Assembly (NCBI GenBank): GCA_963643355.1
Contig: CAVIJE010000001.1
Span: 48,378 to 112,377 of the forward strand
Reading direction: 5' to 3'
DNA: 64,000 bases
DNA from: Sodaliphilus sp.
GTDB lineage: Bacteria > Bacillota_I > Bacilli_A > RFN20 > CAG-826
Below, in pieces: positions 1 to 64,000 of this stretch; position 1 is the first letter of the stretch; each line of letters starts with the position of its first letter. The position numbers and the translations under genes were made by a program. The notes below the pieces were generated by a model that was not told the DNA's origin, searched no databases, and worked only from the letters and a program-made list of their open reading frames with translations.

Positions 1-1
1 T

Positions 2-184
2 CCTCTAACAAGGGCCGATCCTTTGCCTCAGCCAACCGACGATATGACTTTGGAAGAAAAGGTTAAACTTGCCGAAGGAAATTTACGCCGTGCAAATCGC
101 GAACTTATTGGCAACGAAGCCTATGCTAAAGTCATTCAAGATTATAACGACGCTGTTGCCGCTCTTGAAGCAAGCAAAAAATAA
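2..184 (+). CDS. 3' end of an upstream ORF, or a small helical protein starting at ATG 44; stop TAA at 182-184
   Basis: The frame is open from position 2 to the TAA at 182-184. The translation ends ...EEKVKLAEGNLRRANRELIGNEAYAKVIQDYNDAVAALEASKK. I recognise no family, and it does not match a SecA C-terminus. Confidence 0.3.
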   Translation, partial: PLTRADPLPQPTDDMTLEEKVKLAEGNLRRANRELIGNEAYAKVIQDYNDAVAALEASKK

Positions 185-226
185 TTTTTGAACTCAAAAA
201 GAATAACAAATAATAAAAAGGAATAT

Positions 227-1343
227 ATGAAAGAGCTAGTCGAATTAAAACAAGAAAGCCAAGAAATTGGAAAACTCGTTTCGCAGCTCGGTGGTTCTCT
301 TTGACCTCGCTAAGCTAAAAAACGAAATAGACACATTGAGTGAAGAACAAAATAAAGAAGATTTTTGGAACGACCAAAAATCAGCTTTAGAAGTTGTTAA
401 TAAACTCAATGACGCCAAATATAAATATGATACCTATAACCAAATCCAAGGGGATTTTGCAGGGGTTTTTGAGCTTTTGAACGATTCTGATGCTAATTCA
501 GAAGAGATGAGAGAACTCATAGAAGAAACCATTGTCGCCCTAAAGAAAAAGATCCATGAATTAAGAAATAATTTACTTTTCACTGGTGAATACGACTCTT
601 TAAATGCGACGATTGAAATTCACCCAGGGGCCGGGGGAACGGAAGCCCAAGATTGGGCGGATATGCTTTTTAGAATGTATGGCCGTTGGGCTGAAAAACA
701 TCATTATAAATGGCAAGTATATTCATATGAAAGTGGAGAAGAAGCCGGTATGAAATCTTGCATGGTTAAAATATCTGGCAAAAATGCCTATGGTCTTCTA
801 AAAGGAGAAAAAGGCGTTCATCGTTTAGTACGCATTTCTCCATTTGATGCGAATGCTAGAAGGCATACTTCTTTCGCTTCAGTAAACGTTGTGCCTGAAT
901 TCGGCAAGGTTGCTGATGTTGTTATCGATCCAAAGGATTTGCGCGTCGATACATTCCGTTCTGGCGGAGCAGGTGGTCAAAACGTTAATAAAGTTTCTTC
1001 TGCCGTCAGAATTACTCATTTACCTACAGGAATAGTTGTTTCATGCGAAATTGAACGTTCTCAATTATTTAATAAGCAAACCTGCATGGAAATGCTTGCA
1101 GATAAGCTCATGCAAAGAAAACTTGAAGAACGTGATGCCAAAATGAAATCAATCGTAGGCGAACAAAAAAATATTGAATGGGGCTCACAAATACGCTCAT
1201 ATGTATTTTGCCCATATACTATGGTTAAAGATCTTCGTACCGATTACGAAACTGCCGATGTTACAGGCGTAATGGATGGAGACATAGATAACTTTTTATC
1301 AGCATATCTAGAAATGCTTTCTAGAGAGGGAAGACAAGGATAG
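227..1343 (+). CDS. prfB: peptide chain release factor 2, with a programmed +1 ribosomal frameshift (CTT TGA C at 299-305)
   Basis: ATG 227 opens a 25-codon frame that ends at in-frame TGA 302-304, preceded by the SD-like GGTGG. The +1 frame, the track ORF 267..1343, encodes a 358-aa RF2 body with the SPF/GGQ region (RSGGAGGQNVNK). The CUU UGA C slippery site is the canonical RF2 autoregulatory site. Confidence 0.9.
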
Positions 1344-1349
1344 AAAATT

Positions 1350-2360
1350 ATGAAGGGGAAAATCAAACAAGTTACTCGTTCTAGTGCTTATAAGAAATCT
1401 AAGGATTTTATTCTCGTAATCATTGGGTGCGTTCTTTTTGCTTTTGGCGATGCTGTTTTCCTTAATAAGTGGGATATTGTTTCCGGCGGAGTTTCCTCCG
1501 TTGGTATTATGATCGATACTTTAGTTGAGCCTTTATTGGGCTTTGGAATTCGTGATATTGTTGTAGCTTTTGCTCAAATAGCTTTGTGGTTCTTGGGGCT
1601 TTTCTTACTAGGCAAGAAGTTTTCTATAAAAACAGCTGTTGCAATGATTGCTTATCCTGCATTTTACGCCTTGTTTTATCGTTTAGATGTCGGAACACAT
1701 TTAGGATTAAGCGGGCTTTATCCTCCAGAAGGTGTTTCCTTAACCACACATGTGCTTAGTGGAAGCGATGTTTCAAACCTTATAATTTGTGCCATTATTG
1801 GCGGAATACTTGATGGCATTGCTGTTGGGATGGCTTTCTTAGGACATGCTTCGACAGGTGGTTTTGCCATTCTTTCAAGTATTTTAGCTAAGTTTACTAG
1901 CGTGAAAGAAGACGTATCAAGTTTCTTAATCGACGGCATTTTGATTATCATGGCCACCTTACTTAGATTGTCTCAGCCAAGCATTGGAATATGTTGTTTA
2001 GGCGGCATTCTTTCTTCAATGGCTTGCTCTATCGCTATTCAATTCGTTTATATAAACGCAGATCGTTACGTTATTTGCGATGTCATATCCGATAAATACC
2101 AAGAAATATCTGATTTTGTAATTAAAGATTTAGATCATTCAGTCACACTTATTGACGCGATTGGCGGCTATACTGGAGAAAAAAGAAAATTGCTTCGAGC
2201 AATAATCAATAAATCTGAGCAAACGGATCTTGAAAGAAAGATAGCAGAAGTTGATCCTAACGCATTCGTTTCATTTTATAAAGCTAACACCATTAATGGC
2301 GAAGGATTCCTTCCTCTTTCAATGAGAAAAAAGAAAAAAGGAGAGAAAAAAGATGAGTGA
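1350..2360 (+). CDS. YitT-family membrane protein (DUF161 membrane domain plus C-terminal DUF2179)
   Basis: 336 aa with several predicted TM helices and a soluble C-terminal domain typical of YitT. It is tightly linked to prfB and uvrB. Confidence 0.7.
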   Translation: MKGKIKQVTRSSAYKKSKDFILVIIGCVLFAFGDAVFLNKWDIVSGGVSSVGIMIDTLVEPLLGFGIRDIVVAFAQIALWFLGLFLLGKKFSIKTAVAMIAYPAFYALFYRLDVGTHLGLSGLYPPEGVSLTTHVLSGSDVSNLIICAIIGGILDGIAVGMAFLGHASTGGFAILSSILAKFTSVKEDVSSFLIDGILIIMATLLRLSQPSIGICCLGGILSSMACSIAIQFVYINADRYVICDVISDKYQEISDFVIKDLDHSVTLIDAIGGYTGEKRKLLRAIINKSEQTDLERKIAEVDPNAFVSFYKANTINGEGFLPLSMRKKKKGEKKDE

Positions 2361-4344
2361 TGCAACTCATCCATTTAAATTAGTCTCCCCTTTTAAACCG
2401 ACAGGGGATCAGCCTAAAGCCATTCAGGAAGTTCTTAAAGGAATTGAAGATGGCAAACATTTTCAAGTCATTAAAGGAGCAACTGGAACTGGCAAAACGT
2501 TTACTGATGCAAATATTATTGCCGCGCTAAATAGGCCGACTCTTGTCCTCGTTCATAACAAAACCTTAGCTTCGCAGCTATATGGTGAATTTAAAGAACT
2601 CTTTCCTGAAAATAGAGTGGAATATTTTGTTTCTAACTTCGATTTTTATCAGCCTGAAGCATACGTTCCAAAAACTGATACATACATTGCGAAAGACGCA
2701 ATGATGAATGATGAAATAGAACAATTAAGAACTAGTGCTGTTAATTCTATTTTAGAAAGAAGAGATACGATTGTTGTAGCATCTGTGGCGGCCATATATG
2801 GATTAAGCGATCCTGAAGAATACGCGGGATTGGTTTTTGAAATTAGAGTTGGCGAAACCTTAGATCGTAATAAATTTTTCAAAAGACTCGTTGATTCTCA
2901 ATACACCAGAAACAATTTTGATTTAAATCCAGGTAATTTTAGAGTTCATGGAGATTTGATAGATATATGCCCAATGACCCCAAGCGATTATTACATTCGA
3001 ATCGAGTGCTTTGGCGATGATGTCGAACGTATTGCCGAAGTTGATAAATTGAGCGGTGAAACACGAAAACTTTATCATACCTTCCCAATATATCCAGCAT
3101 ACGATCACGCTTCATCTAGAAATAGAATAAATGCGGCATGTAAGACTATTTCCGAGGAATTAGAAGAACGCCTAGCCTATTTTAGGCCAGAGGGGAAACT
3201 GCTTGAAGCTGAGCGTCTTGAGATGAGAACAAGGCAAGACGTTGAATCGATGCAAGAATTCGGGAGATGCCCTGGAATTGAAAATTACTCTCGCCATATT
3301 GATGGAAGAAAAGAAGGAGAAAGACCATTCTGCTTAATGGATTATTTTCCTGATGATTATCTTTTACTCGTTGACGAATCACATGTCACATTCTCTCAAG
3401 TAAGAGGGATGTATTTCGGCGATCGTTCTAGAAAAGAAACGTTAGTTGAATATGGCTTCCGTCTTCCTTCAGCCTTAGACAACAGGCCATTGAATTTTGA
3501 TGAATTTGAAAAACTAATGGCTAAAAATGTCGTTTGCACCTCTGCCACGCCTGGCGAATACGAGCTCACTAAAGCGAATAACGAAGTCGTTGAACAAGTT
3601 ATTAGGCCAACCGGTTTACTTGACCCTGTAATCGAAATTAGAAAGCCTTTAGGCCAAATCGATGATATGATGCAAGAAATTAACGAACGCATCAAAAAGA
3701 ATGAACGCGTGATGATTGTTACATTAACAATTAAAATGGCGGAAGACCTTACGGCTTATCTAAAAGGAGAAGGAATAAAGGTTACTTATCTCCAAAACGA
3801 AACGAAAACCCTAGAACGTACTGAAATAATTTATCAATTAAGAAAAGGAAAGTACGATGTTCTTGTTGGCATCAATCTTCTTCGTGAAGGATTGGACATT
3901 CCAGAGGTTTCTTTAATTTGCATCCTTGATGCGGATAAAGAGGGTTTCTTACGTTCGAAAACATCATTAATACAAATTACAGGACGTGCCGCAAGAAATG
4001 CAAATGGCAAGGTAATCATGTATGCCGATTATATGACCGATTCAATGCGCGGATGCATAAATGAAACGAATCGCAGAAGAAGCATACAAGAAGCGTACAA
4101 TTTAGAGCATAATATAACTCCAAAAACTATCGTTAAAGATATACGTCCTCCATTATCTAACTCAGAAGCGGAAGAAGATAAGATTGAGAAATCAATTCGT
4201 AAGAAGCTTTCTAAGAAAGACAAAGAAACACAAATCAAGAAACTTGAAAAAGAAATGCGTGACGCAGCCAAGGTATACGATTTTGAAAGAGCGGCTAAAA
4301 TTCGTGATATTATTTTTGAATTAAAAGGAGAATCAGCCTTATGA
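2353..4344 (+). CDS. uvrB: excinuclease ABC subunit B
   Basis: 663 aa. It has a Walker A motif (GATGTGKTF), helicase motifs and the C-terminal UvrB/UvrC interaction helix (DFERAAKIRD). Confidence 0.95.
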   Translation: MSDATHPFKLVSPFKPTGDQPKAIQEVLKGIEDGKHFQVIKGATGTGKTFTDANIIAALNRPTLVLVHNKTLASQLYGEFKELFPENRVEYFVSNFDFYQPEAYVPKTDTYIAKDAMMNDEIEQLRTSAVNSILERRDTIVVASVAAIYGLSDPEEYAGLVFEIRVGETLDRNKFFKRLVDSQYTRNNFDLNPGNFRVHGDLIDICPMTPSDYYIRIECFGDDVERIAEVDKLSGETRKLYHTFPIYPAYDHASSRNRINAACKTISEELEERLAYFRPEGKLLEAERLEMRTRQDVESMQEFGRCPGIENYSRHIDGRKEGERPFCLMDYFPDDYLLLVDESHVTFSQVRGMYFGDRSRKETLVEYGFRLPSALDNRPLNFDEFEKLMAKNVVCTSATPGEYELTKANNEVVEQVIRPTGLLDPVIEIRKPLGQIDDMMQEINERIKKNERVMIVTLTIKMAEDLTAYLKGEGIKVTYLQNETKTLERTEIIYQLRKGKYDVLVGINLLREGLDIPEVSLICILDADKEGFLRSKTSLIQITGRAARNANGKVIMYADYMTDSMRGCINETNRRRSIQEAYNLEHNITPKTIVKDIRPPLSNSEAEEDKIEKSIRKKLSKKDKETQIKKLEKEMRDAAKVYDFERAAKIRDIIFELKGESAL

Positions 4345-4970
4345 TGAAACATAATTATTACTACTTTGATTTTGACGGAACATTAGGGAATTCTCTTCCT
4401 GGATTAGTCAACCCTTTTCAGATGGCTTTCGCTAAAGAAGGCGTCATCTTAGATGAAGATGGTGTTCGTGAATTAACACATATGGCTTTCGTTCAGATGT
4501 GCGCAAAATTTGGCATCAAAGATGAAAAGAAGATTCTTTCTCTTTACCAATATCTCAACAAAAAAATGTTCGATGAAGAAGAAATTGCTAAAGTAACAAT
4601 CTTTCCTGAAGTGAAAGAAGTGTTAACGAAATTGAAAAAAGAAGGGGTGCGTATAGCTATTGTTTCAGGAAATCATACTGATTATATCGAGAAAGTGTTG
4701 GCCGCAAATGGCTTAAATAATTATTTTGATTTTGTCGTTGGAGGAAATACTGTCGCTAAACCAAAACCATATGCTGATCCTCTTTTGAAAGCGATCGAAC
4801 TTTCAGGTAGCCCAAGCAAAACTGACTGCATCTACATCGGAGATTCTCTTCAAGATGTTGCTTGTGCGAAAAACGCCGGTATCGATGGCATACTTTTAGA
4901 TAGAAGAAACGAATATCTTGATTATCACGAGAAAAAGATATGTACTTTAGAGGGGGCGCTAGATGAATAA
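4341..4970 (+). CDS. HAD-superfamily hydrolase (phosphoglycolate-phosphatase-like)
   Basis: N-terminal DxDGTL motif (FDFDGTLG) and a later GDS..D motif. Its start overlaps the uvrB stop. Confidence 0.7.
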   Translation: MMKHNYYYFDFDGTLGNSLPGLVNPFQMAFAKEGVILDEDGVRELTHMAFVQMCAKFGIKDEKKILSLYQYLNKKMFDEEEIAKVTIFPEVKEVLTKLKKEGVRIAIVSGNHTDYIEKVLAANGLNNYFDFVVGGNTVAKPKPYADPLLKAIELSGSPSKTDCIYIGDSLQDVACAKNAGIDGILLDRRNEYLDYHEKKICTLEGALDE

Positions 4971-5811
4971 TTTAGAAACGGCAAATATCTTTTTCTGCTT
5001 GGATGATAAATGCTTTGATGGGTTATTGATAACATGTCTTTCTATGGCAAAAACAACGAAGCATCCGCTTAATATTTTTGTCGGGACTGGAAAATTCTCC
5101 ACCAAGAAAAAAGAATACTTGCCTTTTAAACAAAGCCAGCTTGATTTTATTGCTAAAAGTATAAAAAAATATAATCAGAACGTCAACTTTACCTTGCTCG
5201 ATCTTACCGATGAAACGATGAAACATCTTGGAAAATCAGTAAATCTTAATGGTAAATTCTCCCCTTTAAGCATGATTAGACTTCTTTCTGATTTCCATCC
5301 TGAATTTGGCGATAAACTGCTATATTTAGACGTTGATCTTGTCATCATGGATGATATCTATAAAGTTTATTCGACTGATTTAGGAAACAACGATATTGGA
5401 ATGGTAAGAGATGAAGTAGGGTCGCATTGGCTTGGCAAAAATTACTGCAATTCCGGCGTCCTTTTGATGAATTTAGCAAAATTAAGAGAAGATCACAATT
5501 TTGACATCGTTCGAAAAAAAGTAATTAATAACAAATATTTCATGCCAGACCAAACGGCTTTAAATAGAGGTTTAAAGAAAACAAAACAAATTCTTTCCCC
5601 AAGATTCAACGATCAACATTTTATCCATAAAGATACGGTTGTTAGACATTATTGCCAATGGGTCAAAGTCCATAATAAAGGAATAGGTAATGTCGCAGAA
5701 AAACCTTGGAATGTTGATAAATTTAGAAAAACATACGGAAAGGAGACGCATAAGGACGTTTTGGATGAATTCCTTCTTCTTAAAGAAGAATATTCAAACG
5801 AAAATAAGTAA
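4963..5811 (+). CDS. family 8 glycosyltransferase (GspA / LPS 1,2-glycosyltransferase-like)
   Basis: GT8 motifs are present: YLDVDLVIMDDI (a DxD-containing segment) and NSGVLLMNL. Confidence 0.7.
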   Translation: MNNLETANIFFCLDDKCFDGLLITCLSMAKTTKHPLNIFVGTGKFSTKKKEYLPFKQSQLDFIAKSIKKYNQNVNFTLLDLTDETMKHLGKSVNLNGKFSPLSMIRLLSDFHPEFGDKLLYLDVDLVIMDDIYKVYSTDLGNNDIGMVRDEVGSHWLGKNYCNSGVLLMNLAKLREDHNFDIVRKKVINNKYFMPDQTALNRGLKKTKQILSPRFNDQHFIHKDTVVRHYCQWVKVHNKGIGNVAEKPWNVDKFRKTYGKETHKDVLDEFLLLKEEYSNENK

Positions 5812-5904
5812 TGAATCAATCATTCTTTCATTGCGAAAATCTCATTTCTATAATAAAGTTATATGGCGTTCTTTTAAAGAATGTGCGTTTAGGTAAATAA
5901 AATT

Positions 5905-6216
5905 ATGCATTGGTACGATATTATCTTTATCATCATTTCATTGATTGTTATAGTTCTCTCCCTTCTCCAAGGTGGTAAATCTGAAGGTGCTTCAGGTGCT
6001 ATTACTGGCGGAGGATTGAATGTTTTTGCTAAAACAAAAGAAAGAGGATCTGAAAAAATCGTTTCTTGGTTAACGTTCGGATTTGGCATTCTCTTCTTAT
6101 TTATGGCAATTCTCGTAATGTTGATGAATAACACTTCATCGAGCTCATCTTCCTCATCTTCTTCGGAATCGACTGCGGCAGCCATCTCGATGATTCTCCC
6201 ATTTCTCGGCTTATAA
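5905..6216 (+). CDS. secG: preprotein translocase subunit SecG, with an unusual poly-Ser C-terminal extension
   Basis: N-terminal TM helix followed by the SecG Gly-rich region (GGKSEGASGAITGGG...FG). 103 aa. Confidence 0.75.
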   Translation: MHWYDIIFIIISLIVIVLSLLQGGKSEGASGAITGGGLNVFAKTKERGSEKIVSWLTFGFGILFLFMAILVMLMNNTSSSSSSSSSSESTAAAISMILPFLGL

Positions 6217-6220
6217 TTGA

Positions 6221-6262
6221 AATGAAAAACCTCCTAAGCGAAAAGTCTTAGGAGGTTTTTGT
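6221..6262. terminator. bidirectional intrinsic terminator between secG and the convergent AcnX operon
   Basis: Hairpin CCTCCTAAG-n-CTTAGGAGG flanked by A- and T-runs. Confidence 0.6.
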
Positions 6263-6270
6263 TACTTTGA

Positions 6271-6714
6271 TTAGGCAACGATTACCGTGCCATCTTCTTT
6301 TATTTCAATTGTATCGCCAGTTTTCACCGCTTCTAGGAATTCGTCTCCTAACTCATCGATTGCAATTAATCCAGCGTTATTCCAAACGTTAGATAAAATA
6401 ATGCCAGAAGCTGCTAAAGGGTCGATGTGATGTGAGAATAGCCATGCTTTTGGAGCGAGGTTTCTAACAGCGATTGTTTGAATGACCATTCCTCCTGTAG
6501 TGGAACCAATCGTTTCAGGCATGCATAAAGCTTTACCAGTGATGTTTTTCTTATACAAGTCTTTATTATTTTGGTCAGAGACTATTATTTTTTTCGATGT
6601 CGCCAATAAAGCACTGGTTTGACAAGAAGCTAAGGTATTAAACCCTTCATGCGATACAACAGCCTCGCCCTTCCAAGCGCTTGCTGCGATAACACGTCCA
6701 TGGAATTCTTTCAT
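6271..6714 (-). CDS. aconitase X small (swivel) subunit, DUF126 family
   Basis: 147 aa. The C-terminal GDxxxxxxDG region (KTGDTIEIKEDGTV) and overall pattern fit AcnX small subunits. It lies directly downstream of the large subunit, separated by 1 nt. Confidence 0.65.
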   Translation of the reverse strand: MKEFHGRVIAASAWKGEAVVSHEGFNTLASCQTSALLATSKKIIVSDQNNKDLYKKNITGKALCMPETIGSTTGGMVIQTIAVRNLAPKAWLFSHHIDPLAASGIILSNVWNNAGLIAIDELGDEFLEAVKTGDTIEIKEDGTVIVA

Positions 6715-6715
6715 C

Positions 6716-8017
6716 TTATTTGACCTCCTTTTGACCAGTTATTATTTCTAGTACATCTTTATCTTTGAAATATCGTGCTTTAGTGTATGTTCTTAATTTG
6801 TTTGAATTTGTCATCAAAGTCTTTTTTCCCGAAATTGGATTGTCAGCATACATAAGCGGGCAAATATAGGAAACGTGTGCACCTGTTTCTAATAATTTCT
6901 TATATCTTTCCTCTTTTTGGAATTCTTTTATAACAGCAGGAGAAGTTGTTAAAACAGTATCAACAACAAGTTTCTTTTTGCCACTCTTTTTAAGTCCATC
7001 AATAATATCATCGGTCCATACTTCTAATTGTTTTAGAGTTAAATGAGGACATCCTATAAAGCAACGGTGTACCTTAGCGTCTGCCTTCTTCCACATTACC
7101 GGATAAGCTTTGTAGACTCTTTCGAGTTCCTCATCATCAATGACATACTCTTTGGCGTTTTCCTTGATTAAGCTTTCACCTAATTCTTTTGCTTCAGGAG
7201 TTATTCCATCGATGTGGTAAAGACCGACAGCACCATTAGAAGCAGTTGCAGCACCAAAATCCTTTAAATAGGCGATCGTATCTTCATTTGGAAGGTTATC
7301 TAGGTATTTGTCTAACCCAATAACATAAGGGACCTCAGCCATGACTTTTAAGCCTATTGCAGAGCCTAATATTTGCGCTTCTGGTTTCTTGCTTGTTTTT
7401 AATATGATTTTCCAATCAGCCTTTCTTCCCTCGTCGGTTATAAAGCCAAAATTAGGAGTTTTTCCTAAAATGGCTTCAAACATATCTAAAATTCCGGAGT
7501 TTCTATTGCATCTTGCTCCTAGAACGGAGTTAGCAAAGACAACTGCAGACGACTCACTCCAAGCTAAGATATCGCCTTTTTTTGGCGTGTTTCCCATTTC
7601 TTTTAGATAACAGGTGCAAGAGAATGCTTCCTCGGCATTTGTTAATCCAATTTTCTTTAACTGATCTTCGTATAAGTCTTGCTTGTTATACATAAAATGA
7701 TTAAAGACTAATTTTTCAATTGGATCGCATTTTACGTTCTCGTAGTCAAGTGGGCGTGGATCCATAGTAAAACCGCCTTCAACCACCAATCCGGCGGCAA
7801 TAAGTTCATCCATCAAAGGATAAACGCCTTTGAGAAGCCCTAAGCCAAAGCTTGTAACAAAATGAGCTTTTTTATGTGTGACAGGAATTAATCTATCTGC
7901 TCCGAAAGCATCGCCATACCTAACGACTACTTCCATTATTTTCGCCTTAGTTTCGCCTTGCTTGCCTTCTAAGATTTCTAACTCTTCTGGAGTTAATTTC
8001 ATTTTTGGTTGATACAT
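6716..8017 (-). CDS. aconitase X catalytic (large) subunit, DUF521 family (cis-3-hydroxy-L-proline dehydratase / mevalonate-5-phosphate dehydratase family)
   Basis: 433 aa. The N-terminus, L..EELEILEGKQGETKAKIMEVVVRYGDAFGADRLIPVTHKKAHF, matches the AcnX N-terminal signature. Conserved Cys residues suit an Fe-S dehydratase. Confidence 0.7.
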   Translation of the reverse strand: MYQPKMKLTPEELEILEGKQGETKAKIMEVVVRYGDAFGADRLIPVTHKKAHFVTSFGLGLLKGVYPLMDELIAAGLVVEGGFTMDPRPLDYENVKCDPIEKLVFNHFMYNKQDLYEDQLKKIGLTNAEEAFSCTCYLKEMGNTPKKGDILAWSESSAVVFANSVLGARCNRNSGILDMFEAILGKTPNFGFITDEGRKADWKIILKTSKKPEAQILGSAIGLKVMAEVPYVIGLDKYLDNLPNEDTIAYLKDFGAATASNGAVGLYHIDGITPEAKELGESLIKENAKEYVIDDEELERVYKAYPVMWKKADAKVHRCFIGCPHLTLKQLEVWTDDIIDGLKKSGKKKLVVDTVLTTSPAVIKEFQKEERYKKLLETGAHVSYICPLMYADNPISGKKTLMTNSNKLRTYTKARYFKDKDVLEIITGQKEVK

Positions 8018-8031
8018 GTCTCGCTCCTTTT

Positions 8032-10080
8032 TTAAATTTTCATAACCGTTTCATATGCGCACCAAATCGCTGAACGGAGGTTTCCGACCTTTTTGCAATC
8101 GCCAACCAAATGGACATTTTTGCCTTCTTGAGTTAATGGAGTTGGTTTATATCCAATCGAAAGAATTACAGTATCAGCAGGAATTTCGATATCGCCATTT
8201 TTCGTTTTGCAAATGATTTTGTCATCTTTTATTTCTTTTAAGCATGTTTCAAGGTAGACAGGAATCTTATGTAATGCGAAATAATCTCTAAGGTACTGGG
8301 AATTTGCCATACATACGCCTTTTTGCTTAACGAGATCGTCCATCGCTTCAACGATTGCAACCTCTTTGCCGTCTAAGGCTAATTCATATGCGCATTCGCA
8401 ACCCGTTAATCCTCCGCCAACAACAACTATTTTGTTGCCGACTTTTGCACCATTTAAGAAATCTGTCGCATCCATTGCTTTTTCAATTCCAGGAAGAGGG
8501 AATTTCTTAGCAACGCTTCCTGTGCAAATTATGTATTCATCTGCTTTGATATCTTTAATATTCTTAATTTCCGTATTGAGGTGAACTGGAATATCCATTT
8601 CTTTCATTTGAAGAATATACCAAGCTAATAAATCTCTTAATTTTCCTTTGAATGAAGCAGCGGAAGCAGGAACAAATACGCCACCTAAATGATCGCTCTT
8701 TTCGTAAATTTCAGGTTTATGCCCACGGAGTTTTGCTACACGTGCCGCTTCCATTCCGCCAATGCCACCACCTATGATAGCGATTGTTTTTGGAGAAGTG
8801 GTTTTCTTAATGTAATGAACATTTGTTTGCATCGTTTCAGCATTAACTGCGCAACGGGCGAGATGTAAGGAATCTTGAAGACTTTGATCGTTTGCCGTTC
8901 CTTTATAGTGGCACATGTTGAAACAGCCGTTGTGGCAATAAATACAAGGCCTTATTTCTTCTGGATGACCTTCTTTAAGTTTAGTTACCCATGCGCCATC
9001 GGCTAAGAATGGACGAGCGTAACCAACTGCATCAATTTTTCCTTCTTCTATTGCCTTTGCGCCTGCGTATGGGGACATTCTTCCCGCAACAACGACTGGA
9101 ATATCAACGAATTTTTTAATATGCTCAACTTCTTCGAGGTTGCAGTTTTCTGGCATATATATTGGTGGATGAGCCCAATACCAAGCATCATACGTTCCGT
9201 TATCGCAGTTAAGCATGTCATATCCTGCATCTTGGAGATATTTCGCTGCTTTTTCTGATTCTGCCATGTCTCTTCCTGCTTCGACGAATTCTTCGCCAGG
9301 CAAAGCTCCCGATCTAAATCCTTTAGTTTTTGATACAACTGAATAACGTAAAGAAACAGGGAAATCCTTTCCACAAACTTCTTTGATTGCTTTAACGATT
9401 TCTACTGGGAAACGATACCTATTTTCAAAACTTCCGCCATATTCATCAGTACGTTTATTGACATATTTAAGAGTGAATTGATCGAGCATATATCCTTCAT
9501 GGACAGCATGGATTTCTACTCCATCCACGCCAGCATCTTTCAATAACTTTGCAGTTTTGGCGAAAGCATCAATAAATTTATGAATTTCCTTGATGGTCAT
9601 TTCTCTAGAAGGAACCTTATCCGACCAAACATTAGGAGAGGCGCTAGATGAAGCGCAAATCTTATCAAAATTTAAAACTGGTTTTGATAAAACGCGTAAG
9701 AATTTATTCGTATAAAGCTTCTCCATTGTTGGAGATATAGTAAACGATCTTCCAAAGCCGGCTGTAAGTTGGATGAACATTTTCGCTCCATGTTTATGAA
9801 TTTCATCCATGAATGGCTTTAATTTTTTAAACATGCCTTTCTTCTTATATAGCCATTGGCCAAACATTGGATTGTAGACTGGCTGAATACCAGGCAAGAT
9901 AAGACCAACATCGTGTTCTGCCTTATCTAGCAAAAACTTTGCTGCTTCCTTATCGAAATGGTTAATCTCCATCCATCCGAATAGGGATGTTCCGCCCATT
10001 GAGGTCATAACAAAACGGTTTTTGATCTCACAGTTGCCAATCTTCCATGGCGTGAAAAGAGGTTCTAATTTTTCATCCAT
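8032..10080 (-). CDS. Old Yellow Enzyme-family FMN oxidoreductase fused to a FAD/NAD(P)-binding domain (2-enoate reductase / 2,4-dienoyl-CoA reductase family)
   Basis: 682 aa. It has an N-terminal OYE TIM barrel and an inter-domain 4Fe-4S motif CIYCHNGCFNMC. The C-terminus has two Rossmann GxGxxG motifs (IAIIGGGIGG and VVVGGGLTG). Confidence 0.8.
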   Translation of the reverse strand: MDEKLEPLFTPWKIGNCEIKNRFVMTSMGGTSLFGWMEINHFDKEAAKFLLDKAEHDVGLILPGIQPVYNPMFGQWLYKKKGMFKKLKPFMDEIHKHGAKMFIQLTAGFGRSFTISPTMEKLYTNKFLRVLSKPVLNFDKICASSSASPNVWSDKVPSREMTIKEIHKFIDAFAKTAKLLKDAGVDGVEIHAVHEGYMLDQFTLKYVNKRTDEYGGSFENRYRFPVEIVKAIKEVCGKDFPVSLRYSVVSKTKGFRSGALPGEEFVEAGRDMAESEKAAKYLQDAGYDMLNCDNGTYDAWYWAHPPIYMPENCNLEEVEHIKKFVDIPVVVAGRMSPYAGAKAIEEGKIDAVGYARPFLADGAWVTKLKEGHPEEIRPCIYCHNGCFNMCHYKGTANDQSLQDSLHLARCAVNAETMQTNVHYIKKTTSPKTIAIIGGGIGGMEAARVAKLRGHKPEIYEKSDHLGGVFVPASAASFKGKLRDLLAWYILQMKEMDIPVHLNTEIKNIKDIKADEYIICTGSVAKKFPLPGIEKAMDATDFLNGAKVGNKIVVVGGGLTGCECAYELALDGKEVAIVEAMDDLVKQKGVCMANSQYLRDYFALHKIPVYLETCLKEIKDDKIICKTKNGDIEIPADTVILSIGYKPTPLTQEGKNVHLVGDCKKVGNLRSAIWCAYETVMKI

Positions 10081-10211
10081 ACTTTTTTCTCCTTGATACG
10101 AAATTATTATATAAAATTATTTTTATATCAGTCTATAATTATCGGTTTAAAAATATGCATTTCGTGCAATAAAACAAGACGCATAATAAAATACATTACG
10201 AAGGTGAATTT

Positions 10212-11006
10212 ATGACGATAAAAGAATACGCAGCATTTAGAAAAGAACAATTAAAAGAAGAAATTGAAAAAATGGAGACAAAGCCAATCCTATCAATCAT
10301 TACGGTTGGTGATGATCCAGCATCTGAAGCTTATGTTCGTGGCAAAAAGAAGGATGCAGCAGAAGTGGGCATTCAAGCGCTTCATACCGTATTCCCATCT
10401 GATGTCTCAGAAGATGAAGTTTTAGAATTAATCAACAAACAAAACAATGATTCTTCGATTAAAGGGATAATTGTTCAGTTGCCTTTGCCAAAACATATCT
10501 CCGTAAAGAAAATAAACGAAACGATTTCTCCTAAGAAAGACGTTGATGGTTTTACGCTCGGAAGTCATTTCGACCCTTGCACGCCAAAAGGAATCATTAA
10601 TTATTTAACTCATGAGGGGTTTTCTTTTGAAGGAAAGAATGCAGTAGTTGTAGGGCGTTCAGAGATTGTCGGAAAACCAATGGCTAGAATGCTATTAGAG
10701 AAAAACTGCAACGTTGTTCAATTACATTCAAGAACTTCTAGAGAAGACAAAGAATTTTATTTCGCTCATGCCGACCTTATTGTTTCAGCAATTGGAAGAA
10801 TGTTTATCTGGGATGAAACATATTCCTATAAAAATGATGCATATTTGATTGACGTCGGAATAAATAGAGGAGAGGACGGACATTTGCACGGAGATTTCGT
10901 TCCTAATCTACCTGTTAAATATCAAAGCCCAGTTCCTGGAGGAGTCGGTTTGCTTACTCGCTTAGCTCTCCTTGAAAACCTCTTTGAAGCAGCAAAAGCA
11001 AATTAA
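10212..11006 (+). CDS. folD: bifunctional methylenetetrahydrofolate dehydrogenase/cyclohydrolase
   Basis: 264 aa with the FolD YVRGK motif (EAYVRGKKK) and a C-terminal PGGVGL motif. Confidence 0.9.
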   Translation: MTIKEYAAFRKEQLKEEIEKMETKPILSIITVGDDPASEAYVRGKKKDAAEVGIQALHTVFPSDVSEDEVLELINKQNNDSSIKGIIVQLPLPKHISVKKINETISPKKDVDGFTLGSHFDPCTPKGIINYLTHEGFSFEGKNAVVVGRSEIVGKPMARMLLEKNCNVVQLHSRTSREDKEFYFAHADLIVSAIGRMFIWDETYSYKNDAYLIDVGINRGEDGHLHGDFVPNLPVKYQSPVPGGVGLLTRLALLENLFEAAKAN

Positions 11007-11059
11007 AATATCCAAAAATCACTAATAAAACCCACTTATTTTTAAAAAATAGGCAAAAG

Positions 11060-11087
11060 AAAACCGTGTTGCGATAACACGGTTTTT
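11060..11087. terminator. bidirectional intrinsic terminator
   Basis: AAAACCGTGTTGCGATAACACGGTTTTT hairpin between convergent genes. Confidence 0.6.
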
Positions 11088-11104
11088 CACTATCATTTCA
11101 GAGA

Positions 11105-12004
11105 TTAATTGTTTTTCTCTTCTTGAGTATCGGCATCAACAACTTCTGGATTATCGACGACTTCTGTGTTGTCATCTTCTTTGCTCTCTTCAGAAGCTTC
11201 TTTTGCGGTTGCCTTTAAACGACGAGCTTTAACAATTTCTAAGACTGTGATTATAGCCATAGCAATGCCAGCTAATACAAGAATGACGCCCAAAATGATT
11301 AAAGCAATCATACTTGTTAAATCCGTGTTGCCAGCTAAGACGCAAAGAACAACGATTCCTAAAGCGATAAGAGCGGCACCAAAAACGATTTCAATAATTG
11401 GAAGATAAATCTTATAAAGTTTAGAAATGATAAACCCAACAGCGAATAACGCTAAGCTAAGACCGGCAATGATAAGTAGAACGCCAGCGAAAACGGCTAA
11501 GAATGTTGTTATAACTCCAACCGTTTCATTTAGACTTCCATTCATTTTGTTATAGGCGACAATGATTGCAACGCCAGCAGCTAATTCAATCGTTCCGCCG
11601 ATCACTAAATCATAAGATAATTTCGATTTAATAGCCGCCTTAACGGTTGCATCAACGATATTTTTTCCAATGACTGGTAAGAAATTAACGATGATTTTTA
11701 ATGCACCACCAATAATCAAGAAAATTCCGGCAATCAAAATGATTGTGGAGATGACTTGAGTATAAGATACATCGCTATTTTTGCTCTCTGCTTGCGCAAT
11801 GAAGACGAAACAAACAACACCAAGAGCAAAAATCAATGCAGCTTCTAAGAAATTCCAAATAGACCAAATAAGACCGCCCTTAGATGTGTCTATAACGTGT
11901 TTTTCTTTTTTAACTTTGGCTTCTTTGACCTCTGTTTCGGCATTTTCAGAAGAAGGTTCGTCTTTGTTTTCTTCTTCCTTTCTGGTTAATTCTTTTTCTT
12001 CCAT
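11105..12004 (-). CDS. hypothetical multi-pass membrane protein with acidic/Lys-rich termini
   Basis: 299 aa. The hydrophobic core is repetitive and both termini are charged. I recognise no family. Confidence 0.5.
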   Translation of the reverse strand: MEEKELTRKEEENKDEPSSENAETEVKEAKVKKEKHVIDTSKGGLIWSIWNFLEAALIFALGVVCFVFIAQAESKNSDVSYTQVISTIILIAGIFLIIGGALKIIVNFLPVIGKNIVDATVKAAIKSKLSYDLVIGGTIELAAGVAIIVAYNKMNGSLNETVGVITTFLAVFAGVLLIIAGLSLALFAVGFIISKLYKIYLPIIEIVFGAALIALGIVVLCVLAGNTDLTSMIALIILGVILVLAGIAMAIITVLEIVKARRLKATAKEASEESKEDDNTEVVDNPEVVDADTQEEKNN

Positions 12005-12046
12005 GAATTAATCCTCCTTAAGCAAAGAAAATAATACATTATTTTT

Positions 12047-12376
12047 TCAAAGATAGTTACTAAATTCACTCTCAAGAGTAACACTTGTTAAACACCTAAA
12101 TGGTATTTCTACATTTTCGATGGCGATGTATCTCTCTAAAGTTGATATTGAACCAATTCTTCCATGAATTGTGTAGATATAGCCGTTTTGCCAGTATTTG
12201 ACGATCAACATCTCATCGTAATGATTGGTGAGGATTTCGTTTATCTCTTCCGCTTTATCTGAAGATATTTGCGGGCAGGGGATCTTATTTCTTTCATATT
12301 CAAGTCTCGCTAAAAAATCGGCTTGTTTCTCTAACGATTTATATGGCGCCCATTTAAGCTTTCCACGATCATTCAT
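12047..12376 (-). CDS. YolD-like protein (UmuD-like accessory of Y-family polymerases in Firmicutes)
   Basis: 109 aa. It overlaps, and is translationally coupled to, the upstream Y-family polymerase, the same arrangement as B. subtilis yqjW-yqjX and uvrX-yolD. Length and sequence character fit the YolD family. Confidence 0.55.
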   Translation of the reverse strand: MNDRGKLKWAPYKSLEKQADFLARLEYERNKIPCPQISSDKAEEINEILTNHYDEMLIVKYWQNGYIYTIHGRIGSISTLERYIAIENVEIPFRCLTSVTLESEFSNYL

Positions 12377-13608
12377 TCTCTATGTCCTCCTATTTGTGTA
12401 TGTCTTGTTTTTATGGTCGAATTTTTAAGCAGGGATGAACAGCGAAGAACGCTATTACGACCATACGCATCCCTTATTTTGTCTAAAGTAACGTTCAAAT
12501 CCCTTTCTTTTTTTAAAGATTCTGGATCTCTTAAAAAAGATGACTGAAGTAAAGAAGAAGTAGTTAGATTTCCATAGGATATTCCAAGTGCATATATATC
12601 TTCCGTACCGATATGGTCATAGAAGGCCTCTCTAATATATTCAAAGAGCTCACTTGGCGATTCGCTTGGATAGGGTAAGGAATATTCTTTGCTATATACA
12701 CTTGTTTTCCTTGAAGCCCATACGCCAACCTTTTTTGCTAAATAACCGTTTCTTCTTAAACGTTCGGATAAATCATCGTTCATCTCTCTTAATAGCAATT
12801 CACAATCCTTCACCTTGTAGGGGTGAATCAATGTTTGTCCGTTAGATAACGATGGATTTATAGGTATAACCTTTTCCCTTATGTCCGACTCGTCGATGCC
12901 ATTAGCTAAGTTTTTAAGCTGAACGCCCATAATTCCGAATTCTTTTTTAAGAAGGTTTACGTCCGCTTTAGCGAGGCTTTCAATACTATTAATACCAATT
13001 CTTGCTAGATGATTTTTAGTCCCGCTAGCAATTGACCATATCTTATCGATTGGCTTTATTTTCCATAATTTCTTTTCAACGTCGTCATAAGTCCATCTAG
13101 CTAAATACGGTTCCTTCTTTTTTCCTTCTGTATCTAAAGCTATCTTCGCTAAAAACATATTCGGACCAATTCCAGCTGTTGCAACTAACCCCAATTCGTC
13201 TTTAATTTCGTTTTGGATGAGTTTGATGATTCTTTCTGCTGAGCCATATAACTTTATATATGGGCCAAGATTAAGGAAACTTTCATCGACTGAATATACG
13301 TGCAAGTCTTCAATTGAAACGTATTTTAGGAAAATAGCTACTACTTTAGTTGACATTTGAAGGTAATACGACATTCTAGGAACGGCAAATATCATATTTG
13401 GAATGTCGGGAAGATCTCTTTTCCTACAAACATTGCCTATCCCATATTTTTCCTTTAAATAAGGAGTCACGGACATAACGACCGATGATTCCGAACGATA
13501 AGGGTCGCAACAAACAAGCGGAGTCTTAAAAATATCTAGATGCCTTGCCGCACATTCGCATGAAGCGTAGAAACTTTTTAAATCAATAATCCCAACGACT
13601 TTCTCCAT
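12373..13608 (-). CDS. Y-family DNA polymerase (UmuC / DinB-like translesion polymerase)
   Basis: 411 aa. The N-terminus, VVGIIDLKSFYASCECAAR, is the Y-family IMS palm motif. The C-terminus is a little-finger domain. Confidence 0.85.
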   Translation of the reverse strand: MEKVVGIIDLKSFYASCECAARHLDIFKTPLVCCDPYRSESSVVMSVTPYLKEKYGIGNVCRKRDLPDIPNMIFAVPRMSYYLQMSTKVVAIFLKYVSIEDLHVYSVDESFLNLGPYIKLYGSAERIIKLIQNEIKDELGLVATAGIGPNMFLAKIALDTEGKKKEPYLARWTYDDVEKKLWKIKPIDKIWSIASGTKNHLARIGINSIESLAKADVNLLKKEFGIMGVQLKNLANGIDESDIREKVIPINPSLSNGQTLIHPYKVKDCELLLREMNDDLSERLRRNGYLAKKVGVWASRKTSVYSKEYSLPYPSESPSELFEYIREAFYDHIGTEDIYALGISYGNLTTSSLLQSSFLRDPESLKKERDLNVTLDKIRDAYGRNSVLRCSSLLKNSTIKTRHTQIGGHRE

Positions 13609-13933
13609 GCAATTATTAAAAGAATATTTTTTGTTCTTTTTAAGTCTTGACTTTTAAAGAGTAGAACTAATCAAATAAAAACGAAAAAAACTTTACAATT
13701 CGCCAAAAAATAAACTTATACAATGACATAAACACTAGAAAATCTTGATTTTATCGGATAAAAAAATTTAATAAAAAAATCATGAAAACGACTTTCATAA
13801 ATTTACACAGGAAAAGAAAACCAAAAAACGCTTTTATTTATCGCTGTTTTTAAACTGACATTACAATTTGCTGAATTATTTGCAAATGTTCAGTTTCATT
13901 TTTTCATTTTAAAGAATATAATTGTTCACGCCT

Positions 13934-14009
13934 GGGACATTAGCTCAGTTGGGAGAGCGTCTCGTTCGCAACGAGAAGGTCGACGGTTCGATTCCGTTAT
14001 GTTCCACCA
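13934..14009 (+). tRNA. tRNA-Ala (anticodon CGC), with the 3' CCA encoded
   Basis: Manual cloverleaf. The acceptor stem is GGGACAT/ATGTTCC with the Ala-identity G3:U70 pair. The D-arm is GCTCAGTTGGGAGAGC and the anticodon stem TCTCG/CGAGA holds loop TTCGCAA, so the anticodon is CGC. The T-arm is GACGG-TTCGATT-CCGTT. Discriminator A is followed by CCA. Confidence 0.9.
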
Positions 14010-14047
14010 AAAATTGAATATAAAAAATAATATAAATATAGAAAAAG

Positions 14048-14071
14048 AAGCGGCAATTGTGCCGCTTTTTG
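14048..14071 (+). terminator. intrinsic terminator after tRNA-Ala
   Basis: AAGCGGCAATTGTGCCGCTT hairpin plus a T-run. Confidence 0.55.
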
Positions 14072-14202
14072 TATATTCCAATAATAAATTGACTTTTAGT
14101 ATCTAAATAAATGGTTTTAGTTGAAACGAGCCGCCTTAAATATATAATAAGATTAACAGCTAAGTAATTAGATTTTCGTTTCTTTCCGAAGGGAGACAAA
14201 AA

Positions 14203-15297
14203 ATGAATAAATCATCAGCGAAAAGGGTGCCTTGGACATTGTTGTCCTTGCCATTTTTACTGTTAATTTTGTGCCCTCATAACCCAGCAACGCAAGAATT
14301 TACAATGCCATTTTGGCAAAGAGCTATAACAGATGAAAATTCTTTCGATATTTTTACTGGCAAAAAATATTTTGAGAATTTGACTAAGAAAACATTAAAT
14401 GATTCCAACTTGAAAATTGAAAACGCGAAATTTCTTCCAGTTATCGTTGATGGTGCTATCCAATATTGTTACTATTTCGATTTTGAATTTGATGATGGGT
14501 ATGCAATTTTTGATGATGAAAAAATCTATAAACGAGTTTCGTACGGGGATTATCCTTGGATATATGACCATGACATTTACTATGATTTGGAGGGTGGGTT
14601 TCTCGCCTACGACGAAGAGACTTGCTCTTTCTTGAAGGTTGATGAGACCACTGGTAAAACGTTAGGCGAAACATATAATGCTGATATTTCCGAAACTGCA
14701 TACGATAATGTTGATGGTGAAATAAAAACTGCAGAATTGCAAAACTATGTTTCTACGGTTCATCCAGAATGTGGATTGGCCAAAACTGTTTTGATGACTG
14801 ATTACGTTAAAATGTCTATGTCAATTAATAGCTTTTATACGAATCGCTATTATTACGATGGAGTTAGACAAGGGGGTTGGTATACGGAAGGCAACTGTGC
14901 ACCAAACGCAATGACTTCATTTTTATACAATCTTCCAACGGCAAAATCGCCAAGTGGCACAAGATACAATTACTGCTCTAACCTTTTAGATGGAAGAACT
15001 GTAACGAATAGATATGAATACTTTTCGAAGCACTTGGATACGTTTTCTGATTTGCTATCAGACAATATTTATCTCCTAGGTGAAAATGGCAATTATAAGT
15101 CGGAATGCAATAGCATCCCACAAGATGGAAGAAGTACAGAGTGGAAACTGAAAGAAAGTAATAATGCTACTTGGGAAAAAAGCACGGACTTATACTGGCA
15201 GGTAAGAAACGAGCCGCGCTGGTTCGACCCTAATAGAGGCTCTGTTAACAATTATTTTTGCACAAAAAGGAATTCATTGACTTTGGAGGGATGCTAA
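14203..15297 (+). CDS. secreted Cys-rich protein (9 Cys) with a possible papain-fold / C39-like peptidase motif
   Basis: 364 aa with an N-terminal signal peptide (LLSLPFLLLILC). The segment GNCAPNAMTSFLYNL resembles the catalytic-Cys segment of C39-like / BtrH-like papain-fold peptidases. It is the first gene of a three-gene coupled operon. Confidence 0.45.
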   Translation: MNKSSAKRVPWTLLSLPFLLLILCPHNPATQEFTMPFWQRAITDENSFDIFTGKKYFENLTKKTLNDSNLKIENAKFLPVIVDGAIQYCYYFDFEFDDGYAIFDDEKIYKRVSYGDYPWIYDHDIYYDLEGGFLAYDEETCSFLKVDETTGKTLGETYNADISETAYDNVDGEIKTAELQNYVSTVHPECGLAKTVLMTDYVKMSMSINSFYTNRYYYDGVRQGGWYTEGNCAPNAMTSFLYNLPTAKSPSGTRYNYCSNLLDGRTVTNRYEYFSKHLDTFSDLLSDNIYLLGENGNYKSECNSIPQDGRSTEWKLKESNNATWEKSTDLYWQVRNEPRWFDPNRGSVNNYFCTKRNSLTLEGC

Positions 15298-15975
15298 ATG
15301 AAACGTTTTAAGAAGAAAAATGCATTGTTTGTCGCGCTTGCAGCGATACTTTGCTCATGCAATAGCTCTTTAAATTCGGCTCTTGATTCGTTCACTGAAG
15401 ATGTGAGATCCACTAAGTATGAAGATGGTATAACACGGGATGCTCTTTTTGATAAACCATATTCATTGCAAAATGGCAGCATTTTACGTGTTTATGGCAT
15501 TAGTTTTAGAGACGGTTTCTTGAAACTTTCCGTGCATTTTACGAAAACGACTGATTGCAAAGCTACTAATTTTTCGGCTTATCTTGAACTGGAAGGCGCA
15601 AAAAAAGGAGGCCTTGCGTTTCACACGCTAGAAGGTGCTGAGGGCGTTATAAAACTTCCATTAGCCACTGAGCTTGACGAGGATTGGGCAACCAACTTAG
15701 AAAATGTAAATATGGATTTTTTATTTAAGATACCAGAAGATTGCATTTCCATAATACAAAATGAATACAACAAAGATAAGTACGTTGATTATTATCTTGC
15801 CACAGATTTTGGCTTAGGCCCTCGTGACTATTGGGATGATACGGATGAGGATAGTATCGCGGCGATATATAAGTCGTTTTATCAGGACATAGATGCAAAT
15901 TACTTATTAGCGGATATGAAAGGCGAAGAACTGCCATACGAATTTAAGTCTGATTACTCGATTGTTACATATTAA
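15298..15975 (+). CDS. lipoprotein of unknown function
   Basis: 225 aa with a signal peptide and lipobox (AAILCSC). Its ATG directly abuts the TAA of the upstream gene (TAAATG). Confidence 0.7.
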   Translation: MKRFKKKNALFVALAAILCSCNSSLNSALDSFTEDVRSTKYEDGITRDALFDKPYSLQNGSILRVYGISFRDGFLKLSVHFTKTTDCKATNFSAYLELEGAKKGGLAFHTLEGAEGVIKLPLATELDEDWATNLENVNMDFLFKIPEDCISIIQNEYNKDKYVDYYLATDFGLGPRDYWDDTDEDSIAAIYKSFYQDIDANYLLADMKGEELPYEFKSDYSIVTY

Positions 15976-15980
15976 GAAAT

Positions 15981-17333
15981 ATGATACACATAATTCTAGG
16001 CGAAGAAATTTTTGTTGATGGTCATACGGGTTGCTTCGCTAAAACTCAAGATGATTTGAACTTAACAGTCTCAAATTCTTTCGATTTTGATAAATACATT
16101 CCTAATTTTGATGAATATAAAACAACTTCGGTAACTTTTTGCATAAACTTTTCAAATGCCTGCAATTTAAAATGCGATTATTGTTTTAATGACAAGAAAG
16201 ATGGCGAAAGTTTAAATTTAGATGATATTTATGTCTTTCTTGATAGATGTTTCACTACCTTTCCAAATAAGGAAAAATATTTTGTTGATTTATCAGGAAA
16301 GGGCGAGCCTCTTTTGTTTTTGAAGAAGATTTTAGAAATTAAAAGATATTGCGATAACTGGTCGAATAAATTAAGGCGAGAAGTTTTGGTGCAGTTTGTG
16401 ACTAATGGAACGTTGCTTTCGAAAGAAGTCGCTGAAATTTTACAAAAGAATGGAATCCTGCTTGGTGTTTCACTAGATGGAGATGAACTAACTCACAACA
16501 AACATCGTAAAGATCCCAATGGAAATCCTACTTACAAGCAAGTTATTAACAATGTAAAAGCTATTGAACATCATGAGTATGTTGGCGCTGCTTGCACGCT
16601 AACAAAAGATGTTTTTTCTTTAAACGATTCTTTAAATGAACTTTCTAAAACTTTCAATACCGTGTCGTATAAACCAGCAAGAAATTGCTTTGAATCTTTC
16701 GATGAAGAATCTCTTAATCAATGGCTTTCTAGTTATGATGAACTTGTTAAAGCTTTAATTGAAGAATCACTAGGCGGAGATATTAGAAGAACTAAAATCT
16801 TGTTAAACGGTGAAGATTATCTTGGAAAATTCATGCATAGAGTTATCTTAAACCAAAGAACAATAGTTCGTTGCGATGCAGGATTATCAAGGTTTGCTCT
16901 AGATAAAGACGGTGCGATTTATGCTTGCCCAGCATCTTCGTTAATGGATAAATTTTCAATTGGTAAGGGTTTTGCTATTGATTTTTCAAAATCCAGAGAG
17001 ATGTTTAAGGAGCAAACAGCCAACTCTTTATGCCATGAATGCGATTTCCGCTACCTTTGTGGAGGAGAATGCCCTGTCGAAAAACATCTTTCAAATGGAG
17101 TTAATAAAATAATGTGTCGTTACAAATCTCATCTCATTTTATTAAGCATCTATTTTGCGCTTACTTTGTTTGAAAGAAATCAAAAGGCATTCTTCGAACT
17201 AAGAGATTTTTGCCTAGAAGTAAACGCTAGAAAGAAACTTGATGCTAAGTTGATGACATTTTTAGATGAAAATCCTCAATTAAGTTTCATTGAAGGAAAG
17301 AAAATCTTTGACTCATTACAAAAACGTTATTGA
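15981..17333 (+). CDS. radical SAM enzyme with a C-terminal SPASM domain (anSME / peptide-maturase family)
   Basis: 450 aa with the CX3CX2C motif CNLKCDYC near residue 60. The C-terminal auxiliary-cluster pattern is C..(gap)..C, then CHECDFRYLCGGEC (CX2CX5CX3C), then ..C. Confidence 0.85.
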   Translation: MIHIILGEEIFVDGHTGCFAKTQDDLNLTVSNSFDFDKYIPNFDEYKTTSVTFCINFSNACNLKCDYCFNDKKDGESLNLDDIYVFLDRCFTTFPNKEKYFVDLSGKGEPLLFLKKILEIKRYCDNWSNKLRREVLVQFVTNGTLLSKEVAEILQKNGILLGVSLDGDELTHNKHRKDPNGNPTYKQVINNVKAIEHHEYVGAACTLTKDVFSLNDSLNELSKTFNTVSYKPARNCFESFDEESLNQWLSSYDELVKALIEESLGGDIRRTKILLNGEDYLGKFMHRVILNQRTIVRCDAGLSRFALDKDGAIYACPASSLMDKFSIGKGFAIDFSKSREMFKEQTANSLCHECDFRYLCGGECPVEKHLSNGVNKIMCRYKSHLILLSIYFALTLFERNQKAFFELRDFCLEVNARKKLDAKLMTFLDENPQLSFIEGKKIFDSLQKRY

Positions 17334-17544
17334 CTGATAAATTGATATTTGCTTAGGAATTGCAATTAAATTTTAACAATAATTTTAGAAACAAAGGCTT
17401 TTGTTCAAAAATCGAAATATCTAAAAATACACGCTGAAACCCCAACGAAATTTATGAAATAAGCAAAATAACAGTTCATAAGAAAAAATAATTGTTGAAA
17501 TTTAAGAATTTATATGTAAAGTTTTTGTATCGGCGTCGATGAGG

Positions 17545-17806
17545 AAGAGTAATTCTTAAGATTCTGATAGAGAGTTCCGGATGGTGGAAGCGGAATAGAG
17601 GAAGAAGAATGAACATGGCCTTGGAGCTGAAAGGTGAAATTAAGTAGCCTATTCCGGGTATGCCCGTTATAGCAAATGAGTTTGATAGAACTCTCAAAGA
17701 TAAAACTAGCGATAGTTTTATGAAGTAAGGTGGTACCACGGGCAAGAATCAATTCCCGTCCTTAGTGAACATTGATTTGTTTATTAAGGACGGGATTTTA
17801 TTTTCC
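17545..17806 (+). promoter_or_regulatory. T-box leader, probably Met-specific, controlling metNIQ
   Basis: A long stem I (GAGAGTTC 17570-17577 pairs with GAACTCTC 17688-17695) contains AGAGA and a candidate specifier AUG-A at 17609-17612. The T-box sequence AAGGTGGTACCACGGG is at 17728-17743. The terminator hairpin CCCGTCCTTAG...TAAGGACGGG plus a T-run lies at 17755-17806, just before the metN SD and ATG. Confidence 0.65.
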
Positions 17807-17823
17807 CTTCCGGAAAGGATGGA

Positions 17824-18810
17824 ATGGCATTACTAGAAATTAAAAATTTAAGTAAGAAATTCGATGACAAGGTGGTGCTTAATAATGTTTCTCTTGAGAT
17901 AAATAAGGGAGACATATATGGGATTTTAGGTCTTTCAGGAGCTGGAAAATCCACTCTCGTTAGATGCATTAATTCTTTAGAGTCATTCGATGAAGGCGAA
18001 ATAATTTACGATGGAAAAATCCTTTGCTCTCCCTCTTCGCCAATTAAAAGAGACGAGAGAAGAAAATTTGGCATGATCTTCCAATCTTTCAACCTTCTTC
18101 AGCAAAAGACCGTTCTTGATAATGTCTTATTAGGACTCAAAATCAATCACGTAAAAAGAGAAGAAAGAAAAAAGATAGCCATTGAAGCCTTAAAAAAGGT
18201 CTCTCTTGAAGATAAGCTAAACGCTTACCCAAGCGAACTATCTGGCGGACAATGTCAAAGAGTTGCTATTGCTAGAGTCTTAGCCCTTAACCCCGAAGTA
18301 ATTCTCTCGGATGAGGCAACCTCGGCTCTTGATCCTGAAACAACATCTTCGATTCTCGAATTATTGAAAAAACTAAACAAGGAATATGGCCTCACAATCA
18401 TTATGATCTCACACCAGATGAACGTCATTGAACAGATATGCAATAAGGTTGCAATCATTGATAAAGCGAATATCGTTGAAGAAGGAGCGTTATCAGATGT
18501 CTTCCTCAATCCTCGTTGTGAAATTACAAAAAAATTAATTTATTCAACTAAACTCAATACGAATCTAGACACTCATAAAGTCATAAGGATTCTCTTTGAT
18601 GGAAATGTTGATCAGCCTCTAATTTCAAACATTGTTCATGATTGCAATATTCTTGTGTCAATCGTTTATGCTGACACAAAGGTTGTAGATGGCAAGGCTT
18701 ATGGACAAACGATTATACGTTGTCCTCAAGAAAGCAAAGAAGAAGAAAAGTTGAAAAAATATCTCACATTAAAGAACGTTAAGTTCGAGGAGGTCTTAGA
18801 TGAATATTGA
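17824..18810 (+). CDS. metN: methionine ABC transporter ATP-binding protein (with C-terminal NIL domain)
   Basis: Walker A (GLSGAGKST), the ABC signature (LSGGQCQRVAIARVL), Walker B, and a C-terminal NIL/ACT-like domain. Confidence 0.9.
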   Translation: MALLEIKNLSKKFDDKVVLNNVSLEINKGDIYGILGLSGAGKSTLVRCINSLESFDEGEIIYDGKILCSPSSPIKRDERRKFGMIFQSFNLLQQKTVLDNVLLGLKINHVKREERKKIAIEALKKVSLEDKLNAYPSELSGGQCQRVAIARVLALNPEVILSDEATSALDPETTSSILELLKKLNKEYGLTIIMISHQMNVIEQICNKVAIIDKANIVEEGALSDVFLNPRCEITKKLIYSTKLNTNLDTHKVIRILFDGNVDQPLISNIVHDCNILVSIVYADTKVVDGKAYGQTIIRCPQESKEEEKLKKYLTLKNVKFEEVLDEY

Positions 18811-19468
18811 TTTCCTTAAAATAACGTTAGAGACACTGGGGATGACAACCATTTCAACTATTCTTGCCTATGTAGTTGGATTGCCACTTGGAATCATTTT
18901 AAAGATCACTTCGAAAAATGGCCTCCATCCGTGCAAATGGTTAAATCTCGTTCTTGGAATACTTGTTAATTTCCTTCGTAGCGTTCCGTGCTTGATTCTT
19001 ACTGTTATTCTCTTACCGTTAAATAGGGCTCTATTAGGCAGAGGAACTGGTGCCTGGTACACGATGATCGTTCCGTTATTCTTCTCAACATTTGCTTATG
19101 TTGCAAGAAACGTCGAACAATCGTTACAGGATGTTGATAACGGTGAAATCGAAGCGGTTAAATCTATGGGCGCTTCAAATTTCCAAATAATTAAATACGT
19201 CTTGCTAACTGAAGCAAGAAGTTCGCTTCTGATCGGATTTACAATCACGATTGTAAATGTCTTGGGCTACACTTCCTTCGCCTACAACATTGGCGCAGGA
19301 GGATTAATAAGCGAAGTTTGGTCATATTACACAAGAAATACGAGCGACTTCCTAACCAGTTGGACTTTCTGGATAATGATTATCATCGTTGTAGCACTCG
19401 TTGAAATCATTCAAGAACTTGGTTTGTTCTTAGCTAAAAAAGTCGACAAAAGAAAGAAACTTAAATAA
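18800..19468 (+). CDS. metI: methionine ABC transporter permease
   Basis: 222 aa with 5 TM helices and an EAA-like loop. It overlaps the metN stop. Confidence 0.85.
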   Translation: MNIDFLKITLETLGMTTISTILAYVVGLPLGIILKITSKNGLHPCKWLNLVLGILVNFLRSVPCLILTVILLPLNRALLGRGTGAWYTMIVPLFFSTFAYVARNVEQSLQDVDNGEIEAVKSMGASNFQIIKYVLLTEARSSLLIGFTITIVNVLGYTSFAYNIGAGGLISEVWSYYTRNTSDFLTSWTFWIMIIIVVALVEIIQELGLFLAKKVDKRKKLK

Positions 19469-19485
19469 AAAGGAGAAATTAATTT

Positions 19486-20322
19486 ATGAAAAAAATTACA
19501 TGTTTATTAGCTTTTGCAACAATCTTGGCTTTAGCCGGATGCAATTCGAATAGCAATGAAAAAACAATCACCGTTGCTGCTTCAGAGATCCCTCATGCAG
19601 AAATCTTAAATGAGGCAGTAAAACCACTTTTAAAAGAAAAAGGCTATGAACTCAAGGTCACAATTCTTGATTGGACATTACAAAATGACAGTGTTTATAA
19701 TGGCGATTACGATGCAAACTATTTCCAACACCGCCCATATCTTCAACAATATGATTCTGGTTCAACAACTTATTCAGAAACTTATACTTATAATAAGGTC
19801 TTCCCTGTTGCAACCGTTCACTTTGAACCATTAAGAATATACGCAGGTAAAAAGAGTGCTGCCGAATTCGAATCTTCCAAAACGACTGCAACATATGAAA
19901 TTTGCAGTGATGTTTCCAATGAAATTAGAGCCTTAGATCTTTTAGTCTCAGCTGGGGTCATTGCTAAATACGATGTAGATTCAAAAGGAAATCCAACCAA
20001 TCTTCCTAAAAACATTCACCTTATTGACGAAAGCTTATTAGTCTCTTCTTTGAATGATTATGACTATGCCGTTCTTCCAACCAATAGCGCACTTACTGGA
20101 AATTTAAAGGCAGATTCTTCTCTTCCAACTGAAACCGACGCTGTTAAAGACTTAAGAGCAAACGTTGTCGCAGCCAGTGTCAAAAAATACAATGATGACA
20201 CTGCTTATAAGACAAAAATTGATGCCTTAACAGATTGTTTGCTTGATAAAACAGTTGATACATATATCCAAACAAAATATTCAGGAGTCATTTCTACAGC
20301 TCAAAAAGATTTAAGAAAATAA
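19486..20322 (+). CDS. metQ: methionine-binding lipoprotein (NlpA / MetQ family)
   Basis: Lipobox LALAGCNS. The NlpA-family pattern GDYDANYFQH is present. Confidence 0.85.
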   Translation: MKKITCLLAFATILALAGCNSNSNEKTITVAASEIPHAEILNEAVKPLLKEKGYELKVTILDWTLQNDSVYNGDYDANYFQHRPYLQQYDSGSTTYSETYTYNKVFPVATVHFEPLRIYAGKKSAAEFESSKTTATYEICSDVSNEIRALDLLVSAGVIAKYDVDSKGNPTNLPKNIHLIDESLLVSSLNDYDYAVLPTNSALTGNLKADSSLPTETDAVKDLRANVVAASVKKYNDDTAYKTKIDALTDCLLDKTVDTYIQTKYSGVISTAQKDLRK

Positions 20323-20360
20323 GGCATGCGTGTAGTTGTTATTAAATGAACTAACGCTAG

Positions 20361-20403
20361 AAATTGCACTTGCTAGAAAATATCAAGTGCAATTTTCTTT
20401 TAT
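20361..20403 (+). terminator. intrinsic terminator after metQ
   Basis: AAATTGCACTTG-n12-CAAGTGCAATTT plus a T-run. A consensus TATAAT (at about 20411) for pepO follows. Confidence 0.6.
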
Positions 20404-20436
20404 CGTTGTATAATCGCACCGTAGGAGAAGTTAATA

Positions 20437-22341
20437 ATGTCTAACAATATTAGAATTCAAGATGATTTATATCACTATGTAAACGGCGAATGGATTGAAA
20501 AAGCCGTAATCCCTGACGATCGTTCAAGGGTCGGAGGATTTTCCGATTTAGATGAAGGAGTAGAAAAAATCCTTCGCGCTGATTTTGCTTCATTCGCTAA
20601 TGGAAGCAAGGAAATCCCTTTTCCAGAAATTGCCGAAGCCGTCAAACTTTATAACAAAGTCTTAGATGAGACTCGTCGTAACGAAGATGGAATAAAACCT
20701 ATTCTTCCTTATTTAGAAGAAATAGAAGGAATCAAAACAATTGAAGACCTTAATGCAAAAGCGAAAGATCTTGCCCTTGATGGAATTGAACTACCGATCA
20801 ATTTTGGCGTTCAAGTCGATATGAAAAACGCAGAAAAGAATTCCTTCCTCATCACTGGCCAATCAATTATTCTTCCTGACACGACCTATTACACCGAGAA
20901 AGCTGATGCAGGTAAGCAATTATTAGAGATATATAAAGGAATGGTTTCTAGCTTATTGAAATATTCACCATTAAGTTCTGAAGACCAAGAAAGATACCTT
21001 GCTGATACTCTCGCTTTTGATGCTCTGATCGCTAAAGAAGTAAAGAGCCAACTTGAGTGGGCAGATTATGTCAAAGACTATAATCCAATGCCAGTAGAAG
21101 AAGTTGCAGCTTACTTGAAGCCATTCGATTTCACTGGATTGTTACACCAACTTTATGGCGAAGATATCCCTACAACCATAATTGTTGCCGATCCAAAAGC
21201 CATTAAGGATTTTGGCAATTATTTCAATGAAGAAACTTTTATCCTATTTAAACATTGGGCTTACGTTTCTTTCTTTGTTAATGCCGCTAAACGTCTTAGC
21301 TTGCCGATGCATGATCTTGCTACGAGCTACTCTAGAGCTTTATATGGAATTGCTAAAGACCCTATTCTTGAAAAACAAGCTTATCAATTAGTTGGTCAAG
21401 TTTTCTCTGAGCCAATTGGCGTTTATTATGGACGCACATATTTTGGAGAAGAAGCTAAAAAGGATATTGTTTCTTTAGTGAAACGTATCATTGAGGCCTA
21501 TAAAGGCCGCATGGCTAAGAACACTTTCCTTGCTCCTGAAACAAAAGAAAAAGCCATCCTTAAGCTAAACACAATCGAAATCAAGATGGGCTATCCAGAT
21601 AACATCGACCCATTCTATTCTGAATTAACTGTTGATGAGAATGATTCATTGTTCCTTGCATGCCGCAAGATAAGTAAGAAAAAAGTTGTTCATGAATTAG
21701 AAAAACTTCATAAGCCAGTTGATCGTTCTGAATGGGCGATGCCAGGCCATATGGTTAACGCATGCTATAACCCATTCTCGAATGACATCACCTTCCCAGC
21801 CGCCATTCTTCAAAAGCCATTCTATTCAATCAATCAATCTGAATCAGAGAATTTAGGCGGAATTGGTGCTGTTATTGGTCATGAAATCTCTCACGCTTTC
21901 GATAACAACGGTGCCTCATTCGATGAAAAAGGCAATCTCAACAACTGGTGGAAAGAAGAAGATTACAAATCATTCAAAGAATTGACAAAAGCCATGATTG
22001 ATGAATTTGACGGAATCGATTTCTATGGTGGAAAGGTTTCTGGCGAATTGATTGTTTCTGAAAATATTGCTGACAATGGTGGCGTTGGTGTCACTCTTGG
22101 CATCATGCATGAAATCAAAGACGCATCTTTCCAAGATTATTGGAAGAACTGGGCTAGAGTTTGGTGCATGAAAGCACGTCCAGAAATGGTTCAAATTCTT
22201 CTTACTAATGATGTTCACGCCCCAGCTGAACTTCGCGCTAACATTCAACCACGCAACTTCGATGAATGGTATGAAGCCTTTGACGTAACAGAAAAAGACG
22301 CAATGTATATTGCGCCTGAAAAACGTGTTCGTATTTGGTAA
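20437..22341 (+). CDS. pepO: M13-family neutral endopeptidase (PepO)
   Basis: 634 aa with the HEISHAF zinc motif, a downstream E..D motif, and the N..Y region typical of M13. Confidence 0.9.
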   Translation: MSNNIRIQDDLYHYVNGEWIEKAVIPDDRSRVGGFSDLDEGVEKILRADFASFANGSKEIPFPEIAEAVKLYNKVLDETRRNEDGIKPILPYLEEIEGIKTIEDLNAKAKDLALDGIELPINFGVQVDMKNAEKNSFLITGQSIILPDTTYYTEKADAGKQLLEIYKGMVSSLLKYSPLSSEDQERYLADTLAFDALIAKEVKSQLEWADYVKDYNPMPVEEVAAYLKPFDFTGLLHQLYGEDIPTTIIVADPKAIKDFGNYFNEETFILFKHWAYVSFFVNAAKRLSLPMHDLATSYSRALYGIAKDPILEKQAYQLVGQVFSEPIGVYYGRTYFGEEAKKDIVSLVKRIIEAYKGRMAKNTFLAPETKEKAILKLNTIEIKMGYPDNIDPFYSELTVDENDSLFLACRKISKKKVVHELEKLHKPVDRSEWAMPGHMVNACYNPFSNDITFPAAILQKPFYSINQSESENLGGIGAVIGHEISHAFDNNGASFDEKGNLNNWWKEEDYKSFKELTKAMIDEFDGIDFYGGKVSGELIVSENIADNGGVGVTLGIMHEIKDASFQDYWKNWARVWCMKARPEMVQILLTNDVHAPAELRANIQPRNFDEWYEAFDVTEKDAMYIAPEKRVRIW

Positions 22342-23778
22342 TCAATCAAATATAATCGAATACAAATTTAACTTTGAGGAGCCCTTGAAATGAAAGTAAA
22401 GGGCTTCTTTTTTACTTTGAGGATCTATGGTTATAGAAACCTCATTACTACCCTTAGATATGGCATGCGTGTATTTGTTTTCACAGTTTTCTAAGAAGGA
22501 AATAGCTACTTCTCCAGCAAAATTTCCACTATATTTCAACGTTATTTTATGAGTATTGGATAAATCAAAATATTTATAGCCAACTACGCAACCATCACCA
22601 ATATTTTGGATATATTGCTTGCCAGGTTTTCTATCCGTGCCATCTTGATGAATTCTTAGCTTTCTTTTTTGATGAGGAAGAGCAAAGAATGGATAAAAGA
22701 CATTAGGTTTTTTATCATGATAATAACAGCAAATTGAGGCAGGATATTCTCCTTTTCCTTCTAATGACTTTAAATTTAAACCACACGAAGTAATTTCCAC
22801 TTGCTTTATTTTGCCATTCCTATCGATTTCTATTGGTTCGGCACAATCTTGTCTATCGGTATTTGTGTAGTTTGTATGACGATGGTAGAAAACATACCAT
22901 TGACCTTCAACTTGAATTATCGACCCGTGATTGTTACCAGTTGGAGTAACGGAATCTTCCTTCTTTCTACCGTTTAGCCCAACATCGCCATTTGAGATAA
23001 TCACCCCTTGGTAAGTAAAAGGTCCTAAAGGTGAAGAAGAGGTCATATAGCAAAGCTCATGACCAGCTAAAGATGAATAAATAAAGTAATATGTCTCGCC
23101 TATTTTTCTAAGAGATGAGGCTTCAAAGAAGGCGTGCTCTTTTTCTTTCACACCATTGATATTTTCTTCATTCGCCATTGAAAAAAGCTTTATTGGCCCA
23201 TTTTTAATTGTCATCATATCTGACTCTAATTCCATTCCAAAACCACCTTCTGGTTTTAGATGATGGCGAATCATCGGGAACCAAGTTATGGCACCAAATC
23301 CAGAATAAAGATAAACTCTTCCGTCGTTATCCGTAAAAGCCCCTGGATCAAAATGGAAAGCATCGCCTTTCTTTCTTCCTAAATCTACCCCGTTTTTATA
23401 ATGAACGTTGCCTATATATTTGAATGGACCGGCGGGGGAAGAGGATTTCGCAACTCCAATCGTTCCTTGCCAAGCCAACGAATAATAAAGATAGTAATTT
23501 CCGTCTGGACCCTGTGTTACATCTGGAGCGTACAAATCAAGCCTGCCATCACGGTTAAGCGGATCTTCTTTCTTATCGAAAATCTCCCCCTCGTATCTCC
23601 AATCGCTAAGATCATCCAAAGGAGCCGACCATGTCACATAGTTATTGTGGGAAAAAGGGAATTCGCCATAACAATCATGGGAACCATAGACATATAGTCT
23701 TCCGTTAAAAATGTGGGGTTCACAATCTGGTGTATATTCGCTCAATGGCAAATATGGATTAAAAACTTGTTTTTTCAT
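22342..23778 (-). CDS. glycoside hydrolase family 43 (beta-xylosidase / alpha-L-arabinofuranosidase-like)
   Basis: 478 aa. The N-terminus, NPYLPLSEYTPDCEPHIFNGRLYVYGSHD, is characteristic of the GH43 five-bladed propeller. A C-terminal beta-sandwich follows. Confidence 0.8.
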   Translation of the reverse strand: MKKQVFNPYLPLSEYTPDCEPHIFNGRLYVYGSHDCYGEFPFSHNNYVTWSAPLDDLSDWRYEGEIFDKKEDPLNRDGRLDLYAPDVTQGPDGNYYLYYSLAWQGTIGVAKSSSPAGPFKYIGNVHYKNGVDLGRKKGDAFHFDPGAFTDNDGRVYLYSGFGAITWFPMIRHHLKPEGGFGMELESDMMTIKNGPIKLFSMANEENINGVKEKEHAFFEASSLRKIGETYYFIYSSLAGHELCYMTSSSPLGPFTYQGVIISNGDVGLNGRKKEDSVTPTGNNHGSIIQVEGQWYVFYHRHTNYTNTDRQDCAEPIEIDRNGKIKQVEITSCGLNLKSLEGKGEYPASICCYYHDKKPNVFYPFFALPHQKRKLRIHQDGTDRKPGKQYIQNIGDGCVVGYKYFDLSNTHKITLKYSGNFAGEVAISFLENCENKYTHAISKGSNEVSITIDPQSKKEALYFHFKGSSKLNLYSIIFD

Positions 23779-24111
23779 TCTTTAAGCGCCTCAAAAAATA
23801 GCCATAAAAATTATAATCAAAATTCTTGATTTTTAGAATGGAAAATGCTTATCGATTTTGAAGTAGTCAATCTTTGTAATACGCACATTTCAAAAGTGCA
23901 CTAATAATCATATAAAATTGATACCTAAAAAGAAATTTCAACTTAGTTAAATTAAAAAAATGCCGATAAAATCTAAACTTTTTTATCTTTTTTATACACT
24001 GTATATCCTATTGCTATTTTTTGTTTTATTTGACATTATGCACGCATAAAATAAAACTCGCTTAGAGGGAATGGCGCACCATTATTCCCTTATATTTGCG
24101 AGGCTACATTT

Positions 24112-26403
24112 ATGAAAACTTTTTATGACGAAACGCTCGATGGAAACATGGAGATAGAAGAAACAAAAATTTGTGTTATGAAACGTTCTGGCGAACGTGT
24201 TCCTTTCGACCGTCAAAAAATAGTTAATGCTATTAATGGTGCCAATGATGAAGAAGGTATTCCTTCTGAACGTTTAACCCCTGAAGAAATCGCTAATATT
24301 GCTTTAGGAATTCAAAAAGATGCTTCTAATGCTGGACGCGATTTATCAGTTGAAGAAATTCAAGATAAGGTCGAAGACGCTCTTATGGGATCTGGCAAAT
24401 TTAAAGTTGCAAGACTTTATATTACTTATCGCTATAAACACGCCGAGAACCGTAAAATGAGCGATATCGATCAAAAGATTGCTGGTGTTGTTGAAAGAGA
24501 CAATGAAGAAGTAAAGCAAGAAAATTCCAATAAGAACCCAACAATTCTTTCCGTTCAAAGAGATTACATGGCTGGTGAATGGAGCCGTTATTACACGAAT
24601 AAATATCTTTTACCAGACGATATTGTTGAGGCCCACAAAGAAGGTGTCATCCATTTCCACGATTCTGATTATTTTGCCCAGCATATGCACAATTGCTGCT
24701 TAGTAAATTTAAAAGATATGCTTGAAAATGGTACGTGCATCTCCGGCACACACATCGATAAACCACATTCTTTTGCGACAGCTTGCACGGTTGCCTCGCA
24801 AATTGTTGCCCAAGTCGCTTCGAGCCAATATGGTGGACAAACAATTACGATGTCCCATCTTGCTCCTTTCGTAAATCTTTCTAGACAAAGAATTGCAAGA
24901 CGTCTTAAAGCGGAATTCGAATCCTGTGGCATCGAAACGACAGAAGAGAAATTTAAGGAACTCGTTGAACAAGAAGTCATTAAAGAAGTTGAAGGCGGTT
25001 GCCAAACAATTCAATATCAGTTAATAACTCTTCAATCAACCAACGGACAAGCTCCTTTCGTAACTGTATTCCTTTATCTCCACGAACTTCCTGAAGGACA
25101 AACTAGAGATGACCTAGCCTTAATAACGGAAGTTATGTTAAAACAACGTATGCTTGGCGTTAAAGATCGTACAGGCGCATACATTACCCCTGCCTTCCCA
25201 AAACTTATTTATGTTTTGCAAGACGATAACATTGAAGAAGGCGGAAAGTATTATTACCTTTCTAAATTAGCCGCCGAATGCACGGCAAAACGCATGGTTC
25301 CTGATTATATTTCCGAAAAGATCATGATGGAACTTAAAGGAGACACATACCCATGTATGGGTTGCCGTTCTTTCTTAACCGCTGATCGTTTCACGGAAGC
25401 TGGATTAGGGAATATTAGCGGCGCTCTTGACTACAAACCTGGTCAACGTCGCTACTATGGCCGTTTCAACCAAGGTGTTGTAACGCTTAACCTCGTTGAT
25501 GCAGCGTGTTCCTCAGGAAAAGATGAAGCTAAATTCTGGCAAATAATGAACCAAAGACTCGATCTTTGCCATCGTGCCTTGCAAATTCGCCATAATCGTT
25601 TACTTGGGACACCAAGTGATGTCGCGCCAATCCTTTGGCAAGATGGAGCCCTCGCCCGTTTAAAACCAGGCGAAACAATTGATAAACTTCTTTATGATGG
25701 ATATTCAACTATTTCTTTAGGCTATGCTGGTTTGGCTGAAGCTATTTACTATATGAAGGGTGCTTCCCATACATCGCCAGAAGGTGAGCAACTCGGCTTA
25801 AGAATCATGCAACTTCTTAACGATAAATGCAATGAATGGAAGAAAGTTGAAAATATCGACTATTCAGTTTATGGAACTCCACTTGAATCCACGACTTACA
25901 AATTCGCAAAATGCCTCCAAAAACGCTTTGGCATAATTGAAGGAGTTACAGATCACAACTATATAACCAATAGTTATCATGTAAACGTTCGTGAAAACAT
26001 CAATGCTTTCGACAAATTAACGAAAGAAGCGAAATTCCAACGCCTCTCTCCTGGCGGAGCTGTCTCATATGTTGAAGTTCCAAATATGCAAGATAACATC
26101 CCTGCCGTCCTTGCAATCATGAAACATATGTACAACACAATTCTTTACGCGGAATTGAACACAAAAAGTGACTTCTGCGATTGCTGTGGATATGATGGGG
26201 AAATAAAGATCGTTCGTGATGGCACTGGCAAACTTGTTTGGGAATGCCCAAATTGCGGCAACCGCGATCAAGCAAAGATGCATGTCGCAAGAAGAACATG
26301 CGGCTATATTGGAACGCAATATTGGAACCAAGGAAGAACGCAAGAAATTCAAGATCGCGTTCTGCATCTATCTTGTCCAACTTGCGACGCTGACAAACAT
26401 TAA
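24112..26403 (+). CDS. nrdD: anaerobic ribonucleoside-triphosphate reductase (class III RNR)
   Basis: 763 aa with an N-terminal ATP-cone. The C-terminal glycyl-radical motif is RRTCGYIG and the Zn ribbon is CDCCGY...CPNCGN. Confidence 0.95.
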   Translation: MKTFYDETLDGNMEIEETKICVMKRSGERVPFDRQKIVNAINGANDEEGIPSERLTPEEIANIALGIQKDASNAGRDLSVEEIQDKVEDALMGSGKFKVARLYITYRYKHAENRKMSDIDQKIAGVVERDNEEVKQENSNKNPTILSVQRDYMAGEWSRYYTNKYLLPDDIVEAHKEGVIHFHDSDYFAQHMHNCCLVNLKDMLENGTCISGTHIDKPHSFATACTVASQIVAQVASSQYGGQTITMSHLAPFVNLSRQRIARRLKAEFESCGIETTEEKFKELVEQEVIKEVEGGCQTIQYQLITLQSTNGQAPFVTVFLYLHELPEGQTRDDLALITEVMLKQRMLGVKDRTGAYITPAFPKLIYVLQDDNIEEGGKYYYLSKLAAECTAKRMVPDYISEKIMMELKGDTYPCMGCRSFLTADRFTEAGLGNISGALDYKPGQRRYYGRFNQGVVTLNLVDAACSSGKDEAKFWQIMNQRLDLCHRALQIRHNRLLGTPSDVAPILWQDGALARLKPGETIDKLLYDGYSTISLGYAGLAEAIYYMKGASHTSPEGEQLGLRIMQLLNDKCNEWKKVENIDYSVYGTPLESTTYKFAKCLQKRFGIIEGVTDHNYITNSYHVNVRENINAFDKLTKEAKFQRLSPGGAVSYVEVPNMQDNIPAVLAIMKHMYNTILYAELNTKSDFCDCCGYDGEIKIVRDGTGKLVWECPNCGNRDQAKMHVARRTCGYIGTQYWNQGRTQEIQDRVLHLSCPTCDADKH

Positions 26404-26447
26404 TCTATAATCCCTCACACGAGGGATTTTCTTACAAAGGAGTTATT

Positions 26448-26975
26448 ATGCATTATGGTCAAATAATGTTAGCCGATTCAGCTAATGGCGAAGGCATACG
26501 TTTATCTTTATTTGTTTCAGGTTGCACTAACTGCTGCAAGGGCTGTTTTCAACCGCAAACCTGGGATTTCTTTTTCGGCGAAGAGTACAATGAAAAAACT
26601 GAAAATTTCATCCTAAACGAACTAGAAAAAGACTATTATGCAGGCCTCACGCTTCTTGGCGGAGAGCCATTTGAAATCGAAAACCAACGGGGAATTATAG
26701 GGTTAATTCGAAAATTTAAGCAAAGATTCCCTAACAAAACCATATGGTGCTATACCGGTTTTACATATGATCAAGACCTTGTGCCTAATGGTAAAAGATA
26801 TTGTGAAGTAACGGATGAAATCCTTGATTCCTTGGATATTCTTGTTGATGGCAAATTCATCCTTGAGAAAAAGAATATTTCTCTAAAATTTAAAGGATCG
26901 GAAAATCAACGCATCATCGACATGAAAGAAACGCGTAAAAATGGCTATGTCGTTCTTTCTTCGCTAAATAATTGA
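26448..26975 (+). CDS. nrdG: anaerobic RNR activating enzyme (radical SAM)
   Basis: 175 aa with a Cys cluster GCTNCCKGC near the N-terminus and the NrdG-typical GGEP motif. Confidence 0.9.
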   Translation: MHYGQIMLADSANGEGIRLSLFVSGCTNCCKGCFQPQTWDFFFGEEYNEKTENFILNELEKDYYAGLTLLGGEPFEIENQRGIIGLIRKFKQRFPNKTIWCYTGFTYDQDLVPNGKRYCEVTDEILDSLDILVDGKFILEKKNISLKFKGSENQRIIDMKETRKNGYVVLSSLNN

Positions 26976-27021
26976 GCATTTTTCGTTTCTTTTTATTCAT
27001 AATCATTTAAGATATCAACGT

Positions 27022-27486
27022 ATGGAAAAGAAATTAGAATTATTTGAATTACGTCGCCATGGCGAAGCAGACGTAGAATTTTATGCTCTTGAAGAGCTTT
27101 TCGCCGCCCTTATTGAAGCAGGTTATTCTTTAGAAAGACATTTTTATGAAGATGGTGACTTTGCTGATGCTGAAGCTAAAACAATCATCGAAAAAGAAGG
27201 ATTAGGCGTTCTTCCAATTGCTAGAATGGATGGAAATATAGCAATCAAAGGAAGATATCCAACAATTGATGAAGTGGCTGACTTTTACGATATCACAATA
27301 ACATACGAAGACGAATGCCATGACGATTGCTGTTGCGGGCATCATCACCACGACGAAGATGATTGCTGTTGTGGTGGACATCATCATGAAAGCGAATGCT
27401 GCTGCGGCAATGAAGATGAGCATGAATGCCATTGCCATGATGATGAAGAAGAATCTGGCTGTTGTTGTTGCCATAATGAAAAATAG
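27022..27486 (+). CDS. ArsD-fold (thioredoxin-like) protein that lacks the N-terminal Cys triad and carries a roughly 55-aa Cys/His/Asp/Glu-rich C-terminal tail
   Basis: Residues 1-95 align by eye to the ArsD family: KKLELFEL matches KTLMVFDP, LERHFYEDGD matches IERFNLAQQP, and GLGVLPIARMDGNIAIKGRYPTIDEVADFY matches EGLPLLLLDGETVMAGRYPKRAELARWF. The tail is CHDDCCCGHHHHDEDDCCCGGHHHESECCCGNEDEHECHCHDDEEESGCCCCHNEK. Confidence 0.6.
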   Translation: MEKKLELFELRRHGEADVEFYALEELFAALIEAGYSLERHFYEDGDFADAEAKTIIEKEGLGVLPIARMDGNIAIKGRYPTIDEVADFYDITITYEDECHDDCCCGHHHHDEDDCCCGGHHHESECCCGNEDEHECHCHDDEEESGCCCCHNEK

Positions 27487-27497
27487 GTCATGCGTGT

Positions 27498-28730
27498 ATG
27501 GATAAAACGTTAATTCGTAAATACGCTGAACTCTTAATTCGTTCTGGTGTTGCATTAAAAAAAGACGAAAAACTAATTATAAGTGCGAACGTTGACCAAG
27601 AGGATTTCGTTGCCATTCTTACCGAGGAAGCATATAAAGCCGGCGCAAAGAACGTATATGTCAATTGGGCTTCGCAAAAAGTCTCTAAAGCAGCTTTAAT
27701 ATACGGTGAAGAAGAAAATCTTTCGACTTTGCTTCCTATGGAATTAGCCTATTGGAAATTCCGCGGTGAAGAGCTTCCTGCTTTTATTTGGGTCGATTCC
27801 GATGATCCGGATGGAGCAAAAGGCGTCGATGCAGCAAAAGCAGCAAGGATTCGCCAAGCAAAATACAAAATCTACGGCAAATACAAAGAGATGGAAGAAA
27901 ATAAAGTCGCTTGGTGTATTGCTGGTGCCCCTGCAAAAGAATGGGCAAAGAAAATTTTCCCAGAAGACAATTACGAAGACGCGATGGAAAAACTTTGGGA
28001 AAAGATTCTCTACACCTCTCGTGCTTTAGACGGAAATGGCATTGCCAATTGGGAAAAACACGATATAAACCTTAAAAAGCGTTGTGACTACCTTAACTCT
28101 TTAAGACTCAAAGAACTCCACTATTCATCTAGTAACGGAACTGATTTCACTGTTGGATTAATTCCTGGCGTAATTTTTCTTGGAGGAGGAGAATTAACGC
28201 TCGATGGACGTTTCTTCCAACCAAACATCCCTTCTGAAGAAGTGTTTACTTCTCCAAAGAAAGGTGCTGCCGAAGGAATCGTATACGCCTCCAAACCTTT
28301 AGTTTATAACGGTGTTCTTATCACTGATTTCTGGGTTAAATTCCATGAAGGTAAAGCAATAGATGTCCATGCCGAAACAGGTGAAGAAGCGCTTCGTTCC
28401 ATCCTAACTCTTGATGAAGGATCATCTTATCTTGGCGAATGTGCGCTTGTTCCTTTTGATTCCCCAATAAACAATACGGGCCTTTTATTCTATAACACGC
28501 TATATGATGAGAATGCCGCTTGCCATCTTGCTTTAGGGAGAGGTTTCACGGAATTATATCCAAATTTCCAAAATTATTCTGAGCAAGAATTACGTGATTT
28601 TGGCATTAACTATTCTTTAAGCCACGTAGACTTTATGATTGGCTCTAAAGACTTAGATATCGTTGGAACAAAAGAAAACGGTGAGAAAGTTCAAATCTTC
28701 CGTAATGGAAACTGGGCTTTTGAAATTTAA
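27498..28730 (+). CDS. M29-family aminopeptidase (AmpS / PepS / aminopeptidase T-like)
   Basis: 410 aa with the overall M29 pattern and conserved E/H/D metal ligands. Confidence 0.8.
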   Translation: MDKTLIRKYAELLIRSGVALKKDEKLIISANVDQEDFVAILTEEAYKAGAKNVYVNWASQKVSKAALIYGEEENLSTLLPMELAYWKFRGEELPAFIWVDSDDPDGAKGVDAAKAARIRQAKYKIYGKYKEMEENKVAWCIAGAPAKEWAKKIFPEDNYEDAMEKLWEKILYTSRALDGNGIANWEKHDINLKKRCDYLNSLRLKELHYSSSNGTDFTVGLIPGVIFLGGGELTLDGRFFQPNIPSEEVFTSPKKGAAEGIVYASKPLVYNGVLITDFWVKFHEGKAIDVHAETGEEALRSILTLDEGSSYLGECALVPFDSPINNTGLLFYNTLYDENAACHLALGRGFTELYPNFQNYSEQELRDFGINYSLSHVDFMIGSKDLDIVGTKENGEKVQIFRNGNWAFEI

Positions 28731-28749
28731 CCGAACAATATTCTAATGA

Positions 28750-28772
28750 AGACCCTCAAACGGGTCTTTTTC
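28750..28772 (+). terminator. intrinsic terminator
   Basis: AGACCCTCAAACGGGTCT followed by TTTTT. Confidence 0.6.
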
Positions 28773-29141
28773 TTAACTAAGCAAATCAGTATTTTTTAAT
28801 CGGTTAACAAAGCGTAATATGTGAGTTATAATAAAAAACTATAAACAATTAAAAAAAGCGAAAAATTAAGATTTTATCGAATGTTTTTAACATATAATAA
28901 TCAACCTTTAACATTTTTTTGTAAAGGAATTTTTACAAGAAAACGTTTTCATTATTTTCTTCTAACACATGGATTTTTTCAGTTGCATAATTCTAATGAT
29001 GAAATTCACTATTCATTCGAAAGCACAAACGATAACTGGATTAATCTGTAGAAGATAGACTGTAGAAGTTTGTACTTTTTTGTTTTTATGGCGAATATTC
29101 ATCAAGGATTTTGATGGGCTATAGACCCGAAAGGACACAAA

Positions 29142-30395
29142 ATGAAGAAATCTTCCAAATTCCTCTTCTTAGCTGGCTTAATTGCAGCAACCGCATCACT
29201 CGCTTCTTGTAATAAGAACGATTCCAAGGTAATTTCAATCCTCCTTGTTCCTTCCAATGATCCAACTACATTATTGGAAAGAGCCAAAGCATTGACACCA
29301 ACCTTAAATGAAGCAGTTAAAGACACTGGCTACACCTTCAACATCACCGTTGGACAAAGCTATGATGCTGTTATGAATGCTCTTACTTCCGGAACTGCTG
29401 ATGCAGGCTTCCTTCCTGGCGGAAACTATGCTCAAGTTTCTATCGCAAATCCTGGCAAAGTTGATCTTATCGCCTCTGCTGTTCGTGCTGGATACAAAGT
29501 CCAAGCCGATGACTTCAAGGGCGAAGGCGGAAACGATATGTTCTCTGATGCAAGCAAAGAACTTCAAAGAAAAGCAATGAATGGAGAAGTCACAGTTTCT
29601 GGCAAAGCTGCTTCTGAAGCAACCGAATCCGATCCTGTTTATTCATATCACGGAGAACAATCTGAAACCAACGTTAACTTCTATTCTGGCGTTATGTTCA
29701 GCCGCCGCGATTCTTATAGCAAAGAAAAAGGCTTCAAAGAATTCGGTATCACTGATGGAATGACAACCGCCGAAGTCATCAAACAATTACACGATAACGA
29801 AGCTGTCTTTGGTATCATGGGTAATGGCTCTTCATCTGGTTTAATCTACCCATCAAAGATGGTTTATGAGTTAGGCTATACAAATATGTTCGTTTCCAAA
29901 TCCACATATGAGAATATGAGCGAAGCAGAAAAGGAAAAGTCCTTAATTGGTATTGATCAAGGAACATATCCTAATGGCTTATCCTATCTTATGAGCAGTG
30001 GTGTTATCGATGTTTCCGTCGGATTCATGGATACACGTTATGGTTCTGGATATGTCCAAACTGGCGGACCTTTCTATAACGATAATGGCATTTTCGATAA
30101 TACCTACACAGTCGGCATCACCGATCCTATCATGAATGATACGATTTCTTGCAAACATTCTCTTGCTCAAGAAGCTCGTGACGCTATCTATAATGCTTTC
30201 ACAACAGCAGCCGCTACCGGAAGTAAGAATGAAGAAGGTACTGCAGCCTATTACCTCTATCAAATTTATTCTCACACTGGTTATGCTAAAGCAGAAGATA
30301 GCAACTATGATAAAGCTCGTGAAATGTACAAATGGACTAAAGAACATTCAGTCGATAATCCAAGCGAAAAGATTTCTTCTAGCGCATCAAAATAA
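29142..30395 (+). CDS. phnD: phosphonate/phosphite ABC transporter substrate-binding lipoprotein (PhnD family)
   Basis: Lipobox LASCN. PhnD-like periplasmic binding fold. It heads a phnC-phnE-phnE operon. Confidence 0.75.
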   Translation: MKKSSKFLFLAGLIAATASLASCNKNDSKVISILLVPSNDPTTLLERAKALTPTLNEAVKDTGYTFNITVGQSYDAVMNALTSGTADAGFLPGGNYAQVSIANPGKVDLIASAVRAGYKVQADDFKGEGGNDMFSDASKELQRKAMNGEVTVSGKAASEATESDPVYSYHGEQSETNVNFYSGVMFSRRDSYSKEKGFKEFGITDGMTTAEVIKQLHDNEAVFGIMGNGSSSGLIYPSKMVYELGYTNMFVSKSTYENMSEAEKEKSLIGIDQGTYPNGLSYLMSSGVIDVSVGFMDTRYGSGYVQTGGPFYNDNGIFDNTYTVGITDPIMNDTISCKHSLAQEARDAIYNAFTTAAATGSKNEEGTAAYYLYQIYSHTGYAKAEDSNYDKAREMYKWTKEHSVDNPSEKISSSASK

Positions 30396-30447
30396 GCTAA
30401 CTAAGAACTTTTAAAAAAACAAAATTTGCATCAGGAGACCAATAATT

Positions 30448-31266
30448 ATGATCGAATTAAAAAATGTTTCTAAGGTATATGAGGACAATGGCTTCAAAGC
30501 TTTAGATGATATCAATTTAACCATTAACGACGGGGAATTCGTCTCGATTATTGGCCTTTCTGGTGCTGGAAAATCAACACTCATCCGCTGCATTAACCGT
30601 ATGCACGATATCACCACTGGTGAAATTCTTATCGATGGCAGGGATATTAGTAAATTAAAAGGCAAGCAATTAAGAATGGAACGTCGCCGTATTGGTATGA
30701 TTTTCCAATCTTTTAACCTTGTTAAACGTGCTAGCGTAATTAAAAACGTTCTTTCCGGACGTGTTGGTTACCATAACTATTTTGAAACTTTATTTAGCAT
30801 TTATAGCAAAGACGAGAAGAATCTAGCTTATCGCTCTATGGCGAAATTAGGAATTCTTGATAAGGCATATGTTCGTGCCGACCAACTTTCTGGTGGCCAA
30901 CAACAACGTGTCGCTTTAGCAAGAGCTCTTACTCAAGAACCTGAACTCATCCTCGCTGATGAGCCAGTTGCTTCACTTGATCCAATCACAACCGTCTCCG
31001 TCATGGATGATTTTTCACGCATCAATAAAATGGGCATCACCATTATCGCCAACATGCACCACGTCGATCTTGCAAAGAAATATTCGACAAGAATAATTGG
31101 CGTTCGCGCAGGAAAAATCGTTTTTGATGGAAAACCAGAAGAAGTAACTGATGAAGTTACAATGAAAATATATGGCCGTTCATTAAATAGTTCTGAAAAG
31201 CTTGGAGAGGCTCTAGAAGAAGCAAAAGCCAACGATTCAACTTCTACGAGCGAGGAGAATAAATAA
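30448..31266 (+). CDS. phnC: phosphonate ABC transporter ATP-binding protein
   Basis: Walker A (GLSGAGKST), the ABC signature ([15 protein letters not shown]), and the PhnC-typical N-terminus [10 protein letters not shown]. Confidence 0.9.
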
Positions 31267-32246
31267 TGAGCGAGCAATTAAAGGAAACCCAATTGACTCT
31301 CAAGGATAAAATTGCGGACTTTTGGGATAAGGCCAATTGGGGCATAGTTAAAATTGATGTGTCCGAAAATCACGATGGCAGTGATATTCGAGAAGTAAGA
31401 AAAAAGAGACCAACTTTGCTCATTGCAATGGTTGTCTTAATCATAGGGCTTACTGTCATTTCCCTTTTTTCGATGGATTTAACAAACGTAAGTTTTGCTT
31501 GGGACTCCGGATGGAACTTTATTGGCGGTTTATTCAGGGCACCTTATAACAAATACCTCAATTTCTTCCCATATAACATTGAAGTTAAAGACTGGTCATC
31601 TTGGTGTTATTACATGGAAAACGTATGGTTGCCATTCTTGGTGAGCGAAGGACTTCCTTCTTTATGGAATACCATCGAGCTTTGCTTCCTTGCTACATTA
31701 TTTGGTGGTTTGATCTCCGTTCCTGTTTATTATCTTTGCGCTAGAAACGTTGCTAAACACGCCTACATTTACGAACCATTCCGTGTCGTTAACGATATCA
31801 TCAGAACAATTCCAACTATTACTCTTTGCACCATTTTCGTTCTTATTTATGGTGCTACTAATTTTACTGGCATTATTGCAATGACGATATTTACGATTGG
31901 TATTGTCTATAAGATTATGTACGAATACATTGAAACACTTGATATGGCTCCATTTGAAGCGGTTTATTCAGCTGGTGGCATGCGTTTCCAAGCTGTAACA
32001 GTTGGCCTTCGCCCATCAATTAAGCCAATGTTTTTCGCAAATATGCTTTATGTTTTTGAAATGAATATCCGTGGATCCTTAATTCTTGGCTATGCCGGTA
32101 TTATTGATTCTCTTGGTTATAAGATTTCTGATTGGTCGCACGATACGCTAGATTTTTGGAAAATTGGCGTAGTTTTAGTCCCGTTATTCGTTTTGGTGTT
32201 TATCCTTCAACTTTTATCTAACTACATTGGGAGGAAGATGAGATGA
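31266..32246 (+). CDS. phnE: phosphonate ABC transporter permease
   Basis: Multi-TM permease with an EAA-like motif. Its start overlaps the phnC stop. Confidence 0.8.
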   Translation: MSEQLKETQLTLKDKIADFWDKANWGIVKIDVSENHDGSDIREVRKKRPTLLIAMVVLIIGLTVISLFSMDLTNVSFAWDSGWNFIGGLFRAPYNKYLNFFPYNIEVKDWSSWCYYMENVWLPFLVSEGLPSLWNTIELCFLATLFGGLISVPVYYLCARNVAKHAYIYEPFRVVNDIIRTIPTITLCTIFVLIYGATNFTGIIAMTIFTIGIVYKIMYEYIETLDMAPFEAVYSAGGMRFQAVTVGLRPSIKPMFFANMLYVFEMNIRGSLILGYAGIIDSLGYKISDWSHDTLDFWKIGVVLVPLFVLVFILQLLSNYIGRKMR

Positions 32247-33271
32247 GCTTAGCAAACATATTTTTAATCATTGGCGCGGCCCTCGCAGTCCTCTTCATTA
32301 TCGGAACGATGATTTACGCAAACGTTCGTAAAGTTCCAGAAGGCGCTACTAGAAGCCTTAAAAATTTTGGCGATTTCTTTGTTAATTCCAAACGCTTTGT
32401 TGTTGGAAGTAGAGGCGCTCAACATTACGAAAACACTTCTGAAGCACTTTTTGCCTCACCACATAAGTGGATATTAGACGTTCTTCTTGTGATTGTTTTT
32501 GTCACTATAGTCTTTTATATGAATGCTGACCTTGGTCTTCTAAGGTGGGGCGACAATGGATTGTATTTCAATGCTCCATTTGCCGCTTCCGGACAAACAA
32601 TCTGGGAAAACCTTGGACGTTTATTCAAAATTGATTGGGCTTACTTCTTTGGCTTTGGAACGTATAATTTCACAGAAGGTGTTATCTTTAAACTCTTCCA
32701 AACATTTGCTATCGCCTACGTTGGAACCTTAATTGCAGCAATTCTTGGTATTCCTTTTGGTCTACTTGCTTCACACCATTTATTCAAAAAGAAGGCATAC
32801 ATATCTGAGGTTTTCTTGATTTTAATAAGAACTATGCCAGAAATCCTTCTTGCTTTAATGATGGTTAATTTCACTGGCATGGGCGCTCTAACTGGCGTTC
32901 TTGCCTTATCGATTCACTCTATTGGTATGATTGGTAAATTATATGCTGAAGAAATTGATGAACTTGATATGCAACCTCTTGAAGCTATCTCGGCATCAGG
33001 TGGCAATATGTTCCAAAAAATTCATTTAGGAATCATGCCAAATTTCCGTCCAGCTTTATTAAGCGTTGCTCTTTACAGATTTGATATTAATTTACGCACT
33101 ACAACAATTATTGGCGTTGTCGTTGGCTCTGGATGCGGTATTGGCTTTGCTTTAAGCACAGACGCTTCCATTAACAACTGGAATAGGCTTGGCGCAGATA
33201 TTCTTGGCGTTGTCCTCTTTATTGTCTTACTTGATATCTTATCTAGCTGGCTTAGAAAGAAGCTCGTCTAA
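32243..33271 (+). CDS. phnE: phosphonate ABC transporter permease (second copy)
   Basis: A multi-TM paralog of the preceding permease. Overlapping start. Confidence 0.8.
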   Translation: MSLANIFLIIGAALAVLFIIGTMIYANVRKVPEGATRSLKNFGDFFVNSKRFVVGSRGAQHYENTSEALFASPHKWILDVLLVIVFVTIVFYMNADLGLLRWGDNGLYFNAPFAASGQTIWENLGRLFKIDWAYFFGFGTYNFTEGVIFKLFQTFAIAYVGTLIAAILGIPFGLLASHHLFKKKAYISEVFLILIRTMPEILLALMMVNFTGMGALTGVLALSIHSIGMIGKLYAEEIDELDMQPLEAISASGGNMFQKIHLGIMPNFRPALLSVALYRFDINLRTTTIIGVVVGSGCGIGFALSTDASINNWNRLGADILGVVLFIVLLDILSSWLRKKLV

Positions 33272-33747
33272 TGAAAAACCTCATACTTATGGCTGGCATT
33301 CCTGGATCAGGTAAATCGACTTGGTGCAAGGAATATCAAAAGACTCATGAAAATGTTTTTATCATCGATACCGATGAAACAAGGAAACAGATAACTGGTT
33401 CATATCTTATTTTCCCTGAGCACATGGAAGTCATTTACGACGAAATGATTCGTCAAAGCAATGAAATATTTGCAAAATACGATAATTGCACGGTTATCGA
33501 AGATTCCATTTTCCTTGAAGACTATCGCAGAAGATATTACATGGAACGTCTTAAGGGATATGATCATTCATTGCTTTTCATGATTAAGATGCATGATTAT
33601 TCAATTTGTTATAAACAAAACAAAATGCGAATAAAAGAAAAATGGGTGCCAGAAGAGGTAATGGATAACATGATTAAGATTTATGTTGATCCATCAAAAG
33701 AAGTAGCATCACTCTTTGATGAGATTAAAGTGGAATACTGGAATTAA
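33271..33747 (+). CDS. small P-loop kinase (AAA_33 / zeta-toxin-like NTPase fold), translationally coupled to phnE
   Basis: Walker A (GIPGSGKST). 158 aa. Its ATG overlaps the phnE stop (TAATG). It has a paralog at 48464..49009. Confidence 0.6.
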   Translation: MKNLILMAGIPGSGKSTWCKEYQKTHENVFIIDTDETRKQITGSYLIFPEHMEVIYDEMIRQSNEIFAKYDNCTVIEDSIFLEDYRRRYYMERLKGYDHSLLFMIKMHDYSICYKQNKMRIKEKWVPEEVMDNMIKIYVDPSKEVASLFDEIKVEYWN

Positions 33748-33752
33748 AAAAT

Positions 33753-33778
33753 AAGGGCTTTTTACAGCCCTTTTTTCG
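33753..33778 (+). terminator. intrinsic terminator
   Basis: AAGGGCT-n-AGCCCTT plus a T-run. Confidence 0.6.
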
Positions 33779-33788
33779 ATTTTTTAAT

Positions 33789-33943
33789 CCAGAGGGAAGA
33801 ATAAGTTTCCTCGAGTTAATGAGGTGGTCTCCATGGTCAGCCTTTAGGATTCCTGATTCTACCTAAGCAGTCAGGCTTTCAACACCAGCGTCTCCAGTCA
33901 GGATACCTATAAATAAAGTTGTAGGGGAACAATGATTCCCTCT
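33789..33943. ncRNA. candidate structured small RNA / regulatory element (6S-like?). Its strand is unresolved.
   Basis: A GC-rich island sits in AT-rich intergenic DNA. Its ends form a perfect 10-bp long-range pairing, CCAGAGGGAA...TTCCCTCTGG. Internal hairpins are present (CCTCGAGTTAATGAGG, and CCTGA...TCAGG), and CAGTCAGG occurs twice as a direct repeat. Confidence 0.3.
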
Positions 33944-33988
33944 GGCTGCTAGTTACCTAGCAAACCTATTATATAGAAAATATAAATT

Positions 33989-34570
33989 TTAGTGAAGAAT
34001 GCCTTCTAATAAAATTTTTAATCCGACGCCAAAGAAAACAATTGCCGCGATAAGCCCAGCCCATTTTTCTAAATATTTGGCTAATTGTTTTGCTAACAAA
34101 GCCGTTCCGAAAGTTAAAACGAACGTAACACATCCAATTACCGTGAATACTATTAAGGCATCGCCAATTGACAATTCTAGATAAACAAAACCTATGCATA
34201 AAGCGTCGATTGCTGTAGCAACATCTTGCCAAAGCACTTCAAAAAACCCAATTTTCTTTGCTTCGATTGGCTCATCATCTTTTTTTCTAAAATCCTTAAG
34301 CCATTCTATAAACGATTTAATAGCTAAAGCAGACAATAGGGCAAAGGCAATCCAAGGGATATATTTCTCAAGTTTCTCTTTGAAGGCATAACCAGCAAAA
34401 TAGCCAATACATGGCATTATAAACTGAAAGATTCCAAAGCTAAGAGAGATAAGAATCATCTTCCAAATCGGCATATCTTTCTCTTTTAGACCATTGGTCG
34501 CACTTACTGTCATTGCATCTATTGACATAGAGACCGATGTTAACAGCGTATTTACCCAATCAATCATCAT
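33989..34570 (-). CDS. mntP: manganese efflux pump MntP family (DUF204)
   Basis: 193 aa with six TM helices and the tandem DUF204 repeat pattern (SMSIDAMTVS...). Confidence 0.8.
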   Translation of the reverse strand: MMIDWVNTLLTSVSMSIDAMTVSATNGLKEKDMPIWKMILISLSFGIFQFIMPCIGYFAGYAFKEKLEKYIPWIAFALLSALAIKSFIEWLKDFRKKDDEPIEAKKIGFFEVLWQDVATAIDALCIGFVYLELSIGDALIVFTVIGCVTFVLTFGTALLAKQLAKYLEKWAGLIAAIVFFGVGLKILLEGILH

Positions 34571-34713
34571 AACGTGCTAGATTATATATTCGTATTTTTA
34601 AGTTGGTGCTTGCTAACTTAAGCCGATTTAAAAACGCTTGCTACATTTGTAATTATTCATTGCTTTTCTAAAAGAAAACTTCATAATTATTTTGTTGTCG
34701 CAAGGTAAAAAAG

Positions 34714-35418
34714 ATGAATGAAATTAAAGTAGAAAACTTAACAAAAACATATAATGTTGGCTTAGAAAATGAAGTGCATGCACTTAATGGCGTTTCCTTT
34801 AATTTAGAAGAAGGATCTTTTGCGATTATTCTTGGCGCTTCAGGCGCAGGCAAATCAACCTTGCTAAATATTCTTGGCGCTATGGATAATGCCACTTCCG
34901 GTTCATACATAATTGGCGAAGATGATATTGCTAAATATGATTTCAAGAAACTCTCTAAGTTTAGAAGGGAAGATATTGGCTTTGTTTTTCAATTCTACAA
35001 TTTAATGCCTAACCTCACAGCTTTAGAAAACGTTCAATTAGCTGCATCAGTTGCTAAAAATCCATTTGATTCAGAAGAAATTTTAGAAGAAGTGGGATTA
35101 AGCAAGAGAAAGTTAAATTTCCCATCTCAATTATCGGGAGGAGAACAACAACGTGTTGCAATAGCTAGAGCGATAGTTAAGAATCCTCGTTTGCTTCTTT
35201 GCGATGAACCAACCGGTGCTCTTGACTCTAAAACAGGCGCCCAAATTCTTAAAATTCTTTATGATGTATCCGTCAATTACAAGAAAACTGTTATTATCGT
35301 CACACATAACTCTAAAATCGCTGAATGCGCAAAACGTATCATTCGCATATCAGATGGAAAAATCATCTCTAACGAAGAAAACCCAAATCCAATAAGTCCA
35401 GAGGAAGTAGATTGGTAA
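34714..35418 (+). CDS. ABC transporter ATP-binding protein (MacB / LolD / FtsE-like)
   Basis: Walker A (GASGAGKST), the signature [14 protein letters not shown], and Walker B (LLLCDEPT). Confidence 0.85.
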
Positions 35419-37928
35419 TGAAAAAGAAATCGACTGTAGGCTTATTAAATAAAATGCTCATTCGCTCTTTAAAGAAAGGCTGGGCTCAATTTCTTTCTAT
35501 CGTGGCGATTGGGGCGATTGCCGTGACGCTTTTTGTCGGCCTTTTAGCCAATGCCGATTCGTTTGAGAGTCGCGTGAACGAAGTGTATTCCGAAGGAAAT
35601 CTCGCTTCTTTATGGGTAACAACAACCAAATATGACGCAAAAGATAAAGAAGAAATATCCTCTTTGCTTAATGAGGGTGAAACCATAGAGGGTCGTCTTT
35701 ATCTTCCTTGCAAGGTTGGCTCGATGGATATCTATTTAGCTGTCACGCCAACTATGCCTGAAATTTCAAAACCTTATGGTGAATTAGAAACAAGCGAAAA
35801 CGAAAATGAATTTCTTTTGCTAGATAAAGAGTTTAAGCAAAACAAATCCCTAACCGTAGCCAATAAATACGAAGTAGGAGGAGACGCTTCATTCTTTTTA
35901 ACGCTTTCTTCTTATGGTATATCCGATTTTGCCGACTTTTTAGATCTTTATCTTAAAGATGGTGGAAAGAACATCTTTAAAGAAGATACGATTTCTTTTG
36001 ATGCTACAGTCACAGGATTCATGTCTCACCCAGAAAATATAACGAAATCATCTTATAACACCTCTCTCGTTTTGATGTCGGATGCTACTTTCAAGAAAGG
36101 CATAATGAAAATGCTTGAGGACAATTTTACATCCGCTGGGGTCAAATTGATTTTCAAATTGATGCAAACAAACATGGGTTTTAATTCTCAAACATCTGAA
36201 TATCTTACTAATCCCAATCAATACTTAATTTCAGTAAAAGACGAGATGCGTGTATCAATTCTCAAAGAAAAAATTAATGATTATTTCGCAAATAAAGAAG
36301 AGAATAATCTCTACTTAACCACATCTAGATCCGAGATGCCATTCTACGTGACAATCAATAATGATGTTACGCAAGCTAGACAATTCACTTTTGTTTTTCC
36401 TTTCGTTTTCTTTGCTGTGGCAATCTTAGTTATTCTAACGACTCTTTCCCAAAGAATCCTTCAAGAGAGATCACAAATTGGCACAATGAAAGCGATTGGC
36501 TTACGCAAAGGGCAAATCTATTGGCATTATATTCGTTTGACTGGGATGCTAGTCGGCCTTGGAACCTTGATTGGCGAAATTATTGGGCCTCTTTTAATCC
36601 CTAGAATTCTTGGCCAAAAGTATTCCATTCTTTATTCTTTGCCAACGATGAATTTTGTTTTCCCTGTTTGGGAAGGAATCTTGACTGCCGTTGTCTTTTT
36701 AGGCGTTTCGGCTCTTGTCACATTCTTGATTTGTCATAAAGAAATATCCCTCAAGCCTGTTGAATCGATGCGTCCAGAACCGCCTAAATTCAAATACAAG
36801 CATGTTTCTTCGTCTAAAAAAGACAAGGTAAACAAACTATCTTTAAAAATGGCTTTTAGAAATATTCGCATAAATAAAGTTAAATCATTAATGGTTATAA
36901 TTGGCGTTTTAGGATGCACGGCTTTACTTTGCTGCGGCTTTGGAATTGAAGATACGGTTGATAATGGCATCGAACATGATTTAAACATGTTTTATAACAC
37001 GGATATGAGTATTTCCTATAAAACATCATCTTCAGCGAAAGAAATGCGTGACGATCTTCTCTCCTATTCAGGTGTTAAAAGCGTTGATCCATACATTATG
37101 ACAAGTACATCGTTATTTGTTGGAGATGGAGCCCAAGCCGAAACTCGAATTTACGTCATTCAAAAAGATACCGATACCATTAGTATGTCTTTTGATCATA
37201 ACAAGGTTGCAATAACCCAAAAAGTCGCCAATAAAACCGGTGCAAAAGTTGGTGACACAATTCACTTTACATATAACACAGTTTCCTATGAAGCAGAAAT
37301 CGCTCTTATTCAAGAAGCTTTTGTCTATCATGGTATTTACGTATATACGGATGCTCCATTTTTAAAAGGAGAAGACACATTTACTTATAATACGGCTTAT
37401 GTCAAAGTTAATTCTGATAGTAACGTTTCAGAAATAGCTGAGAGCATATCAAAAAATGATTCCAATGTTGCAGGCGTTACGACTTATAAGCAAAGACGAG
37501 AGATGATTCAAGATGTTATGTCTGGCGTTTACGTTATGACAAATGCTGTAAAGGTTTTCGCTATTCTTTTAGCGATTGTCGTTCTTTATAACCTTGCCTT
37601 AATGAATTTCCAAGAAAGAACAAGGGATATTGCCACCTTAAAAGTGTTAGGGTTCTCAAGACATGAAATCGCCCTCTCTCTTTTGTTTGAGACAATGTCT
37701 TTGACCGCTTTAGGCGTTATCCTAGGTTTGTTCCTAGGCTATCCTTTTATGCTTGCGGTTTTAGGAACGAACGTTGTTGAATTAGTCGAATACCTGTATT
37801 CGATTACGGTCATTTCATACATTATTTCATTTGCTTTAACCTTTGTTGTTGCCTTTATCGTTAACCTTTTACTCACAAGGCGAATCAAAAAGGTTCTTAT
37901 GGTTGAGTCTCTTAAGAGTGTTGAATGA
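35412..37928 (+). CDS. ABC transporter permease with two FtsX domains (MacB-like)
   Basis: 838 aa. It has two four-TM FtsX-like blocks separated by large extracytoplasmic domains. Its start overlaps the ATPase gene. Confidence 0.85.
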   Translation: MVMKKKSTVGLLNKMLIRSLKKGWAQFLSIVAIGAIAVTLFVGLLANADSFESRVNEVYSEGNLASLWVTTTKYDAKDKEEISSLLNEGETIEGRLYLPCKVGSMDIYLAVTPTMPEISKPYGELETSENENEFLLLDKEFKQNKSLTVANKYEVGGDASFFLTLSSYGISDFADFLDLYLKDGGKNIFKEDTISFDATVTGFMSHPENITKSSYNTSLVLMSDATFKKGIMKMLEDNFTSAGVKLIFKLMQTNMGFNSQTSEYLTNPNQYLISVKDEMRVSILKEKINDYFANKEENNLYLTTSRSEMPFYVTINNDVTQARQFTFVFPFVFFAVAILVILTTLSQRILQERSQIGTMKAIGLRKGQIYWHYIRLTGMLVGLGTLIGEIIGPLLIPRILGQKYSILYSLPTMNFVFPVWEGILTAVVFLGVSALVTFLICHKEISLKPVESMRPEPPKFKYKHVSSSKKDKVNKLSLKMAFRNIRINKVKSLMVIIGVLGCTALLCCGFGIEDTVDNGIEHDLNMFYNTDMSISYKTSSSAKEMRDDLLSYSGVKSVDPYIMTSTSLFVGDGAQAETRIYVIQKDTDTISMSFDHNKVAITQKVANKTGAKVGDTIHFTYNTVSYEAEIALIQEAFVYHGIYVYTDAPFLKGEDTFTYNTAYVKVNSDSNVSEIAESISKNDSNVAGVTTYKQRREMIQDVMSGVYVMTNAVKVFAILLAIVVLYNLALMNFQERTRDIATLKVLGFSRHEIALSLLFETMSLTALGVILGLFLGYPFMLAVLGTNVVELVEYLYSITVISYIISFALTFVVAFIVNLLLTRRIKKVLMVESLKSVE

Positions 37929-37968
37929 TTTCATTAATTAATGAAGTAGTGGTAAACTAATTAGGATT

Positions 37969-39135
37969 TTGGTGAATATTATGGAAGAAGAAAAGAAGTT
38001 ACCTAAAGTAATGCTTACTGGCGACCGTCCAACTGGTAGGCTACATATTGGACATTATGTTGGCTCTTTAAAAAGAAGAGTTGAATTACAAAATAACGGC
38101 GATTTTGATGAGATGTATATCATGATTGCCGATACTCAAGCGTTAACCGATAATGCCGGAAACATTCAAAAAGTCGAAGACAACGTTATCGAAGTTGCCT
38201 TGGATTATCTAGCCGCAGGAATCGATCCAAATAAAGTGACGATTTTCGTTCAATCTAGAATTCCTGAGCTTACGGAATTTACCTGTTATTTCATGGATAT
38301 GGTTTCTCTTTCTCGTTTAGAAAGAAATCCAACTGTCAAAAGCGAATTGGCCATGAGAGGATTTGGCGAAAGTATTCCTGTTGGTTTCCTTACCTACCCT
38401 ATTTCTCAGGCTGCAGATATTTTGCTTTTTGGAACGAATATAGTTCCTGCAGGAGAAGATCAGTCGCCAATGGTTGAACAGGCTCAAGAAATCGCTCATA
38501 AGTTTAATTCATTATTTAAGCCTGTTTTTGTCGAACCAAAAATCATGTTACCGGAAAATACATATGCTAGACGTTTACCTGGAACGGATGGCAAAGCAAA
38601 AATGTCAAAATCTCTTGGGAATTGTATTTATTTAACGGATGATGAAGCAACAGTTAATAAGAAGGTCATGTCAATGTTTACTGATCCAACCCATCTTAAA
38701 CCATCTGATCCAGGACATACTAAAGATAACCCTGTCTTCATTTATCTTGAAGCTTTTGCAACTGATTCTATGTTTGCTTCTTATTACCCTGAATTCCACA
38801 ATTTAGACGAGCTTAAAGCGGCATATGAGAGAGGCGGAATAGGCGATGTAACTGTTAAGAAATTCTTAGCTAAATGTCTTAATGAAGTTCTTGAGCCAAT
38901 GCGTCTACGTCGCCACGAATTAGAAAAAGACATACCACATGTCTATGAAATTCTTAAAGAAGGCACAGCAAAAGCCCAGCAAAAAGCAGCCTACATTGGT
39001 ATGCGTGCTAAAAGAGCAATGGGAATTGACTACTTCGAAAATAAAAAACTCATTGAAAAACAACAAAAGGCCTATAAAAAGGCCCATGAGCAGCAAAAAG
39101 CTTATGAAGAATATTTAGCAAAGCAAAAGAAATAA
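37969..39135 (+). CDS. trpS: tryptophan--tRNA ligase, with a K/Q/A-rich C-terminal extension
   Basis: Class I HIGH-type motif (GRLHIGHYVG) and KMSKS. The C-terminal extension of about 50 aa is Lys-rich. Confidence 0.85.
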   Translation: MVNIMEEEKKLPKVMLTGDRPTGRLHIGHYVGSLKRRVELQNNGDFDEMYIMIADTQALTDNAGNIQKVEDNVIEVALDYLAAGIDPNKVTIFVQSRIPELTEFTCYFMDMVSLSRLERNPTVKSELAMRGFGESIPVGFLTYPISQAADILLFGTNIVPAGEDQSPMVEQAQEIAHKFNSLFKPVFVEPKIMLPENTYARRLPGTDGKAKMSKSLGNCIYLTDDEATVNKKVMSMFTDPTHLKPSDPGHTKDNPVFIYLEAFATDSMFASYYPEFHNLDELKAAYERGGIGDVTVKKFLAKCLNEVLEPMRLRRHELEKDIPHVYEILKEGTAKAQQKAAYIGMRAKRAMGIDYFENKKLIEKQQKAYKKAHEQQKAYEEYLAKQKK

Positions 39136-39154
39136 AAAATCCAAAAATAAAAAA

Positions 39155-39181
39155 ATAAGCGGTAAAACCCGCTTATTTTTC
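39155..39181. terminator. bidirectional terminator between trpS and the convergent response regulator
   Basis: ATAAGCGG-TAAAAC-CCGCTTAT plus a T-run. Confidence 0.6.
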
Positions 39182-39859
39182 ATTATCTTCGCTTGTTTTA
39201 ACAATCTTGTAACCAACACCGCGCATCGCTTTGATGGTGACATCAGATTTGATTTGAGCAAGCTTCTTTCTTAAAGAAGACAAATAAGCCCAAACGACGT
39301 TTATTTCTACTTCGGTGTCATATCCCCAAATGTTTTCCATGATACGTTCGGTTGATAGAACCATATTTTTGTTCCTTAAGAGATATTCAAATAAACGATA
39401 TTCGGTATCAGTTAACGGTAATGATCCTTCAGGTGTTCTTATTTCGAATGTATTGTGGTCAAGTTCAAGATTTTCGATCTTGTATGGTTCTAATAAATCA
39501 CCTTTTCTTCTTGTTAATGAACGGATTCTTGCGAGGAATTCTTTCATTGAGAATGGTTTTGTTAAGTAGTCATCTGCACCAGCATCTAATCCTTCAACCT
39601 TGTCATCGACTTGCGATTTAGCGGTAAGAATTAATATTGGTGTATTGTTTCCTTCTTTTCTGATTTGTTGGACTAATTGAATTCCGTCCATTTTTGGCAT
39701 CATCAAATCGGTAATGATGAGTTCGTACATGCTTTGATGAACGCGATTTATGGCTTCTAAACCATTAAATGCCACGTCAACATCGTATTTGTTTGCATTT
39801 AAGACACGAACAATTACGCTTGAGAGATCCTTCTCGTCTTCCACTAATAAGATTTTCAT
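39173..39859 (-). CDS. OmpR-family two-component response regulator. It appears orphan, with no adjacent histidine kinase.
   Basis: N-terminal receiver domain (VEDEKDL...D) and a C-terminal winged-helix domain (RGVGYKI). Confidence 0.85.
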   Translation of the reverse strand: MKILLVEDEKDLSSVIVRVLNANKYDVDVAFNGLEAINRVHQSMYELIITDLMMPKMDGIQLVQQIRKEGNNTPILILTAKSQVDDKVEGLDAGADDYLTKPFSMKEFLARIRSLTRRKGDLLEPYKIENLELDHNTFEIRTPEGSLPLTDTEYRLFEYLLRNKNMVLSTERIMENIWGYDTEVEINVVWAYLSSLRKKLAQIKSDVTIKAMRGVGYKIVKTSEDNEK

Positions 39860-39873
39860 TTTGTTTCCTCCAT

Positions 39874-41196
39874 TTATTTTGTGTTTGCTTTTTTCCAGTC
39901 TTTTATTGCTTTAAGCCTTTCGGCATATTTGCTCTCAAGGCCTTGGTTTCCAGGTTTATAATACTCCTTATTTTTCAAAGAATCAGGTAGACATTGCATT
40001 GCAGCCATTTTTTCTTTCGTATCATGGGCATAAATATACCCTTTTCCATAACCCAATTCCTCCATTAAAGAAGTTGGGGCGTTCCTTATATTCATTGGGA
40101 CAGGCTCATCTAGCATCTTCTTTGCATCTTCTGCAGCTAAGTCATAGCCAACTTCCATCGCGTTTGATTTCGGTGCTAAAGAAAGATAAGTTACAACCTC
40201 TGTTAGGTTTACCGAGCACTCAGGCATTCCAATGAAATGGCATGCTTGATAACCTGCAACGGCAACCTCAAGGGCCCTAGGGTCGGCCATTCCAACATCT
40301 TCAGAAGCAAATCTTATGCAACGCCTAGCAATATATAGCGGTTCTTCGCCAGCTTCAAGCATTCTTGCAAGCCAATATATCGCGGCATCGGGGTCAGAAT
40401 TCCTCATAGACTTATGCAACGCTGAGATAATGTTATAATGTTCCTCGCCTTTTTTATCGTACAAGAATGTCTTTTTAGACGTTATTTGCTCAAGCATTTC
40501 TCTTTTAACGACAACCTTGTCGCCTTGCTTGTCAGAATTTGTGATTAGTATTTCTAAGGTTGATAATGCGTTTCTTGCATCACCGTTAGAGAAGATGGCT
40601 ATATCGTTAAGGATTTGGTCATCGATTTTTATATTTTCGTTGCCAAAACCATTTTCTGAACTAATGGCACGTTTTAATAGCGTGACTATATCATCGACGC
40701 TTAAGGGATTTAGGACGAATACCTTACAGCGGGAAAGCAAAGCGTTATTGATTTCAAATGACGGGTTTTCTGTTGTCGCGCCAATTAAGATTATTGACCC
40801 TCTTTCAACATGTGGCAAGAAAGCGTCTTGCTGAGCTTTGTTGAATCGGTGAATTTCATCTACGAACAAAATCGTTCGATCGCCGAATCTTTTATTTTTA
40901 TCCGCTTCCTCCATAACCGATTTAATTTCTTTGATTCCGGAAGTTACGGCTGAGAAGATAATGAACTTCGATTTGGTTTTGTTAGCGATAATTTCGGCTA
41001 ATGTCGTCTTTCCTACGCCAGGAGGACCCCAGAAAATCATCGATGAAATCTTATCTTCATCAATAAGCTTTCTTAATATCTTCCCTTCGCCGATAAGATT
41101 GTTTTGGCCGACAAACTCATCTAATGTTTTCGGCCTCATCCTTTCTGGTAGAGGGGCATCTATTTTTTTATCGTAAAATAAAGAATCCTGTTCCAT
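39874..41196 (-). CDS. rarA: replication-associated recombination protein A (AAA+ ATPase RarA/MgsA)
   Basis: Walker A (GPPGVGKTT) and Walker B (FVDEIHRFNK), plus sensor motifs and the MgsA C-terminal domain. The probable start is the Met of MEQDSLF (41196); the track ORF extends to 41271. Confidence 0.9.
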   Translation of the reverse strand: MEQDSLFYDKKIDAPLPERMRPKTLDEFVGQNNLIGEGKILRKLIDEDKISSMIFWGPPGVGKTTLAEIIANKTKSKFIIFSAVTSGIKEIKSVMEEADKNKRFGDRTILFVDEIHRFNKAQQDAFLPHVERGSIILIGATTENPSFEINNALLSRCKVFVLNPLSVDDIVTLLKRAISSENGFGNENIKIDDQILNDIAIFSNGDARNALSTLEILITNSDKQGDKVVVKREMLEQITSKKTFLYDKKGEEHYNIISALHKSMRNSDPDAAIYWLARMLEAGEEPLYIARRCIRFASEDVGMADPRALEVAVAGYQACHFIGMPECSVNLTEVVTYLSLAPKSNAMEVGYDLAAEDAKKMLDEPVPMNIRNAPTSLMEELGYGKGYIYAHDTKEKMAAMQCLPDSLKNKEYYKPGNQGLESKYAERLKAIKDWKKANTK

Positions 41197-41339
41197 CCGT
41201 AATATTTTAACAAATTTTATATTAAATATAAAACTAAGACATTTCTTGTTGATGAATTGTAAATATTTCATTTTGAATTTTTGAATTTAACTTTAGTTTT
41301 CCAAGTAATACAATAAATAAAGTTGTCGGAGGAGAAATT

Positions 41340-42038
41340 ATGGCAAAAACAAAAAGAGAAAAAGGAAAACTTTGGAAAGAATTCAAAGAATTTATTAACA
41401 AAGGCAATGCCTTAATGTTGGCCGTCGGTGTCGTCATTGGTGGTGCCTTTAGCGCAATCACAAACGCATTTGTTAACATTTTATTAAGCGTTTGCACCTG
41501 GGCGGTTCCAGGAGGTTTAAAAGGACTTGTTACAGTTCTTCCAGCTTTAAACGACGCACAAAGAGGAATGGATTCAGCTAATGGATTAGGACAATTCTTT
41601 GATGCAACTCAGCTTCAAGACTTGGCGACAAAAGAAGCAGTCGCAACCTATGGCCAAGCAACAGTCGATGAGACCCCAACCCTTATCGAAAACGTTAAAG
41701 CTACAATTCTTGGCAAATACACATTACATGGCACAACATATACCTACAATATGTCTGCTGTCATTGACTGGGGAACATTAATTAACGCCTTCATTTCTTT
41801 CATTATAATTGCTTTAGTTTTATTTGCTGTCGTCAAAGTTGCAAATGCTATCGCGGCAAAGAAAAAGCAAATCGATGCAGAACTTTTGGAAGCATATTAT
41901 CAAAAACATCCAGAAGAAAGACCTGCTCCTGTTGAACCAGGCTTACCTGAACCAACAGAAAAAGAAATCCTTGCTCAAATCCTTCTTGAATTAAAGAAGA
42001 GCAACGGAACTGGTGTTACTCCTACGGAGAATAAATAA
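41340..42038 (+). CDS. mscL: large-conductance mechanosensitive channel homolog with an enlarged periplasmic loop and long C-terminus
   Basis: The N-terminus matches the MscL S1/TM1 consensus ([24 protein letters not shown]). It is 232 aa, against about 130 for canonical MscL. Confidence 0.7.
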
Positions 42039-42084
42039 CAATTAAAGTCGACAACTAAATAAATACGGACCATTAAGGCCCGTT

Positions 42085-42969
42085 TTATTTTTCTAAAGAA
42101 TCAACAATGTGCTTAGCGTAGGCTTTAGCAACGTTAATTCCAGTCGTTCTCTCAATTCCATCTAGAAAAGCGTTAGAGTTAACCTCGCATAAAATAGGTT
42201 CGCCATTCTCCCCTTGGAGAAGGTCTATTCCACAATAATCTAGGCCTAGTTCTTTTGCTGCTTTTTCCGCTAAAGTGATATACGCCTCGCCTATTTTTTC
42301 AATTTTACTCTTACCACCCTGGGCAATATTGCTTCGAAAATCCCCGTTATCGTTATAACGTTTCATTCCAGCGATAAACTTTCCACCAACCACAATCATT
42401 CGATAATCAAAGCCAAATGATGAATCGATAAATTCCTGATAAATGTGAGGCTCAGATTTATATTTATTTTCAAAGTCTAGAAGTTCCTCATGATTGTTTA
42501 ACAGGAACACCCCTTTGCCTAGTGAACCATAATTTCGCTTAGCGATTATAGGAAAGGCTAGCTCTTGTTCTACATTTTCTAAAAACGAAGGATCGTTAGA
42601 TAATGAATAATTTAGTGGAGCAGAATATGTTTTTGGCATCTTAATACCTTTATTCGCCAAAAAGATATGCGTAAGCATCTTATCATCGCATAGATAGATA
42701 GCTCTTGAAGAATTAAAAAGCCTTAAACCAGATATTTCCAGCATCTTAGAGATATATCCATCTTTGTCTAAATATAAACAAAATTCATATTGCCCTTTGA
42801 TTTTATTAACTATATCTCCATTTTCGTTAATGTAAGTGAGTAATTCTTGATTGGTCTTTAGCTGAAGTTCAAAGTCTAATTTTGCTAATTCGTCTTTCAT
42901 TCTCGAATAGTAATGAAGACTTGCCTCCGATTTAGCGTAACCATTGATAATGCAAAGAGCTTTTCTCAT
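42085..42969 (-). CDS. ATP-grasp ligase (RimK / LysX-like)
   Basis: 294 aa with the ATP-grasp fold pattern (K..G..G.GV, E.N). Confidence 0.65.
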   Translation of the reverse strand: MRKALCIINGYAKSEASLHYYSRMKDELAKLDFELQLKTNQELLTYINENGDIVNKIKGQYEFCLYLDKDGYISKMLEISGLRLFNSSRAIYLCDDKMLTHIFLANKGIKMPKTYSAPLNYSLSNDPSFLENVEQELAFPIIAKRNYGSLGKGVFLLNNHEELLDFENKYKSEPHIYQEFIDSSFGFDYRMIVVGGKFIAGMKRYNDNGDFRSNIAQGGKSKIEKIGEAYITLAEKAAKELGLDYCGIDLLQGENGEPILCEVNSNAFLDGIERTTGINVAKAYAKHIVDSLEK

Positions 42970-43071
42970 AACGAGTAGTAGTTTAGACCATTTCTAAGAA
43001 ATAATCTTTAAAAAGACACATATTTTTTCTTTATTTTATTCATTATGGCTTAATTATGTTAGAATTTTGAC

Positions 43072-45207
43072 ATGAGTAAAAAAATACAACCAATAACAGC
43101 CCTAAGGGACACAAACAAACTAGAAAATGATCTTAAAGAAAATGATGGATTGATCTACATCACAAAGAACGGGTATGAATCTTTTGTTCTTTTATCGCCT
43201 GAAAATTATGAATTTTTAACAAAATCATATGCAAAACCCCATTATTTAAGTAATGAAAGTAAGAAGGAAAATCAATTTATCTCTAAAGGAAACCCTCAAT
43301 CAGACCCTCTTGGCTTTATCAATGTCAGAGCCTCAACGATCAATGTAGAAGTGGGTGGAGTGAAGCATAACGAAGAAGAGATTATCAAAAAAGTCCATCA
43401 GGCTAACAAAGACAAAATTTCAGTTCTTTGCTTTAATGAACTTTGTCTTACCGCATATACTTGCAATGACATCTTTCAATTTCAAACAATTCTTGATCAA
43501 GTTGAAAAATCAATAACGGCAATCGCTAAAGAAACAAAAGAAGATGATGTTTTTTTTGTTTTTGGCGCTCCGCTAAGAAAAGATAATTCGCTTTATAACT
43601 GTGCGATAGTTGTTTTTAAAGGGAAGATACTTGGCATAGTTCCTAAAACATTCATCCCTAACTATGGTGAATTTTATGAGGCGAGATGGTTCGAATCTGC
43701 CCCAGATGAGAATTCTTTCATTTATATCGAAGGTAACTCTTATCCATTTGGTAAGAAGATGATCTTCATTAACGAGAACTACTTAGATTTAAAAATAGGC
43801 GTTGAAATATGCGAAGACCTTTGGGCACCAAACACCCCATCAACAGACTTAGCTTTGGCTGGAGCCAATCTAATTTTGAATCTTTCGGCATCTAATGAAA
43901 CCGTAGGCAAAGCTAATTACCGCAAAAACTTAGTTAGCATGACCTCAGCCCGCCTTAGATGTGCATACGTTTATGCGGATTCGGGGGATGGCGAATCGAC
44001 AACCGATTTAGTATTTGCTTCACATAATATCATCGCTGAAAATGGAAAAATCCTTGCTGAAACCCCATTATTTTCAATGGAAGATGCCACTGCAACGATT
44101 GATATAGAAAAACTAAATTCCGGTCGAATCAAAACAAATACTTTCAACAATGCATCCGGTTTTGATTTCATCCCATTTGAGCTAGAACTCAATGTACCAG
44201 AGAAAATATTTAGGCACTATTCTAGAAATCCATTCATTCCCGAGCAAAAAGAAATAGACCTTTCAAGAGTTCAAACGATTCTTGATATTCAAGCGATGGG
44301 CTTAGTAAAAAGACTCAAAACCGTTCATCAAAATAAAGCGGTCATAGGTCTTTCAGGCGGACTTGATTCTACTTTAGCTTTATTAGTTGTCGTTGAGGCG
44401 TTCAAAAAACTTAAATACGACCTTAGTGGCATCACGGCTATCACCCTACCCGCATTTGGGACAAGTAAGAGAACACATGATAACGCAAAACTTCTTGCTG
44501 ATGAACTTGGCGTTTCTTTTGAAGAGATAAATATCAAGAATTCCGTTTTGTCTCACTTAAACGACATCAAACATTCTCCAGATGACCATAATGTCGCATA
44601 TGAAAATGCTCAAGCACGTGAAAGAACGCAAGTCTTGATGGATGTAGCCAATGATAGAAATTCCTTAATGATTGGCACTGGTGATTTGTCTGAACTTTGC
44701 CTTGGCTGGTGCACCTATAATGGAGACCATATGTCAATGTATGGTGTTAACGCTTCAATTCCAAAGACGTTGGTTAGATATCTTTGTGAAGGATATGCCA
44801 AATTACATCCTGAAACAGCTCCTGCGCTAAATGACATAATCGACACCCCAATAAGCCCTGAATTGTTACCTACCGATAAAAATGGCAACATTGCTCAAAT
44901 GACTGAAGATAAAGTAGGCCCATATGAATTAAACGATTTCTTCATATATCATTTCCTCAGATTTGGTTATCGTCCAAAGAAAATTCTTAAAATTGCCCTT
45001 GAGGCATATGATGGAAAATACGACAAAGACTATATCAAGAAATGGCTTAAAGCCTTCTTTACGAGGTTTTACCATAACCAATTCAAACGCTCCTGTCTTC
45101 CTGACGGAGCAAAGGTAGGATCGGTCGCTATATCGCCAAGAGGAGACTTAAGAATGCCTTCAGATGCATCTTTAGAAGATTTCTTGAATGAAATCGATGA
45201 ACTTTGA
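43072..45207 (+). CDS. nadE: glutamine-dependent NAD+ synthetase (nitrilase domain plus NAD-synthase domain) with an extra N-terminal Phd/YefM-like domain
   Basis: A C-N hydrolase domain with catalytic Cys (FNELCLTAY...) is followed by a PP-loop synthetase domain (GLSGGLDST). The N-terminal roughly 75 aa precede the normal NadE start and resemble Phd/YefM antitoxins. Confidence 0.85.
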   Translation: MSKKIQPITALRDTNKLENDLKENDGLIYITKNGYESFVLLSPENYEFLTKSYAKPHYLSNESKKENQFISKGNPQSDPLGFINVRASTINVEVGGVKHNEEEIIKKVHQANKDKISVLCFNELCLTAYTCNDIFQFQTILDQVEKSITAIAKETKEDDVFFVFGAPLRKDNSLYNCAIVVFKGKILGIVPKTFIPNYGEFYEARWFESAPDENSFIYIEGNSYPFGKKMIFINENYLDLKIGVEICEDLWAPNTPSTDLALAGANLILNLSASNETVGKANYRKNLVSMTSARLRCAYVYADSGDGESTTDLVFASHNIIAENGKILAETPLFSMEDATATIDIEKLNSGRIKTNTFNNASGFDFIPFELELNVPEKIFRHYSRNPFIPEQKEIDLSRVQTILDIQAMGLVKRLKTVHQNKAVIGLSGGLDSTLALLVVVEAFKKLKYDLSGITAITLPAFGTSKRTHDNAKLLADELGVSFEEINIKNSVLSHLNDIKHSPDDHNVAYENAQARERTQVLMDVANDRNSLMIGTGDLSELCLGWCTYNGDHMSMYGVNASIPKTLVRYLCEGYAKLHPETAPALNDIIDTPISPELLPTDKNGNIAQMTEDKVGPYELNDFFIYHFLRFGYRPKKILKIALEAYDGKYDKDYIKKWLKAFFTRFYHNQFKRSCLPDGAKVGSVAISPRGDLRMPSDASLEDFLNEIDEL

Positions 45208-45245
45208 TGCGCACATAGTCATTTTTAATGTAAGATACTAATAAT

Positions 45246-46133
45246 ATGAAAAAGAATAATGAAGAATTAAAATCAATCGATATTGAAGCAGGTTTAAAGA
45301 AAGAAAAACGCAAGAAAAATCACTTTCTAGAGATTTTGCGTTTTATTGTCACAGGAGTTATTTGCACTCTTATTGACGCAGGCCTTTTCTATGTCTTAAT
45401 GAGATTCGTTTTTAACGGATTGGCAGAAAAAGGCGCCACAGATGGTTATAGTGGCTATGTCGCTTGGGGAATCGCCACCACAATATCTTTCCTTGTCTCT
45501 TGCATTGTTAATTTCTTTATTTCTCGTTTATGGGTCTATCAAAACGTTGATAAGAACATTAACACTAAGAGCGCTAAATCTTTCTGGACTTATGTTGGGT
45601 TATCCGCTTTAGGATGGTTAATTGGTTTAGGCATTCAAGAAGCGGGTGTATTTACTTGCAATACTATTTGGCCTGATATCAATCTTTCTATCGATTTCGT
45701 TAAAGTTTCCTGGTCAGATTTATGGAATCAAGCAGGTCTTGCTTTCTGGGCGTTTGTCGTCATCTTCGTCATTAAAACATGCGTTACTTTAGTTTATAAC
45801 TACTTAACAAGAAAATTCATCATCTTCAAAGAACCAAAGAAGAAAAAAGAAGAATTTGGCAAAGTCAATTCCGCTGAGAATTTAGTTATCACCATTAGCG
45901 AACCCCAAACTCAAAAAGGAAATTCTAATGGAAAAGAGAATAACGCCAATTCAAAGGAAAAGAAGACTAACGTTGTAACGAAATCTTCGTTCCAACAAAT
46001 TTTTAAAGAAGAACTTGAAAAAACATATGGCCCTCAGCAAAAGAGAGTAAACGAAAGTGACGCAATAAAGATTGTTCGTGAAGAAATTGAACATTACAAT
46101 TCCACCCACGGAAGAAGAAAAGGCTCTAAATAA
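45246..46133 (+). CDS. GtrA-family membrane protein with a long Lys/Glu-rich C-terminal tail
   Basis: The four-TM GtrA-like core runs from ILRFIVTGVICTLIDAGLFYVL onward. A hydrophilic tail of about 100 aa is atypical for GtrA. Confidence 0.55.
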   Translation: MKKNNEELKSIDIEAGLKKEKRKKNHFLEILRFIVTGVICTLIDAGLFYVLMRFVFNGLAEKGATDGYSGYVAWGIATTISFLVSCIVNFFISRLWVYQNVDKNINTKSAKSFWTYVGLSALGWLIGLGIQEAGVFTCNTIWPDINLSIDFVKVSWSDLWNQAGLAFWAFVVIFVIKTCVTLVYNYLTRKFIIFKEPKKKKEEFGKVNSAENLVITISEPQTQKGNSNGKENNANSKEKKTNVVTKSSFQQIFKEELEKTYGPQQKRVNESDAIKIVREEIEHYNSTHGRRKGSK

Positions 46134-46138
46134 CCTAT

Positions 46139-47284
46139 ATGAAAATAGCAATTATTGGTTCAGGACCTTCTGGATTATATAGTGCAATTCTTTTAAAAAG
46201 AAACAATCCATCATACGAAATACACGTTTTTGACAAAGAAGAAAAACTGGCTAAAAAGCTATATGCAACAGGCAATGGCCATTGTAATCTTCTTAATAAA
46301 AAACTTTTACCCAATAAATTTAATAATCCACAATATTTCAAAAATATACTAAAAGACTTTCCGTACCCCACTCTTAAAAAGGAATTAAATGATTTAGGCG
46401 TTTCTCTTTTAGAAGATGATGATTATGTCTATCCTCTTTCTTTTCATGCTGGAACATACGTTAAATACCTTCTAAGTTTAGCCGAAAGACTTGGTGTGGT
46501 TTTTCATAACAACGCAAGAATCAACGATTATCGAAAGGCAAATGAAGGATTTGAATTAGAAAACTATGACTATTTTGATAAATTGGTTATTGCAACTGGT
46601 GGAAAATCCTCAAAAAATCTTGGGTCCGATGGTTTATTTTTTGATATTCTCAAAAAACATGGATATCAGGTAAACGATCTTAGGCCTGGATTAGCCCCAC
46701 TAAAAATCAAAGAAAACGTAAAATCATTGCAAGGCGTAAGGCATCACGCTTTAATTAAAGCAAGCGTTGATAACAAACAAATTTTTCAAGAAGAAGGAGA
46801 ACTGCTTTTCAAAAAAGATGGTCTTTCTGGCATCGTTATTTTTAATGCTGAAAGTGCAATATATCGGGTACGTGTAGTGAAAAATCCAAAAATTTCCGTT
46901 GATTTATTCCCTGAATTATCTCTTTATAATCTTTGCGATATTTTGTTGAAAGCGAAAGAAAATAACCCAAAAAATTACCTCTCTTCAATCCTTCCTTTGC
47001 CTTTAGAGAATTACATTCTTTCATTATGTAAAAACCAAGATGTTTCAAATATTGCCACTAACCTCAAACATTTAATTTTTACCGTTACCGGATCATATGG
47101 GTTTGATGATTCACAGGTTAGCATTGGCGGCGTTTCTTTAAATGAGGTTTCGCCATTCCTTGAATCGAATAAAGAACGTGGACTTTATATTATTGGCGAA
47201 GCCTTAGATATCGATGGGAATTGTGGTGGCTACAACCTAACTTGGTCCTTAATAAGCGCGCTTCTTATTAGCAAACACATTTAA
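46139..47284 (+). CDS. HI0933-like FAD-dependent flavoprotein (aminoacetone-oxidase family)
   Basis: N-terminal dinucleotide-binding motif IAIIGSGPSG, and the overall HI0933 pattern. Confidence 0.8.
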   Translation: MKIAIIGSGPSGLYSAILLKRNNPSYEIHVFDKEEKLAKKLYATGNGHCNLLNKKLLPNKFNNPQYFKNILKDFPYPTLKKELNDLGVSLLEDDDYVYPLSFHAGTYVKYLLSLAERLGVVFHNNARINDYRKANEGFELENYDYFDKLVIATGGKSSKNLGSDGLFFDILKKHGYQVNDLRPGLAPLKIKENVKSLQGVRHHALIKASVDNKQIFQEEGELLFKKDGLSGIVIFNAESAIYRVRVVKNPKISVDLFPELSLYNLCDILLKAKENNPKNYLSSILPLPLENYILSLCKNQDVSNIATNLKHLIFTVTGSYGFDDSQVSIGGVSLNEVSPFLESNKERGLYIIGEALDIDGNCGGYNLTWSLISALLISKHI

Positions 47285-47438
47285 TTTGTCCTTAAAAAAT
47301 AAACTTAAAACGACTTATTTTGCATTTTTCTTGCTAAAAAGATGAAAATCTTCATTGACTATCTATTATAGATAGACTTTAATTTATACGTTGTATCTCG
47401 AGAATTCTTTTTGAATCTTGAGTGTTATGAGGTGCATT

Positions 47439-48416
47439 ATGAAATATACGTCTACATCAAGAACATTATCACTCATTGCTCATGCTTTGATTTTCTTAGC
47501 GTTTGGCTTTATGGGAATTTGGTTTGGATTTTTTGTCGTTCCACAATATTTAGGCAGTACCCCTGCTTATTGGTATACCATTGATGGAACTAGCCTTGGC
47601 TTTAATACCAACGGTGCTTTCTTCCTATGGTTTGAACTTGCCGTAATTGGCCTTGGATTCATGGTTATTTCCGCGATCGGTTTCTATCACGCTCTTAAAT
47701 CTTTAAAAGACGTACATGATGATGAACCAGCCGTTCGTTCCTTCATCGCTTTAATAAATGAAGGATGGATTGCCGCAGTATTCTTCCTCTTACAAGCTTC
47801 CTTACTTTGGGATTTAACGGCAAATGGCAACATCGCCTTTGTCATCATTATGGCCATTATCATCGCTATTATTCTCTTAATTGCCACCAATATTCCAATG
47901 GTTAAAATCTTTGATCAAAGGGATCAAAAACCATTGTTACGCGCATTTATCGGATCTGCTGCAATTATCTTAGTCATTACTGCTATAGAAGGCGCTCTTG
48001 GCTTAGTTGGCGCTTCCACCTGGGCAAACCAAAAGGTTCAAGTTAGCCAATTATTAATTGTCATCATTGCTTCTAGCTTTATTGCTGCATTATTTGCTTT
48101 CTTTGGCTGGTTGGTAATGGGCAAAAACAACACTGAAAAAGGAACAAAAGTTGCTACATATTTAGCTGCTGGTGCTCTTGTATTCGTTGCTGCAGGCTTA
48201 ATGGTTTATGGCATCATGGATATTTGCTATCAATATGCTCCAGGCTCAAGCACTGTTGTCCTCAACGTTCACCTCTACAACAAAGACTTAAGCTTTGACT
48301 TAGGCTTTGGAATCATGAGCATCGTTCTTGGCTCTTTATCCTTAATTGGTTCCTTGGTTCTTGCATATTTTGCAAATCACGAAGCTCCTAAGGCATTAAA
48401 AAACATTGAATATTAA
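47439..48416 (+). CDS. hypothetical multi-pass membrane protein
   Basis: About 8 TM helices. The probable start is MKYTSTS. A palindromic operator-like sequence sits in its promoter. Confidence 0.5.
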   Translation: MKYTSTSRTLSLIAHALIFLAFGFMGIWFGFFVVPQYLGSTPAYWYTIDGTSLGFNTNGAFFLWFELAVIGLGFMVISAIGFYHALKSLKDVHDDEPAVRSFIALINEGWIAAVFFLLQASLLWDLTANGNIAFVIIMAIIIAIILLIATNIPMVKIFDQRDQKPLLRAFIGSAAIILVITAIEGALGLVGASTWANQKVQVSQLLIVIIASSFIAALFAFFGWLVMGKNNTEKGTKVATYLAAGALVFVAAGLMVYGIMDICYQYAPGSSTVVLNVHLYNKDLSFDLGFGIMSIVLGSLSLIGSLVLAYFANHEAPKALKNIEY

Positions 48417-48463
48417 TATTCTTTAATAACAAAACAAAAAGGCTCACAAATAATGTGAGCCTT

Positions 48464-49009
48464 TTAATTTCCTAATGCCGTCTTTGCTTCGCTAGATATA
48501 TCTCTTATATAAATGACTTCATCGTAGAGATTCTCGATTTCCTTCGAAGGGATTTCATATTCATCCTTTAATTTTTGCATAATGTCCATTGGAACTTTTC
48601 TAGTGCGCATGGAATTTTGAAAAACGGATACTTCAAAGGGGATATCGAAAACAACCAAGACATGCTTATCAAAATCAGGCGTTAATTCGTAATACATCTT
48701 TCTTAGTCTATTGCTTAGATGCGTTGCATCAGCAATAACGGTTAAGTCTTCCATATCCGAAACATGCTCATTTAAGCGTTCATTAAAAATTTTCCAGACT
48801 CTTTTTTCGTCTATGAAGCATTCTTCTGAACCGAAAAGTTCTTTTCTTATGGCGTCAGATGCAACAATAAACGTATTTTCATGCTCTTTTTGATACTTAT
48901 TAGCCCAGGTAGATTTTCCACTTCCGGGGATAGCAGATAAAAGTATCAATGTTCTCATACTGCAATAGTTTAAGGCAATTGCTTGCAATTGTGAACGCTC
49001 TTTAATCAT
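48464..49009 (-). CDS. small P-loop kinase (AAA_33-like), paralog of 33271..33747
   Basis: Walker A (AIPGSGKST). Shared blocks WANKYQKEHENTFIV and WCKEYQKTHENVFII. An alternative start is the Met of MRTLIL, at about 48958. Confidence 0.6.
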   Translation of the reverse strand: MIKERSQLQAIALNYCSMRTLILLSAIPGSGKSTWANKYQKEHENTFIVASDAIRKELFGSEECFIDEKRVWKIFNERLNEHVSDMEDLTVIADATHLSNRLRKMYYELTPDFDKHVLVVFDIPFEVSVFQNSMRTRKVPMDIMQKLKDEYEIPSKEIENLYDEVIYIRDISSEAKTALGN

Positions 49010-49039
49010 TTTTAAGCGTTATCGTATAATATTTTCGTT

Positions 49040-50263
49040 ATGAAATCTTTATCTAAACTATTCCGTTTTGGTCCAGGGCCTTCCTCATCTCATACAATTG
49101 CTCCATCAAATGCAGCTAGACGCTTTAAAGAATTAATTAAAGATAAAGAAATATCTGAAATCATCGTCACCTTATATGGTTCATTAGCTTTTACCGCTTT
49201 TGGACATGGAACCGATAAAGCAATCATAAACGCCCTTTCTCCTTATAAAACGGAAATAAAAATTGATAAAGAAACGGAAGTAGAACATCCTCTTACGATG
49301 AAATTTACGGCCTTAAATAATGAAGGCGTTATTTTAGAAAAACACTATGCATCACTAGGTGGAGGAGAAATTACCTCTCCAGATGATCTTGATGTAGTTG
49401 AAAAAGACATATACCCATATCGTAATTTTGAAGAAATAAAAACATATATGAAGGAGAACAACCTTGCTTCCTTAAAAGATTTCGCCTTGCTATATGAAGA
49501 TAAGAATATAAATGTATATTTAGAAACCGCCTTAGATAAAATGTTTGCCTCTATTGAAAATGGTTTAAAACAAGAAGGAAAGATCCCAGCAAACAACAAT
49601 CCTCGTCTCTCTTGGGATAGGTCTGCGGGCAAAATTTACGAAAAAGCCCTGCAAATCCCCGATGAAAGTAGCAAAAAGGAAATGTTATTAACGGCTTATG
49701 CTTATGCCGTTGGAGAATCTAGTGCTTCAGGAGAAGAAGTTGTAACTTCACCAACATGTGGATCATCAGGAGTCCTTCCATCTATTCTTTATTATGAATA
49801 TCACGACGAGCATGTTTCCAAGGAAAAATTGGTAAACGCCCTATTTATAGCGGGGATTTTTGGAAATATCGTTAAACAAAACGCATCAATTGCTGGCGCT
49901 ATTGGTGGTTGCCAAGCAGAAATTGGAACAGCCTCCTCAATGGCTGCTGCAGCTTTATGCTACATCAAGGGCTTAGATCTTTTCGCCCAAGAATATGCCG
50001 CCGAATGTGCAATGGAACATTTCCTTGGCCTATCTTGTGACCCAGTTGATGGATATGTAATTATTCCTTGCATCGAAAGAAATGGAATGGGCGTATTACG
50101 CTCATATGACGCATATCTTTACGCTAAATACGTTGCCCCAATCCGTAAAAACCAAGTTTCTTTCGATAACGTTGTTTCGGCGATGAAATTAACTGGCGAT
50201 GCCCTAGAAGAAGCTTATAAAGAAACGGCTTTAGGCGGTTTAGCAAAAATATTAAAAGAGTAG
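49040..50263 (+). CDS. sdaA: L-serine dehydratase, iron-sulfur dependent, single-chain
   Basis: N-terminal GPGPSSSHT motif and C-terminal Cys cluster ligands. Confidence 0.85.
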   Translation: MKSLSKLFRFGPGPSSSHTIAPSNAARRFKELIKDKEISEIIVTLYGSLAFTAFGHGTDKAIINALSPYKTEIKIDKETEVEHPLTMKFTALNNEGVILEKHYASLGGGEITSPDDLDVVEKDIYPYRNFEEIKTYMKENNLASLKDFALLYEDKNINVYLETALDKMFASIENGLKQEGKIPANNNPRLSWDRSAGKIYEKALQIPDESSKKEMLLTAYAYAVGESSASGEEVVTSPTCGSSGVLPSILYYEYHDEHVSKEKLVNALFIAGIFGNIVKQNASIAGAIGGCQAEIGTASSMAAAALCYIKGLDLFAQEYAAECAMEHFLGLSCDPVDGYVIIPCIERNGMGVLRSYDAYLYAKYVAPIRKNQVSFDNVVSAMKLTGDALEEAYKETALGGLAKILKE

Positions 50264-50297
50264 TATATCCAACATTTTTGATATATACTCTTTGCTT

Positions 50298-50335
50298 GCG
50301 TGTTCTATCCTCTGAACCACGCCTAAAAAACAAGG
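50298..50335 (+). promoter_or_regulatory. preQ1-I riboswitch upstream of queT
   Basis: GCGUG-UUCUAUCCUCUGAAC-CACGC-CUAAAAAACAAGG. This is a 5-bp P1 stem with a loop starting UUCUA, as in B. subtilis queC, and an A-rich tail running into the SD AAGGAGG. Confidence 0.6.
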
Positions 50336-50346
50336 AGGTCGAGATC

Positions 50347-50955
50347 ATGACCGATAATGATCAAAAACAAGTCTCTTTAGAGACCCCTTCTGAGACGGGT
50401 AGCTCTCAAGAAAAAGGAAAGAAAAAGGCACGTATTGATACGCGCACTCTGATAATTTACATAACTCAGAATGCTCTTGTCGCAGCAATCTATTTCGTGT
50501 TGACCGCATTTACGCAGCCAATTTCTTTTGGCGCTATGCAAATCAGATTAGCTGAAGCACTTGGATTGCTTTGCTTCTGGCGCCCAGATTTTGCAATTGG
50601 AATGACGCTTGGTTGTTTCTTAGCAAACGTTTATTCTTTCTCCCCATGGGATATGCTTCTTGGCTCGCTTGCCACCCTTATATCCTGCTTATTAATTTCT
50701 TATGCTTCCAAATGGCTTTGGATGGGAATCATCTATCCAGTCGTTTTAAATGGCTTAGTCGTTGGTGCGGAATTAACTTGGATTTTCATGAATCCAGTGG
50801 GCACGTATGTTGATTTTGCCGTTCAAGGAGGCTGGGTTGCCCTTGGCGAACTTGGTGCAATGGTAATCGGCTATATTCTTTGGATGATAATTTGCAGGCT
50901 TAAGATATTCGACAAAGTATTTAAACCTGTCAGACACCAAGACGTTAAGTTCTAA
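50347..50955 (+). CDS. queT: queuosine-precursor transporter QueT (ECF-type S component)
   Basis: Membrane protein of the QueT family. The track ORF starts at TTG 50278, but ATG 50347 with its SD is the likely start. Confidence 0.75.
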   Translation: MTDNDQKQVSLETPSETGSSQEKGKKKARIDTRTLIIYITQNALVAAIYFVLTAFTQPISFGAMQIRLAEALGLLCFWRPDFAIGMTLGCFLANVYSFSPWDMLLGSLATLISCLLISYASKWLWMGIIYPVVLNGLVVGAELTWIFMNPVGTYVDFAVQGGWVALGELGAMVIGYILWMIICRLKIFDKVFKPVRHQDVKF

Positions 50956-50985
50956 CTTCTTTAAAAAAGGTTGGAATAGATATAA

Positions 50986-52128
<1,143 letters not shown>

Positions 52129-52130
52129 AT

Positions 52131-53189
52131 ATGAATATCAATTTATTTGACTATGATTTGCCTGAAGAATTAATCGCTCAATCTCCAAAAGAAAAAAGAG
52201 ATACTTGCAAACTGATGGTTCTTGATCGTGAACATAAGACGGTCGAACATAAAATTTTTCACGACATCATTGAATATTTAAAACCTGGTGATGTTTTAGT
52301 AAGAAATAACACAAAGGTAATTCCTGCTCGCTTGCTTGGCGTAAAAAAAGAAACTGGTGGAGCAGTAGAAGTTCTTCTTTTAAAACAATTAGAAAACGAT
52401 ATATGGGAATGTTTAGTTGGCAATGCCCGCTCAGTAAAGGTTGGCTCGCATTGCGTTTTTGGCAATGGCGAACTTATTTGCGAATGCGTTGCCGTCAAAG
52501 ATGAAGGCATCCGCGACATGAAATTCATCTACAAAGGCATTTTCTTAGAAATTCTTGAACAACTAGGCCAGATGCCTCTCCCACCATATATCAAGAAACA
52601 ATGTTCAAATAATGATGATTATCAAACGGTCTACGCCAAAGTTCCTGGTTCTGCAGCCGCACCAACGGCGGGTTTCCATTTCACGAAAGAATTATTTGAT
52701 GAAATACGCGCTAAAGGAATTGAAGTTGAAGACATAACTTTAAATATTGGCTTAGGCACCTTTAGACCAGTTAAGGTTCAAGACACAAAAGACCATGTCA
52801 TGCATTCTGAAGTCATTGAAATGAGTGAAGAAGTAGCCGCTCGTTTAAACAAAGCCAAAAAAGAAGGAAGACGTATTATAGCAATTGGCACAACATCAAT
52901 TAGAACTCTTGAAGCGATATACGGAAAATATGGCGAATTTAGAGCCACTAGAGAGCCAACAAGACTCTATATTGAACCTGGTTATAAATTTTTAGCGGTT
53001 GATGCCATAATCACCAATTTCCATCTTCCAAAATCAACATTAGTGGAACTTATATCTTCTTTTGCTGGCAGAAGCTTTGTTTTAGACGCATATAAAGAAG
53101 CAGTCAAAGAACAATATCGCTTCTTCTCTTTTGGCGATGCGATGTTTATATATGGTGATAACTTCGATTATTCGAAGGCGATTGATTAA
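52131..53189 (+). CDS. queA: S-adenosylmethionine:tRNA ribosyltransferase-isomerase
   Basis: 352 aa. The N-terminus matches the QueA consensus (FDYDLPEELIAQ). Confidence 0.9.
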   Translation: MNINLFDYDLPEELIAQSPKEKRDTCKLMVLDREHKTVEHKIFHDIIEYLKPGDVLVRNNTKVIPARLLGVKKETGGAVEVLLLKQLENDIWECLVGNARSVKVGSHCVFGNGELICECVAVKDEGIRDMKFIYKGIFLEILEQLGQMPLPPYIKKQCSNNDDYQTVYAKVPGSAAAPTAGFHFTKELFDEIRAKGIEVEDITLNIGLGTFRPVKVQDTKDHVMHSEVIEMSEEVAARLNKAKKEGRRIIAIGTTSIRTLEAIYGKYGEFRATREPTRLYIEPGYKFLAVDAIITNFHLPKSTLVELISSFAGRSFVLDAYKEAVKEQYRFFSFGDAMFIYGDNFDYSKAID

Positions 53190-53191
53190 GA

Positions 53192-53815
53192 ATGAAATCC
53201 CATATTGTTAATCACAATTATTATTTAGAAAGTCTTGAAGAGATAAAGAAATTCCCTAAAGATAGAAAACCAACAATTCTTTTGCATGATTGCTGTGGGC
53301 CATGCGCTTGCTTTCCTTTGCTTTTCCTTTGCAAACATTTTGATGTAACTATTTATTACACAAACTCGAATATCAACACCAAGGCGGAATTTGATAAAAG
53401 ATTAAAAGAAGTAGAGCGTTTGATAAAATACTTAAAAGATACATGGAATTATGACATTAAACTCATCGTTTCCCCTTATAACCATGAAGAATACATGAAA
53501 GACCTTATGCCTTTCTCTTCTCTTCCTGAATGTTCCTATCGTTGTCACCTTTGTTACCGTAAAAGAATGGAAGAATCATTTCAATATGCAGACGATCATA
53601 ATTTTGATTATTTCACGACTGTTATGACAATTTCTCGCCAAAAATCTTCTAAAGTTATGAATGACATAGGAGAAGAATTAGCTTCCCATCATAAAACTAA
53701 ATATTTTTTCTCGGACTTTAAGAAAAATGGCGGAATTGATAAAGGCGTTCAATTACGCGATGAATTGGGCTTATATTGCCAAAATTACTGCGGGTGTGAA
53801 TTTAGCGTTAGATGA
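53192..53815 (+). CDS. queH: epoxyqueuosine reductase QueH (DUF208)
   Basis: LLHDCCGPC motif and C-terminal CGC. Confidence 0.8.
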   Translation: MKSHIVNHNYYLESLEEIKKFPKDRKPTILLHDCCGPCACFPLLFLCKHFDVTIYYTNSNINTKAEFDKRLKEVERLIKYLKDTWNYDIKLIVSPYNHEEYMKDLMPFSSLPECSYRCHLCYRKRMEESFQYADDHNFDYFTTVMTISRQKSSKVMNDIGEELASHHKTKYFFSDFKKNGGIDKGVQLRDELGLYCQNYCGCEFSVR

Positions 53816-54173
53816 AACGCCGCATTTGCTTAAGACTATCAATTTCATAGTTTGAGACGAAAAGAGAATTTTTGCCTGCAATTGCGGTTAGACTTGCCAT
53901 CTTTAATATGCCATTATTACTTGAAAGAAATAAAAACTTAATCACAATTTAGTTATAACTTGATTAAGGGGATCTATATGAAAATAACAATTGGTATATT
54001 GTGTTTGTCAATTTGTTCTTCTGCTTCGGTTTTTTCTATCAGGAAAAGTATTAATCCGAATTCAAAGGAATCACTCGTTCATGCTTTTGGACTGGAATAA
54101 ATGGCGATATGAACGCATGCATCTATGTCGCCGGCTCTCAATATGTAAAACACAGTTGGACACTTCAAAGAAA

Positions 54174-54929
54174 ATGAAAACACTCAAAATTAAAACATTA
54201 ATTTTTATTCCGTTATTGCTTTTAAGTTCATGCGATGATGGTTACATATACAAAGGTCGAAAAAATTATAAGCCGGCAAATTTCGTTTCCTTTTTTGAGA
54301 AAAAAGAAGTTCTAACCGACAGAATCACCTACGTTTATAAAACCATAGGGAGCGAAGAACCGCTAGTAAAAGACAACAGGTGTGCATATTTCAAATTGCT
54401 CGACTCAAATAAAATAATTGGAATTTTAGATAACTATTTATGTAATTATTACATTGAAACCGGCAAGTGCACTTTAACAAAAGGCAGCAACATAGTTACA
54501 ATGAATTTAGATTCCAATTTAGCGGTAAATGATGTTGCCTTAAAATGCTTCGATGAGTTAGAAATAACGCCAGCATTTTCTAGCAATGCTGTATTATTGG
54601 CCGTTGGAGATTATTTCTTAAAAAAGGAGTGCTGGGACTTCATACCCTGTCTTTACTATCGGAGTATTGCAGTTTATGTCACCGACGAAGAACTAAAAGA
54701 AAATACTGCGTTGCAAAGCAACATAAAGAATTTATTCGATAATAGTGAAGAAGAATATTCCGCGTGGGAAGCGATGTGCCACCTTGAATATGGAGATAAG
54801 TTTTCCATTATTATTGGTATGAACGGCGATGAAACTAAGCTCGAACCACAAATGTTTTTTGGCCCGTTTCAACTTCTTTTCCCAAAAGATTCTGAAAAAT
54901 ACGCTTGGTCAAATAAGACTGAGATTTAA
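54174..54929 (+). CDS. lipoprotein of unknown function
   Basis: Signal peptide plus lipobox (LLLSSCDD). The track ORF, starting at 53991, carries an implausible N-terminal extension. Confidence 0.55.
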   Translation: MKTLKIKTLIFIPLLLLSSCDDGYIYKGRKNYKPANFVSFFEKKEVLTDRITYVYKTIGSEEPLVKDNRCAYFKLLDSNKIIGILDNYLCNYYIETGKCTLTKGSNIVTMNLDSNLAVNDVALKCFDELEITPAFSSNAVLLAVGDYFLKKECWDFIPCLYYRSIAVYVTDEELKENTALQSNIKNLFDNSEEEYSAWEAMCHLEYGDKFSIIIGMNGDETKLEPQMFFGPFQLLFPKDSEKYAWSNKTEI

Positions 54930-55090
54930 TCATAAAAATATAAAAATAAGAATATTAAACATGTTATTATTTGTGCACCGTGCATAAAGTTTTAACATGT
55001 TTTTTCTTTAAATTTCCACAAAAAATCGATGAATAGTGGATTTTTTCAAAAAGTTAAGATGACACCTATGTTTTTGCATGGAAAAAGTAG

Positions 55091-55119
55091 TTGACTACGT
55101 ATACGCGTAGAGAGATAAT
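55091..55119 (+). promoter_or_regulatory. sigma-A-type promoter of the S10 operon (TTGACT-17-GATAAT), followed by a structured leader of about 130 nt
   Basis: Consensus -35 and -10 elements with a 17-nt spacer. The leader (55126-55251) is more GC-rich than its surroundings, consistent with an autoregulatory r-protein leader. Confidence 0.55.
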
Positions 55120-55251
55120 TTTTCACGCTGACGCAAGCAAGGAAGTGCGATGTTGCTGACACACCGATACACGTTGTCGAGTAACGGCTTAGTTAGGAAA
55201 CTCGCATGGAGCCCAAATCAAGCAAGCCTGGTGAAATAAGGAGGAAAAATC

Positions 55252-55566
55252 ATGGCGAAACAACAAGTCCTGCGCATCAGATTGCAGGCTTACGACCACA
55301 AGATCATCGACGTCGCAGCCGAAAAGATCATTGAAGTCGCAGACAAAACCGGCGCCAAAGTCATTGGCCCAGTACCTCTCCCAACGGAGAAGCAAGTGTA
55401 CACAATCTTAAGAGCTACCTTCAAATACAAGGATAGCCGCGAGCAATTCGAAATCCGTACACACAAGAGATTGATCGATGTTGTCAATCCAACAAAAGAA
55501 ACAGTCGAAGCCATTCGTAAGCTTGACTTACCAAATGGTGTCGATATCGATGTCACAGCGAAGTAA
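55252..55566 (+). CDS. rpsJ: 30S ribosomal protein S10
   Basis: 104 aa, canonical S10. Confidence 0.95.
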
Positions 55567-55580
55567 GGAGGAAAACATTC

Positions 55581-56264
55581 ATGAAATCCATTATCGGAAG
55601 AAAAATTGGAATGACCGAAGTCTTCGCAACTGATGGAACAATGTATCCAGTCACTGTCATCGAAGTCCTTCCAAACGTTGTCGTTGCTAAAAAGACAACC
55701 GAAAAAGATGGCTATGAAGCATTACAAGTTGGCTACGAACCAATCGCTGAACGCCACCTCAATAAATGCGAATTAGGCATTTATAAAAAATCCAACGTTG
55801 CTACACACGCACATTTATATGAATTAAAAGGCGAAGAAATTTATTCCAAGAACGTTGGTGAAACCCTCACAGCTGATTTATTCCAAGCTGGTGAAGTGGT
55901 TGACGTCATTGGCACAACCAAAGGACATGGTTATACCGGCGTCATCAAGAGATATCACAAGCACATTGGTCCAAAAGGCCATGGTTCAGGATATCACAGA
56001 CAAATTGGTTCACTTGCCAATAACGGCCGTTGCAATAACCGCGTTATCCCAGGTAAGGTCATGTCTGGACATTGGGGCCCACATCAAGCAACAATCCAAA
56101 ACATCACTGTTGTCGCTTCCAATGTTGAAAAAGGATACATCCTTGTTAAAGGCGGCGTCCCAGGACCAAAAAAATCGATCGTTATGATCAGAAGCGCGAT
56201 CTTAGAACAATTCAGAAAACCAGAAGTCAAAGAATTAATTGATCGCAGCAAGAAAGGAGAATAA
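55581..56264 (+). CDS. rplC: 50S ribosomal protein L3
   Basis: 227 aa, L3 pattern. Confidence 0.95.
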   Translation: MKSIIGRKIGMTEVFATDGTMYPVTVIEVLPNVVVAKKTTEKDGYEALQVGYEPIAERHLNKCELGIYKKSNVATHAHLYELKGEEIYSKNVGETLTADLFQAGEVVDVIGTTKGHGYTGVIKRYHKHIGPKGHGSGYHRQIGSLANNGRCNNRVIPGKVMSGHWGPHQATIQNITVVASNVEKGYILVKGGVPGPKKSIVMIRSAILEQFRKPEVKELIDRSKKGE

Positions 56265-56269
56265 GAATT

Positions 56270-56902
56270 ATGGCAACAAAAGCAATTACTCTCCCAGTCG
56301 TTTCATTAGCCGGCGAAAAAGTCGGTGAAGTCAAGCTCTCAAACGAAGTCTTCGGCATCACCGCTAAGAATGAACAAGTCGTTCATGATGCAGCCGTTGC
56401 TGAAGAAGCAAACTATCGCCAAGCTACTGCCAAAACCAAAAAACGTCACGAAGTAAGTGGCGGTGGCAAAAAGCCTTGGAGACAAAAAGGAACCGGCCGT
56501 GCTCGTGCAGGTTCTAGCCGTTCACCTATCTGGGTCGGCGGCGGTAAGGTCTTCGGACCAGACGGAAACCAAAGCTACAAGGTTTCCCAAAACAAGAAAG
56601 CTCACGCACTTGCCCTTAAGACAGTTCTCTCCCAAAAGGTTAACAATGGCTTAATCGTCATTGATGAACTCAAAGCTGACAAAGTTTCCACAAAAGACTT
56701 CAAAGCAAATTTAGCAAGTGTCAAAGCCGAGGGCAAAGTTCTTCTCGTCACTTCCGATGAGAAGGTAATCTTAAGCGCCAAGAACATTGATCGCTTAGAA
56801 TTCCGTGCTGTCAACAACATCAGCGTCTACGATGTCCTCAATGCTAATGTCTTAGTTATTTCTAAGAAAGACATTGAAACCCTTGAAGGAGGACTTAAAT
56901 AA
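56270..56902 (+). CDS. rplD: 50S ribosomal protein L4
   Basis: 210 aa, L4 pattern. Confidence 0.95.
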
Positions 56903-57252
56903 TGGCAGCCAAGAAGAAAGTCGAAACAGTTGAAGAAACAAAGAAAACATTTGCTTCCCCAACCCATCATGACTATGAAGTTATCCTTGATCCAGTCATT
57001 ACAGAAAAGAGCATGGCTCTTCTCCAAAATGAAAACAAGATCACTCTTAAAGTTGCATCTAATGCCAATAAGACATCTATCAAGGAGAGCTTCCAACGCT
57101 TATATCAAGTTAGCGTAGACGATGTCAAAGTCATCAACGTTCTTGCTAAGAGCACAACCAGAGGCGGCCGCTATCAAGGTCACATCTCTGGATACAAGAA
57201 GGCCATCATCACCATTCATGAAGGTGAAGCGATTGACCTCTTCAAAGAGTAA
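56902..57252 (+). CDS. rplW: 50S ribosomal protein L23
   Basis: 116 aa with an N-terminal extension. Confidence 0.9.
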   Translation: MAAKKKVETVEETKKTFASPTHHDYEVILDPVITEKSMALLQNENKITLKVASNANKTSIKESFQRLYQVSVDDVKVINVLAKSTTRGGRYQGHISGYKKAIITIHEGEAIDLFKE

Positions 57253-57319
57253 GGAAACACCGTTAAGCATATATCCTTATATATAAGCTTATAAAGAATC
57301 CACTATAGGAGAAAAGAAA

Positions 57320-58153
57320 ATGGCAACAAAAACATACAAGCCATATACGAAATCGAGACGCGAAATGGTCACCCTTTCGTATGAAGACATCACAAAAACA
57401 ACTCCTGAAAAATCATTACTTGCCCCTAAGAAACACACTGGTGGCCGTAACAATCAAGGAGTAATCACCTGCCGTCATCACGGTGGTGGAAACAAAAATC
57501 GTTACAGAATCATCGATTTCCGTCGTAACAAAGATGGAATCCCAGCAACAGTCAAAGCAATCGAATACGATCCAAACCGTACTGCATTCATCGCCTTACT
57601 TTGCTATGCCGATGGTGAAAAGCGCTACATCATCAGACCAAAAGATCTCAATGTTGGCGCAAAGATCATCTCTGGGGCAACCACTGATATCAAGACAGGA
57701 AACAATCTTGAATTAAGAAACATTCCAGAAGGTACATTTGTTCACAACGTTGAACTTATGCCAGGAAAAGGCGGACAACTCTGTCGTGCTGCTGGAACAG
57801 GCGCACAAATCCTCGGTGCTGATGGCAAATATGTCATCATCCGCTTAGCTTCTGGTGAAGTTAGAAAAGTCTTAGGCGTTTGCCGTGCAACAATCGGTAT
57901 CGTCGGTAATGAAGACTACAACCTCGTTAACAGAGGTAAGGCTGGTAAAACACGTTACAAGGGCATCCGCCCAACAGTTCGTGGTTCAGTCATGAACCCT
58001 GTTGATCACCCTCACGGTGGTGGTGAAGGTAAGTGTCCAGTCGGACGTAATGCACCACGTACCCCTTGGGGTAAGAAAGCAATGGGTGTCAAGACCCGTC
58101 GCGTTAAGAAGAATTCTACACGCCTCATCGTAAGACGTAGAAATTCTAAATAA
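57320..58153 (+). CDS. rplB: 50S ribosomal protein L2
   Basis: 277 aa, L2 pattern. Confidence 0.95.
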
Positions 58154-58170
58154 GGAAAGGAGATCAAAAT

Positions 58171-58458
58171 ATGTCTCGTTCAGCTAAAAAAGGACCATTT
58201 GTTGACGAATACCTTCTCAAAAAGGTTGAAGCCATCAAGAAATCCGGCAAAAAAGAGGTCATCAAAACTTGGTCTCGCCGCTCGACAATCTATCCAGCAT
58301 TCGTCGAACAAACCTTTGCTGTCTATAACGGCAAGGAACACATCACCGTCTATGTCACAGAAGATATGGTTGGACATAAACTTGGCGAATTCGCCCCAAC
58401 CCGTACCTTCCCTGGTCACCATGGTAATAACCTCAATGACCAAGCAGCTAAGAAATAA
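58171..58458 (+). CDS. rpsS: 30S ribosomal protein S19
   Basis: 95 aa. Confidence 0.95.
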
Positions 58459-58468
58459 GGAGTAGATT

Positions 58469-58978
58469 ATGGCAGAAGAAAAGAAAACCGTAAAGAAAGC
58501 TCCAGCCAAGAAAGCTGCAGCTCCAAAAGCCAAGAAAGAAACCGTTAAGGAAGAAGTCAAGGCTACTGAAGTAAAAGAAACCAAGAAAGCTTCCAAGAAA
58601 GCAGTCAAGGCCGAACCTGTTAAAGAAGAAAAGCCAGCTGTTACCGAAGCTCTTGCTGTTGCAAAAGACGTTCGCGTCACCCCACGCAAAGTTCGCTTAG
58701 TTATCGATCTTGTCCGTGGTAAAGATGTTGATGAAGCTCTTGCAATCCTCAAAAATGTCAACCGTGCTGCTAGCGCACCAGTCTACAAGATCATCAAATC
58801 TGCAGCTGCTAACGCTACCAACAACTTCGGAATGGACGGCAACAAATTATATGTTGCTGAAATCCAAGCTTCCGATGGCATCAAGATGAAGAGATTCATG
58901 CCACGTGGCAAAGGATCCTCTTCCGGATTAATCAAGAGAACAGCCAATATCCGCTGCATCGTCAAAGAAAGAAATTAA
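58469..58978 (+). CDS. rplV: 50S ribosomal protein L22, with a roughly 60-aa Lys/Ala/Pro-rich N-terminal extension
   Basis: L22 core from VTPRKVRLV onward, plus a histone-H1-like N-terminal tail. Confidence 0.9.
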   Translation: MAEEKKTVKKAPAKKAAAPKAKKETVKEEVKATEVKETKKASKKAVKAEPVKEEKPAVTEALAVAKDVRVTPRKVRLVIDLVRGKDVDEALAILKNVNRAASAPVYKIIKSAAANATNNFGMDGNKLYVAEIQASDGIKMKRFMPRGKGSSSGLIKRTANIRCIVKERN

Positions 58979-58991
58979 GGAGAGTAAACTA

Positions 58992-59699
58992 ATGGGTCAA
59001 AAAGTTAATGCTAACGGTCTCCGTGTCGGAATTAACCGTGGCTGGGAAGCCAATTGGTTTGCTTCCAAAAAAGACTACGCGACATTCTTAGGCGAAGATA
59101 TCGCCATCCGTAATTACTTAGAACCTCTTCTCAAAGAAGCGGTTGTAAGCCACATTGATATCGCTCGTAGCAAAAATGACAAAGGCTCCACTGTTATCAT
59201 CAATGCCTTCGTCGCTCGTCCAGGTGTCATTCTTGGACAAGATAACACCAAAATCGCTGCTATCAACAAAGGCTTAAAGAAAGTTGTTAAATCTGGTGCT
59301 GCTACCCTCAACCTCGTTGAAGTCAAGAACCCAGATCTCGACGCTACCTTAATTGCCAAGTGGATCGCTTCCGAAATTGAAAATCGTCAATCTTTCCGTT
59401 CAACACAAAAGAAGGCGATTCAAAGAATGAAAAAGGCTGGCGCACTCGGTTGCAAAACCCAATGCCAAGGCCGTCTTGCCGGTGCTGAAATCGCCCGTCG
59501 CGAAGGTTACAAAGTTGGTGTCGTACCACTCGAAACACTCCGTGCCGACATCGATTATGCAGCCGTCACCGCTAATACCGCTTATGGCGATATTGGTATC
59601 AAAGTCTGGATCTGCCGCTCTGCTAATACAGTAAAAGCTGCAGAAACCGAAGAAAAGAAAGAAGGAGGACATGACAATGCTACAACCAAAGCGCGTTAA
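58992..59699 (+). CDS. rpsC: 30S ribosomal protein S3
   Basis: 235 aa with KH domain. Confidence 0.95.
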   Translation: MGQKVNANGLRVGINRGWEANWFASKKDYATFLGEDIAIRNYLEPLLKEAVVSHIDIARSKNDKGSTVIINAFVARPGVILGQDNTKIAAINKGLKKVVKSGAATLNLVEVKNPDLDATLIAKWIASEIENRQSFRSTQKKAIQRMKKAGALGCKTQCQGRLAGAEIARREGYKVGVVPLETLRADIDYAAVTANTAYGDIGIKVWICRSANTVKAAETEEKKEGGHDNATTKAR

Positions 59700-60228
59700 G
59701 TATCGTCGTCCACATAGACTCTCCTACGAAGGCGTTGCCTCCAAAGGAAACACAGTCGAATTCGGTGAATACGGCCTTGCCGCAACCGAAGGTGGATATC
59801 TTGATAACCACCAAATTGAATCAGCTCGTATCGTTCTTGCAAAATACACCGATAGAACTGGTAAAGTTTGGATTAGAGTCTTCCCTCACTTAGCAAGAAC
59901 TAAGAAACCAGCCGAAGTCCGTATGGGTTCCGGTAAAGGTTCACCAGAGAGCTGGGCAGCTGTTGTTAAGAAAGGCAGAGTCATCTTCGAGATTGGCGGA
60001 GTCAATCCTGAAGTTGCCATCAAAGCCCTTCACCAAGCTGGCTTCAAACTCCCGCTCAACACAAAAATCGTCAAGAGAACAAAAGCCTTAAGCGATGCTG
60101 AATTACTTAAGATGGAAGAGCAACACGAATCCTCTCTTGAACAAATCGAAGCTGAAGATCAAATCGAAACTGTCTCTGACACAGGAAATGAAACTCCAGC
60201 AGCAACCACTGAAGGGGGAAATAAATAA
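59671..60228 (+). CDS. rplP: 50S ribosomal protein L16, with an acidic C-terminal extension
   Basis: L16 core plus an acidic tail of about 45 aa. Confidence 0.9.
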
Positions 60229-60440
60229 TGACCATTAAAGAATTAAGGGCCTTGTCCCCTAAAGAGCTCGATGAAAAGATTGCTGAATTAAAGCAACATC
60301 AATTCGAACTCCGCCGTCAAGCAGCCGTCGGACAATTAGAACATCCAGATGACTTGCACTTCGTCCGTAAGGACATTGCTAAAGCTGAAACCGTTAAACG
60401 CGAGAGAGAACTCCAAATTAACGCTTCAGAAAGCAAATAA
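60228..60440 (+). CDS. rpmC: 50S ribosomal protein L29
   Basis: 70 aa. Confidence 0.9.
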   Translation: MTIKELRALSPKELDEKIAELKQHQFELRRQAAVGQLEHPDDLHFVRKDIAKAETVKRERELQINASESK

Positions 60441-60458
60441 TGAAAGGAGACCACAAAC

Positions 60459-60809
60459 ATGGAAAGAAATACAAGAACAAAATTCCAAGGTGTTGTTACT
60501 TCAGTAAAAATGGATAAAACCATCACTGTCACAGTTTCCACCAAACAAAATGATCCCCTTTATCAAAAGAGAGTCGGATATTCCAAGAAATATCACGCTC
60601 ATGATGAAAAGAACGCTGCCAAAGTCGGCGACGTTGTAACCATCATGTCCTGCCGCCCTATCTCCAAAACCAAGAAATTTATCTTAGTTTCCATCGATAA
60701 GGCCGCAGCAGCTGGCGCAAACGCCAACGATGTCGAAGCCGCACTCGAAAAGAGCGAAGGCTCCGATGAAATCGTTAATGAAAGCGTTAAAGCAGAAGAG
60801 GAGAAATAA
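60459..60809 (+). CDS. rpsQ: 30S ribosomal protein S17, with a C-terminal extension
   Basis: S17 OB-fold core plus an Ala/Glu-rich tail of about 35 aa. Confidence 0.9.
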
Positions 60810-60811
60810 GC

Positions 60812-61180
60812 ATGATTCACAATGAAACTAATCTTGTAGTCGCTGATAACTCCGGCGCTCGTGCAGTCCGTGTCTTCCGCCTTTATGGCGGATCACACCG
60901 CAAAATGAGCTCCATTGGAGATGTCGTCCTCTGCGCTGTTAAAGACGTTACCCCAAACGGCAAGATCAAAAAAGGTCAAGTCGTCAAAGGTGTCATCGTG
61001 AGAGTCAAACGCGCTGTCATCCGTAAAGATGGTTCTTCCATCTCCTTCGATGATAATGCTGTCGTTCTCATTGATAATGACGGAAACCCACTTGGAACAC
61101 GTGTCTTCGGACCTGTTGCTCGTGAACTTCGTGACAAAGGCTATATGAAGATTATCTCTTTAGCCCCAGAAGTCTTATAA
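60812..61180 (+). CDS. rplN: 50S ribosomal protein L14
   Basis: 122 aa. Confidence 0.95.
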
Positions 61181-61192
61181 GGAGAAAACAAC

Positions 61193-61504
61193 ATGAACAT
61201 CAAAACTGGTGATAAAGTTATCGTTCTCTCTGGCGATGATAAAGGCAAGATCGGCGTTGTCCAAAAGGTTTATCCTAAGTTGAACAAAGTCGTTGTCGAA
61301 GGTGTCAACGTCCACAAGAAACACAAAAAACCAACCCAAGCTACTCCAGAAGGATCCATCCTCGACATTTATGTCCCATTCGATGCTTCCAAAGTCGCTT
61401 TGATTGATCCAAAAACAAAGAAAGCCACCCGCGTCCACAAAAAGATTGTTGATGGCAAAAAGATTCGCGTAAATGCGAAAGGCGAAAGCTTAGAAAAGAA
61501 ATAA
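61193..61504 (+). CDS. rplX: 50S ribosomal protein L24
   Basis: 103 aa with KOW motif. Confidence 0.95.
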   Translation: MNIKTGDKVIVLSGDDKGKIGVVQKVYPKLNKVVVEGVNVHKKHKKPTQATPEGSILDIYVPFDASKVALIDPKTKKATRVHKKIVDGKKIRVNAKGESLEKK

Positions 61505-61518
61505 GGGAGGAATGAAAA

Positions 61519-62151
61519 ATGGCTGAAGAAAAGAAAACTGTTAAGAAAGCTTCCCCTAAAAAAGCTTCCGAACCAAAAGCTGCTAAGACAGTCGCCCCAA
61601 AGGCTGGCTATGTTAACCGCTTAGAAACAAAATATCACGATGTGGTTGTTCCAGCTCTTGTCAAAGAGTTTGGCTACACCACCCCAATGCAAGCTCCTAA
61701 ATTTGAGAAAATCGTCATCAACATCGGTGTTGGTGATGCCACCTCAAATAGCAAAGCTCTTGATGACGCTGTTGCTGAACTTGCTACCATCACTGGTCAA
61801 AAACCAGTCGTCACAAAAGCCAAAAAGTCCATCGCGACATTCAAACTTCGTCAAGGACAAGCTATTGGCTGCAAAGTTACACTCCGCGGTGTAAGAATGT
61901 ATGAATTCTTCGATAAGTTAGTTTCCATCTCTCTTCCACGCGTCCGTGACTTCCGTGGCGTCTCCAAGAACGCTTTCGATGGCCGTGGTAACTACACCCT
62001 CGGTGTCAAGGAACAATTAATCTTCCCTGAAATCGACTACGATAAGGTATCTAAGATTCGTGGTATGGATATCGTCATCGTTACTACAGCAAATTCTGAT
62101 GAAGAAGCATTCGCCCTCCTCCGTGAGATGGGAATGCCATTCAAGAAATAA
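61519..62151 (+). CDS. rplE: 50S ribosomal protein L5, with a roughly 30-aa Lys/Ala/Pro-rich N-terminal extension
   Basis: L5 core. The first 11 residues, [11 protein letters not shown], are identical to the N-terminus of L22. Confidence 0.9.
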
Positions 62152-62163
62152 TGAGGTAAGCAC

Positions 62164-62349
62164 ATGGCAAAGAAAAGTTTAGTTAATAAGTGCAACCGTC
62201 CACAAAAGTTCGCAACACGTGAATACACACGTTGCCAACGCTGTGGTCGTCCACACGGCGTCCTCCGTAAATTCGGATTATGCCGTATCTGCCTCCGTGA
62301 AATGGCCTACAAAGGCGAGATCCCAGGCATGAAGAAAGCATCTTGGTAA
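62164..62349 (+). CDS. rpsN: 30S ribosomal protein S14 type Z (zinc-binding)
   Basis: 61 aa with CxxC...CxxC. Confidence 0.95.
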
Positions 62350-62367
62350 GGAAAGGAGAACACTAAC

Positions 62368-62763
62368 ATGAACGCAGACCCAATTGCAGACATGCTCACA
62401 CGCATCAGAAACGCTAATGCTCTTCGCTACGAAAGTGTTTCCATGCCTTATAGCAAAATGAAAGGCGAAATTGCCAAAATTCTCTTAGACGAAGGATTCA
62501 TCTCTGGATTCGTCGCTGAAGGAGAAAAAGCAAGCAAAACCCTTCACATCACTCTTAAATATGGTGCCAATGGCGAAAGAGTCATCACCGGATTAAAGAG
62601 AATCAGCAAACCAGGACTTCGTGTCACTGTCGAAGCTGATAAGATCCCAAGCGTCTTAAAAGGACTTGGTATCGCAATCGTTTCTACTTCCAAAGGCGTT
62701 TTAACCGATAAGGAAGCAAGAAAGAACGGCGTTGGCGGAGAAATCCTCTGCTACGTCTGGTAA
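62368..62763 (+). CDS. rpsH: 30S ribosomal protein S8
   Basis: 131 aa. Confidence 0.95.
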
Positions 62764-62795
62764 TCTAGGATTACAGAAAGAAGAGAATAACAATT

Positions 62796-63353
62796 ATGTC
62801 ACGTATTGGATTTAAACCCATCGCTCTTCCAGAAGGCGTTACCTACGAAACAGTCGATAGCGTCATGACCGTCAAAGGCCCTAAAGGCGAAGTAAGCGTC
62901 AGAATTCCTTCTGATGTCAGCGTCGAGGAAGCCGACGGCCACCTCCATGTTAAGCCACTTGCCCCTGAAACAAAGCAAGGCAGTGCTAACCATGGAACAA
63001 CAGCAGCTTTATTAAATGCTGCTGTTGTCGGTGTCCATGAAGGTTGGAAGAAAGAATTAGAAATCAACGGTACCGGTTACCGTGCCTCCGTCAAAAATGG
63101 CGAAGTTACTATGTTCTTAGGCTACAGCCATCAAATCACCGTTGCCCCAGTTGGCAAATATACAAAGATTAGCTGCCCAGACGAAACTCACATTGTCGTT
63201 GAAGGCTGCAATAAGCAAGAAGTTGGCCAAACTGCCGCTCTCATCTATGACAAGCATAGACCAGACGTTTATGGCCAAAAAGGTGTTCACTACAAAGGAC
63301 AACACCTCATCAAGAAAGTTGGTAAGCGTGCTGCTGCCGGCGGTAAGAAATAA
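62796..63353 (+). CDS. rplF: 50S ribosomal protein L6
   Basis: 185 aa. Confidence 0.95.
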   Translation: MSRIGFKPIALPEGVTYETVDSVMTVKGPKGEVSVRIPSDVSVEEADGHLHVKPLAPETKQGSANHGTTAALLNAAVVGVHEGWKKELEINGTGYRASVKNGEVTMFLGYSHQITVAPVGKYTKISCPDETHIVVEGCNKQEVGQTAALIYDKHRPDVYGQKGVHYKGQHLIKKVGKRAAAGGKK

Positions 63354-63368
63354 GGAGGTAAATAGAAT

Positions 63369-63725
63369 ATGATCAAAAAAGAAGCAAGATCAGTCGTTCG
63401 TGAACGCAGACACCTTCGCGTTCGTGAAAAGATCTCCGGTACTGCTGAGTGCCCACGTTTAGTCGTCTTCCGTTCCAACAAACACATCGAAGCTCAAATC
63501 ATCGATGACGTCAAAGGAACAACCCTCGTCAGCTCTGGCTCTGTCCAACTCAAATTAGCATCTGGTTCCAATTGCGAAGCTGCTGCTAAGGTTGGTGCAG
63601 ACATCGCCAAAAAGGCTGTTGCCGCTGGCATTTCGAAAGTCGTTTTCGATCGTGGTGGCTATCAATACCACGGCCGCGTCCAAGCTCTCGCTGACGCTGC
63701 TAGAGAAGGAGGCTTAGTCTTCTAA
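63369..63725 (+). CDS. rplR: 50S ribosomal protein L18
   Basis: 118 aa. Confidence 0.95.
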
Positions 63726-63735
63726 GGAGTTAATT

Positions 63736-64000
63736 ATGGAAGAAAATAAAACTGTTAATGCTGTAGAAGAAAAGCCAGCTAAAGAAAAAAATCCAACAGG
63801 CAATCCACAATATGAACCACGCGGTTCCCGTGGATCCGAACGTCCAGGAAGCCGTAAATTCGGCAACCACAAAGGCAAACCAGGTGAAAGACGTGGTGGA
63901 CGTGGCGGTTTCCGTCGCGTTGAAGACGATTTCCAAGACAGAGTCGTTACCATCAACCGTGTTACCCGTGTTGAACAAGGTGGTAAAACCATGCGTTTCG
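63736..64000 (+). CDS. rpsE: 30S ribosomal protein S5 (5' part; it continues beyond the window), with an Arg/Gly-rich N-terminal extension
   Basis: An ORF from ATG 63736 stays open to the window end. The S5 motif VVTINRVTRVEQGGK follows an RG-rich extension of about 60 aa. Confidence 0.85.
   Translation, partial: MEENKTVNAVEEKPAKEKNPTGNPQYEPRGSRGSERPGSRKFGNHKGKPGERRGGRGGFRRVEDDFQDRVVTINRVTRVEQGGKTMRF

Follow-up and report, generated by a model that had tools for sequence, protein, structure and literature searches.

What does a radical-SAM (rSAM) enzyme with a SPASM domain modify when it is encoded directly behind a secreted protein and a lipoprotein? The known substrates of SPASM maturases are small RiPP precursors and, for a few enzymes, a single dedicated protein (sulfatases, QhpC). 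The locus that raises this question lies in a 64,000-nucleotide stretch of a Sodaliphilus sp. contig (CAVIJE010000001.1), hereafter the window, and comprises three genes designated g1, g2 and g3 (Table 1). A previous annotation made without database searches (the sequence-only reading) had described these genes as tightly coupled; this holds for the 5-nt spacing between g2 and g3, while the presumed overlap of g1 and g2 is a TAAATG junction (15295-15300) in which the stop abuts the start with a 0-nt gap.

Table 1. Features of the g1-g2-g3 operon and its surroundings, in window coordinates.
Feature	Position	Strand	Remark
tRNA-Ala(cgc)	13934-14009	+	ARAGORN; Rfam tRNA 67 bits; directly upstream of operon
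Terminator-like hairpin	14048-14067		After tRNA-Ala(cgc)
Sigma-70-like promoter match TTGAAA-16-TATAAT	14121-14148	+	11/12 consensus matches; best site upstream of g1
Shine-Dalgarno AAGGGAG	14189-14195	+	Ahead of g1
g1	14203-15297	+	364-aa ORF
g1 Cys232 codon	14896-14898	+	EGNC motif, invariant alignment column; predicted catalytic nucleophile
g1 G3A6 homopolymeric tract	15173-15181	+	-1 frameshift point in conspecific alleles
g1 deletion junction	15206-15207	+	327 nt (109 codons) in-frame vs intact allele; DNA alignment with L001
g1 C-terminal tail LTLEGC	15277-15294	+	Invariant terminal Cys; proposed rSAM target
g2	15298-15975	+	225-aa ORF
g3	15981-17333	+	450-aa ORF
g3 CX3CX2C	16161-16184	+	C61-X3-C65-X2-C68, all invariant
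g3 SPASM region	16872-17117	+	7 Cys
g3 C-terminal extension	about 17133-17330	+	Family-specific, ~65 aa

The surroundings agreed with the earlier description in the adjacent tRNA-Ala(CGC), the Y-family polymerase (IMS) and YolD genes on the - strand upstream of the operon, and the AT-rich spacer (GC 22-26% vs 38% for the window). The tRNA is a transcription unit separate from the operon. The promoter formerly assigned to the operon is present as a match, but it is a consensus pattern only, in a region without an excess of such sites. The island-like appearance was not borne out: no flanking direct repeats were found around the operon in the window and no integrase among the ORFs of 11-21 kb, both absences having been remarked on before, and the cassette occupies the same site in the same arrangement in a conspecific strain. 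A genomic island at the tRNA was rejected for the window, there being neither an integrase nor a flanking repeat of the tRNA 3' end. A tblastn search of PLSDB with g3 gave no match at 1e-20, and the neighbours of g3 include metNIQ, a peptidase gene and a lipoprotein gene. Elsewhere, cassettes often adjoin tRNA, tmRNA or IS elements. A role in anti-phage defence was also rejected, as PADLOC returned only generic viperin-type and subtilase similarity.

The product of g3 was identified as a radical-SAM enzyme by PF04055 (49.8 bits; gathering cutoff 29.5) and as a SPASM protein by TIGR04085 (47.4 bits; cutoff 27), in accordance with the sequence-only reading; the Pfam SPASM model gave no match at E<0.1. 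All seven Cys of the SPASM region (C298, C316, C351, C354, C360, C364, and C379) are invariant in 15 sequences. The protein fell below the cutoff of every curated family tried, namely PapB (NF047865; 155.8 bits vs 340), which scored best, QhpD (TIGR03906; 102 vs 453), anSME (TIGR03942; 97 vs 349), and the SCIFF maturase (TIGR03974; 77.5 vs 425), and because these scores lie far below the cutoffs, its chemistry cannot be transferred from the characterized families. The best solved relative was CteB (PDB 5wgg; E=2e-38), compared with E about 4e-18 for anSME; CteB, PapB and QhpD, the nearest solved or curated relatives, are all thioether-forming enzymes. Only ~50 aa precede the rSAM core, and g3 thus has no full RRE.

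The g1 product has the signal-peptide-like N-terminus and the 9 Cys previously ascribed to it, although its Cys-richness is not the relevant feature: only three Cys are conserved within the family (C89, C232, and the C-terminal Cys), and it is the last of these that is common to unrelated neighbours of the enzyme elsewhere. Full-length members have 462-473 aa and are papain-fold (streptopain/C39-like) cysteine peptidases of clan CA with a Cys-His-Asp/Asn triad. The papain/C39-like call of the sequence-only reading was therefore right, while its motif NC[AG]P.A.M does not match as written, the sequence around Cys232 being GNCAPNAM. The family shares 14-15% identity with streptopain (C10), staphopain (C47) and Peptidase_C39_2, and differs from them in its invariant C-terminal Cys tail and its linkage to an rSAM gene.

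The 364-aa protein of the window gave no Pfam match, and its gene proved to derive from a 473-aa reading frame by an in-frame deletion. By protein alignment, the missing 109 aa span residues 336-444 of an intact homologue (P0001) and include the nearly invariant H405 and D437, neither of which is present in the window allele. Since the catalytic His/Asp half is deleted, the peptidase is almost certainly inactive as predicted from its sequence, and the designation of g1 as a secreted peptidase stands for the family and probably not for this allele. The identical 109-codon deletion occurs in a second assembly (P0149); an exact-sequence look-up of the 364-aa protein returned no match, yet its 90% cluster holds an identical entry (P0154). 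In conspecific strains g1 is disrupted in other ways, and in one of them (L150) the homopolymeric tract reads G2A6 and the frame downstream still ends in ...SLTWEGC. Both g2 and g3 are intact in the strain of the window, and g3 is under purifying selection (dN/dS 0.11) while g1 is repeatedly broken in the same species. The family tail has the consensus SL-x-W-x-x-C, with L for W in the window allele, and the terminal Cys is present in 9/9 homologues. Among the 64 non-overlapping ORFs of at least 100 aa in the window, g1 is the sole one ending in Cys. In the AlphaFold model of a g1-family protein the last 4 residues have pLDDT <50, pointing to a tail that is flexible or disordered.

The g2 product carries the lipobox LCSC (15349-15360; ...AILCSC) behind a positively charged n-region and a hydrophobic h-region (MKRFKKKNALFVALAAILC-S-C), and by these signals it is classed, as before, as a bacterial lipoprotein with predicted Lgt/Lsp processing and a predicted beta-sandwich fold. 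Cys21 is invariant in 7 homologues, the lipobox Cys being the only conserved Cys of the protein. The gene evolves fast (70% amino acid identity to a conspecific allele, vs 96-100% for the flanks) and is restricted to the g1 subfamily; a lipobox ORF was found in 16 of 31 loci, without homology between subfamilies. The lipoprotein is therefore not a universal partner of the enzyme. A match of g2 to a 4941-aa TAXi-repeat protein (P0166) was discarded as a short-motif coincidence.

The full rSAM alignment, when scanned over genome contigs, relied on generic SPASM patterns and returned mostly other families; family loci were gathered from metagenome contigs by a scan with the C-terminal half of the alignment. 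The neighbour survey covered 49 non-redundant rSAM-family loci, 47 of them with a neighbouring ORF in range, and at 35 of these 47 a neighbour on the same strand, at least 150 aa long, ended in Cys. With ORFs called mechanically, and with metagenomic loci that may over-sample related lineages, terminal-Cys ORFs accounted for 38 of 207 neighbours as compared to 21 of 712 (2.9%) in the background (Fisher p=9e-13), whereas at other SPASM rSAM loci such neighbours were at chance level (13/94). Most loci without a terminal-Cys neighbour are truncated contigs with an open-ended signal-peptide ORF; two have full context, L131, where the neighbour ends in ...GCS, and L013. Six distinct genomic contexts share the g1-g2-g3 trio, the genes standing in another order at one locus (L004), and the gene-neighbourhood comparison suggested by the earlier annotation thus found rSAM homologues repeatedly linked to g1 homologues in varied contexts. 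The cassette is widespread and uncurated in low-GC Bacillota and Mollicutes-like bacteria, and no description of it was found in Pfam, NCBIfam or the full-text literature searchable without subscription.

The 31 distinct neighbours ending in Cys, hereafter cargo, are all encoded on the rSAM strand, 18 of them directly adjacent, and fall into 15 BLAST-unrelated clusters that include C39/C10-like peptidases, an NF045837 cysteine peptidase, Peptidase_S8, MACPF and DUF6973 proteins. They are 290-750 aa long, mostly with signal peptides, and have tails of the form [S/P]-[S/G]-C-stop, position -1 being S, G or A in 18/31. The stop codon after the terminal Cys is TAA or TAG in 27/31 genes, and false C-termini arising from TGA recoding were for this reason rejected. 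At one locus (L014) two cargo and lipoprotein pairs flank a single rSAM gene. A function of the tail as a C-terminal lipobox for Lgt was judged unlikely by inference, given that Pro is frequent at position -2 and that the Cys has no hydrophobic segment ahead of it.

Short substrates were sought in parallel. None of the ORFs of at least 20 aa listed around the operon was conserved, and 486 small intergenic ORFs from 59 loci formed no cross-locus family, the only cross-locus cluster consisting of translated tRNA genes. A small precursor peptide or RiPP cluster was rejected because no conserved short ORF is linked to the cassettes, within or beside them, as the sequence-only reading had stated for this operon. 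Its central proposal, that the SPASM enzyme acts on a co-transcribed secreted protein, is supported by this absence and by the linkage, with the terminal Cys in place of Cys-richness as the key feature.

Comparison with known systems defines what is shared and what is particular to the cassette. CteB, a SCIFF maturase, and PapB have, like g3, a radical-SAM core and a 7-Cys SPASM domain, and CteB has, like the g3 family, a single Cys at the auxiliary-cluster-I loop, where anSME has CGMNGTCTC. By eye the first strands of CteB also resemble the N-terminal ~26 residues of g3, an alignment stretch that is not significant (score -2.3). The g3 family differs from CteB and PapB in lacking most of the RRE (CteB residues about 32-77 are unmatched) and in its C-terminal extension; neither a six-Cys SCIFF peptide nor a CX3D peptide lies near g3, and the adjacent C-X3-D/E-repeat precursor and full N-terminal RRE of a PapB context are absent, the partners being the large signal-peptide proteins with terminal Cys. 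PapB chemistry is directed by thiol plus carboxylate, and a C-terminal carboxylate is tolerated (PMC12373016).

The cassette resembles QhpD in that a SPASM rSAM enzyme shares an operon with a protein that is later exported, the substrate role in the cassette being our reading. QhpD cross-links Cys in QhpC, the gamma subunit of quinohemoprotein amine dehydrogenase, before export; it is encoded in the operon of its substrate, and the subtilisin-like protease QhpE is part of the system. In the cassette, by contrast, no qhpA, qhpB, qhpC or qhpG neighbours occur, and the cargo consists of large, diverse enzymes sharing only the tail. A further model is anSME, a SPASM rSAM enzyme that modifies one Cys or Ser of a full-length Sec-exported sulfatase in the cytoplasm with no leader and no RRE. 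The cassette likewise has a full-length Sec-exported partner enzyme, no leader peptide and no full RRE, but the g3 family lacks the extra cluster ligand, and its conserved Cys is a C-terminal residue. The sequence-only reading had allowed that g3 might cluster with anSME and serve a sulfatase. Membership was rejected on the score below cutoff, the missing extra Cys and the lack of a linked sulfatase motif: no Cys/Ser-x-P-x-R sulfatase is linked to the rSAM family, and a PF00884 neighbour at one locus (L116) lacks the motif and looks LtaS-like.

From the association we infer, with rather more confidence than doubt, that the rSAM enzyme without a full RRE modifies the terminal-Cys tail of the Sec-exported proteins encoded beside it, acting ahead of export and probably via a thioether. 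Cytoplasmic g3 would recognise the extreme C-terminal tail of its partner (g1 in the window), in which a beta-strand-like stretch leads into [S/P]-[S/G]-Cys-COOH, and the invariant last Cys would be the site, or the route, of a modification made while the tail is still in the cytoplasm. The thiolate of the terminal Cys may ligate auxiliary cluster I at its open site, in the manner of the substrate Cys in CteB; a tail residue close by would then lose a hydrogen to the 5'-deoxyadenosyl radical and the resulting carbon radical would be captured by the sulfur, giving a small C-terminal macrocycle still able to pass SecYEG. A thioether cross-link is probably the likeliest chemistry, though a guess, and its partner residue cannot be named because no acceptor is conserved across the cargo tails (a second upstream Cys is found in some subfamilies and absent in most). 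Being common to many unrelated exported enzymes and toxins, the tag would behave like a C-terminal maturation or sorting signal and not like the cofactor of one enzyme, with g2 as a putative subfamily-specific surface partner. The persistence of intact g3 beside repeatedly broken g1 counts against the proposal, as it would be odd if g1 were the only substrate; so do the two full-context loci whose neighbours lack a terminal Cys.

The same terminal Cys might be the target of another chemistry, either anSME-like C-beta hydrogen abstraction or MftC-like oxidative decarboxylation to an aldehyde or enethiol, which we regard as unlikely. Such a reactive handle could act as a built-in peptide-aldehyde inhibitor of a latent protease or as a surface covalent-capture group, and the identifiable cargo is indeed mostly cysteine or serine proteases; however, MACPF and other non-protease cargo bear the same tail. 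Similarly, anSME is among the best matches of g3, but the family lacks its extra Cys ligand and aligns better with CteB. A single invariant Cys without a conserved partner fits a one-residue change better than a cross-link, although decarboxylation at a C-terminal Cys is our own conjecture and we know of no precedent for aldehyde- or enethiol-type chemistry at such a residue.

Tight same-strand adjacency is maintained in many contexts and for 15 unrelated clusters of cargo, which makes it improbable that terminal Cys and rSAM gene are linked only by co-regulation or a shared niche, with the Cys used for extracellular disulfide or metal binding and an unrelated small molecule as rSAM substrate. 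The retention of the rSAM gene during g1 decay would agree with that arrangement, but the significant characterized relatives (PapB, QhpD, anSME, and CteB) all act on a peptide or protein.

It is very improbable that the target lies outside the tail. The lipoprotein g2 sits between g1 and g3 and is conserved in the g1 subfamily, but about half of the loci lack a lipobox ORF, those present are non-homologous across subfamilies, and g2 itself offers no conserved Cys besides that of the lipobox. An internal peptidase residue, such as the catalytic Cys of GNCAPNA, is suggested by the C-A-P motif around Cys232, which resembles sulfatase C-x-P-x-R; the Arg of the sulfatase motif (C/S-x-P/A-x-R) is nevertheless missing from C-A-P-N-A, and GNCAP is absent from the subtilase, MACPF and other rSAM-paired cargo.

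That g3 is an ordinary RiPP maturase, with a small precursor elsewhere or missed and with secreted neighbours that are unrelated or mere processing proteases, is hardly credible: its nearest curated families are all RiPP maturases, and C39-like peptidases and subtilases, the classic leader-peptide proteases, are among the cargo, but no small ORF is conserved in the 59 loci, g3 has no full RRE, the cassettes contain no export ABC transporter, unrelated neighbours ending in Cys such as MACPF are left unexplained, and the Sec signal peptides of the neighbours do not suit leader peptidases, whose place of action is the cytoplasm or a transporter.

Modification of the terminal-Cys tail remains the reading we prefer, and its wider form is put forward tentatively, at less than even confidence: the cassette may be an undescribed C-terminal "Cys-tail" tagging system of Bacillota and Mollicutes-like bacteria from the gut and from anaerobic settings. 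In it, an rSAM/SPASM enzyme without full RRE would use radical chemistry to alter the final residue of a wide range of unrelated enzymes and toxins exported by Sec, from cysteine peptidases and subtilases to MACPF pore-formers. Such a tag would signal maturation, latency or retention at the surface, and the co-encoded lipoprotein might read it. The logic of the system, a short C-terminal tag common to many unrelated exported proteins with a dedicated enzyme encoded nearby, is that of LPXTG/sortase, PEP-CTERM/exosortase and GlyGly-CTERM/rhombosortase, by analogy only; those tags contain a transmembrane helix, and the membrane transpeptidases or proteases that process them act outside the cytoplasm, whereas the cassette tail consists of a few residues up to the final Cys and the rSAM enzyme is cytoplasmic.

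The finding matters in that one rSAM family is tied to at least 15 unrelated full-size secreted families sharing only an invariant C-terminal Cys. If the proposal is true, this would be the first radical-SAM-made, sorting-signal-like tag on full-length secreted proteins and would broaden radical peptide chemistry into a general means of tagging proteins, with a very short, defined recognition element that could serve to label or macrocyclise C-termini enzymatically. It would also represent a new control of secreted proteases and pore-formers in wall-poor gut Firmicutes. Since the peptidase gene decays at the level of strains, the locus is also a candidate for a part in host interaction or in phase-variable surface biology.

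ORF calling in the window bore out the three plus-strand genes that a sequence-only reading had placed in one cluster: g1, encoding a secreted peptidase-like (cargo) protein, g2, encoding a lipoprotein, and g3, encoding a radical-SAM/SPASM (rSAM) enzyme. The 5-nt gap between g2 and g3 was also found on inspection of the sequence. At the TAAATG junction, g1 and g2 are adjacent as claimed but do not overlap, as the TAA stop abuts the ATG with no base in common. The count of 9 Cys in g1 was right, and the papain/C39-like segment is present, although its sequence, GNCAPNAM, differs slightly from the pattern written earlier. Genes for a Y-family polymerase and YolD lie upstream of g1 on the opposite strand, and the spacers around the operon have 22-26% GC. 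Downstream, the cassette (rSAM and cargo, with or without a lipoprotein) is bounded by the metNIQ transporter operon, which is controlled by the T-box leader that opens it. Farther along, window positions 55000-64000 have higher GC (0.42-0.47), a strong positive AT skew and a plus-strand run of 210-277-aa ORFs, and look like a ribosomal-protein operon.

Coordinates of the cassette genes and of associated sites in the window and in comparison loci (L-numbers)
Feature	Contig	Position	Strand	Remark
g1	window	14203-15297	+	364-aa ORF
g2	window	15298-15975	+	225-aa ORF
g3	window	15981-17333	+	450-aa ORF
tRNA-Ala(cgc)	window	13934-14009		upstream of g1
Hairpin terminator	window	14048-14067		3' of tRNA-Ala(cgc)
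Best promoter-like site, TTGAAA-16-TATAAT	window	14121-14148		pattern match only
T-box leader	window	17527-17766		126 bits; own terminator hairpin 17754-17795; heads metN-metI-metQ (metNIQ) operon
G/A homopolymeric tract in g1	window	15173-15181
G/A homopolymeric tract in g1	L150	4970-4978		G2A6 vs G3A6 or G4A5
g2 counterpart	L001	9423-10097
Cassette-adjoining site	L005	6506-6680
Cassette-adjoining site	L116	4663-4739
Cassette-adjoining site	L119	4786-4860
Cassette-adjoining site	L133	4984-5058
Cassette-adjoining site	L115	3347-3691
Cassette-adjoining site	L008	8509-8584

Pfam recognized only the Radical_SAM core in g3, and the NCBIfam SPASM model TIGR04085 matched residues 293-396 with 47.4 bits (cutoff 27). 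Among 15 diverse homologues, C61/C65/C68 and the SPASM cysteines 298, 316, 351, 354, 360, 364 and 379 were invariant, while C236 was not conserved. In membership tests the g3 system fell outside every curated family, the enzyme scoring below each cutoff (PapB, 155.8 against 340 bits; QhpD, 102 against 453; anSME, 97 against 349; SCIFF maturase, 77.5 against 425). The closest solved structure was CteB (5wgg, E=2e-38), with ChlB and anSME next (about 1e-18). HMM alignments of the auxiliary-cluster loop revealed a single Cys in the g3 family (RCDAGLSRF) and in CteB (GCGSGHEYL), whereas anSME has CGMNGTCTC; judged by the published CteB and anSME structures, the single-Cys pattern fits an auxiliary cluster I in which one site stays open and a substrate thiolate can bind. 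The stretch ahead of the g3 core is only about 50 residues long, and no part of it corresponds to CteB residues about 32-77, so that g3 lacks a full RRE, the N-terminal domain present in CteB. A C-terminal extension of about 65 aa is conserved and specific to the g3 family. No Pfam or NCBIfam model covers either the rSAM family or the cargo tail.

The trio of g1-like, small lipoprotein and rSAM genes was found in loci L001-L007 with differing flanking genes, in L004 in the order rSAM-g1-g2, and identity was highest for rSAM (49-67%), followed by g1 (30-53%) and g2 (17-31%). In L014 (4095-9262), a single rSAM gene is flanked by cargo paralogues of 435 and 430 aa that share the C-terminus CGCGALMEC; a small lipoprotein gene follows each of the two, and a third lipoprotein-like ORF lies beyond these. 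Among 36 loci of other organisms, about 7 have a tRNA or tmRNA gene, varying in identity, immediately beside the cassette, and IS3-type transposases adjoin it in L115 and L126, the latter also with a large serine recombinase. The cassette thus often occupies sites typical of accessory DNA, the window itself being without island hallmarks.

The rSAM family comprises at least 135 clusters at 90% identity (E<=1e-20), and the proteins first noted beside its more distant members, some C39-like and some unrelated, all ended in Cys. A further 58 metagenomic loci were retrieved with the C-terminal half of the enzyme, which is specific to the family, and all loci were then scanned mechanically. A neighbouring ORF was in range in 47 of the 49 non-redundant family loci, and in 35 of these 47 a neighbour of at least 150 aa, here termed cargo, had Cys as its last residue. 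Cys-ending ORFs made up 38/207 neighbours against 21/712 in the background (Fisher p=9e-13), with ORFs called mechanically on metagenomic contigs in which related lineages may be over-sampled; at other SPASM enzyme loci the frequency was at chance level (13/94). Loci with no Cys-ending neighbour were mostly contigs terminating within an open ORF that carries a signal peptide. Among the exceptions, the neighbour in L131 ends in GCS, and the rSAM relatives in L018 (7123-8313) and L139 (6974-9163) are borderline (about 155 bits) and part of double-glycine/PCAT-type systems. Their neighbours are a protein of 396 aa whose leader is of the double-glycine type (AVNGG) and a C39-domain ABC transporter; this RiPP-like system is a separate one, at which the family reaches its limit.

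All 31 distinct cargo tails were encoded on the rSAM strand, 18 of them directly adjacent to the enzyme gene. The terminal Cys is preceded by S (12) or G (5) at -1, S (11) or P (11) at -2 and a hydrophobic residue or P at -3, and is followed by TAA or TAG in 27 of 31; a signal-peptide-like N-terminus is present in 23 of the 31 proteins. By BLAST, the cargo falls into 15 mutually unrelated clusters, whose members include the g1 family, NF045837 "putative cysteine peptidase" (112 bits), Peptidase_S8 (1e-29), MACPF (1.5e-12) and DUF6973. Comparison of small ORFs across loci revealed none that was conserved. In the 64-kb window, g1 was the sole Cys-ending ORF among 64 non-overlapping ORFs of at least 100 aa.

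The lipoprotein g2 has a conserved lipobox Cys with few further invariant positions, and only six representatives among 1.84 billion proteins. Its AlphaFold model, of moderate confidence, is a beta-sandwich with weak similarity to the B. subtilis lipoproteins YcdA and YjhA. Compared with its counterpart in the conspecific contig L001, g2 has 70% aa identity (dS 0.89) between flanking genes that are 96-100% identical, a pattern suggestive of replacement of the allele or of diversifying selection acting on a surface protein. Lipobox ORFs occur in 16 of the 31 cassettes and are not homologous across subfamilies; g2 is treated here as a putative cargo-specific surface partner.

Homologues of g1 are 462-473 aa long, and L001 (flanks 97-100% identical) has a 473-aa g1 at the equivalent site, relative to which the window gene has lost 327 nt in frame, the junction lying at about 15206/15207. 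Missing from its product are residues 336-444, including H405 and D437, conserved in 9/9 full-length sequences, together with the segment matching Peptidase_C39_2 (29.4, 28.9 and 24.8 bits in homologues P0007, P0009 and P0005; cutoff 24). These conserved residues and matches place the g1 family among the clan-CA cysteine peptidases, and its N-terminal region resembles a prodomain. Since the H405/D437 segment is lost, the window allele is almost certainly catalytically inactive, and the window copy of the cassette is a degraded allele.

The identical deletion is shared by a second assembly (P0149), and further conspecific alleles have either a frameshift destroying the tail or a -1 frameshift in the G/A tract, the latter in several assemblies and two allele lineages (P0147, P0151, P0153, P0156) with the downstream frame intact. 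Three of the 11 alleles read were intact (four with P0158, judged by length only) and the others were disrupted, while rSAM length was constant at 450 aa across conspecifics with disrupted g1; dN/dS against L001 was 0.08 for g1 and 0.11 for g3. The tract frameshifts may reflect either phase variation or repeated pseudogenisation. In the metagenomic locus L105 (2870-6810), a cargo gene whose counterparts in L104 and L108 encode 749 aa is split by an insertion sequence with two transposase ORFs beside an intact rSAM gene, a further independent example of cargo disruption.

In the proposed mechanism, the rSAM enzyme would bind the C-terminal strand of the cargo and modify its tail inside the cytoplasm. 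In Sec export the C-terminus is the last to exit the cytoplasm, and a ring of a few residues or an alteration of one residue there would not block translocation. For the tail chemistry, a thioether leads the candidates: the nearest characterised relatives, CteB, PapB and QhpD, form thioethers, and the cluster-ligand pattern is CteB-like. PapB needs little beyond a thiol plus an acceptor that bears a carboxylate, and accepts the C-terminal carboxylate (PMC12373016). No acceptor residue is conserved across the cargo tails, which makes oxidation of the terminal Cys in the manner of anSME or MftC a serious alternative to the thioether.

No account of this system was found in the searchable full-text literature. 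The proposed system would resemble the anSME-sulfatase and QhpD-QhpC pairs, in which a protein destined for export undergoes radical modification in the cytoplasm, but differs in that the terminal Cys tag here is common to unrelated cargo; sorting signals resemble it in logic only. The rSAM enzymes and their Cys-ending partners may, though this is less likely than not, constitute a distinct tagging system.
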